Below, one piece after another: positions 1-36,243 of a stretch of 36,243 nt of DNA. The stretch comes from Candidatus Komeilibacteria bacterium. Its GTDB lineage: Bacteria; Patescibacteriota; Patescibacteriia; UBA1558. Below the pieces are notes generated by a model. That model was not told the DNA's origin. It saw only the letters and a program-made list of their open reading frames with translations, and did not search any database. How positions within the stretch are numbered: the first letter of the stretch is position 1; every line of letters begins with the position of its first letter. The translations under genes were made by a program, and so were the position numbers. Location of the stretch: positions 1 to 36,243 of the forward strand of contig JBLYPW010000001.1 of NCBI GenBank assembly GCA_048538275.1, given 5' to 3'.

Positions 1-254
1 ATGCCCCTGAACAAGTCAGGGTCATTCCACTGCTCATCAAGTTATTCCTTGATGCTCATGCTTAACTCCTCGACAAGCTCGGAGCCCAAGCAATGCGCAT
101 GGCACTCACTTTTCAACTTGCTTCCGCCGTTTCATGCCCCTGAACAAGTCAGGGTCACTCCACTGCTCATCAAGTTATTCCTTGATGCTCATTGCTTAAC
201 TCCTCGACAAGCTCGGAGCCCAAGCAATGCGCATGGCACTCACTTTTCAACTTG
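1..254. repeat. Tandem direct repeat with 133-bp period (copy 1 at 1-133, partial copy 2 at 134-254), built of REP-like hairpins
   Basis: ATGCCCCTGAACAAGTCAGGGTCA...CACTTTTCAACTTG recurs at 1 and 134 with one substitution and one 1-nt indel. Internal inverted repeats CCCTGA/TCAGGG and CATCAAG/CTTGATG, plus a long stem around TCGACAAGCTC. Confidence 0.9.
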
Positions 255-432
255 TTTTTCTACTTAGCACCAAGCGTAAAATAATTTTCATAATATATTA
301 CGCTCACCAATGTTTGTCGGCGCTAGTATTTTACAGGATTATACTGTTATTTTCAAGAGGTTTTTTTGGAATGAGGGGGGGGGTAATTTAAAAATAACAT
401 ATCGTGACAAGTCCTGTCACATTAATCTGGTA

Positions 433-509
433 TGGTGGGTGTGGGTGGACTTGAACCACCGACCTCTGCTTTATAAGAGCAGCGCTCTAACCGACTGAGC
501 TACACACCC
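433..509 (-). tRNA. tRNA-Ile with anticodon UAU
   Basis: Reverse complement GGGTGTGTAGCTCAGTCGGTTAGAGCGCTGCTCT-TAT-AAAGCAGAGGTCGGTGGTTCAAGTCCACCCACACCCACCA folds as a cloverleaf with encoded CCA. Confidence 0.93.
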
Positions 510-554
510 TCAGTGTAAAAACATTTACTATTTTAAACTATTTATCGCTCTTTG

Positions 555-1694
555 TTAAGTCAGCACAGATTGTAAGCGGCGTTTTGTGTCAGCTAGAACA
601 ACTTCACTACTATTTATAATATTATCTTCAACAATAAAGGTGGCCAGGTCTTTATCTCCCTGTGGTTGATAATTGTTAGCTAATTGTAAAGAATCAAAAT
701 TGCGTCCACTGTGTAACCATATTTTGGTTTTATCATCAGCGGTAGCATAGAATATCAACGCTATTCCGATTTGAGGAGAGGTAAGTATTAGTTCTTCTAT
801 TACCCCCGGTATATCTTCTTCGCCAGCGCCAGAACGCTTCATGTCTTGTTGGTTAATTAATGACCAACCAAGTTGGTAGCGATTATCAATTTTGAGGCGC
901 GCCAATACCCTGCCCCATAGTTTTAGCATAGATACGGATTTTGTGTTGAATAACTGCTCTACTATTTTTTTTCTATCGGCACCTCTTTGTATAAGATCAC
1001 TAGCTAATTGTAAGGTTTGCGGGGTGACAGAATTGCTGCGAAAACTTTGCGTAGCGCTTAATAATCCAGTGAGAAGGCAGGTCGCTACCGAGTCGTCTAT
1101 TAAATCAGGTGCAATCATAGTCATAATATCATAGCTAATTTCTGCTATGGATGTTTTAGTTATGTCCACTTCATTTATATCAGCGAAGTGTTCATTGAGA
1201 TAGTGATTATCTATGTTGATAGTTGGCACCTGATAGAAAAAGTCAGCGTGTTGTTGGTATAGATAGCTTAGTGAATTATAATCAGGTACGCCGAGTAAAA
1301 TAACTAAATCATATTTAAAATCCGTGTTTTGGAAGGAAATGTCATGATTATCAATAAAGCCGCGCTCGGGCGTTAGATAAAGTTTGAGTTGATCAGCGGT
1401 TACATCATAGCTAAAATCGTCTAGGCCAGAACGGTCTATATTTACATTTATAGTAAATTTTTTTAATTTGTGTAGGTTGTTTTTTATAGAATCCCAATGC
1501 GGTAAAAATTTAAGCTGTGGTTTTGGCATAAAACCAGGGATAACAACATCGTGCTGCTTACCCAGTTTGTTAAGCCAAAGCGACCAAGCTAAAACACTAG
1601 CCAAATCATCCCCATGATAACTTTGCTTGCTTAGCAAGAGAATGTTTTTGGCTTTTCCCAAATAGTTTTTTATTTGATTTTTTTGACTCAACAT
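555..1694 (-). CDS. DHH-family phosphoesterase-like protein (NrnA-like), catalytic motifs degenerate
   Basis: Motif order HGDDLAS, INIDNH..NEHF, TCLLTGL..T.SFR and LWGRVL matches the DHH/DHHA1 architecture. Confidence 0.75.
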   Translation of the reverse strand: MLSQKNQIKNYLGKAKNILLLSKQSYHGDDLASVLAWSLWLNKLGKQHDVVIPGFMPKPQLKFLPHWDSIKNNLHKLKKFTINVNIDRSGLDDFSYDVTADQLKLYLTPERGFIDNHDISFQNTDFKYDLVILLGVPDYNSLSYLYQQHADFFYQVPTINIDNHYLNEHFADINEVDITKTSIAEISYDIMTMIAPDLIDDSVATCLLTGLLSATQSFRSNSVTPQTLQLASDLIQRGADRKKIVEQLFNTKSVSMLKLWGRVLARLKIDNRYQLGWSLINQQDMKRSGAGEEDIPGVIEELILTSPQIGIALIFYATADDKTKIWLHSGRNFDSLQLANNYQPQGDKDLATFIVEDNIINSSEVVLADTKRRLQSVLT

Positions 1695-1845
1695 GGTTAT
1701 TTCACCCCTCTTTTTGATTAGAGTTAAGTAATTAACTTACCTTTTATTCTGTGTTTTGTCAAGCTAATATTTTGTTGACAATTATACTGATTTTAATAAA
1801 AAACAGGCCATATGTTGGGCCTATAATTTTAGCTTAAACTATCTT

Positions 1846-2286
1846 TTATTTATACTTTTTCAACCCTAATATTATTAAGATTAATATGCCCGTCATTATA
1901 TAAACATCTGCCAGATTAAATATTGACCAGTTGCCAAGTTGGACAAAATCAATCACTTGCCCTAGCCATATTCTGTCTAATAAATTACTGATAGCCCCGA
2001 TTATTACCAATTGGATAGCTAGGAGTTTTACAGGCGGCCAGCTTCGCCAATGCTTTATGAGGGCAGTTAATAAAGCAATTATAATAATTAGCGCTGCCAA
2101 TAAACTTAATACTTGAGGCAAGGGGAAACCAAAAGCTATGCCGGGGTTAAAAAATAATTTTAGACTGAAAAAGTCGTGGCAACAAAAAAGCCCCATACCG
2201 AGATAGTGTAGGGCTATATATTTACTTATTCTTTCCAGCAAAAAAAGAAAAAAAATCAATAAGCAAAAAAAGAACCTTTTGTTCAT
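1846..2286 (-). CDS. lspA: Lipoprotein signal peptidase II
   Basis: NPGIAFG, GAISNLLDR, VIDF and FNLADVYI motifs; hydrophobic helices. Confidence 0.92.
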   Translation of the reverse strand: MNKRFFFCLLIFFLFLLERISKYIALHYLGMGLFCCHDFFSLKLFFNPGIAFGFPLPQVLSLLAALIIIIALLTALIKHWRSWPPVKLLAIQLVIIGAISNLLDRIWLGQVIDFVQLGNWSIFNLADVYIMTGILILIILGLKKYK

Positions 2287-2288
2287 GA

Positions 2289-2651
2289 CTAGATATTTTT
2301 ACGCTTGCAGTTCATGCAAGCAGTAGCTTGTGGGAACACGGTTAAGCGTTTTTCATCAATGGGCTGACCACATTTTTCACAAGTGCCATAGGTATTGTTA
2401 GCAATCCGTTGCAAGGCTTGATTAATGCGCTCCAAAGAAAATTTTAAATCTTCTTCTAAGGAAATATTACCTTGGTAAACAGCTACTTCAGCGGCGTTTT
2501 CATCTTCTTTGTCGCCAAAATCAGGAAATTGGGAGTCATACTCGCTACTTTGCCTGTCTTTATTTACTAAGGTGGCTAATTGTTCTTCTAATTCAGCTTT
2601 TCTGGCAGATAAATCCTTTTTTCTAGCCTCAATAAAGTCTTTATTTAACAT
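2289..2651 (-). CDS. DksA/TraR C4-type zinc finger protein
   Basis: Coiled-coil N-terminus, AL.RI..NTYG.CEKCG.PI..KRL...P.A..C..C. Confidence 0.9.
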   Translation of the reverse strand: MLNKDFIEARKKDLSARKAELEEQLATLVNKDRQSSEYDSQFPDFGDKEDENAAEVAVYQGNISLEEDLKFSLERINQALQRIANNTYGTCEKCGQPIDEKRLTVFPQATACMNCKRKNI

Positions 2652-2736
2652 ACGGGTTTTGTTTTAATGCTGTAAAATATGCCTAAATAATAGAGGAAAA
2701 GCAAGATTTTGTCAATAATAAAGTAGGGTTTTTTAG

Positions 2737-2798
2737 CAAAACAAAAAGGCTGACGTTAGAGCCCAAATAAATTTGATTTATGGCCACTGTCAGCCTTT
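2737..2798 (-). terminator. Long intrinsic terminator hairpin
   Basis: Minus strand AAAGGCTGAC...GTCAGCCTTT followed by TTGTTTT. Confidence 0.7.
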
Positions 2799-3100
2799 GA
2801 AATGTATTGTCATCCCGCCTAAATATTATCCCAAAAGGGATAGTTTTAGACATAGAAATGTCAACACGTTTTTTCGTGATTACCAACTATCACTATTAAT
2901 ATCTACCGTTTTAGTGGTGGTCTCCATATTTGTGAGGACTCACCATTTTATTTTTATTTTTTTGCTTTTTTTTAAGCTTTTGTTTTTTTTATTTAATGAA
3001 CCGTTGGTTGGCCCATTAATAAAAACAGTAGATATATGAGAGATTATTCTAAGATACCTTAGGATAATGATCTCATTTTTAAAAGTACTATTTCAACCTA
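2737..3100 (-). ncRNA. Candidate structured non-coding RNA (about 360 nt) of unknown family
   Basis: Own promoter (TTGACT-17-TATAAT) and terminator, no credible ORF, a 5'/3' closing stem, a 14-bp long-range stem and several local hairpins. Confidence 0.55.
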
Positions 3101-3105
3101 TATTC

Positions 3106-3134
3106 ATTATATCACCTACAGAGAAAAAAGTCAA
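3106..3134 (-). promoter_or_regulatory. Near-consensus sigma70 promoter
   Basis: Minus strand TTGACT-TTTTTCTCTGTAGGTGA (17 nt)-TATAAT. Confidence 0.7.
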
Positions 3135-3226
3135 TATCAATATATAGCTAATATTAGGTTAAAAATATGTATTTTATTATGAAATATAGTTTTAGTGAAC
3201 AAAAGTTTTACTCACACTTTAACAGT

Positions 3227-3235
3227 TTATCCACA
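3227..3235 (+). promoter_or_regulatory. Perfect DnaA box
   Basis: TTATCCACA; degenerate neighbour TTACTCACA at 3208-3216. Confidence 0.4.
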
Positions 3236-3237
3236 GA

Positions 3238-4749
3238 TTATCGCAGTTGTAAACAACCCTTTATAATAATACTTTTTTCGTTTTTTTGGCTAAATATAGC
3301 TATTTCTTTTATTTTACGTAGAGATGGGTGTAGTTCAAATATCCAATCATCGGGCAATTGGTCAGTTTTCATGATTAAGGCATTATTATATTTTGGAATA
3401 TCACCACAAATTTGGTTTATTGTCTTATTATCTAAATTATTAATCAAAGTAGCTTTATCATTGGCTATCAATAGGTTATCGCCGCTTTGATAGTAGCTGA
3501 TTGCTTGCTTGGAGCCGGGCGCCAACCAAGTAATGATAGATTGCCCTTGATATAAAAATTTTTGTGATATGATAGCGTCATAGTCAGCTACCAATTCTGT
3601 ATATTCTCCGCCATCAGGCAAGGTCTTAGTGACTTGTTTGGCTTTATTTTTTGCTAATATATTACGACTGACATAGGTGATGTCATCTATTATTTTACTA
3701 GGCACTACTATTAATATTTCACCGCTAGCTAGCAAAGAAATGTGTTTTGGGCCATTTAACTTGAGTATTAATTGCCACAAACTAGACTGGTCACCATGTT
3801 TATGCAGTTGCCAGAGATAGTTTACGATATCATTATTACTCGTTGCATTACTCCAATTTTGACTATCGGCTGCCGCCCAACTGAATATAGCGGGTAGGTG
3901 GATTGCCTCGGCTAGTGAATTTATATTAGTAGTTTGAAATGTGGGTAAAGAAGTAAGAGAGTCTGAGTTAGCAATTTGCCACCATAAATAATCGCCACTT
4001 TGATTTATTTCTATTTGTAGGGCATTGTTTTCTCCTTGGCTCCATAGCGGTTGCCAAATATTATAAAATGGTTTTAGCCAATGATTATTTGCAAGTAAAT
4101 CATCATCTAAAAATTGGTTTATTTTTATAGTTAATAAGGGGCGAAGAGAAATGATGGAAGAGAATCTGTTCCAGCCAGACAGTTCATCACTTTGGTAGGC
4201 TTGGTGAGAGTTGATTATCAATTGTTCATTTTCGCTCACGCTTAACAAATTTTTGGTTATATTATCAAGGTAGATGATATTATCATTATTATTCATTTGC
4301 CAGAAGTTGACGCCATTTTTTTGGTACGGAGTTATAATACCTTCATTTTTCAATGCTTTTATTATATTGTCGGCTCGTCCACTTACTAAGACACCCCATT
4401 GATAATTATTTGTGGCGGTAATATAAAATATAGCTTTGGGGTCTAGATATTGTTGGCTGAGCTCGCCCCAGTTTATTTGCCAAGCAGATAAATAATTTGC
4501 AATGGCAACATTTAGATCTGTTGCCAAGTCAGAAATTAGTGGGTTTTTCCCTAATTTGTTTTTTTGATTGATAGTGGCATTGAGTTCAGATAAATCAAGG
4601 TGGGCTTGTAAGGCAGTGTTATGAGGCAATAAATTTTCTAAACCATAAAGTCGGTTAAGATATTGTTTTTGTAATTGCCAAGCAAACAATCCTAAAATTA
4701 AGATTGTTAATAAACACCAAATGAAATTTTTACGTAACCAATTAAGCAT
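3238..4749 (-). CDS. Hypothetical protein with N-terminal membrane anchor (503 aa)
   Basis: Long ORF, single N-terminal TM segment (FIWCLLTILILGLFAW), N/Q-rich remainder; no family recognised. Confidence 0.7.
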   Translation of the reverse strand: MLNWLRKNFIWCLLTILILGLFAWQLQKQYLNRLYGLENLLPHNTALQAHLDLSELNATINQKNKLGKNPLISDLATDLNVAIANYLSAWQINWGELSQQYLDPKAIFYITATNNYQWGVLVSGRADNIIKALKNEGIITPYQKNGVNFWQMNNNDNIIYLDNITKNLLSVSENEQLIINSHQAYQSDELSGWNRFSSIISLRPLLTIKINQFLDDDLLANNHWLKPFYNIWQPLWSQGENNALQIEINQSGDYLWWQIANSDSLTSLPTFQTTNINSLAEAIHLPAIFSWAAADSQNWSNATSNNDIVNYLWQLHKHGDQSSLWQLILKLNGPKHISLLASGEILIVVPSKIIDDITYVSRNILAKNKAKQVTKTLPDGGEYTELVADYDAIISQKFLYQGQSIITWLAPGSKQAISYYQSGDNLLIANDKATLINNLDNKTINQICGDIPKYNNALIMKTDQLPDDWIFELHPSLRKIKEIAIFSQKNEKSIIIKGCLQLR

Positions 4750-4795
4750 GTTTATATTTTAGCAGATCACGGCTTAAATATACAGTTAGAGGTAT

Positions 4796-4833
4796 AAAAA
4801 ACAACCTCTCCATAAAAGGAGAGGTTGTTTTTT
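4796..4833 (-). terminator. Intrinsic terminator downstream of pnp
   Basis: AAAAAACAACCTCTCC-ATAAAA-GGAGAGGTTGTTTTTT perfect inverted repeat with A/T tails. Confidence 0.85.
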
Positions 4834-4851
4834 GATAATCTAGGCTAAGTA

Positions 4852-7098
4852 TTAGCGTCTAGATCTATAATTATCACGTCCGCCTTGTCTATTATTGTGG
4901 TGGGAGCTGCGGGGATTATTATGCCCGTGCTTCTCTTGTCCGGGACTGGCAGGGGGCATATATTCTTTATGAGAGAGTCCAATGCGCCCTCTTTCTTCAT
5001 CCACTTCAACTACTTTGACTTTAATTTTATCACCAATTTTGACTATGTCCGATACTTTAGCTACGTGTTCATTGGACAAATTAGAAATATGTATCATACC
5101 GTCTTTATTGGGCAGGATTTGTACAATAGCTCCAATTTCATTGCCTCTATTACGGTCAGTCATGATTTGAATCACTTCGCCTTCGTATTCTTCACCGACT
5201 TTTACTTTTTTAGTAATACCCTTGATAATGTCAATGGCTTTTTCTGCTCCGGCGGCGTCGGTAGAGGTTATCAATACTGTGCCATCCTGTTCAATATCAA
5301 TTTCCACACCGGTTTTTTCAATAATTTCATTGATGATTTTACCGCCCGGCCCGATGACGTCACGAATTTGTTCTGGGTCAATGTGTAAAGTTTCAATGCG
5401 GGGCGCGTATTTGGAAAGCTCTGTACGTGGTTGGTCAATAGCTTGAGTCATGACGTCAAGTATTTTTTCGCGAGCTATTTTCGCTTTGTCTAGAGTCTCG
5501 CTAATCACTTTTGGAGAAATGCCATTCAGTTTGATATCTAGTTGCAAAGCAGTAATGCCGTCTTTAGTACCAGCTACTTTAAAGTCCATATCGCCGGCAT
5601 GGTCTTCAAATCCCTGAATGTCAGTCAATACGCGATAATCCTCAGTGTTTTTGGGGTTGGTAATCAGACCCATGGCAATACCAGCAACAGCTTTTTTAAT
5701 TGGTATGCCGGCGTCCATTAAAGCTAGAGTAGAGCCACAAATAGAAGCTTGTGAAGAAGATCCATTAGAGGACATTACCTCGGATACTACGCGAATAGTA
5801 TAAGGAAAGTCTTCTTTGTCTGGCAAGACTGGCACTAAAGCTTTTTCTGCTAGGGCGCCATGACCAATTTCGCGACGGTTTGTAGAGGCGGCGCGTTTTA
5901 CTTCACCCACCGAATAGCCGGGGAAATTATAATGATGCATATAGCGTTTTTTTGTCACTCCTTCGTCTTCTATGTTATCTAAATATTGTTCTGCGCCTGG
6001 CCCAGCTAAAGTAACAATGGATAGCACTTGAGTTTCCCCTCTGGTAAATAAGCCACTGCCATGGGTGCGAGGCAAAATACCAACTTTGGCATCAAGCGGA
6101 CGAACATCGTCATAACCACGACCATCCACACGGGTGCCAGCTAAAGTTAGGTCGCGCGCTGCTTCATCAATGTGTTGGTTGAGCATGGCCACGCCCTGGG
6201 CGCGTTCTTCTTTATTGATTTCATTATCTGCTTTTAAGATTTCGTCTAGACCATTTTTCAGATTCTCAATATTGGTTTTGAGTTTAGATTTATCAGCAGC
6301 AAATAATTTAGTTAAATCATGTTGTGTTAAGTATTCTTTTACTTTGTTTTTAATCTTGTCTTGGATTGCCACCTCTTCATCACTTAGGTCAATAGTTGTG
6401 CTTTGTTTTTGTTTGCCAGCAGCCTTTACTACCTCATTGATTAAATCAATGGCTGTACCAATGTGTTTGTGGCCAAAGGCAATAGCAGCGGCTGCGTCAG
6501 CTTCTTTGATTTCTTTAGCGCCAGCCTCTATCATCACCACCTGTTCTTTACTGCCGACCACTATTAAATCCAAATCACTTTTATCCAGCGCTTCATAGGT
6601 TGGATTAAGCACCCATTGATTTTCAATGCGGCCTACTTTCATACCAGCCACTGGTCCGTTCCAAGGCATCGGTGACATTGCTAAGGCACAAGAAGCGGCT
6701 ATTAAAGCGGGCATATCTGGATCATTTTGTTGGTCTAGAGACAATACTGTAATAGTCACCTGTACTTCACGTCTTTCCTCCTCTGAAAATAGCGGGCGGA
6801 TAGAGCGGTCAATCAGGCGCGCGGTTAGCACCGCTTCTTCAGAAGGACGACCTTCGCGTTTAATCCAACGACTGCCTTTGATACGCCCGGCGGCATAAAA
6901 TTTTTCTTCATAATCAACAGTCAAAGGGAAAAAATCTTGTCCCTCTTTTGGTTTGTCGGAAGCACAAGCGGCAGCCAAAACAACGGTGTCGCCATAACGC
7001 ACCGTGCAAGAGCCACCGGCTTGACCGGCGAGCAAACCCGTTTCAATGGTGAGAGTGCGGCCAGCAATCTCACGGGTAAAAGTTTGTACATTAAACAT
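4852..7098 (-). CDS. pnp: Polyribonucleotide nucleotidyltransferase (PNPase)
   Basis: DFFPLTVDYEE, RLIDRSIRPLF, HGSGLFTRGETQ, RREIGHGALAE and GDMDFKVAGT motifs; KH (VIGPGGK) and S1 domains. Confidence 0.98.
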   Translation of the reverse strand: MFNVQTFTREIAGRTLTIETGLLAGQAGGSCTVRYGDTVVLAAACASDKPKEGQDFFPLTVDYEEKFYAAGRIKGSRWIKREGRPSEEAVLTARLIDRSIRPLFSEEERREVQVTITVLSLDQQNDPDMPALIAASCALAMSPMPWNGPVAGMKVGRIENQWVLNPTYEALDKSDLDLIVVGSKEQVVMIEAGAKEIKEADAAAAIAFGHKHIGTAIDLINEVVKAAGKQKQSTTIDLSDEEVAIQDKIKNKVKEYLTQHDLTKLFAADKSKLKTNIENLKNGLDEILKADNEINKEERAQGVAMLNQHIDEAARDLTLAGTRVDGRGYDDVRPLDAKVGILPRTHGSGLFTRGETQVLSIVTLAGPGAEQYLDNIEDEGVTKKRYMHHYNFPGYSVGEVKRAASTNRREIGHGALAEKALVPVLPDKEDFPYTIRVVSEVMSSNGSSSQASICGSTLALMDAGIPIKKAVAGIAMGLITNPKNTEDYRVLTDIQGFEDHAGDMDFKVAGTKDGITALQLDIKLNGISPKVISETLDKAKIAREKILDVMTQAIDQPRTELSKYAPRIETLHIDPEQIRDVIGPGGKIINEIIEKTGVEIDIEQDGTVLITSTDAAGAEKAIDIIKGITKKVKVGEEYEGEVIQIMTDRNRGNEIGAIVQILPNKDGMIHISNLSNEHVAKVSDIVKIGDKIKVKVVEVDEERGRIGLSHKEYMPPASPGQEKHGHNNPRSSHHNNRQGGRDNYRSRR

Positions 7099-7111
7099 AC
7101 AAATTCCTTTC

Positions 7112-7187
7112 TCGGCAAGTACAGCTGGCCATCAAGCAATAGACTAGAAAATCTTATAGTCTATCTGTCTGATCACCAACCGGCCGA
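7112..7187 (-). promoter_or_regulatory. Long stem-loop in the pnp 5' leader
   Basis: Nested pairings TCGGC/GCCGA, CGGTTGGT/GCCAGCTG, ATCAG/TTGAT and ATAGACTA/TAGTCTAT just upstream of the AAAGGA RBS. Confidence 0.6.
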
Positions 7188-7199
7188 TTTATTAATTTT

Positions 7200-7727
7200 T
7201 TAAGATCGGGAGCGGGAAAACTTGTCCTTTAGCAAGTAACGTTTTGATTGATCGCTGATATTTAAAAAACTATCTGCCTCTTCAATCAGTTTAGCGGAAG
7301 CGCTTTGTTCAAAAGCAATAACTTCAACGCGACAACCTTTATTGTTACGTAAAAAACTAACTAAGGGTATAAAATCCCCGTCACCAGTTACCAACACCAC
7401 AACATCCAAATGATTGGCAATAGTTATGGCGTCAATAGCAATACCTACATCCCAGTCGCCTTTCTTGGCGCCACCAGGAAATATTTGCAGGTCTTTACTT
7501 TTTATTTCAAATCCTTGTTTGCGTAAAGCTTCAAAAAAGTTTTGTTCTTCATTGGTTTGTGATTCTACTACATAAGCCAGGGCACGAACTAAGCGGCGTT
7601 CACCTACGGCGGTTTCTAAAATTTTGCCAAAGTTTAATTTGGCATTGAAAAGGTTTTTAGCGGAGTGGTACATGTTGCCAATATCAATAAAGACGCCTAC
7701 GCGCTGATCAGGGTATTGTACATTCAT
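7200..7727 (-). CDS. NYN domain protein (LabA/DUF88 family); likely start at 7727
   Basis: VFIDIGNMY, KGDWDVGIAID, LVTGDGDFIPLV and L...AD.F motifs; the upstream in-frame extension overlaps rpsO. Confidence 0.9.
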   Translation of the reverse strand: MNVQYPDQRVGVFIDIGNMYHSAKNLFNAKLNFGKILETAVGERRLVRALAYVVESQTNEEQNFFEALRKQGFEIKSKDLQIFPGGAKKGDWDVGIAIDAITIANHLDVVVLVTGDGDFIPLVSFLRNNKGCRVEVIAFEQSASAKLIEEADSFLNISDQSKRYLLKDKFSRSRS

Positions 7728-7752
7728 AAATTTAGTATAGAAATAATAAAGT

Positions 7753-8091
7753 TTAAACTGTCTTATCTTCTTCAAGTTTGGCTAGCTCTTCTTCACTCGG
7801 CTCTTCGCTATCAGCAACTTTTTTGGTGATTTTAATCTTTAGTTTTTTGACAATTTTATCAAAACTAGCTTCGTCAGTTTTTTCTAAGTAGCGTAATAAT
7901 TTACGACGTTGGTTAACTTTACGAATCAAACCACGACGGGAAGAAAAGTCTTTGCGGTGCATTTTCAAGTGATCAGTCAACTCATTGATTTCAGCAGTGA
8001 GAATGGCAATCTGCACCTCTGGTGAACCAGTATCATTATCGTGAGTTTTGAATTTAGCGATAATTTGGTCTTTTTTCTTTTTGTCCAACAT
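7753..8091 (-). CDS. rpsO: 30S ribosomal protein S15 with acidic C-terminal extension
   Basis: DTGSPEVQIAILT, H..D.SSRRGL...V.QRR.LL.YL. Confidence 0.97.
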   Translation of the reverse strand: MLDKKKKDQIIAKFKTHDNDTGSPEVQIAILTAEINELTDHLKMHRKDFSSRRGLIRKVNQRRKLLRYLEKTDEASFDKIVKKLKIKITKKVADSEEPSEEELAKLEEDKTV

Positions 8092-8109
8092 AAATGTATT
8101 CCTTTATTC

Positions 8110-8160
8110 GGCCCGTCCCAGCGCGACGAATGTTGGTTATCGTCCGTCCGAGCGCGGGCT
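8110..8160 (-). promoter_or_regulatory. GC-rich structured leader of rpsO (putative S15 autoregulatory element)
   Basis: GCCCG/CGGGC, CTCGG/CTGGG and GACGA/TCGTC stems between the promoter (TTGACA-17-TATAGT, 8187-8215) and the RBS. Confidence 0.6.
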
Positions 8161-8365
8161 AATTAATAAGTTATTTAACTGCCCAGACTATATCATTTAT
8201 GGATATTTTTGTCAATAATGGAGGGTTTTTTGCTAATTTGTAAAAATCTATAAGATTTATTAAATTTTAGAGTAGTGGATAAGGCACTATTGACAAATGA
8301 TTTATAATATGTTATGGTTAAGTATAGAAGAAGAATTTTGACAATTTAAAATTAAGGAGGATTGC

Positions 8366-8626
8366 ATGCATACAATATTGATTAATTATTTAATAGTGGC
8401 GTGGCTTGTCACGCTAGTTATCGGTCTTGTATCAGCATGGGCTGGTAAGAACCGGTATTTTATAGCGCTAAACAGCGTTAGCGCGCTTATAGCATTAGCT
8501 ATGAGCTTTCTGATAAGGACGCTAGCTATCCACATGGCCATAATGGGGAGCGTATCTCTCCTCATTTCTTTGGTGGTGTTCTTTCTGGAACGTCAGAAAT
8601 CACCATCGATATCGATCATTCAATAA
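8366..8626 (+). CDS. Small membrane protein (3 TM)
   Basis: AGGAGG RBS, upstream TTGACA promoter, hydrophobic ORF, downstream terminator. Confidence 0.75.
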   Translation: MHTILINYLIVAWLVTLVIGLVSAWAGKNRYFIALNSVSALIALAMSFLIRTLAIHMAIMGSVSLLISLVVFFLERQKSPSISIIQ

Positions 8627-8629
8627 ATC

Positions 8630-8668
8630 AAGGCCTGACAGTAAACTTATTGTCAGGTCTTTTTGTTT
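8630..8668 (+). terminator. Intrinsic terminator
   Basis: AGGCCTGACA...TGTCAGGTCT followed by TTTTGTTT. Confidence 0.7.
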
Positions 8669-8827
8669 AAATAGAGGGTAAAGGATTTTTATTATTTTGA
8701 ATAAACAGTATTATATAATTTTTTCTTGTTTTACCCCTATTGTTACTAATTTGTAAAACGTGGTTGGAGCTGGATTTTTATATTAAAGTGTCGTAAAATA
8801 TAGATGTAATGCTAAAATAGTTATTAT

Positions 8828-9772
8828 TTGATCATGGCAGAAAAAAATATAGACCAATGGTTACGCTCCTTTTTGGAGTATTTGGAGATAGAAAAGAATC
8901 GTAGCGCTTTGACGGTGCGTAATTATGAATTTTATCTATCTCGTTTTATTGATTGGACTAAGGTAAAAAAACCAGCTGATATAGATTTGGAGTTGGTCAA
9001 GCAATTTCGTTTACGTCTCAACCGTTTGACCGTGAACGGCAAGTCATTGCAAAAGAGCACGCAGAACTACCATATTATAGCTTTGCGTTCTTTCTTGAAA
9101 TATTTAGCTAAGAATGATGTGAAAACCTTGGCGCCGGAAAAATTAGAGTTGGCCAAGATTGGCGAGCGGACAGTAGATTTTTTGGATGGTTCTGATCTAG
9201 AAAGAATCTTACAAGCGCCTTTGCAGGGCAATAATAAAAAAATTATTAAAGCACGGGACAAGGCAATTTTGGAAACTTTGTTTGCAACCGGATTGCGCGT
9301 TTCAGAGCTGGTAAATCTTAAACAGGATCAGATTAATTTAGCTAAAGATGAATTTACCGTTCGTGGCAAGGGTAATAAGCCGCGCATTGTTTTTTTATCT
9401 AATCACGCCAAGCATTGGTTAGGTGAATATTTGAATTTACGTCATGACACTTCGCCTTATTTATTTACCGCTCATGATCGTGCCAGTAAACAGCGTGAGG
9501 ATGAGGAACGGCCGTTGACGGTCCGGTCAGTAGAAAGATTGGTGGCTAAGTACGCGCGCGCCGCCGGCATTACTAAACAAGTAACGCCACATACTCTACG
9601 CCATTCTTATGCTACGGATTTATTGCAAGGCGGCGCGGATATTCGTAGCGTACAGGCGATGCTTGGTCATTCTAGTATTACAACTACACAAATTTATACG
9701 CACATTACTAACCAACAATTAAAGGACGTTCATAAAGCTTTTCATGGACGTTCACGTAAGAAAGGTTCATAA
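8828..9772 (+). CDS. Tyrosine recombinase, XerC/XerD family (start may be ATG 8834)
   Basis: RDKAILETLFATGLRVSEL, GKGNKPR, TPHTLRHSYAT, LGHSSITTTQIYT; N-terminal SAM-like domain. Confidence 0.93.
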   Translation: MIMAEKNIDQWLRSFLEYLEIEKNRSALTVRNYEFYLSRFIDWTKVKKPADIDLELVKQFRLRLNRLTVNGKSLQKSTQNYHIIALRSFLKYLAKNDVKTLAPEKLELAKIGERTVDFLDGSDLERILQAPLQGNNKKIIKARDKAILETLFATGLRVSELVNLKQDQINLAKDEFTVRGKGNKPRIVFLSNHAKHWLGEYLNLRHDTSPYLFTAHDRASKQREDEERPLTVRSVERLVAKYARAAGITKQVTPHTLRHSYATDLLQGGADIRSVQAMLGHSSITTTQIYTHITNQQLKDVHKAFHGRSRKKGS

Positions 9773-9776
9773 AAGT

Positions 9777-10007
9777 ATGAGCGAAAAAATGCCGCAGGGC
9801 GAACGGCTTTGTCAGGTTTGCCAAACCGAGCCCGCCACTATTGAGGGTTTATGCGAGTTTTGTTATGCGGAGATAGTAGAAAATAAATTTATGGATAAGC
9901 CACGCGAGGTAATACCTAAACACGGCCAAAGCCTGAAAGAAAATCAGGATTTGCAATCCGATCGCGCCTGGCGTAAGATACACAAAATCAAGAAAAATCG
10001 TTCTTAA
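9777..10007 (+). CDS. Small CxxC..CxxC putative zinc-binding protein (76 aa)
   Basis: ATG 4 nt after the recombinase stop; CQVC...LCEFC. Confidence 0.6.
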   Translation: MSEKMPQGERLCQVCQTEPATIEGLCEFCYAEIVENKFMDKPREVIPKHGQSLKENQDLQSDRAWRKIHKIKKNRS

Positions 10008-10021
10008 AGAACGGTTTCTAA

Positions 10022-10096
10022 GCCCTTGTAGTTCAACGGATAGAACACGGGTTTCCGGAACCCGCGATGGAGGTTCAATTCCTCCCAAGGGCACCA
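10022..10096 (+). tRNA. tRNA-Arg(CCG)
   Basis: GCCCTTG...CGGGT-TT-CCG-GA-ACCCG...GGTTCAATTCC...CAAGGGC-ACCA. Confidence 0.95.
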
Positions 10097-10139
10097 CGTC
10101 AGTAGAGTTAATTCACAAATTAACTCTACTGACGTGGTG
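10092..10139. repeat. Perfect 22-bp inverted repeat overlapping the tRNA 3' end
   Basis: CACCACGTCAGTAGAGTTAATT-CACA-AATTAACTCTACTGACGTGGTG. Confidence 0.85.
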
Positions 10140-10212
10140 AGCCACCATTTACTAGCGTAATTTAATTTCCCGAAATTGTACCAAAGGTCATATAAGGGAA
10201 AGGTTAAAATAT

Positions 10213-11211
10213 ATGTCACCAGAACAAGAATTTAAATTTCAACCCTCCATAACTGAAGAGTCAGAAAATTTGATTAATGATTCGGCAAAACAACAGAACA
10301 TTACTTCCAAAATTGAGCAATTTTATAAAAAACCTGTGACTGAAGAAGAGTTGGTCAAAAACATTAGAATATTAAAAGAAATTCCTGAAGATGTAAGCGA
10401 TCCAAAAGTTGTTATCAAATTAGGTTCGCCAGATAGGGCACACAAATTTGTGTTTATGGAAGATGATAGCGGACGACAATACGTGATTGCCTTACCGATA
10501 GAAAAGAAAGCGTTTCATCGCGATATTGCAAACTTTTCAAGAAAATTATATCAAAAAAATTTGCAAGTCATAGGAGGAGGATATATCCATCGCGATGGTG
10601 ACAATCTTGTGGTAGATGGAACGTCTGGTGATTATGGTGAAGCGCCAAAAGAGATAGTTCGGGACATATTGAAAAAGAAATTTCCTGATTTGAATATTGA
10701 AGTTTTTGCTCTTGAAGACCATGATCAAGTGAATAAGGAAGAAGAGCTACAAAGAAAACTAGAAAGCTTGAAAACGACAGTGCAGAAAGAGCTTTATACT
10801 GATGTATTAAATAAGGCGGTTAAGCTGGGCTGTGATTATACAAGATTGCCAGAACAAATCGCGAACAAGGATGATTTAGCCTATATGGTTTATTCTAGTG
10901 AAAATGGATCAAGTTTTGGATTTGATACTCTTTACTTAGGTTACCAGGATAAGAATCAAGAGATAAAAAGTAAGGCTGTTTTAAGGGAAAGAGGTTATAT
11001 TCATGTTAATCAAGTGGATTTGCAAGACGATCAAGTATTTTTTACATATAGGGTGGCTGGTGAAGAAAAAAAATTAGCAATTTCTTTAGATAAAATCGAA
11101 CAATTTGAAACTATAACAAATTTGGATGATACTGAAAAACAGTTATTGCAAATGTATCAAGATATGAAAGGAGCGTTTGCTAATGCGAACGTGTATCATG
11201 GTATTGGATAA
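10213..11211 (+). CDS. Protein with a Janus/Ocnus (PHPT1-like phosphohistidine phosphatase) domain at about aa 65-165 and an unknown C-terminal domain
   Basis: KFVFM...FHRDI...IGGGYI...VDGTSGDYG.A...ILKKKFPD parallels PHPT1 KYVLI...YHADI...LGGGRI...VYGYSMAYG.A...IKAKYPD (recalled sequence). Confidence 0.65.
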   Translation: MSPEQEFKFQPSITEESENLINDSAKQQNITSKIEQFYKKPVTEEELVKNIRILKEIPEDVSDPKVVIKLGSPDRAHKFVFMEDDSGRQYVIALPIEKKAFHRDIANFSRKLYQKNLQVIGGGYIHRDGDNLVVDGTSGDYGEAPKEIVRDILKKKFPDLNIEVFALEDHDQVNKEEELQRKLESLKTTVQKELYTDVLNKAVKLGCDYTRLPEQIANKDDLAYMVYSSENGSSFGFDTLYLGYQDKNQEIKSKAVLRERGYIHVNQVDLQDDQVFFTYRVAGEEKKLAISLDKIEQFETITNLDDTEKQLLQMYQDMKGAFANANVYHGIG

Positions 11212-11233
11212 CATTATTTGATTGTATTTTACT

Positions 11234-11995
11234 ATGGAAAAATTTGAACGCGAAGGACAAAAGTACTGGGAAGGGTTTGGGACAAGTTTAGAGTTGCTGC
11301 CGCGACTACATTTTGATTTTGTAAATGCAAAAAAATACGTTGAACTTTTAGAAAGGTATGATTTATGAGATAAAAAGATAATTGATATTGGCGCCGGTTA
11401 CCCGACTGCAAAATCCTTTTCCAAAAAAGAATTATCTCCACTTGCTTCAGAACTTCAGGAAATTCTTGAAAATCGTGGTGCAAAAATAATCGCGGTGGAT
11501 ATTGCCAAGGCGCCACTGGAAGCACAAAAGGAGGTTGGCAGAGAACCAGTTTTAGGTAGTGCCTTTCATCTCCCTTTTAAAACGGAATCAATAGACGGTG
11601 GGGCAAGTATTTTGAATCTATTTAATTCATCTTTCAAGGGAGGGGGCGGCAATGAGGTTTTTATAAAGCCAGAGGAATGCAAACAGATTTTACAAGAAGT
11701 GTATAGGGTTTTACAGAGTGGAAAATTTGTTATCGTTAATAACTATGGTTATGTCATAGTGAATCTTGATAATTTGATGAAAATAAATGGCCCCGTAGAT
11801 AATGAAATGATTACTTCTGAAATGATTAATGAATTGGCAGAACAAGTTGGTTTTCAGAATAGCGAAACAGTCCCACTTGATGAGGATCGTATTAAATTAG
11901 CTAGTAAATTTATAATTAAATCCTTTCCAGAAGTATTAAGAGATAGAATAAAGGTTGAGATTAAGTGTTCTGGCTCGTTGCTTTTGGAAAAATAA
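11234..11995 (+). pseudogene. Class I SAM-dependent methyltransferase interrupted by an in-frame TGA (11366-11368)
   Basis: ATG at 11234 is in frame with the 11495 ORF: MEKFERE...ERYDL*DKKIIDIGAG...IIAVDIA...GSAFHLPF...LQEVYRVLQSGKFVIV. Confidence 0.75.
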
Positions 11996-12169
11996 AATAG
12001 GTATCAATTTTTATTATTTGAAATTTGCGTCATAAAGGATTTTAACTTAACATTCATCTTGTTCAAAACAAGTTTGCGCATTTTAAAACAAAGGACATTA
12101 TGTGAATAGAAGAGATTTATTAATTTAATATAATAATTGATAAATATTAATAATTTAAACAAATTTTAT

Positions 12170-12439
12170 ATGGAAAAAATGAATCATAATGGTAGTGAAA
12201 AACTGCCGGAAGCCCCGGAAAAATTGGCTGAACAGGAAGTTGTTAAAATAGGCAAGTTAATTCAAGATGAGCGTTTGCAAATTGATGAGGATAAAGAGCA
12301 CTTTACCATTCATACCAATGGTAGAGTACAATATATTCCCAAATGGAAAAGGATTTTGATAGACAAGGGCGGTCAGCGTGGCTGGATTAAGATTGAAGAT
12401 TATTTGCGCGGTATCTTAAGGGATTTGCCCGAAGATTAG
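12170..12439 (+). CDS. Hypothetical protein (about 89 aa)
   Basis: ORF from ATG 12170 with typical codon composition; no family recognised. Confidence 0.6.
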   Translation: MEKMNHNGSEKLPEAPEKLAEQEVVKIGKLIQDERLQIDEDKEHFTIHTNGRVQYIPKWKRILIDKGGQRGWIKIEDYLRGILRDLPED

Positions 12440-12491
12440 ATGTGTGAATAATTGGACCGGCTTAGATTTATTTATTAGGTTTTATCAAGGG

Positions 12492-12520
12492 TTGACAATT
12501 AGCTTATTTTTATTTAGAAT
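12492..12520 (+). promoter_or_regulatory. Sigma70-type promoter upstream of the repeat/tRNA-Arg unit
   Basis: TTGACA-17-TAGAAT. Confidence 0.55.
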
Positions 12521-12617
12521 AGGGCGTGCCCTGGTCATTTTCAAATGACTGGGCATGTCCAGTCATTTAAAAAGGATTGTATATGTATATTATTTTTTAA
12601 AGGTGTGTTGTTTTAAT

Positions 12618-12747
12618 GCCCTCGTAGTTTCCGCCTCCGACAGATCTCCCGCAGGGAGATGAAGTCCGATTCACTAGCCCTCGTAGTTTCCGCCATAGGC
12701 GGACCAGCCTCTGGCTGGCAAAGTCCGATTCACTAGCCCTCGTAGTT
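12618..12747 (+). repeat. Two 59-nt tandem units, each starting with the tRNA-Arg(TCT) 5' end
   Basis: GCCCTCGTAGTT at 12618, 12677 and 12736; each unit is GCCCTCGTAGTTTCCGCC + 26-nt variable hairpin + AAGTCCGATTCACTA. Confidence 0.9.
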
Positions 12748-12810
12748 CAAAGGATAGAACAACGGCCTTCTAAGCCGTGGATCTAGGTTCGATTCCTAGC
12801 GAGGGTACCA
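12736..12810 (+). tRNA. tRNA-Arg(TCT)
   Basis: GCCCTCG...ACGGC-CT-TCT-AA-GCCGT...GGTTCGATTCC...CGAGGGT-ACCA. Confidence 0.95.
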
Positions 12811-12969
12811 TTTTGCAGTCAGGCATTGCAATTATATATTTCTAAACCAGTTAGCAATATTACGTTTAAGCAGATTTGTCTGCTCATTGCATGCTTATTA
12901 CTTTTTTTCTCGCCAAGCTAGAAAATAAGTGACTCGTATATTTATTAGAAAAGAAAGGATTAATTTATT

Positions 12970-13296
12970 ATGTCAGATAATAAAATAGAGACAATAGACA
13001 ATGCAGCACCGGTGAGCTATGTGGAATTACCACCCATGAAGGATATTGTCCGGGAAAAGTTACAAGAGTTTGTTAGTAAAAGTGGTCTGCGTGATTGGGC
13101 CAATAAAGATGATGCCGGCAAAGAGTTGTTTTATGATTTTATTCGTACGGCTTATGACCACGGCGACTTGAATATAGCAGCAGATGAGTTTGCTCAGGCA
13201 GTACGTAGTAGCAATGATGAAGTTGCGGCCGAGCAGATTGAAGAATTTTATCAAAAATACCACAAAGGTATAGAGATATTGCTTTTAAGAATATAG
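12970..13296 (+). CDS. Hypothetical acidic helical protein
   Basis: 108-aa ORF with AAAGGA RBS. Confidence 0.65.
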   Translation: MSDNKIETIDNAAPVSYVELPPMKDIVREKLQEFVSKSGLRDWANKDDAGKELFYDFIRTAYDHGDLNIAADEFAQAVRSSNDEVAAEQIEEFYQKYHKGIEILLLRI

Positions 13297-13305
13297 TACT
13301 TACAT

Positions 13306-13381
13306 GGTGGCTATGGTGTAACGGTTAACACAGCGGTTTGTGGTACCGCTAATGAGGGTTCAATTCCCTCTAGCCACCCCA
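13306..13381 (+). tRNA. tRNA-His(GTG), G-1 encoded
   Basis: GGTGGCTA...GCGGT-TT-GTG-GT-ACCGC...GGTTCAATTCC...TAGCCACC-CCA. Confidence 0.95.
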
Positions 13382-13384
13382 GTT

Positions 13385-13411
13385 AAAAAGCAGCTATTTT
13401 AGCTGTTTTTT
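13385..13411 (+). terminator. Terminator after tRNA-His
   Basis: AAAAAGCAGCTA-TTT-TAGCTGTTTTTT. Confidence 0.75.
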
Positions 13412-13431
13412 AGTTTATAAGATAAAAAAGT

Positions 13432-13460
13432 TTGACATTTAAGGCCTGTGGACGTAAGAT
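13432..13460 (+). promoter_or_regulatory. Promoter of the RiPP locus
   Basis: TTGACA-17-TAAGAT upstream of the precursor RBS. Confidence 0.55.
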
Positions 13461-13509
13461 TTTAATATAGCTATTTAACAAACAAAACAACAGAAAAGAG
13501 GTGAGAAGC

Positions 13510-13653
13510 GTGAAAAAAAACAGTACACCCAAGCCATTGATTTTGGACTTGCGCCAACCAATAGAAGACATCTATAAAGGTGGTGAAAAAGCTATGGAGG
13601 GGTTTACCACACATGGTACTCCCAATGATCCAGATAGTGGTGGAACAGATTAA
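13510..13653 (+). CDS. Putative graspetide (ATP-grasp RiPP) precursor, 47 aa: MKKNSTPKPLILDLRQPIEDIYKGGEKAMEGFTTHGTPNDPDSGGTD
   Basis: GAGGTG RBS 6 nt before GTG; KPLIL leader-like motif; T/S/D-rich C-terminal core; immediately upstream of the ATP-grasp gene. Not in the supplied ORF track. Confidence 0.75.
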   Translation: MKKNSTPKPLILDLRQPIEDIYKGGEKAMEGFTTHGTPNDPDSGGTD

Positions 13654-13656
13654 TGC

Positions 13657-13682
13657 AAAAGGAGGTGTAGCCACCTCCTTTT
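13657..13682 (+). terminator. Stem-loop between precursor and ATP-grasp gene
   Basis: AAAAGGAGGTG-TAGC-CACCTCCTTTT. Confidence 0.7.
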
Positions 13683-13710
13683 CTATTCTGAAAATTATAG
13701 AATTAAGGAG

Positions 13711-14646
13711 GTGGGTATGATACTCATTATAGGTAACGATAGAGATGGAACTGATAAGGTTTACGATTTTATAAATAGTGAATCTGATCAGCGTGTTGTT
13801 AAATATGACGCTAGGTCATGTTTGGATACAGACTTTATTACAATTTCATTTGAAGACAATGAAATGACACTCAATGTTAAGAATGCAAATGAAGTTATAA
13901 GCTCAGAAGAAATTGATAAGGTGTGGTTTTGGAAGCCAATACTTCCAAAGGGATTAAGATCTGTAGAGCCGCATGAGGATGCCGTTTATATTCATAGGCA
14001 GTTTATTGCATTGTGGCGCGCTATACCATTTATTTTGCGTGATGCAAAGATGTTTAATGGATACATAGAGTCTCTCATTGCTGAGAATAAGCCCTATCAA
14101 CTTAGTTTGGCATCTGATCTCGGGTTTAAGATTCCTCGCACACTTATGACATCTGATCCGGAAAGTTTAGAAAAGATGTGGGAATCATCAGATGATGAGC
14201 TTATTATAAAGACATTGTCTTCGACTCTTAGTGACAAACATGTTCTGTTTGCACATAAGCTTGATGAAAGTCTTTATGAGCAAAGAGATAGAATTAGATC
14301 ATCACCAAGTATATTTCAGCAATTGGTAGACAAGGTGTACGATATGAGAGTTACCATTGTTGGAGATTTGGTGTTTGCTGTTAAGGTGGTGACAGAAAAG
14401 AAACTGGATTGGCGTTCAGGTAAAATGGATCTAGAAGTAATCAATCTTCCAGATGAAATTGCCCAAATGTGTGTACAGCTAGTAAAGTCATTGAAATTGA
14501 ATTATGGCAGTATAGATCTGAGTTTGGACAAAAAGGGAAATTATTACTTTCTGGAAATTAATCCTAACGGGCAGTATAGATTTGTTGAGGAGAAAACAAG
14601 CCTGCCAATAAGTGCAGCAATTGCACAATACATCATTAGTATGTAA
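13711..14646 (+). CDS. ATP-grasp peptide maturase (MvdC/MvdD-like, RimK superfamily)
   Basis: AENKPYQL.LA...GF.IP.TL.T, IIKTLS, P.IFQ..V...YDMRVTIVG, LDWR, YG.IDL and FLEINPNGQY motifs. Confidence 0.88.
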   Translation: MGMILIIGNDRDGTDKVYDFINSESDQRVVKYDARSCLDTDFITISFEDNEMTLNVKNANEVISSEEIDKVWFWKPILPKGLRSVEPHEDAVYIHRQFIALWRAIPFILRDAKMFNGYIESLIAENKPYQLSLASDLGFKIPRTLMTSDPESLEKMWESSDDELIIKTLSSTLSDKHVLFAHKLDESLYEQRDRIRSSPSIFQQLVDKVYDMRVTIVGDLVFAVKVVTEKKLDWRSGKMDLEVINLPDEIAQMCVQLVKSLKLNYGSIDLSLDKKGNYYFLEINPNGQYRFVEEKTSLPISAAIAQYIISM

Positions 14647-14649
14647 AAT

Positions 14650-14676
14650 AAAGGAGCTCGTAAGGGCTCCTTTTTT
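14650..14676 (+). terminator. Terminator after the ATP-grasp gene
   Basis: AAAGGAGCTC-GTAA-GGGCTCCTTTTTT. Confidence 0.75.
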
Positions 14677-14697
14677 GACGACTATTTATATATAACT

Positions 14698-15228
14698 ATG
14701 AAAAATAAGCAATTAATTGAATCAATTACCAAGAGAGCTAAAGCAGATCAAAAGCTCAGAGCTAGGGTACAAAAAGGCGGCATAACAAATAAAGAGTGGA
14801 ATAAGGTGTTAAAGTTGGATGAACAGAATATAAAATTTGTTAAAAAAACCATAGATAAATATGGTTGGCCAACTTTTGACTTAATTGGTAAAAGAGCCTC
14901 CCATTATTTTTGGTTACTAGTTCAGCATGCTGACAAGGATATAAAACTACAAAAGAAAGCCCTTCAATCACTTAAGGAAGAGGTTTCTCGTGGCCAGGCC
15001 TACGCTAGAAATTTTGCCTATTTAACGGATAGAGTTTTAACAGCAGAATCTAAAAAACAGGTATACGGTACACAGTTCATTGTTAAGGGGAAAAAATTGG
15101 TTGTTAAACCTGTAAGAAATATGAAAAAAGTGAATCAACTAAGAAAGTCTGCTAGCCTAACTCCTTTAGGGGTAGCAACAAGAAAGATAAATAAGGAGTA
15201 TAGTGGGTTCTTAAGGGGTAGAAAGTAG
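14698..15228 (+). CDS. DUF6624-like protein
   Basis: DQ..R, I..YGWP, WLLVQHAD, AYLTDR and Q.YGTQF motifs. Confidence 0.7.
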   Translation: MKNKQLIESITKRAKADQKLRARVQKGGITNKEWNKVLKLDEQNIKFVKKTIDKYGWPTFDLIGKRASHYFWLLVQHADKDIKLQKKALQSLKEEVSRGQAYARNFAYLTDRVLTAESKKQVYGTQFIVKGKKLVVKPVRNMKKVNQLRKSASLTPLGVATRKINKEYSGFLRGRK

Positions 15229-15492
15229 CTTTTGAATTACAGAGTACTGTTGCCAAACATTATTAACTTGATCTAGGGGGAATATTTTAATAAAGTCACG
15301 ACTACCACCCCAGCAAGTCAAACTTGTTGTTCAATAGGACAGAAAGTTTGACGCAGCTGCCGAGTTTGAATAAGCCCAGATACATATTGGACAACAAAAG
15401 AGGTCAAAAATGGGCTAGACTAATACAATCCCTTGATTTTCTTTTGCTTTTTCGCTAGAATAAGCATAGCTTATATTAATAACATTACATTT

Positions 15493-15621
15493 ATGCCGGG
15501 AAAAAGACGTACAGCTATTGGCAAGCGCAAGCGTTCCCATTCGCACAAGACTGCCAAGCGATTGGAAACTAAGCGTTTGATGTTAGAAGCCAAGGCTAAA
15601 CAAAGAAAAGGTAAAAAATAA
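15493..15621 (+). CDS. Small highly basic protein (42 aa, MPGKRRTAIGKRKRSHSHKTAKRLETKRLMLEAKAKQRKGKK)
   Basis: ATG at 15493, K/R-rich, followed by a terminator-like hairpin (15629-15659). Confidence 0.65.
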   Translation: MPGKRRTAIGKRKRSHSHKTAKRLETKRLMLEAKAKQRKGKK

Positions 15622-15690
15622 TACTTACAAAGCCCTCTGATGGTTAGTGGAGGGTTTTTGTTTTACTAAAAATTTGTTGAGATCATTTCA

Positions 15691-16059
15691 ATGAAGATAT
15701 CTCCGGATAAAATATATTTAGCCAAATCACCACTCGGTGGACGGGGCATGTTTGCCAGGGTGGATATCAAGAAAGGCCAGGTTGTGGAGACCGCGCCTTA
15801 TGTTTTGGTTGATAAAGATGATTGCACTTGTGCTTTGGCAGACTATAAATTTGCCCATAGCAAAACCAAGGAGCTGGTTTGTTTGGGTTATGGTGCTATG
15901 TATAATCATGCTAAGCGGCCAAATTTGGAACATAGATACTCTAATCGTTTTAAAAATTGCTTGGATTTTATTGCTTTGCGTGATATTAAGTCAGGCGAAG
16001 AGTTGTTGGTCAGTTATGGCGATGATTGGTGGGCGGAGCGTGGTAAAAAAGAATTATAA
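15691..16059 (+). CDS. SET domain protein-lysine methyltransferase
   Basis: S..GGRGMFA..DI.KG, YNH...PN and ALRDI.SGEEL..SYG motifs. Confidence 0.92.
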   Translation: MKISPDKIYLAKSPLGGRGMFARVDIKKGQVVETAPYVLVDKDDCTCALADYKFAHSKTKELVCLGYGAMYNHAKRPNLEHRYSNRFKNCLDFIALRDIKSGEELLVSYGDDWWAERGKKEL

Positions 16060-16063
16060 TATA

Positions 16064-16104
16064 AAATAAAAAACTCGTTGTGAATTACAACGAGTTTTTA
16101 TTTA
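16064..16104. terminator. Bidirectional terminator between convergent genes
   Basis: AAATAAAAAACTCGTTGT...ACAACGAGTTTTTATTT. Confidence 0.75.
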
Positions 16105-16122
16105 AATGTTTGGCAAATTATG

Positions 16123-16622
16123 TCAAAATTTATTATCTGCCAAAATCTCTTTGGTAGAGCGACTATGTTTAGCCATAGCGGCGGCTTCCTGATATAATTG
16201 CGCCTTGCTTTTTTTTATCCACCCCTGACCACTTCTGAATTTATAGCTCATCTGGTTAAACGGCCAGAGCCATTGTACGCCGTCAAAGTTTTTGTCGATG
16301 GTGTCATGAACAAGGTGAAAAAATATAGCGCAAGTTGTGAGCAGGCCAAACCCAGTTCCTAGATACCAGGCGCTAGTTAAATAAACAATTAGCAATGCTG
16401 GTAATGGTTTGTGAAACCAGAATTTATGAGTATAGGAACGCTCATCTAGTAAAGAGTTTAATTGGAACTTTTTCTCTTTTTTGACGTAGCTGCGCCACAG
16501 TTCATTGAAGACGATGTCGCTGTCCAGAATGAAGGCCGCCAGCAATACCCATAGGGAGTTAAGGCCATAATTGCCGAGCAGGTGCCCGCCAGGCACGCTC
16601 CTAGGAGAAGATCAATGAGCAT
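16123..16622 (-). pseudogene. Membrane-bound metal-dependent hydrolase (YdjM-like) with an apparent 1-nt frameshift near 16585
   Basis: GGAAGG RBS plus ATG 16622 gives MLIDLLLGACLA in a different frame from HLLGNYG...LDSD...THKFWFH...HLVHD...GVQWLWP. Confidence 0.6.
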
Positions 16623-16894
16623 TTTTACCTTCCTTGGTTTTGTTTTGTTTGATTACCAACCGTATACTATTTTTTTAATTGGTCAATACTATCAGCTATA
16701 ATGTCAAAAGGAAATAGAACTGTCCTATCTTAGTTAATGGGGATGTTTTGGGTGTTTGTCTAATAGTAGTGTTTAGCTGGTATAATCCAAGGAATGCTCT
16801 TTTGACGAGGCTTTTGTTTTTTTGTTATTGTCTGGAAAAGATAGGGTTGAGTGATTTTTGCTTGGCTTGAGTTAAAGGATTGTGTAAGTTAGCT

Positions 16895-17863
16895 TTAGCT
16901 TGGGGCATGTTCATTTAAATAATTTTTTACTATCTTTTCTACTTGTTGAACATTTTCAGTGGCCATCAATTTTGCACGCAGTTCTTTGGCTCCCGGCCAG
17001 CCGGTAACATAGGCTTTGAAATGCTTTTTCATAATAGCAAAGTTTTTATGTTGACCAAGTAGTTTGTCATATAGCTTAGTATGTTCTAGCAGGACTGTTA
17101 GTTTTTTCTTTAGTGAGATGTCAGTGTGGTTTATTTTTTTATTGAAAAGCCAAGGGTTACCAAAAACAGCTCTACCGAACATGATGCCAGCAGCGCCAGT
17201 GATGTTGGCCTTGGCACGTGCATCATCTAAATCTTTGACATCGCCGTTGCCGATTATTAAAACGCCACTTTTTTGGGCGATGTTCACAGCCTGTTTGATG
17301 GCATTCCAATCGGCCGGCACCTTGGACATTTGTTGGCGAGTGCGGGCGTGAATAGTGATGGCAACCGGTTTAGTTGCCAGTAGGGCGGGTAGCCAAGTTT
17401 CTAGTTCATTAGTCCGAATACCGATGCGCGTTTTGATTGACACGGGTAAATTAGCTGCCCCTTCTTTGGTAGCGGCCACTATTTCTTGCGCCAACTGGGG
17501 ATGTTGGATCAGCTCAGCACCGGCATATTGCTTTTGGATATTTTTGGCTGGACATCCCATATTGATATCTATACCATCAAAGCCCAGTTGTTTAACCAAT
17601 TTGGCTGATTCAAAAAAATTTTCCGGACGAGAACCAAAAATTTGGGCTACTATTGGGCGCTGACTGTGATCATAAATAAAATTGTGCAGCAAGGCCGGTT
17701 TGCCAGCTGAGCATAGTCCATCGCAGGAAACAAATTCTGTGAACATAATGTCCGGTTTTCCATATTTGGCTATCACGTGACGAAAAGCAGCATCAGTAAC
17801 ATCTGCCATAGGCGCTAAGGCAAAGAATGGTCGTGGTAGTTTTTGCCAAAAATTTTTCTTCAT
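16895..17863 (-). CDS. dus: tRNA-dihydrouridine synthase (Dus family)
   Basis: LAPMADVTD, AQIFG, GIDINMGCP, SIKTRIG, IHART, IGNGDV and GRAVFGNPWLF motifs. Confidence 0.95.
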   Translation of the reverse strand: MKKNFWQKLPRPFFALAPMADVTDAAFRHVIAKYGKPDIMFTEFVSCDGLCSAGKPALLHNFIYDHSQRPIVAQIFGSRPENFFESAKLVKQLGFDGIDINMGCPAKNIQKQYAGAELIQHPQLAQEIVAATKEGAANLPVSIKTRIGIRTNELETWLPALLATKPVAITIHARTRQQMSKVPADWNAIKQAVNIAQKSGVLIIGNGDVKDLDDARAKANITGAAGIMFGRAVFGNPWLFNKKINHTDISLKKKLTVLLEHTKLYDKLLGQHKNFAIMKKHFKAYVTGWPGAKELRAKLMATENVQQVEKIVKNYLNEHAPS

Positions 17864-17938
17864 GGATTTATCTTAGGTTATTTTTTCTACCTAGGCAAAT
17901 ATTATGTATTATTCGCCAATTTTGTTATAATTTAAATT

Positions 17939-19360
17939 ATGAATAATGATACTGAAAATATAAAGCGAGAATTTCCCCAGGCGCCACGTCTGCGTAAATT
18001 ATTGGGTCCCAGTTTTATCATTTTGGCTATGGGATTGGGCTCTGGTGAGGTGATTTTATGGCCGTATTTAGCGGCTAATATTGGTTTGGGTATTGCTTGG
18101 GGCGCTTTACTGGGGATTACTTTTCAGTATTTTATGAACATGGAAATAGAACGTTATGCGCTGGTGAAGGGCGAAAGTGTTTTTGTTGGTCTAGGAAAAT
18201 TATTTAAACGGGCGCCTTATTGGTTTATTATCTCTACTTTTATCGGTTTTGGTTTACCTGGTATTATTGCTGCTGCGGCGCAAGTATTGGGGCATGTTGT
18301 CGGTATCACGGATTTTAAATGGTTGGCCATGTTATTGTTGGTAGTGATTGGGATTATTTTAAGCGCTGGTAAAACTGTTTATGGTATGATGGAGCGCATT
18401 ACCAAAATTATTATATCACTGGGCGTTCCTTTTATCTTTATTCTCACGGTTATCATGGCTACTAGCACTGATTGGATCAGTCTGTTGCAGGGATTGGTCG
18501 GCAGAGGTATGGATTATAATTGGCTGCCAACGGGTTTGGCGATGGCAACATTTTTTGCTGCTTTTGCTTATTCTGGTGCGGGTGGTAATTTAAATCTTAC
18601 ACAGTCTATTTATATAAAGGAAAAAGGTTATGGCATGGGTAAGTACGCGCCTAAGATTGCCGGATTATTCAAAGGCGGTAAACTAGAACAACAGCAAATC
18701 AAGCTAAGCGGTACGGATTTTACTATTGATGAAACCAGTATCAATCGTTTTCAGACGTGGTGGCGCAGAATAAGCTGGGAACATTTTTTGGTTTTTTGGC
18801 TAGTGGGGTTATTGGGGATGTTGTTTTTAATGTTGTTATCATATAGCACTACTTATGGTCTAGCCGGTAATGCCGAGGGTATTAGTTTTGTTATTAATGA
18901 AGGTATAATATTGGGTGGCCAATTATTTCCAGCCATTGGCGTGATTTTTCTCATAGTTGTTGCGATCATGTTATTTCAAACGCAATTGGGTATTATGGAT
19001 TCAACATCGCGCATTATGGCGGAAAATCTGGCGGTCAAGAAATTGGCACATGAAAAAAAACAGACCGTTAATTTGTCCCGTATTTATTATGGTTTTGTCT
19101 GGGCGCAGATTATCTTTGGTTTGATTTTATTTGCTGGCAATATTTATGAACCCAAAACCTTGATTGTATTGGGAGCGGTAATCAATGCCGTAGCTATGTT
19201 TGTGCACGTGGGCTTGGTCACTTGGTTGAATTATAAAAAATTGCCAGTTGTTTTTCAGCCACGATGGTGGCGTCGCGTAATTTTATTAATAATATTTTTG
19301 TTCTTTGCTGTTTTTAGTGTCATTGCTATAAACGATGCTTGGCAGAAATGGTTTAGCTAA
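17939..19360 (+). CDS. Nramp-like (APC-fold) membrane transporter
   Basis: LGP.FI..A.GLGSGE.ILWP and E..RY....GE motifs; about 11 TM helices. Confidence 0.75.
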   Translation: MNNDTENIKREFPQAPRLRKLLGPSFIILAMGLGSGEVILWPYLAANIGLGIAWGALLGITFQYFMNMEIERYALVKGESVFVGLGKLFKRAPYWFIISTFIGFGLPGIIAAAAQVLGHVVGITDFKWLAMLLLVVIGIILSAGKTVYGMMERITKIIISLGVPFIFILTVIMATSTDWISLLQGLVGRGMDYNWLPTGLAMATFFAAFAYSGAGGNLNLTQSIYIKEKGYGMGKYAPKIAGLFKGGKLEQQQIKLSGTDFTIDETSINRFQTWWRRISWEHFLVFWLVGLLGMLFLMLLSYSTTYGLAGNAEGISFVINEGIILGGQLFPAIGVIFLIVVAIMLFQTQLGIMDSTSRIMAENLAVKKLAHEKKQTVNLSRIYYGFVWAQIIFGLILFAGNIYEPKTLIVLGAVINAVAMFVHVGLVTWLNYKKLPVVFQPRWWRRVILLIIFLFFAVFSVIAINDAWQKWFS

Positions 19361-19447
19361 CCTTAGTTAATAATCCTCTTAAAATTTGGTTATATAATAG
19401 TTAAGCAAAACATGACGAAGATTTTTTATTTATAACAACTAGAACAT

Positions 19448-19789
19448 ATGAGTATTTTTGAACAGATGCCACAGCCGGATGATAATATAAAATCATCTGA
19501 ACAAAAACAGGAGGAAAAAGAAAAAAAGGAAATTAATAATACCGCAAACTTCCAAGAGGCCGTAAATTCAGGCAATCTTCAGGAGGCAGCGACTTGGCTG
19601 GAGCAGGTCAAATCTGAATCTCAGTATGACATTCGTTGGCTTGACCACCGCAGTCGTGAGCTTATGAGAGCTTTGTGTGATGCGGGACAACTAGATGAAG
19701 CAGAGAAGTACATTGAATATGCGCAGAATGAAGAAGGCCGCCTTGGTCGGCGAGAAAAAATAGAAAGGTTGCGCAAACAAGCGACCTAA
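19448..19789 (+). CDS. Hypothetical helical protein
   Basis: 113-aa ORF with helical-repeat-like pattern (A...G.L.EA twice). Confidence 0.65.
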   Translation: MSIFEQMPQPDDNIKSSEQKQEEKEKKEINNTANFQEAVNSGNLQEAATWLEQVKSESQYDIRWLDHRSRELMRALCDAGQLDEAEKYIEYAQNEEGRLGRREKIERLRKQAT

Positions 19790-20034
19790 ATTTCAGGTTT
19801 AATTTTGTGTTATACATTAGCTAACATGGAATAATCGGTTCGGGGCTAGTACGATTTATTACATAAATTAAAGAGTTGTACCAGCCCCTTTCTCAAATTT
19901 ACTTCCCTTTTGTTTTAAGTACATCGACGATTGATGCATTTAAAAGGAATGGTAACTAAATTAAGTTTAACAAATCAAATCGGGAAGCAAATCTTGCTTA
20001 TTCCGATACATTAGTATACAAGCTAGGAGGGATT

Positions 20035-20328
20035 ATGAGGTTTTTATTTTTGGTTTTGAGTGGTGTGTTGTTGATTGGTTGTTTTTCACAGCTTACGCAA
20101 GTTTTGCCTGATAATATAGTTGGGCCGGTGCAAGACTTGCCATCAGCGCCAACGCCAATACCATCTTCGTCGGACAATAAACTATTGCCCTTTGAGCATT
20201 TTATGAAATTGGAGAAAGAGTGGCGCGACTGGCTTTGTTGTACTGGTTGGTTGCCGGTGCCGGACGATGACACAACCAATGGCCAAGCTCCGATTCGCCC
20301 CAGTGGCCACAATGGTTTAATTGTCTAG
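20035..20328 (+). CDS. Putative lipoprotein or secreted protein
   Basis: AGGAGG RBS; signal-like N-terminus with LLIGC lipobox-like motif; downstream terminator. Confidence 0.6.
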   Translation: MRFLFLVLSGVLLIGCFSQLTQVLPDNIVGPVQDLPSAPTPIPSSSDNKLLPFEHFMKLEKEWRDWLCCTGWLPVPDDDTTNGQAPIRPSGHNGLIV

Positions 20329-20346
20329 TTGGCTCTTTATTTTTGA

Positions 20347-20375
20347 CCCGTCGCTTCAGTGGTGGCGGGTTTTTT
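20347..20375 (+). terminator. Intrinsic terminator
   Basis: ACCCGTCGC...GTGGCGGGT followed by TTTTT. Confidence 0.7.
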
Positions 20376-20459
20376 GTTATCCACAGTTGAATATTGACAT
20401 AATATAATTATGGGTATATATTCATAATATAATAATTAAGGCTAAGAAAGGGATTAATT

Positions 20460-20618
20460 ATGCCTAATAGAGATGGTACTGGCCCAACAGGCAAGGGTCC
20501 CATGACCGGTCGCGGTTTGGGTAATTGTCGTGATGGCAACGCTAATACTTTGCCGCAGCGTGCTAATATAGGACGTGGCAGAAATATGGGTATTGGCCGT
20601 AGGGTCAGACAAAAATAA
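20460..20618 (+). CDS. DUF5320-family Gly/Arg-rich small protein (52 aa)
   Basis: MPNRDGTGPTGKGPMTGRGLGNC signature; not in the ORF track. Confidence 0.85.
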   Translation: MPNRDGTGPTGKGPMTGRGLGNCRDGNANTLPQRANIGRGRNMGIGRRVRQK

Positions 20619-20620
20619 AT

Positions 20621-20923
20621 ATGCGTCGAGGAAAGCGAGTTTTTGGTCCGGGCAGGCCTCGGGTTAGGCGTTGGCTACGTTTTCAACCCGAGGTCAAATA
20701 TTTTAAACCGCAAGGCATTCCTTTGCGGGATCTTCAACAGGTAATTTTATTGCCTGATGAAGTAGAGGCTTTGCGTTTAAAAAATATTGAGCAATTGGAT
20801 CAAATGGCCTGTGCTCAGCAAATGAAGATTTCGCAGAGTACTTTGCAAAGGATTTTAAGCTCTGCTTATAAAAAAATTAGTGAGGCAATAGTAAAAGGCA
20901 AAGCTATCAAAATAGAAGATTAA
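20621..20923 (+). CDS. DUF134 (UPF0251) predicted DNA-binding protein
   Basis: RPR..R, YFKP.GIP, E.EALRL...E.L.Q...A..M.IS..T..RIL.SA..KI..A.V.GKAI.IE. Confidence 0.9.
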   Translation: MRRGKRVFGPGRPRVRRWLRFQPEVKYFKPQGIPLRDLQQVILLPDEVEALRLKNIEQLDQMACAQQMKISQSTLQRILSSAYKKISEAIVKGKAIKIED

Positions 20924-21094
20924 TTTTTTATTTTGATTTAATTAGTAGCAGTTTTTTGCTATACTGATGTTATTAGTTTGACCTCTTTTTTATTAAATAG
21001 ATAAATATAACAAAATTAATGAAGTTGGTTTTATAGTAAATCATGAGCGTGGTAGTATATTTGGTCGTATTATAATTTTTATTAGTTCAATAAG

Positions 21095-21859
21095 ATGAAA
21101 TTAATTTCTTGGAATGTAAATGGTATAAGAGCTGCTGAGCGTAAAGGTTTTTTGGATTGGCTATATAAACAAAAAGCAGATATTATTGGCGTACAAGAAA
21201 CCAAGGCCCACCCCGAACAATTGTCGGACAAATTATTGTCTGTTGATGGCTATCATAGCTATTGGGCTTCTGCTCAGCGTAAGGGCTATAGTGGTGTGGC
21301 GGTATGGACAAAACAAAAGCCGATTAGGGTGACTGACAAATTAGGTAAGTCAAAATTTGACAATGAAGGACGGGTGTTGCGCTTGGATTATCCTACATTT
21401 GTTTTCTTTAATGTTTATTTTCCCAACGGCGGTGCTTCTGTTGAGCGGTTACAATATAAAATGGAATTTTATCAGTGGTTTTTAGCGGAGATTAATAAAG
21501 TAAAGCAACAAGGCAAAAATGTCATTTTTTGTGGTGATGTCAATACCGCTCATCAAGAGATTGATTTGGCTCGGCCCAAAGAGAATAGCGCGGTTTCCGG
21601 ATTTTTGCCACAGGAAAGAGCCTGGTTAGATCAAGTTGAGTCTGCCGGCTATATTGATAGTTTTCGTTATTTACATCCGCAACAAGTGAAGTATAGTTGG
21701 TGGGACTATAAAACACGAGCACGCGAGCGTAATGTCGGCTGGCGGATTGATTATTTTTTTGTTAATAAAAAATTGGCCAGGACGGTCAAAAAGGCTGCTA
21801 TTGATAATAAGACCATGGGTTCGGATCATTGCCCAGTAATTTTGGAGCTTGATTTATAA
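21095..21859 (+). CDS. xth: Exodeoxyribonuclease III
   Basis: SWNVNGIRA, QETK, GYSGVA, YFPNG, GDVN.AH, GWRIDYF and SDHCP motifs. Confidence 0.96.
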   Translation: MKLISWNVNGIRAAERKGFLDWLYKQKADIIGVQETKAHPEQLSDKLLSVDGYHSYWASAQRKGYSGVAVWTKQKPIRVTDKLGKSKFDNEGRVLRLDYPTFVFFNVYFPNGGASVERLQYKMEFYQWFLAEINKVKQQGKNVIFCGDVNTAHQEIDLARPKENSAVSGFLPQERAWLDQVESAGYIDSFRYLHPQQVKYSWWDYKTRARERNVGWRIDYFFVNKKLARTVKKAAIDNKTMGSDHCPVILELDL

Positions 21860-21886
21860 GGCTTAACAGAAAAGACTCTTCCGTGT

Positions 21887-22615
21887 TTAGGAAGAGTCTT
21901 TCATTTTTTCGTCAGCCAATAAAGCTTGGGGTAGCTGGGTGACTGATTTTAGGATTAAATGTTTTGGAACACCGTATTGTAGCCAATCGTGTTGATTAGC
22001 GAGTATAGAAACAATGCCCATAAAATTCAGTGGCGGTGTGTGATTATAAGACGCTTTTAGGTCATAATCAATAGTGTCGCCAATATACCATAGATTGTCC
22101 CAGTTTTTTAAGGTGTGTAACCTGGATAATACGGGACCAAATACAGCTGGGTCTGGCTTGCGGTAACGCGCCTGATCTTCCCCTTGAATGAAATTAAACA
22201 AATTAGCATTCAATTCTTGTTGTGCCAATCGTAGCATCATACCGGCACGGTCGCGACTGCTTAGTATGCCTAGCCAATGTCCGGCCTCTTTCAGGGCTTG
22301 TAACATATTAGGCAAACCAGAAATGCGAGGGTAGGCTTTGTTAGAGTTGCGTTCTATGTAAGCCTTGATCAGCCTTTGTTTTTGTTTTTCTGTCCAGCCA
22401 TTAGCTAGGGCTAGGTTGTCCATAAATTCTCTGTTCCAAACTGCTCCCCAGTTGGCGATCAGTTGTTGTTTGGTGGGCGGTTTCATACCTAGCTCTTTAG
22501 CTAATTGAATGTGACGCAATATGCCGGCATTGGTAGACTTAGTTAGCGTTCCATCAAAATCAAACAATAAGCAATAAGTTTGTTTTAGTTGCGCGATTAA
22601 CTTTTTATGATCCAA
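21887..22615 (-). CDS. HAD-superfamily hydrolase
   Basis: FDFDGTL, ILSS, KPDP and YIGDT..D motifs. Confidence 0.88.
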   Translation of the reverse strand: MDHKKLIAQLKQTYCLLFDFDGTLTKSTNAGILRHIQLAKELGMKPPTKQQLIANWGAVWNREFMDNLALANGWTEKQKQRLIKAYIERNSNKAYPRISGLPNMLQALKEAGHWLGILSSRDRAGMMLRLAQQELNANLFNFIQGEDQARYRKPDPAVFGPVLSRLHTLKNWDNLWYIGDTIDYDLKASYNHTPPLNFMGIVSILANQHDWLQYGVPKHLILKSVTQLPQALLADEKMKDSS

Positions 22616-22779
22616 GATTATCTCCTTGTGATTGTTAAGAACATCAGTATCTTATATTAGAATTTTTTGTCATCTTAGTCAAATCTTGTTATTTTTCTTG
22701 ATTTATTGTTAAATAAAGGGCGGTAATAGTTTTTTTATTAGGAAAAATCTGCTATTATGAAGAGGTTAAAACATTTTTT

Positions 22780-25700
22780 ATGAGTAAAGAGTTAGCTAAA
22801 ATTTATCAACCTGGCGAGTGGGAAGATAAAATATATCAGCAGTGGGAAGAGGAGGGCTATTTTAATCCCGATGTTTGTGTGGAACAAGGCATTGCTTTGC
22901 CAGCGGCCCCGAGCTTTACTATTATATTGCCACCACCCAATATTACGGACAAATTACACTTGGGTCACGGCGTGATGTTGGCTTTGGAAGATATTATGAT
23001 TCGTTATCATCGGATGTTAGGTGAACGCGCTTTGTGGGTGCCGGGCACAGATCATGCCGCTATTGCCACTCAAAATGTAGTGGAGAAAATTTTGTTACAA
23101 GAAGAGAAGAAGAGCCGTCATGACTTGGGTAGGCTTCAGTTTTTGGATAGGGTGTGGCAGTTTGTTGCTAAGACACAATCTACAATTTTACAACAGATTC
23201 GTAAATCTGGCGCCTCTTTGGACTGGTCGCGAGAGGCTTTTACTTTGGATGCTCAGCGGCAGCGGGCGGTACAAAGAATGTTCGTGGATATGTATGAAGC
23301 GGGTATTATTTATCGGGGTCATCGCATTGTCAATTGGTGCCCGCGCTGTCAGTCCACTTTAGCAGATGACGAAGTGGAGTATCAGGAGCAGCCGGCGCAA
23401 CTTTATACTTTTACTTATGATAAAGATTTTCCCATCCCCATCTCTACTACTCGCCCGGAAACTAAACTAGGTGATACCGCAGTGGCGGTTCATCCTCAAG
23501 ACAAACGCTATAAAAAATTCCTTGGTCAAGAGTTGTCAGCTAATTTTTGTGGCCAGCCTTTGCGTATTAAAATTATTGCTGATGAGGCGGTTGATCCTGA
23601 TTATGGTACTGGAGCCTTGGGTGTGACGCCGGCTCACAGTATGGTGGATTATGAAATGGCGCAAAAGAATAATCTGTCGATTATTAAAGTGATAGATGAG
23701 GATGGTAGAATGATGCCAAGTCTGGGCGGGTTTAGCGGATTGCCGGTGAAGGAGGCTAGGGCTGAGATAGTAAAGTTATTGCAAGAGCAAGGGCTGTTAC
23801 AGTCCATGGAAGATATTAAAAATAATTTATCTATTTGTTATCGTTGTGGCACGGCCATTGAACCACTTACTTCTCGTCAGTGGTTTATAGCCGTAGATAA
23901 GCCGGTCAAACGTTTGCATAAAAAGTCATTGAAGCAAGCGGCAATTGATTTAGCTAAACAAGGAGAAGTGCAATTTGTACCGGAGCGCTTTACTAAGCGC
24001 TATTTGGACTGGATGGAAAATTTACATGACTGGTGTATTTCCCGGCAAATTTGGTTTGGTCACCGCATTCCAGTTTGGTACAAGGGAGATATTAATGACA
24101 ATCCAGAGATAAAAGTACCGCATCAAATTACGCAGGTGGCGATTACTCGCCATGGATTAACCGATTGGAATAAAGACGGTATTGTGCAGGGACAGAGTAA
24201 TGTACCGTTAGATGAGCAATCTATAGAGCAGATTTATGATTTTGCCGATAAGATAAAACAGCATGGTTATACTGCTATTGTTAGCTCGCCTTTGCAACGC
24301 GCTCGACAGACGGCAGAGATTATTGCTGAGAAATTAAAATTGCCGGTAGTAATTGAGCCTTTGGTTAGAGAGCGTGATTATGGAGTGTTTGAGGGCAAGG
24401 CAGTGAAGGATATCAAACAGTCAGATCCGGATTATTATAAAGACAAAATCAATTATAAGATTTCGGGGGCGGAAACCTATGATGAAATGCAAAAACGGGC
24501 TGAAAAGTTTTTGCAAAAAATGGATAAAGAATTTCCTGGCCAAAAAGTTTTGGTGATTTCTCACAATGCTTTTATGCGGTCGCTACGTAGATTAAATAGT
24601 CATGATGATAATGCTACTTTGAGTGATTATCGTCCCAGTTTTGGCGAACTGGCCACTTATAATATTTTGGACGGAGAATATAAGTTGGCGGATTGGCGAC
24701 AAGACGAAGACTCGCTGGATACCTGGTTTTCTTCCGGTATGTGGACTTTTTCTACTTTGGGTTGGCCGGATAATATAAAAGGCGATAAAAAGATTGGCGA
24801 CTTAGCTGCCTTCCACCCCACGCAGGTGATGGAAACCGGCTATGAAATCATTACTTTATGGGTATCACGCATGATCATGATGTCCTTGTTTGCTTTGGGC
24901 GAGAAGCCTTTTTCTCAGGTGTATTTGCACGGTATGATTTTGGATGAACATGGTAAGAAAATGTCAAAGTCAAAAGGCAATGGCATTGACCCTTTGGATG
25001 TGATTGATAAATATGGCGCTGATGCCATGCGTTTGTCTTTGGTATTGGGCGCTACGCCCGGCAATGACGCGCGTATTGGCGAAACTAAAATAGCTGCTTT
25101 TCGGAATTTTACCAATAAGTTGTGGAATATAGCTCGTTATATATTGAGTAGCGTTGACATGTCCATGGCAGATCAAGAGATTGAGTCGGATCAGTTGACC
25201 ATAGCTGATATTTGGATAATGGATCGGATGGGTGAATTAATTGTAAGTACGCGTGAGGACATAGAAAATTTTCGTTTTGCCAGCGCCGGTGAAAAAATGC
25301 GTGATTTTACCTGGAATGATTTGGCAGACTGGTATATTGAAGTTAGTAAATATGAGCAGACAGTGAATAAATCCATTATTCTCGCGCGCATTTTGTTGGA
25401 TTTATTAAAACTATGGCACCCTTATATGCCATTTGTTACGGAGGCTATTTGGCAGCAGTCCGGACAGTCCGGTTTTATAATGGTACAATCATATCCAATG
25501 GTGGATTGGTATCATAATATAGTTGACCAAGATCAGATAGCCGGGCAACGTTTTGTTATATTACAGAATATTATCAGCGCCATCCGCAATATTTTGTCTG
25601 AATATAATGTGCCTAGCGGACAAAAAATAAATGTTACACTGATAACTAAGGAGCATGGTGATTGGTTGCAGAATGAGATTGAATTGTTGGAGTCTTTGCG

Positions 25701-26010
25701 CACTCAAGTGGGTAAGTTAAAAATTGTAGATAGTGGCAATCGTCCTAGTCAGTCTGCTTATACTGTGGTTGATAAAGTGGAGATAGTTGTTCCCTTGGCG
25801 GGCTTGATTGATATTGCCGCCGAATTAAAACGTATCACCCAGCGTATAGCAGAGTTAGACAATTTGATTGTTGGGATAAATAAGAAATTGGCTAATCAAA
25901 ACTTTGTACAACGCGCCCCTCAAGAAGTAGTTGATGCGGAAAAGGCCAAACAAGAACAGTATCAAGTGGAAAAAGATAAATTATTGGGACGTAAGCAAAA
26001 TTTACAATAA
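22780..26010 (+). CDS. valS: Valyl-tRNA synthetase with an inserted histidine-phosphatase domain
   Basis: PPPNIT..LHLGH, DHAAIATQ, TTRPET, DWCISRQ, KMSKS and a C-terminal coiled coil; RHG-domain insert at about aa 448-629. Confidence 0.96.
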   Translation: MSKELAKIYQPGEWEDKIYQQWEEEGYFNPDVCVEQGIALPAAPSFTIILPPPNITDKLHLGHGVMLALEDIMIRYHRMLGERALWVPGTDHAAIATQNVVEKILLQEEKKSRHDLGRLQFLDRVWQFVAKTQSTILQQIRKSGASLDWSREAFTLDAQRQRAVQRMFVDMYEAGIIYRGHRIVNWCPRCQSTLADDEVEYQEQPAQLYTFTYDKDFPIPISTTRPETKLGDTAVAVHPQDKRYKKFLGQELSANFCGQPLRIKIIADEAVDPDYGTGALGVTPAHSMVDYEMAQKNNLSIIKVIDEDGRMMPSLGGFSGLPVKEARAEIVKLLQEQGLLQSMEDIKNNLSICYRCGTAIEPLTSRQWFIAVDKPVKRLHKKSLKQAAIDLAKQGEVQFVPERFTKRYLDWMENLHDWCISRQIWFGHRIPVWYKGDINDNPEIKVPHQITQVAITRHGLTDWNKDGIVQGQSNVPLDEQSIEQIYDFADKIKQHGYTAIVSSPLQRARQTAEIIAEKLKLPVVIEPLVRERDYGVFEGKAVKDIKQSDPDYYKDKINYKISGAETYDEMQKRAEKFLQKMDKEFPGQKVLVISHNAFMRSLRRLNSHDDNATLSDYRPSFGELATYNILDGEYKLADWRQDEDSLDTWFSSGMWTFSTLGWPDNIKGDKKIGDLAAFHPTQVMETGYEIITLWVSRMIMMSLFALGEKPFSQVYLHGMILDEHGKKMSKSKGNGIDPLDVIDKYGADAMRLSLVLGATPGNDARIGETKIAAFRNFTNKLWNIARYILSSVDMSMADQEIESDQLTIADIWIMDRMGELIVSTREDIENFRFASAGEKMRDFTWNDLADWYIEVSKYEQTVNKSIILARILLDLLKLWHPYMPFVTEAIWQQSGQSGFIMVQSYPMVDWYHNIVDQDQIAGQRFVILQNIISAIRNILSEYNVPSGQKINVTLITKEHGDWLQNEIELLESLRTQVGKLKIVDSGNRPSQSAYTVVDKVEIVVPLAGLIDIAAELKRITQRIAELDNLIVGINKKLANQNFVQRAPQEVVDAEKAKQEQYQVEKDKLLGRKQNLQ

Positions 26011-26014
26011 GGCT

Positions 26015-26599
26015 ATGACCGAGCAAATATCTGGCCATAAACTTATATTTGAAGGAGCGGAGCTAACGGGCAAGAGCTTTATTATTAGCCAGGTTTATGA
26101 TTATTTGGAAAAAAAGTATAATAGCCACCCGCACATTCTCAATGGTTGCCATTGGTTGAATTGTGATATAGGTATTTTTGGTACAATATCCGGTCGTCAA
26201 GCTATAGAGCATTATGTTGATTTGTTAGCAGATTTGCCGGCGGAGAATATGATTTTGGAAAAATTGTATTGGAGTGATAAAGTTTATCAAAAGTTATATA
26301 ATAACAAAGAAGTAAATTATGATAAAATAGAAGAGCGGTTGTTGTCTTTGGGCGCGCGTGTTATTCTGACTACAGTGCAACCGAGTGAAGAATTGTGGGC
26401 AAAGCGTTTAGCTGATCGTCTATCTTTGTATCCACATTATAAGCGTATTAAACAAACACCAAAACAATATACTCGCCAGCAAGAAATTTATCAGGATATT
26501 GCTAGGCATAGTAAATTACCAAGTTTAACCATTGATCTCACCACCTTGCCAGATCCTGAGGCAGTGGATACAATATTACATTGGTTAGGAGAAAAATAA
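26015..26599 (+). CDS. P-loop nucleoside monophosphate kinase-like protein (thymidylate-kinase-like)
   Basis: LIFEGAELTGKS P-loop; likely start at ATG 26015. Confidence 0.65.
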   Translation: MTEQISGHKLIFEGAELTGKSFIISQVYDYLEKKYNSHPHILNGCHWLNCDIGIFGTISGRQAIEHYVDLLADLPAENMILEKLYWSDKVYQKLYNNKEVNYDKIEERLLSLGARVILTTVQPSEELWAKRLADRLSLYPHYKRIKQTPKQYTRQQEIYQDIARHSKLPSLTIDLTTLPDPEAVDTILHWLGEK

Positions 26600-26746
26600 A
26601 TGCCTTATTATAAATACAAGGGACATTTTAAGTGCCAGGCTTGCGGTAAGCGATTTACCAAAAAAGGAACTTGTCGTCCTCAGGTTTGTCCAGCTTGCCA
26701 GGCGGATAAACAAAATTTAACATTAGTCAAAAAAACAAAACTTTAA
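26600..26746 (+). CDS. Small zinc-ribbon/rubredoxin-like protein (48 aa)
   Basis: MPYYKYKGHFKCQACGKRF...VCPACQ, directly after the previous stop; not in the ORF track. Confidence 0.75.
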   Translation: MPYYKYKGHFKCQACGKRFTKKGTCRPQVCPACQADKQNLTLVKKTKL

Positions 26747-26763
26747 TTATTAACTATAATTTT

Positions 26764-27021
26764 ATGCAGTATCATGAACCTTATGATAAGTTGCCGGACG
26801 CTATCAAAGATCAGACTAGAGCAATAAATTCTTTGCGAGAAGAATTGGAAGCGATTGATTGGTATGATCAGCGAGCGGCCATAGTGAATGATCAAGAACT
26901 GAAAAAGATATTGGAGCATAATCGGGATGAGGAGAAAGAGCACGCTGCTATGCTAATTGAATGGTTGCGTAAGCATGATAAAGAATTTGATCGGCAGTTT
27001 TCCGAGCATGATCAAGTATAG
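26764..27021 (+). CDS. Encapsulin-associated-type ferritin-like protein (EncFtn family)
   Basis: YHEP, RAI.SL.EELEA.DWY.QR and ILEHNRDEEKEHAAML.EWLR motifs. Confidence 0.9.
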   Translation: MQYHEPYDKLPDAIKDQTRAINSLREELEAIDWYDQRAAIVNDQELKKILEHNRDEEKEHAAMLIEWLRKHDKEFDRQFSEHDQV

Positions 27022-27032
27022 AGCATGAGAAT

Positions 27033-27073
27033 AAACTGCGGTCGTCGAGTCATGCTCGACGACCGCAGTTTTT
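27033..27073 (+). terminator. Intrinsic terminator
   Basis: AAACTGCGGTCGTCGAG...CTCGACGACCGCAGTTTTT. Confidence 0.8.
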
Positions 27074-27101
27074 GTATGACACAATTAATTGTCGGTTTAA
27101 G

Positions 27102-27130
27102 TGAAATAAAATTAAGCAGTTTGGCGTATA
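27102..27130 (+). promoter_or_regulatory. Putative ECF promoter (autoregulatory)
   Basis: TGAAAT-17-CGTATA, repeated at 28438-28466. Confidence 0.65.
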
Positions 27131-27139
27131 AAAATATAG

Positions 27140-27712
27140 ATGAGAGATGATTGCGACAAATTATCTGATGAAGAACTGGTAGCCAGGGCGCTAGAAAATG
27201 CAGAGGATTATCGCTGCATTATGCTTTTGTATGAAAGTCGTCTGGGGCGCTATATTCGACGTATCGGTGGTCTTAGCTATGAAGATGCCGAGGATATATT
27301 GCAGGAAGTTTTTTTGAAGGCTTATGAGAATTTACGTTCCTTTGACAATAGTTATCGTTTATCAACTTGGCTTTATAGAATAGCTCATAATCAGACAATT
27401 AGCCATTGGCGTAAACATAATAAACAAAAATGGGATATTGCTTTGCCAGAGGAAAATGAAACCAGATGGCTCGCTTTGGTGGATGAAATTGATATAGCAG
27501 AAAAAGTGGATCAGCGCATTTTGCAAACCAAAGTGGGGAGCATAATAGATCAATTACCCCAACATTATAAAGAGGTGTTGTGGTTACGATATTGGGAGGG
27601 TTGGGATTATAAAGAAATGAGTGACGCTCTGCATAAGCCAATTGGCACGATTGGCACTTTATTGGCTCGAGCCAAAAAGAAGTTTGCTAATATATTAAAG
27701 GAAAATTTATGA
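27140..27712 (+). CDS. ECF RNA polymerase sigma factor
   Basis: DAEDILQEVF.KAY..L..FD, TWLY.IA.N and LP..Y.EVL.LRY...Y.E....L..P.GT....L.RA motifs. Confidence 0.93.
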   Translation: MRDDCDKLSDEELVARALENAEDYRCIMLLYESRLGRYIRRIGGLSYEDAEDILQEVFLKAYENLRSFDNSYRLSTWLYRIAHNQTISHWRKHNKQKWDIALPEENETRWLALVDEIDIAEKVDQRILQTKVGSIIDQLPQHYKEVLWLRYWEGWDYKEMSDALHKPIGTIGTLLARAKKKFANILKENL

Positions 27713-28434
27713 ACACGGTGGACCAAATAATGGATAAAATTGAAGAGAAAAAGCTACAACCCCATTCGCTGCGTTATTGGCAGTTACGTCGTTTTTTGAC
27801 TTGGTCATTGTTTGTTTTATTTATAATTTTAGCTGCTATAGCCGCGGCAATTGCTTTATTTGTCAGTTTGAACTTGGATTGGGATATTGCTTGGGAATTG
27901 GCTAGTAGTGCTGGTGAGTATGTGGTATTATTAGTGCCTTTATTTTGGTTTATGGCTATTATTGTGGCTATAGTATTGTCTTGGTGGCGGTGGCGACAAA
28001 CAGAGCATGGTCACCGTCAAACTTGGTTATTAGTGATTGGTCTCAGCATTGCAGCCAGCTTGGTTTTGGGCATTGGAGTATACGCGGCTGGTTGGGGAGA
28101 AAGCTTAGATAGAAATTTAGCTGATAAAGTGTCTCTTTACCACGATCAAAGATTGCGTCAGCAACATTTGTGGCAACGGCCTGATGATGGGTTTTGGATT
28201 GGAGAAATTAAAGAAATTGATCAACACTTGTTGCGTATGCAAGATATGCAAGCAAAGTATTGGCAAGTAGAATGGGATAATGCAAAATTACCACCTCGTT
28301 GGCAACCGGCAGTTGGTCGTTGGATGAAAGTAAGGGGAGAAAATTATTCTGATGACTTTATTCAAGCTTTAGAAATTAGACCAGCTGGCGGTATGATGCG
28401 TGGTTCAAATATGAAAACCTTTCCCCGATATTAA
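27709..28434 (+). CDS. Membrane protein coupled to the ECF sigma (putative anti-sigma)
   Basis: ATGA overlap with the sigma gene; 3 TM helices plus a C-terminal soluble domain. Confidence 0.65.
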   Translation: MNTVDQIMDKIEEKKLQPHSLRYWQLRRFLTWSLFVLFIILAAIAAAIALFVSLNLDWDIAWELASSAGEYVVLLVPLFWFMAIIVAIVLSWWRWRQTEHGHRQTWLLVIGLSIAASLVLGIGVYAAGWGESLDRNLADKVSLYHDQRLRQQHLWQRPDDGFWIGEIKEIDQHLLRMQDMQAKYWQVEWDNAKLPPRWQPAVGRWMKVRGENYSDDFIQALEIRPAGGMMRGSNMKTFPRY

Positions 28435-28437
28435 TAT

Positions 28438-28466
28438 TGAAATAAAATTACCTGACTTTGCGTATA
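28438..28466 (+). promoter_or_regulatory. Putative ECF promoter of the target gene
   Basis: TGAAATAAAATTA...CGTATA with the same spacing as 27102-27130. Confidence 0.65.
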
Positions 28467-28516
28467 CTCAGATAGAACAGTGACAGCCGGCTAAATTAAT
28501 TATTAAAGCTAATGAC

Positions 28517-28972
28517 ATGAATAAATATTTGTTTGGAGCTATCGCCCTATTTAGCATTGCCCTGTTTGGGGTCAGCGCGGCTCAAGCGCAGGGGATACGT
28601 TTTGCTAATGGAGATAACTCTTCGTTACCAATTAAAGAGCGTGCTTGGCAAGGTATAGATCGCCAAGCTATTCAGCAGGCAATTACCGATGAAGATTATC
28701 AAGCTTGGTCGCAGGTCGTATCAGTTAATAATCCTCTGAAAGATATTATCACGGCTGATAATTTTTCTCAATTTGCCCAGATGCGTCAATTGATGCAGTC
28801 TGGTGATTGGGCTGAAGCGCAGCACATAGCTGATCAACTGGGATTACCCAGCCATAGCCCAGGTTTTGGTATGGGCCGTGGTATGCACAAATTTGGTGAA
28901 CGTCATTTTATTGACGCTAACGGCGACGGTGTTTGCGATAATGTTGGTGTCATAAATAGCAACAACAATTAA
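28517..28972 (+). CDS. Secreted hypothetical protein with a C-terminal DxNxDG motif
   Basis: Signal peptide (AQA-Q), Gly/Met-rich linker, DANGDGVCD. Confidence 0.75.
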   Translation: MNKYLFGAIALFSIALFGVSAAQAQGIRFANGDNSSLPIKERAWQGIDRQAIQQAITDEDYQAWSQVVSVNNPLKDIITADNFSQFAQMRQLMQSGDWAEAQHIADQLGLPSHSPGFGMGRGMHKFGERHFIDANGDGVCDNVGVINSNNN

Positions 28973-28995
28973 ATATTTCGCCCCCGTAGTTTATA

Positions 28996-29030
28996 AAAAA
29001 CACAACCCTGCTAAGCAGGGTTGTGTTTTA
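28996..29030. terminator. Bidirectional terminator
   Basis: AAAAACACAACCCTGC-TAA-GCAGGGTTGTGTTTT. Confidence 0.8.
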
Positions 29031-29050
29031 ATCTATAATTTCAAGCAAAC

Positions 29051-29290
29051 TTACATTTGTTGACCTTCTTGGTTATCCTCTTCAGCTGGTGCAGCTGGCT
29101 GCTCAGGCATAGCCGCAGGAGCGGCTGGCATCTCTTTGCCTTTGCCGACAAATGAGAAAATGAACAAAATAACACCAACTATTAGTAATAGCCAGTTGAA
29201 CCAGAAAGCAGAGCCAACTAGCATCCAAATAATAGCTACTACAGCGAGGATCAGGCCTATGATAAGCATACTCATTTTTTGCTTGGACAT
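29051..29290 (-). CDS. Small membrane protein with a Pro/Ala/Glu-rich tail
   Basis: AAAGGA RBS; 2 TM helices. Confidence 0.7.
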   Translation of the reverse strand: MSKQKMSMLIIGLILAVVAIIWMLVGSAFWFNWLLLIVGVILFIFSFVGKGKEMPAAPAAMPEQPAAPAEEDNQEGQQM

Positions 29291-29387
29291 AGTTTTATCC
29301 TTTATTAATATTTATTAATACTATCGTTATTATAGCAAATAAACAAAAAAATAGGGAATTTGACCTGTTGATAAGGTTGGGATATAA

Positions 29388-29402
29388 TGATATTAAGTAT
29401 CA
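29388..29402 (+). promoter_or_regulatory. Putative Fur-family operator
   Basis: TGATATT-A-AGTATCA 7-1-7 imperfect inverted repeat overlapping the TATAAT -10; extra half-site AGTATCA at 29418-29424. Confidence 0.45.
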
Positions 29403-29429
29403 ATAATATATATATTTAGTATCATTACT

Positions 29430-29828
29430 ATGAATAAAAATATCCCACCACATAAACGTTTAACCTTGACACGCAAGTTATTATTGGAGTTTTTAAAGGA
29501 GCATAAAGGTCATTTTACGGCTGATGAGGTTTTGCAGCGTATTAATAGTGAAAATAAAGTAAAAATGGGTCGGGCCTCTGTTTATCGCAATTTACAGTTG
29601 TTAAGTAAATGGGGATTAATTTATCAGCTTGCTTATCCGGGCGAGCCATTATATTATGAGTGGACTAAGCAAGAACACGGGCATTTTCATTGTAATCATT
29701 GTAAACGTTTGTTTAATATTGAATCTTTTCCTCCAGCACAAGCTATGGTAGAGGGTCATTATGTCCAGGAAGCGCATTGGCAATTATCAGGCATTTGCCA
29801 TTATTGTCTGCAGGAGAATTTTAATTAA
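29430..29828 (+). CDS. Fur-family transcriptional regulator
   Basis: R.T..R, H.TA.E, ASVYRNL, HGHFHC..C and G.C..C motifs. Confidence 0.92.
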   Translation: MNKNIPPHKRLTLTRKLLLEFLKEHKGHFTADEVLQRINSENKVKMGRASVYRNLQLLSKWGLIYQLAYPGEPLYYEWTKQEHGHFHCNHCKRLFNIESFPPAQAMVEGHYVQEAHWQLSGICHYCLQENFN

Positions 29829-29833
29829 TTTGT

Positions 29834-31024
29834 ATGAGCTTAATATATTTAGATCACGCTGCCACCACTTATTTATTACCACCTGTAGAGGCAGCCATGC
29901 GTCCCTTCTGGTCACAGCAATATGGCAATCCGTCTTCCTTGTCTGTTTTGGGTTTGTCGGCGGCTGGAGCCTTGACTGAAGCAAGGCAAATTGTGGCAGG
30001 GGTGCTGGGTGCGGCTAATGATGAGATTGTTTTTGTTGGTTCGGGTACTGAAAGTGATAATCTTGCTTTGCAAGGTGTAGCCCAAGCTATGAACGAAATG
30101 GGTGAGATAATTGTGTCTGCCATTGAGCACCCAGCGGTTTTACGCGCGGCAGATTATTTAGCTACCCTTGGTTGGCAAGTTAAAATTGCGCCGGTAACCA
30201 ATAAAGGGTTAGTAACGGTGGATGATCTCCTACCCCTATTGTCTGATAAGACAAAGTTGGTCAGCATTATGTACGCTAATAATGAAATTGGCACGGTACA
30301 GCCTATTGCTCAGCTAGTCAAGGCAGTTAAAGAAAAATATCCAACAGTATTATTTCATACTGATGCTTGTCAGGCCGCGCCTTATCTAGATTTAGATGTG
30401 CGTAAATTGGGCGTGGATTTGTTGAGCTTGAATGGCAGTAAAGTTTATGGACCAAAAGGTACAGGCTTATTGTATGTTAAGCGGGGGGTCAAGTTAAAAC
30501 CAATGATATACGGCGGCGGCCAGGAAAATGGTCGGCGTTCTGGTACGGAAAATTTGCCCGGTATTATTGGTTTGAGCACTGCATTGCAGTTGGCTAGCCG
30601 CCGCCGCGTCTCAGAAAGTAAGCGCGTGCGGGCTTTACGAGATCGTCTGTGGAAAGGGTTGCAGAAAATTGATAAAGTTTTTTTAAACGGTGATAAGAGC
30701 CAACGCCTGCCTAACAATTTGAATGTAACTTTTGCTGATGTGGAAGGCGAGGCAATGCTTTTGGAGCTTAATGAACATGGTATTGTGGCCAGCACGGGAT
30801 CAGCCTGCGCTTCGCATAACTTGTCTGTTTCTCATGTTTTGCAAGCTATTGGATTACGTTATGAGATGATTCACGGTAGTATCCGTTTTACCTTGGGTTA
30901 TAAAAATACAGTTGCCCAGATAGATAAGGTGATTGAAATCATGCCCCGTATTGTTAATCGTCTACGTTCATTGTCACCGGTAAATTTGCAACCGGGCAAG
31001 GCGCATCCCCAGGTTAAGAAGTAG
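29834..31024 (+). CDS. iscS: Cysteine desulfurase (IscS/NifS type)
   Basis: YLDHAATT, YGNPSS, NNEIGTVQP, HTDACQ, KVYGPKG, RSGTEN and STGSAC motifs. Confidence 0.95.
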   Translation: MSLIYLDHAATTYLLPPVEAAMRPFWSQQYGNPSSLSVLGLSAAGALTEARQIVAGVLGAANDEIVFVGSGTESDNLALQGVAQAMNEMGEIIVSAIEHPAVLRAADYLATLGWQVKIAPVTNKGLVTVDDLLPLLSDKTKLVSIMYANNEIGTVQPIAQLVKAVKEKYPTVLFHTDACQAAPYLDLDVRKLGVDLLSLNGSKVYGPKGTGLLYVKRGVKLKPMIYGGGQENGRRSGTENLPGIIGLSTALQLASRRRVSESKRVRALRDRLWKGLQKIDKVFLNGDKSQRLPNNLNVTFADVEGEAMLLELNEHGIVASTGSACASHNLSVSHVLQAIGLRYEMIHGSIRFTLGYKNTVAQIDKVIEIMPRIVNRLRSLSPVNLQPGKAHPQVKK

Positions 31025-31166
31025 ATACAAAAAGTTGATACTCCGGCCAGGGGATTGTCCCGTATGATGGCGGATGGGATAGAAAAGCTTCTTTTCGCAA
31101 TTTAGATCAACTAGTCTGCCGAAGGTTGGCGGAAATACTGTAGTGTTAATAATGTTCAAACAAAAT

Positions 31167-31829
31167 ATGAAAAAAGCTATAAAAAAAACTAATAAAAAAG
31201 CTGACTTGCGTGATCAAGCAGGTCAAAGTTGGTTTTATTCACCGGTGGTGAAGGAGCATTTTTTTTCACCTCATAATATTCTTATGCCTGGGGAAGAAAA
31301 AAAATTCCAAGCGGATGGCGCCGGTTATGTTGGTTCACCCGCTTGCGGAGATATGATGAAAATGTTTATAAAAGTGAAGCAAGATAAAATTGTGCAGTGC
31401 AAATGGCAGACTTTTGGCTGTGCTTCGGCTATTGCTTCTACTTCCATGTTGTCTGTCATGGTGACGGAAAAAGGTGGTATCACTTTAGACAAGGCGCGCA
31501 AGATCCGCCCTCAGGATATTATGAATCGTTTGGGTGGGTTACCGACTCGCAAAATTCATTGTTCGGTTTTGGGTGATAAAGCCTTACGTGCCGCTATTAA
31601 TGATTATTTAAAAAAGACCAAGCAATATGAACGGGTGGAGGTTGAAGGTGGTCGTCTTATTGATAAGGTGGTAAAAGTAACAGATAAAGATATTGAAGAA
31701 GCGGTATTGGATGGTGCTGTTACTTTGACGGCGGTACAGGACAAAACAAAGGTTGGTACCGGTGATCCGGATTGTCTACCCGAGGTGGAAGAATTGATTC
31801 ATTTTTATAAAGAAAAGTATTTTGGTTAA
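31167..31829 (+). CDS. Fe-S scaffold NifU/IscU N-terminal domain plus degenerate BFD-like domain (start uncertain, 31143-31167)
   Basis: YS..V.EHF..P.N, GSPACGD, FGCASAIAS and KIHCSVL motifs. Confidence 0.88.
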   Translation: MKKAIKKTNKKADLRDQAGQSWFYSPVVKEHFFSPHNILMPGEEKKFQADGAGYVGSPACGDMMKMFIKVKQDKIVQCKWQTFGCASAIASTSMLSVMVTEKGGITLDKARKIRPQDIMNRLGGLPTRKIHCSVLGDKALRAAINDYLKKTKQYERVEVEGGRLIDKVVKVTDKDIEEAVLDGAVTLTAVQDKTKVGTGDPDCLPEVEELIHFYKEKYFG

Positions 31830-31832
31830 TGA

Positions 31833-31866
31833 TTCAACCTTGAAGGTCTAGACCTTCAAGGTTGAA
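31833..31866. repeat. Perfect 34-bp palindrome
   Basis: TTCAACCTTGAAGGTCT|AGACCTTCAAGGTTGAA. Confidence 0.85.
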
Positions 31867-31909
31867 ATTTGGGCTGGTCGCGGACGGGGATATATTCTAT
31901 AATGGGTAT

Positions 31910-32563
31910 ATGTTGAAATATCAAGACCTGACAATAGAGAAGTTTAATCATGATACTATTCTGGTGCAAAATGACCAGGTTATTTATTTTGATCCGTTTC
32001 AAATAGATATGATCAACATGCCACGCGCGGACGTGGTTTTTATTTCTCACCAACATTATGATCATTGTAGCCCAGAAGATCTGGAAAAAGTTATTAAAAA
32101 CGATACTCTGATAGTAGCAGCCACTCCTTGTCAAGGACAATTGGCTAAGTTTCAGCAAAATAAAATATGGTTTAGCCCAGGAGAGCGAAAAAATATTGGA
32201 GAAATTGAGGTAGTGGCCTGGCCGGCATATAATATTAATAAATGGCGAGCGCCGGGGCAGGCTTTTCATCAGGTCAATGATGGCGGTGTGGGCTGGGTAG
32301 TGACCATTGGTGGAGTTAGGCTATATTTTGCTGGCGATACTGATTTTATTGAGGAAATGAAAGAATTAAAAGATATTGATATCGCTTTTTTACCCATTTC
32401 TGGTACTTATGTAATGACTGTGGCCGAGGCTAAGCAGGCAATTGAAGCGATAAATCCTCAGCTGGTAGTGCCAATGCATTACGGAGCCATCATTGGGGAT
32501 AAAAGTCAGGCTAAAGAGTTGCAACAAGGTTTGCCTGAGGGCCAAGTGAAGATATTGGGTTAG
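31910..32563 (+). CDS. MBL-fold metallo-hydrolase (UlaG-like)
   Basis: ISHQHYDH, YFAGDT, LPISGTYVM and PMHYG motifs; likely start at ATG 31910. Confidence 0.9.
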   Translation: MLKYQDLTIEKFNHDTILVQNDQVIYFDPFQIDMINMPRADVVFISHQHYDHCSPEDLEKVIKNDTLIVAATPCQGQLAKFQQNKIWFSPGERKNIGEIEVVAWPAYNINKWRAPGQAFHQVNDGGVGWVVTIGGVRLYFAGDTDFIEEMKELKDIDIAFLPISGTYVMTVAEAKQAIEAINPQLVVPMHYGAIIGDKSQAKELQQGLPEGQVKILG

Positions 32564-32592
32564 ATTTTGGCTTATCCTAGCCTATTTGCTAA

Positions 32593-32641
32593 TCACAATA
32601 TATAGTATTATAATAGAAATTGAGGGCACTATATATAGTAA
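32593..32641 (+). promoter_or_regulatory. Tandem NrdR boxes
   Basis: ACAATATATAGT (32595) and ACTATATATAGT (32628), 33 bp apart, flanking TATAAT upstream of the RNR gene. Confidence 0.8.
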
Positions 32642-32768
32642 TAGAGTCACTGGCCAATGATTTGGCTAGTAGTAGGGAAAAAACCGACTCTATTTTTTTA
32701 TAGCTCTATTTCTTCTACATTTTACAATAAATTTTTTCAATATATAATTATTAAAATAGTCTAAATAT

Positions 32769-35639
32769 ATGGATCAAGACAAAACAAAAGCGGAAATTGA
32801 GACTATTGCTTTGACTGATGATGATCAGGTCAAGGACAATTCAGCCGCCAAAATAGCAACTACTCAAACTAAGACCACCGCATTGGCCGGATTGCAGGGT
32901 CTGAAGGTGGAACAGAAGTTTTCTACTCCCGGTGTTCACCCTTTTGATGAGATGGAATGGGAGTTGCGTGAAGCCACCATTACCAATGAAAAAGGTGAGG
33001 TGGTTTTTTCTCAAAAAGATGTAGAAGTTCCGGCCGGTTGGTCTCAGACTGCCACCAACATAGTTGTTTCTAAATATTTTCGTGGTCGCGTCGGTACCTT
33101 AGAACGAGAGCGAAGCGTGAAACAGATGGTAGGCAGGGTGGCTGATACCATGACTCAATGGGGTAAAGACGGTGGCTATTTTTATTCTGATGAAGATGCC
33201 GATCGTTTTAATGCGGAGCTGAGTTATTTGTTAGCTAACCAATACGTGGCTTTCAATAGCCCAGTGTGGTTTAATGTTGGTATTGAAAAGCATCCACAAT
33301 GCTCCGCTTGCTTCATTAATTCCGTGGAAGATGACATGCGTTCTATTCTTAATCTGGCTGTTACTGAAGGAATGTTGTTTAAATACGGCTCTGGCACTGG
33401 CACTAATTTTTCTACTTTACGATCCTCTAAAGAGTATTTATCGCAAAGTGGGGGCAAGTCCTCTGGCCCGGTATCTTTTTTGAAAGGATTTGATGCTTTT
33501 GCCGGTGTTATTAAATCTGGCGGTAAAACTAGACGGGCAGCTAAAATGGTTATTTTAAATGTAGATCATCCGGATATTGTTGAATTTATCAATAGTAAAT
33601 CTTCTGAGGAGCAAAAAGCCTGGGCTTTGATCGATGCTGGTTATGACGGTTCTTTTAATGGTGAAGCCTATAATTCTGTATTTTTCCAAAACGCCAATCA
33701 TAGCGTGCGCTTGACAGACGATTTTATGCGCGCCGTGGAAGAAGATGGCGACTGGTATACTAAATATATTACTTCAGGAGAGATTGCTGATAGTTATAAG
33801 GCTCGCTCTTTGATGGATATGATTTGTGAGGCAGCTTGGGTTTGTGGTGATCCTGGCTTGCAGTTTGATACTACTATTAACAAGTGGCACACATCAAAAA
33901 AGTCAGGACGGATTAATGCTTCTAATCCTTGTTCCGAATACATGTTTTTGGATAATTCTGCTTGTAATTTAGCTTCTATAAATTTAATGAAGTTTGCCGA
34001 CAGCAAGGGAAATTTTGACTTTGCTGCTTTTCAGCATGCGGTAGAAATTTTGATAAGCGCCATGGAGATTATCGTGGACAACTCTTCCTATCCTACCGAG
34101 AAAATTACACAAAATAGTGTTGATTTTCGTCCTTTGGGCATTGGTTATGCTAATTTGGGTGCTTTATTGATGTTAAAAGGTTTGGCTTATGATTCTGATG
34201 ACGGTAGAAATTTTGCTGCCGCTATAACTTCCTTGATGACCGGGACGGCCTATAATCGTTCGGCTGAGATCGCCGGTAATTTAGGGCCATTCAAGTATTA
34301 TCAAGATAATGAAGAAAGTTTCTTGGATGTCATAGCTATGCATCGTAGCGCTGCTTATAAAATCAAGCAAGATGGTATGTCAGAGCCAATGTGGAAAGAA
34401 GCTAAGGAAGTGTGGGATAAGGCCTTGAGCGCTGGTAAAGAATATGGCTATCGTAATTCTCAAGTTTCGGTTTTAGCGCCCACCGGTACAATCGCTTTTT
34501 TGATGGATTGTGATACGACTGGTATTGAGCCGGATATTGCTTTAGTGAAGTATAAATGGTTGGTTGGTGGTGGCATGATGAAATTAGTTAATAATACTGT
34601 CCGTCCCGCTCTACGCAACTTAGATTATGACAAGAGTGCCGTTGAAGAAATTATTGATTATATTGATAAGCACGACACCGTTGAGGGGGCGCCTGGTTTG
34701 CGTGAAGAGCACTTGCCCGTATTTGATTGTGCTTTTAAGGCAAAAAATGGCACTCGCTCAATTCATTATATGGGTCATATTAAAATGATGGGCGCGGTAC
34801 AACCATTCTTGTCTGGTGCTATATCCAAGACTGTCAATTTGCCCAAGGCTGCTACCAAGGAGGATATCTGGGAAGCTTATATGGCTGCATGGAAGCTGGG
34901 TTTGAAAGCCATTGCTGTTTATCGCGACGGTTCTAAGCGGACTCAGCCCTTGACTACCGGCAAAGAAAAGGAAGGTGGTAAAAAAGAAACAGTCAAAACA
35001 GAAAGCGAGTTTAAACCACGCCGTCGCCGCCTGCCAGATGAAAGAGAGGCCATTACTCATTCTTATCGTATTGGAAATCATAAGGGTTATATTACGGTAG
35101 GATTATATGAAGATAATACTCCCGGTGAGATATTTATCTCCGCCGCTAAAGAAGGTAGTGTAATTTCTGGTTTATTAGATTCATTTGCCTTGTCTATTTC
35201 TATGGCTTTGCAATACGGTGTACCATTGAAGGTTTTAGTTAATAAATTTGTTCATTCACGATTTGAGCCTTCTGGTTATACCAATAATCCTGAGATTCGT
35301 ATTGCTAAATCTATCGTTGATTATATTTTTCGATGGTTAGCGCAAAAATTCTTATCGCAAGAAGATCAAACCGCCATGGGCGTCAACGGCGCACATCAGA
35401 ATAATGACATTACCGTCAGTGAAGCCGGTGCTGATACCAGTACCAGTGATGATACCAAGACGGTAGAGATTAGTGATGATGATGAAGCAGAAAGCGCTGT
35501 GACTTTAGGCGAGGAAAGCAGTGTTACCTTTGAAATGCAAGAAGATGCCCCGCCTTGTGATACTTGTGGCTCAATCATGGTACGCAACGGCTCTTGTTAT
35601 AAGTGCTTAAACTGTGGCGCGACCAGTGGTTGTTCCTAA
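32769..35639 (+). CDS. nrdJ: Class II (adenosylcobalamin-dependent) ribonucleotide reductase with C-terminal TSCPD and zinc-ribbon domains
   Basis: FNSPVWFN, QCSACFI, SGGKTRRAAKM, SNPCSEY, APTGTI, GAISKTVN, YRDGSK and C..CG...RNGSCY.C..CG.TSGCS motifs. Confidence 0.96.
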   Translation: MDQDKTKAEIETIALTDDDQVKDNSAAKIATTQTKTTALAGLQGLKVEQKFSTPGVHPFDEMEWELREATITNEKGEVVFSQKDVEVPAGWSQTATNIVVSKYFRGRVGTLERERSVKQMVGRVADTMTQWGKDGGYFYSDEDADRFNAELSYLLANQYVAFNSPVWFNVGIEKHPQCSACFINSVEDDMRSILNLAVTEGMLFKYGSGTGTNFSTLRSSKEYLSQSGGKSSGPVSFLKGFDAFAGVIKSGGKTRRAAKMVILNVDHPDIVEFINSKSSEEQKAWALIDAGYDGSFNGEAYNSVFFQNANHSVRLTDDFMRAVEEDGDWYTKYITSGEIADSYKARSLMDMICEAAWVCGDPGLQFDTTINKWHTSKKSGRINASNPCSEYMFLDNSACNLASINLMKFADSKGNFDFAAFQHAVEILISAMEIIVDNSSYPTEKITQNSVDFRPLGIGYANLGALLMLKGLAYDSDDGRNFAAAITSLMTGTAYNRSAEIAGNLGPFKYYQDNEESFLDVIAMHRSAAYKIKQDGMSEPMWKEAKEVWDKALSAGKEYGYRNSQVSVLAPTGTIAFLMDCDTTGIEPDIALVKYKWLVGGGMMKLVNNTVRPALRNLDYDKSAVEEIIDYIDKHDTVEGAPGLREEHLPVFDCAFKAKNGTRSIHYMGHIKMMGAVQPFLSGAISKTVNLPKAATKEDIWEAYMAAWKLGLKAIAVYRDGSKRTQPLTTGKEKEGGKKETVKTESEFKPRRRRLPDEREAITHSYRIGNHKGYITVGLYEDNTPGEIFISAAKEGSVISGLLDSFALSISMALQYGVPLKVLVNKFVHSRFEPSGYTNNPEIRIAKSIVDYIFRWLAQKFLSQEDQTAMGVNGAHQNNDITVSEAGADTSTSDDTKTVEISDDDEAESAVTLGEESSVTFEMQEDAPPCDTCGSIMVRNGSCYKCLNCGATSGCS

Positions 35640-35699
35640 GGTTATATTAATTTGCTAAAATATAAGGGCGTGGCAATTTAGCGCGTCCTTTTATTAACT

Positions 35700-36242
35700 A
35701 TGATTATGTTGTCAGTTGGTAAAGTACAAGCTTATATTGGTCATGGTAAGGGCAAGACTACAGCGGCTTTGGGTTTAGCGCTGCGGGCAGCGGGCTGTGG
35801 TTTGCGGGCGGCTATTGTATTTTTTGATAAGGGTGGTGACCATTATAGTGAGCGCCATAGCTTAGCTAAACTGGGTATTGATTGGTGGTCTACGGGCTTG
35901 CCCCGTTTTGACGAGGAAAAGAAAACTTTTCGAATGGGCGTGACCAAAGCAGATCAAGAGGCGGGTCGTCAGGGTTTGGATATAGCGCGCCAGATTCTTC
36001 AAAATAAGAAATATGATATACTGATATTAGATGAGATAAACTCTAGCGTGGCCTTGGATATTGTAGAGTTGCAAGAGGTGATAGCCTTATTAGCGTATAA
36101 ACCAGTAGAGATGGAAGTGGTCATGACTGGCCGAGATGCGCCCGCAGAATTATTAGCCCTAGCTGATTTAGTAACAGAGATGCAACCGCATAAACATTAT
36201 TATCAGCAAGGAGTTGAGGCCAGGGCAGGTATAGAATATTAA
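35700..36242 (+). CDS. btuR: Cob(I)alamin adenosyltransferase (BtuR/CobO/CobA type)
   Basis: Y.G.GKGKTTAALGLALRA.G, YD.LILDEI, E.V.TGR.AP, ADLVTEM...KH and AR.GIEY motifs. Confidence 0.92.
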   Translation: MIMLSVGKVQAYIGHGKGKTTAALGLALRAAGCGLRAAIVFFDKGGDHYSERHSLAKLGIDWWSTGLPRFDEEKKTFRMGVTKADQEAGRQGLDIARQILQNKKYDILILDEINSSVALDIVELQEVIALLAYKPVEMEVVMTGRDAPAELLALADLVTEMQPHKHYYQQGVEARAGIEY

Positions 36243-36243
36243 T

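What the first reader, a model, noticed from the sequence alone, without database searches (positions are those of the whole stretch)
13432..14676. Minimal graspetide-type RiPP locus with an unannotated 47-aa precursor in a CPR-like genome
Seen: a promoter, a GAGGTG RBS, a GTG-start ORF MKKNSTPKPLILDLRQPIEDIYKGG-EKAMEGFTTHGTPNDPDSGGTD, a stem-loop, an ATP-grasp gene and a terminator, directly downstream of tRNA-His. Known: graspetide maturases (MvdC/D, PsnB, TgnB) bind a short hydrophobic leader motif and make ester/amide crosslinks between Thr/Ser/Lys and Asp/Glu. Inference: KPLILDL is the leader motif and TTHGTPNDPDSGGTD (4 Thr, 1 Ser, 3 Asp) is a single core. It does not match the microviridin (TxKYPSD), plesiocin (TTxxxxEE) or thuringinin (TxxTxxxExxDxD) cores, so it may give a new ring topology. 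No protease or transporter is adjacent; the KGG could be a double-glycine cleavage site.
Basis: partly seen in the sequence, partly recalled or inferred. Interest (0 to 1): 0.85.

Follow-up and report, generated by a model that had tools for sequence, protein, structure and literature searches.

The report
Graspetide peptide cassette in tiny bacterium
A very small soil bacterium carries a three-gene cassette for a ring-locked peptide: a 47-residue precursor, the enzyme that should cross-link it, and a conserved helper protein of unknown role; it is a real but uncharacterised member of a kind of peptide system already predicted in such bacteria.

Summary
The 47-aa ORF (13510-13653), a stem-loop, a 309-aa ATP-grasp gene (13717-14646) and a terminator hairpin lie just after tRNA-His.

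The ligase is a graspetide macrocyclase, not RimK, LysX or GshB. This follows from NCBIfam, from PDB sequence hits and from a fold search.

The small ORF is a real precursor. A profile of it finds 75 peptides. In 74 non-redundant ones the leader P[FL][FLIV][LC] occurs 70 times. The core TTxGTxxDxDxxD is nearly invariant at T1, T/S2, G4 and D10.

The peptide tracks one ligase clade. All 15 tree rows with a detected peptide lie in that 18-row clade, and 0 of 131 rows outside it have one.

It is present in all 20 loci of the clade set, so the locus is not "minimal".

The KGG double-glycine idea fails. It is not conserved, the 87%-identical relative has KDG, and no C39 peptidase was found in the 99%-complete genome.

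Graspetide clusters in candidate phyla, and their link with DUF6624, are already in print (Makarova 2022; Carter 2026). None has been characterised.

The window belongs to a 9-member sub-type with a longer linker and its last acid moved to the C-terminal Asp. Interest is moderate.

The parts
13307..13381 (+). tRNA-His (GTG), upstream neighbour. It is followed by its own hairpin and T-run at 13391-13405. It is not part of the cassette.
   Evidence: ARAGORN; Rfam; hairpin and sequence. No repeat of the tRNA 3' end elsewhere in the window.
13432..13460 (+). Promoter-like site TTGACA-17-TAAGAT, about 50 nt before the precursor start
   Evidence: 10 of 12 matches. The number of such sites in the region (3) is below the shuffle mean (6.4), so this is positional plausibility only.
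13498..13503 (+). Shine-Dalgarno GAGGTG, 6 nt before GTG 13510
   Evidence: Sequence
13510..13653 (+). Precursor peptide gene, 47 aa. Leader helix motif PLILDL is at residues 9-14, a linker at 15-32, and the core TTHGTPNDPDSGGTD at 33-47. The conserved positions are T33, T34, G36, T37, D40, D42 and D47.
13657..13682 (+). Hairpin with an 11-bp stem and 4-nt loop, then UUUUCUAUUCU. It is a likely partial terminator or stabiliser between precursor and ligase. Its 3' arm can alternatively pair with the ligase Shine-Dalgarno.
   Evidence: z -4.29. The alternative fold is (z -3.36). A hairpin at the same place is drawn in 11 of 12 related loci, with z <= -2.4 in 8.
13717..14646 (+). Graspetide ATP-grasp macrocyclase, 309 aa, with SD AAGGAGGTG at 13705-13713
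14650..14673 (+). Terminator-like hairpin with a 10-bp stem, followed by UUUUUU
   Evidence: A similar hairpin after the ligase gene is seen in 8 of 10 related loci, with z <= -2.2 in 7.
14698..15228 (+). DUF6624 protein, 176 aa, with no signal peptide apparent. It is the conserved third gene of the cassette and its biochemical role is unknown.

Best explanation
This is a three-gene graspetide cassette.

Shown here:
- The 47-aa peptide belongs to a family of at least 75 short peptides. They share an N-terminal P-h-h-h-x-h-h leader motif, a linker, and a 15-residue C-terminal core TTxGTxxDxDxxD.
- These peptide genes sit next to one well-supported clade of MvdC/MvdD-like ATP-grasp ligases.
- That clade always also has a DUF6624 gene.

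Inferred mechanism, by analogy with solved MdnC, CdnC and PsnB complexes:
1. The ligase binds the leader helix (PLILDL).
2. It phosphorylates side-chain carboxylates of the core Asp residues with ATP.
3. It closes omega-ester rings with the Thr hydroxyls.
4. There is no conserved Lys, so no amide ring is expected.

The strictly conserved donors and acceptors are T33, T34 and T37 and D42 and D47, with D40 less conserved. This predicts two to three lactone rings in a compact 15-residue knot that ends at the C-terminus.

The hairpin after the precursor gene would give more precursor than ligase transcript. DUF6624 lies behind a second terminator-like hairpin, so it is probably transcribed at least partly on its own. 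I take it as an accessory of the system: either a binding or self-protection protein, or a processing or tailoring enzyme. The data do not say which.

Leader removal and export are unexplained. The window belongs to a 9-member sub-type. In it the leader-to-core spacing is 24-25 rather than 16-17 residues. The acid at core position 13 is Gly, and an invariant C-terminal Asp at position 15 replaces it.
For: Ligase identity:
- NCBIfam best hits are TIGR04187 (1.1e-49), MvdC (1.9e-44) and MvdD (1.9e-40), against rimK_fam 3.9e-15, LysX 5.9e-07 and glutathione synthase 0.055.
- All 6 PDB sequence hits at E <= 0.01 are graspetide ligases.
- The AF2 model has pLDDT 78.7. Foldseek lists only graspetide macrocyclases (AMdnB 1.3e-25, PruB, MdnC, CdnC, MdnB, PsnB) above rank 33, where RimK first appears at 1.7e-14.
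- The Mg/ATP motif FLEINPNGQ and a DWR motif are invariant in the 6 closest ligases and align to MdnB.

Precursor:
- phmmer of the peptide against 11,141 short ORFs of 172 loci hits 5 ORFs besides itself, all just upstream of the closest ligases.
- An HMM finds 19 ORFs at E <= 5e-11.
- The profile finds 75 peptides in 5.8 billion proteins.
- In 74 non-redundant peptides: T1 73, T/S2 74, G4 74, T5 67, D/E8 56, D10 73, D13 65 with the other 9 Gly (sub-type A), and D15 in all 9 of sub-type A. The core ends exactly 15 residues after T1 in 64.
- The 87%-identical relative differs only in the linker and at variable core position 3.

Co-inheritance:
- In a tree of 149 ligases the window falls in an 18-row clade (support 100). 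All 18 rows have DUF6624 and 15 have the peptide.
- 0 of the 131 rows outside the clade have the peptide.
- A 16th core was found by motif in L003.

DUF6624:
- Pfam 9e-20, and 15 of 15 aligned neighbours are DUF6624.
- It is the only family besides the ligase that recurs among the 20 loci (truncated copies in L093 and L095 are).
- 16 columns are invariant, mostly polar. The model is confident, pLDDT 94.3.

Print: DUF6624 is frequent in graspetide groups 18, 20, 23 and 42, and group 42 holds many candidate-phyla examples (PMC13097080, section 7).
Against: - No chemistry was seen. Ring number and connectivity are inferred from conservation only.
- All NCBIfam scores are below the curated cut-offs (169 bits against 350 for TIGR04187).
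- Core position 8 is acidic in only 56 of 74 and position 5 is not Thr or Ser in 5 of 74, so a third ring is uncertain.
- No protease or exporter is conserved in the loci, and no C39 peptidase was found in the genome. Maturation and release are therefore open.
- DUF6624 is separated from the ligase by a terminator-like hairpin.
- DUF6624 is a promiscuous domain fused to many unrelated enzymes elsewhere. Its link to the peptide rests on gene neighbourhood alone.
- The ligase genes in L083/L169 and L161 are split, and a second locus in this genome is decayed. Such cassettes are evidently lost easily.
- No RNA data were available.
Confidence: 0.8

Rival explanations
1. The locus is an inactive relic in this reduced genome. 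Both genes are open, but the peptide is no longer made, processed or exported.
For: No protease or exporter is conserved beside it. No Peptidase_C39 was found in the genome. The same genome holds a decayed second locus, a 72-aa ligase remnant plus two DUF6624 genes. Related loci L083/L169 and L161 have split ligase genes.
Against: All three ORFs are intact, with good Shine-Dalgarno sites. All family-invariant residues are kept in peptide, ligase and DUF6624. The closest peptide relative (87% identity) changes only variable positions. Contigs from two studies carry the locus with only 2 base differences in 2 kb.
Confidence: 0.1
2. It is a double-glycine-type RiPP. The leader is cut after KGG (residues 23-25) by a C39 peptidase-ABC exporter encoded elsewhere.
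For: The window peptide has KGG. About half of graspetide precursors carry a GG motif according to PMC8939145 (passage).
Against: GG at this position is unique to the window among 74 peptides. The 87%-identical relative has KDG. Peptidase_C39 was not found in the 99.24%-complete genome, while the control search hit 7 of 14 control genomes. No transporter recurs in the 20 loci.
Confidence: 0.04
3. The ATP-grasp enzyme works on something other than the small ORF (a RimK/LysX-like protein or metabolite ligase), and the small ORF is a chance reading frame.
For: The Pfam hit is only the generic RimK ATP-grasp domain (1.4e-11). NCBIfam RiPP-maturase scores are below the curated cut-offs.
Against: RiPP-maturase models score 139-169 bits against 56 for rimK_fam. 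Sequence and fold hits in the PDB are graspetide ligases first, about 11 orders of magnitude ahead of RimK. The ORF is conserved as protein in 75 peptides and co-occurs strictly with this ligase clade.
Confidence: 0.02
4. DUF6624 is only a frequent neighbour with no role in the peptide's biosynthesis, immunity or action. The working unit would be the two genes the first reader named.
For: A terminator-like hairpin separates it from the ligase in the window and in most relatives. The domain is fused to many unrelated enzymes elsewhere: among the best 120 of 227 longer proteins, 9 carry Peptidase_M19, 9 PF04187 and 9 PF01467. It has no recognisable catalytic fold.
Against: It is present in 20 of 20 loci of the clade across several phyla (Saccharimonadota, Minisyncoccota, Bacteroidota and others). 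Only it and the ligase recur. In relative G003 it is kept at 66% identity beside a different ligase and peptide at the same genomic site. Its association with four graspetide groups is in print (PMC13097080).
Confidence: 0.25

Closest known systems
Microviridin system (MdnA precursor with MdnB and MdnC ATP-grasp ligases; PDB 5ig8, 5ig9)
   Same: The ligase has the same fold and closest sequence relatives. The leader has a Pro-hydrophobic helix motif. The family's commonest form PFILxFL resembles the PFFARFL motif quoted in PMC8939145. Side-chain Thr-to-Asp chemistry is expected.
   Different: There is one ligase instead of two. There is no conserved Lys (Lys in the core in 2 of 74), so no lactam is expected. 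The core TTxGTxxDxDxxD is unrelated to TxKYPSD. Identity to the solved ligases is only 21-25%. DUF6624 is a companion gene, and no acetyltransferase or ABC transporter is present.
Graspetide clusters of candidate-phyla bacteria (ATP-grasp branches 1 and 2 of Makarova et al. 2022, PMC8939145)
   Same: Small-genome uncultured bacteria carry an ATP-grasp next to short precursors with the Phhx(1,2)h leader signature. An uncharacterised 'cluster 23' protein is encoded in the loci, with conserved His and Arg (sections 6 and 7).
   Different: I could not check whether this peptide family or this ligase clade is among theirs, because the figures and supplements were not readable. Their branch-1 signature TxxxTx(6-10)Dx(1-4)D is not met strictly by the window core. 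That cluster 23 equals DUF6624 is my guess. Many cluster-23 proteins are said to be lipoproteins, and the window's protein has no signal peptide.
RODEO graspetide groups with DUF6624 (groups 18, 20, 23, 42 of Carter et al. 2026, PMC13097080), most likely group 42
   Same: DUF6624 co-occurs with the graspetide synthetase. Group 42 is said to include many examples from uncharacterised candidate phyla and to carry proteins of unknown function (section 7).
   Different: Group membership is defined by a sequence similarity network whose data are in supplements I could not open. No member of these groups has a known ring pattern. The group-18 work concerns other enzymes (SmaO, SmaX) acting on a linear peptide (PMC12186529, passages).
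Plesiocin (PsnA2 with PsnB; PDB 7drm)
   Same: A single ligase should make only ester rings from a TT pair.
   Different: The window has N at position 7. The best-conserved acids are at positions 10 and 13 or 15, not 7 and 8. The residues are Asp rather than Glu. There is a single core rather than repeats. PsnB is a weaker hit than AMdnB, MdnC or CdnC.

Membership tests
Graspetide (omega-ester/amide RiPP) gene cluster | ATP-grasp ligase of the RiPP-maturase lineage (MvdC/MvdD/TIGR04187-like), not RimK, LysX or GshB | tested here: met
   NCBIfam gives 169, 152 and 139 bits for the RiPP maturase models against 56 for rimK_fam. All 6 PDB sequence hits are graspetide ligases. Foldseek lists only graspetide macrocyclases above rank 33.
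Graspetide (omega-ester/amide RiPP) gene cluster | Adjacent short precursor gene with a conserved leader recognition motif | tested here: met
   The precursor ends 64 nt before the ligase start. P9 is invariant and I11 and L12 are >=90% conserved. P[FL][FLIV][LC] occurs in 70 of 74. It fits the Phhx(1,2)h signature of PMC8939145.
Graspetide (omega-ester/amide RiPP) gene cluster | Core with conserved hydroxyl or amine donors and Asp/Glu acceptors | tested here: met
   T1 73/74, T/S2 74/74, T5 67/74, D10 73/74, D13 65/74 or D15 (9/9 in sub-type A).
Graspetide (omega-ester/amide RiPP) gene cluster | Side chain-to-side chain ester or amide cross-links actually formed (-18 Da each) | not testable with these tools
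   Needs co-expression and mass spectrometry.
NCBIfam TIGR04187 / TIGR04185 (MvdC) / TIGR04184 (MvdD) | Score at or above the curated cut-off | tested here: not met
   169.4 against 350, 152.1 against 425 and 139 against 475 bits. It is a relative of these families, not a member of any of them.
Microviridins (graspetide group 1) | Core with a Lys for a lactam (TxKYPSD-type) and two ligases | tested here: not met
   The window core has no Lys, and Lys occurs in the core in 2 of 74. There is one full ligase gene in the locus and one remnant elsewhere in the genome.
RODEO graspetide group 42 (Carter et al. 2026) | DUF6624 co-occurrence and origin in candidate phyla, as the text describes | tested here: met
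   DUF6624 next to the ligase. The genome is 0.89 Mb and 99% complete. Named relatives are Paceibacter, Saccharibacteria, Parcubacteria and Falkowbacteria. The text is in PMC13097080 section 7.
RODEO graspetide group 42 (Carter et al. 2026) | Ligase clusters with the group in their similarity network (alignment score 70) | not testable with these tools
Double-glycine (C39 peptidase/PCAT-processed) leader peptides | Conserved GG/GA/GS at the leader-core junction and a C39 peptidase-transporter | tested here: not met
   KGG is unique to the window and the closest relative has KDG. PF03412 was not found in the 99.24%-complete genome. No transporter recurs in the 20 loci.
Pfam DUF6624 (PF20329) | Score above the gathering cut-off over the full domain | tested here: met
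   71.3 bits against a cut-off of 27, profile positions 10-168 of 173. 15 of 15 neighbours of related ligases match.

The most novel reading that the evidence does not exclude
The window's 9-member sub-type has a longer linker, Gly at core position 13 and an invariant C-terminal Asp. It may make a ring pattern not yet seen in any graspetide, with the last lactone anchored on the very last residue. DUF6624 may be a new kind of RiPP accessory protein, transcribed apart from the ligase, that binds or processes the knotted peptide (self-protection or leader removal). In a host-dependent, reduced-genome bacterium such a peptide, for example a protease inhibitor, could act on the host or on competitors.
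Probability: 0.3. Interest if true: 0.6.

Novelty: new member of a known kind. Interest (0 to 1): 0.45.

Why it matters
Graspetides are compact, protease-resistant knotted peptides, and several are potent protease inhibitors. No cluster from the candidate-phyla bacteria has been characterised, and the role of the frequently associated DUF6624 protein is an open question stated in print in 2026.

This work gives a clean, small test case of three genes in 1.8 kb:
- a defined precursor family of 75 peptides;
- a position-by-position conservation map that says which Thr and Asp to mutate;
- a natural pair of sub-types that differ in linker length and in the place of the last acid.

It also shows that the same genomic site in a related genome holds a different ligase and peptide beside the same DUF6624. 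This hints at cassette exchange. The practical value is as a guide for heterologous expression, not as a new principle.

Tried and rejected
- Complex prediction (ligase + precursor + DUF6624, with DUF6624 as partner): verdict 'no answer', score 0.00. It is no evidence either way.
- Fold of DUF6624. Foldseek against the PDB gave nothing at E <= 0.001 (best 0.34). VIA-align wide gave a best Z of 9.4, and all hits were generic helical repeats within the noise stated for helical models. A profile against PDB sequences gave one weak hit (E 0.082, a Cas7 paralog). I also considered a link to HD-domain enzymes, because SmaX of a group-18 cluster is one (PMC12186529). I found no support.
- Expression: no RNA holder was listed. 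The contigs laid only show that the DNA occurs, nearly identical, in runs of two studies.
- Integration at tRNA-His: no second copy of the tRNA 3' end in the window. There is no clear composition step, with GC 0.35-0.38 against 0.39-0.43 nearby.
- Rfam found only the four tRNAs.
- Papers: Ramesh 2021 and Lee 2020, which define the numbered groups and their core motifs, are not held.
- 'graspetide' + 'Patescibacteria' found 0 papers. 'DUF6624' found 1 paper.
- Supplementary tables of PMC8939145 and PMC13097080 may list this very family. I could not see them.
Full report
**What is there**

In order it holds:
- tRNA-His at 13307-13381, with its own hairpin and T-run;
- a TTGACA-17-TAAGAT site at 13432-13460;
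- GAGGTG six bases before a GTG at 13510;
- a 47-codon frame ending at 13653 (one search lists the 50-codon form from 13501, whose start overlaps the ribosome-binding site);
- an 11-bp hairpin at 13657-13682 (z -4.29);
- AAGGAGGTG and an ATG at 13717 opening a 309-codon ATP-grasp gene;
- a 10-bp hairpin with a T-run at 14650-14673 (z -4.04).

The promoter match is not statistically remarkable: 3 sites found against 6.4 expected in shuffles. The genome is 0.89 Mb in 5 contigs and 99.24% complete. Its named relatives at this locus are candidate-phyla bacteria, so 'CPR-like' is fair.

**The ligase**

Pfam sees only the generic RimK-type ATP-grasp domain. NCBIfam ranks three RiPP-maturase models first: TIGR04187 at 169 bits, MvdC at 152 and MvdD at 139, each aligned end to end. 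The RimK family scores 56 bits, LysX 29 and glutathione synthase 12.5. All of these are under their curated cut-offs.

By sequence, the only solved structures matched at E <= 0.01 are six graspetide ligases. An AlphaFold model (pLDDT 78.7) finds AMdnB, PruB, MdnC, CdnC, MdnB and PsnB in every listed row above rank 33. RimK begins at rank 33, at an E-value eleven orders weaker.

The protein is a distant relative of the characterised enzymes (21-25% identity). Its nearest database neighbours are only 41-44% identical.

**The small ORF is a precursor**

I fetched 172 loci around relatives of the ligase and listed all 11,141 short ORFs in them.
- The window peptide alone finds five ORFs, each just upstream of one of the closest ligases.
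- A profile then finds 19 ORFs at E <= 5e-11.
- In the large protein collection it finds 75 peptides of 32-70 residues. Where named, they are 'hypothetical protein' of Paceibacterota, Parcubacteria or Patescibacteria.

In 74 non-redundant sequences the leader motif P[FL][FLIV][LC] is present in 70. The core is the last 15 residues in 64. Counted from the first Thr, the core columns are:

| Core position | Residue | Count of 74 |
|---|---|---|
| 1 | T | 73 |
| 2 | T or S | 74 |
| 4 | G | 74 |
| 5 | T | 67 |
| 8 | D or E | 56 |
| 10 | D | 73 |
| 13 | D | 65 |
| 13 | G | 9 |
| 15 | D | 37 |

The nine with Gly at position 13 all have Asp at 15 as the last residue. They all have a leader-to-core spacing of 24-25 instead of 16-17, and they include the window. 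I call this sub-type A.

The closest relative of the window peptide is 87% identical. It differs at five places: four in the linker and one at variable core position 3.

So PLILDL is the leader motif and TTHGTPNDPDSGGTD is a single core. The positions that matter are T33, T34, G36, T37, D42 and D47, and less surely D40. S43 and T46 are not conserved.

**Peptide, ligase and a third gene travel together**

I built a FastTree tree of 149 distinct full-length ligases. This is 161 of the 172 loci, less 12 duplicates. The window sits in an 18-row clade with local support 100.
- All 15 tree rows with a detected peptide are inside the clade, and none of the 131 rows outside has one.
- Of the three clade rows without a detected peptide, L003 has the core behind a degenerate leader.
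- L094 has no DNA upstream of the ligase.
- L095 has only 258 nt upstream, and these hold no such ORF.

All 18 rows also have a DUF6624 gene. Among 20 loci of this set, the ligase and DUF6624 are the only protein families found in more than three. The copies in L093 and L095 are cut by contig ends and are seen. In the window this gene is 14698-15228 (Pfam 9e-20). The locus is thus not 'minimal'. No protease or transporter recurs.

**What DUF6624 might be**

Fifteen neighbours align with 16 invariant columns, many of them polar: D17, Q18, R21, D41, Q76, H77, D111, R112, T125, Q126 and R149. The model is confident (pLDDT 94.3) and consists of five long helices, a beta-hairpin and short C-terminal helices.

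It has no convincing solved relative. The window's copy starts with a charged, non-hydrophobic N-terminus, so I read it as cytoplasmic.

The domain is not specific to these clusters. 227 longer proteins carry it, and of the best 120:
- nine are fused to Peptidase_M19;
- nine are fused to PF04187;
- nine are fused to PF01467;
- a few are fused to esterase, S9-peptidase or thioredoxin-like domains.

The ESM Atlas lists a 158-member actinobacterial cluster in which it is fused to DUF4135. By my recall, DUF4135 is the dehydratase part of class II lanthipeptide synthetases.

[quoted passage not shown] I cannot decide between a binding or self-protection role and a processing or tailoring role. The complex prediction gave no answer.

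**Transcript architecture**

A stable hairpin follows the precursor gene in the window. One is drawn at the same place in 11 of 12 related loci. The whole-segment z is <= -2.4 in 8 loci, -1.1 to -1.9 in three, and there is no hairpin in L022. The sequence differs each time, so it is the structure that is kept. This fits the common RiPP arrangement in which the precursor message outnumbers the enzyme message (established knowledge; inference here).

In the window, the 3' arm of this hairpin can instead pair with the ligase's Shine-Dalgarno (z -3.36). I note this but did not test it.

A second hairpin with a U-run follows the ligase gene in 8 of 10 loci, with z <= -2.2 in 7. DUF6624 is therefore probably expressed at least partly on its own.

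**Leader removal**

The KGG idea does not hold.
- GG at that place occurs only in the window peptide.
- The 87% relative has KDG.
- GG anywhere before the core occurs in 9 of 74, at different places.
- Peptidase_C39 was not found in the genome, while the control search found it in 7 of 14 control genomes.

How, or whether, the leader is removed is unknown.

**Comparison with print**

- Makarova et al. 2022 (PMC8939145; I read the abstract, passages, section 6 part 1 and section 7). They already report graspetide clusters and predicted precursors in two ATP-grasp branches made of candidate-phyla bacteria, a general leader signature Phhx(1,2)h, and an uncharacterised 'cluster 23' protein in those loci.
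- Carter et al. 2026 (PMC13097080; passages and section 7). They list 43 groups and say that group 42 includes many candidate-phyla examples and carries DUF6624.
- The window locus fits that description. The member lists are in supplements I could not open, so membership is likely but unproven.
- No paper that I could search describes the ring pattern of any such peptide.

I therefore file the locus as a new member of a known kind, with a sub-type difference that may change ring size.

**Other observations**

- The same genome has a decayed second locus: a 72-aa ligase C-terminal remnant followed by two tandem DUF6624 genes.
- In a genome of the same family (G003), the neighbour gene of the window's 12970-13296 ORF is followed by a different ATP-grasp (30-34% identity). 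A different candidate peptide lies downstream of it, and a DUF6624 66% identical to the window's follows. The peptide-ligase pair seems to have been exchanged while DUF6624 stayed.
- The locus occurs almost unchanged in contigs of soil-labelled runs from a second study.

**Verdict**

It is a real, intact, uncharacterised graspetide cassette of three genes. Confidence is 0.8 for the graspetide reading and about 0.6 that DUF6624 takes part. Interest is moderate at 0.45: it is a good experimental entry point, but neither the presence of graspetides in such bacteria nor the DUF6624 link is new.

Noticed in passing
L174 3976-5235 (= G000 contig 1, about 427,975-429,234), minus strand: A second, decayed graspetide-type locus in the same genome. 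It has a 72-aa C-terminal remnant of an ATP-grasp ligase (41% identical to the window's over residues 207-307, with a TAG upstream), followed by two tandem DUF6624 genes of 165 and 162 aa. Their usual QHxD motif is altered. No precursor-like ORF was recognised.
   Followed up: partly
L173 3193-6799 (genome G003, same family as the window's genome): This is the same genomic neighbourhood: a homologue of the window's 108-aa ORF 12970-13296 lies at 6473-6799. It holds a different ATP-grasp (333 aa, 30-34% identity). A different 42-aa candidate peptide with an IPLAFDF motif and a Cys- and Asp-rich end lies downstream of it. A 282-aa gene sits on the other strand, and then comes a DUF6624 66% identical to the window's. 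This looks like exchange of the ligase-peptide pair beside a retained DUF6624.
   Followed up: partly
window 13640-13730: Three Shine-Dalgarno-like GGAGGTG/GAGGTG copies occur. The 3' arm of the inter-genic hairpin (CACCTCCTTTT) can pair either with the upstream arm or with the ligase's ribosome-binding site. The second pairing is the minimum-energy fold of the 91-nt stretch (-27.2 kcal/mol, z -3.36). This could be a switch on ligase translation. It was not tested in relatives.
   Followed up: no
L083/L169 3001-3919 and L161 3223-3864: The ligase genes of these related loci are split into two open frames (a frameshift or an assembly error), although the precursor and DUF6624 genes beside them are intact.
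   Followed up: no
L099 4819-4968; L112 2240-6503; L013, L094, L122: Gene order and copy number vary. In L099 the precursor lies after DUF6624. L112 has two ligases and two DUF6624 genes. L013, L094 and L122 have two DUF6624 genes.
   Followed up: no
DUF6624 family at large: DUF6624 is a promiscuous domain. Among the best 120 longer proteins, it is fused to Peptidase_M19 in 9, to PF04187 in 9 and to PF01467 in 9. A few are fused to esterase, S9-peptidase or thioredoxin-like domains. An Atlas cluster of 158 actinobacterial proteins fuses it to DUF4135.
   Followed up: partly
window 12736-13381: tRNA-Arg(TCT) and tRNA-His(GTG) flank a 108-aa ORF (12970-13296) that has no Pfam match and is conserved in G003. 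Its function is unknown.
   Followed up: no
window 15691-16059, 16123-16596 (-), 16895-17863 (-), 10213-11211: The neighbours are ordinary and not conserved with the cassette: a small SET-domain protein (2.7e-15), a YdjM-family membrane protein, a tRNA-dihydrouridine synthase, and a 332-aa protein with a Janus/Ocnus-family match (1.8e-08).
   Followed up: no
window 13904 and 14917: These are the only two base differences seen in contigs of four public runs over the 2-kb stretch (C>T each). The first would change Ser63 to Leu in the ligase, by my reading of the codon.
   Followed up: no
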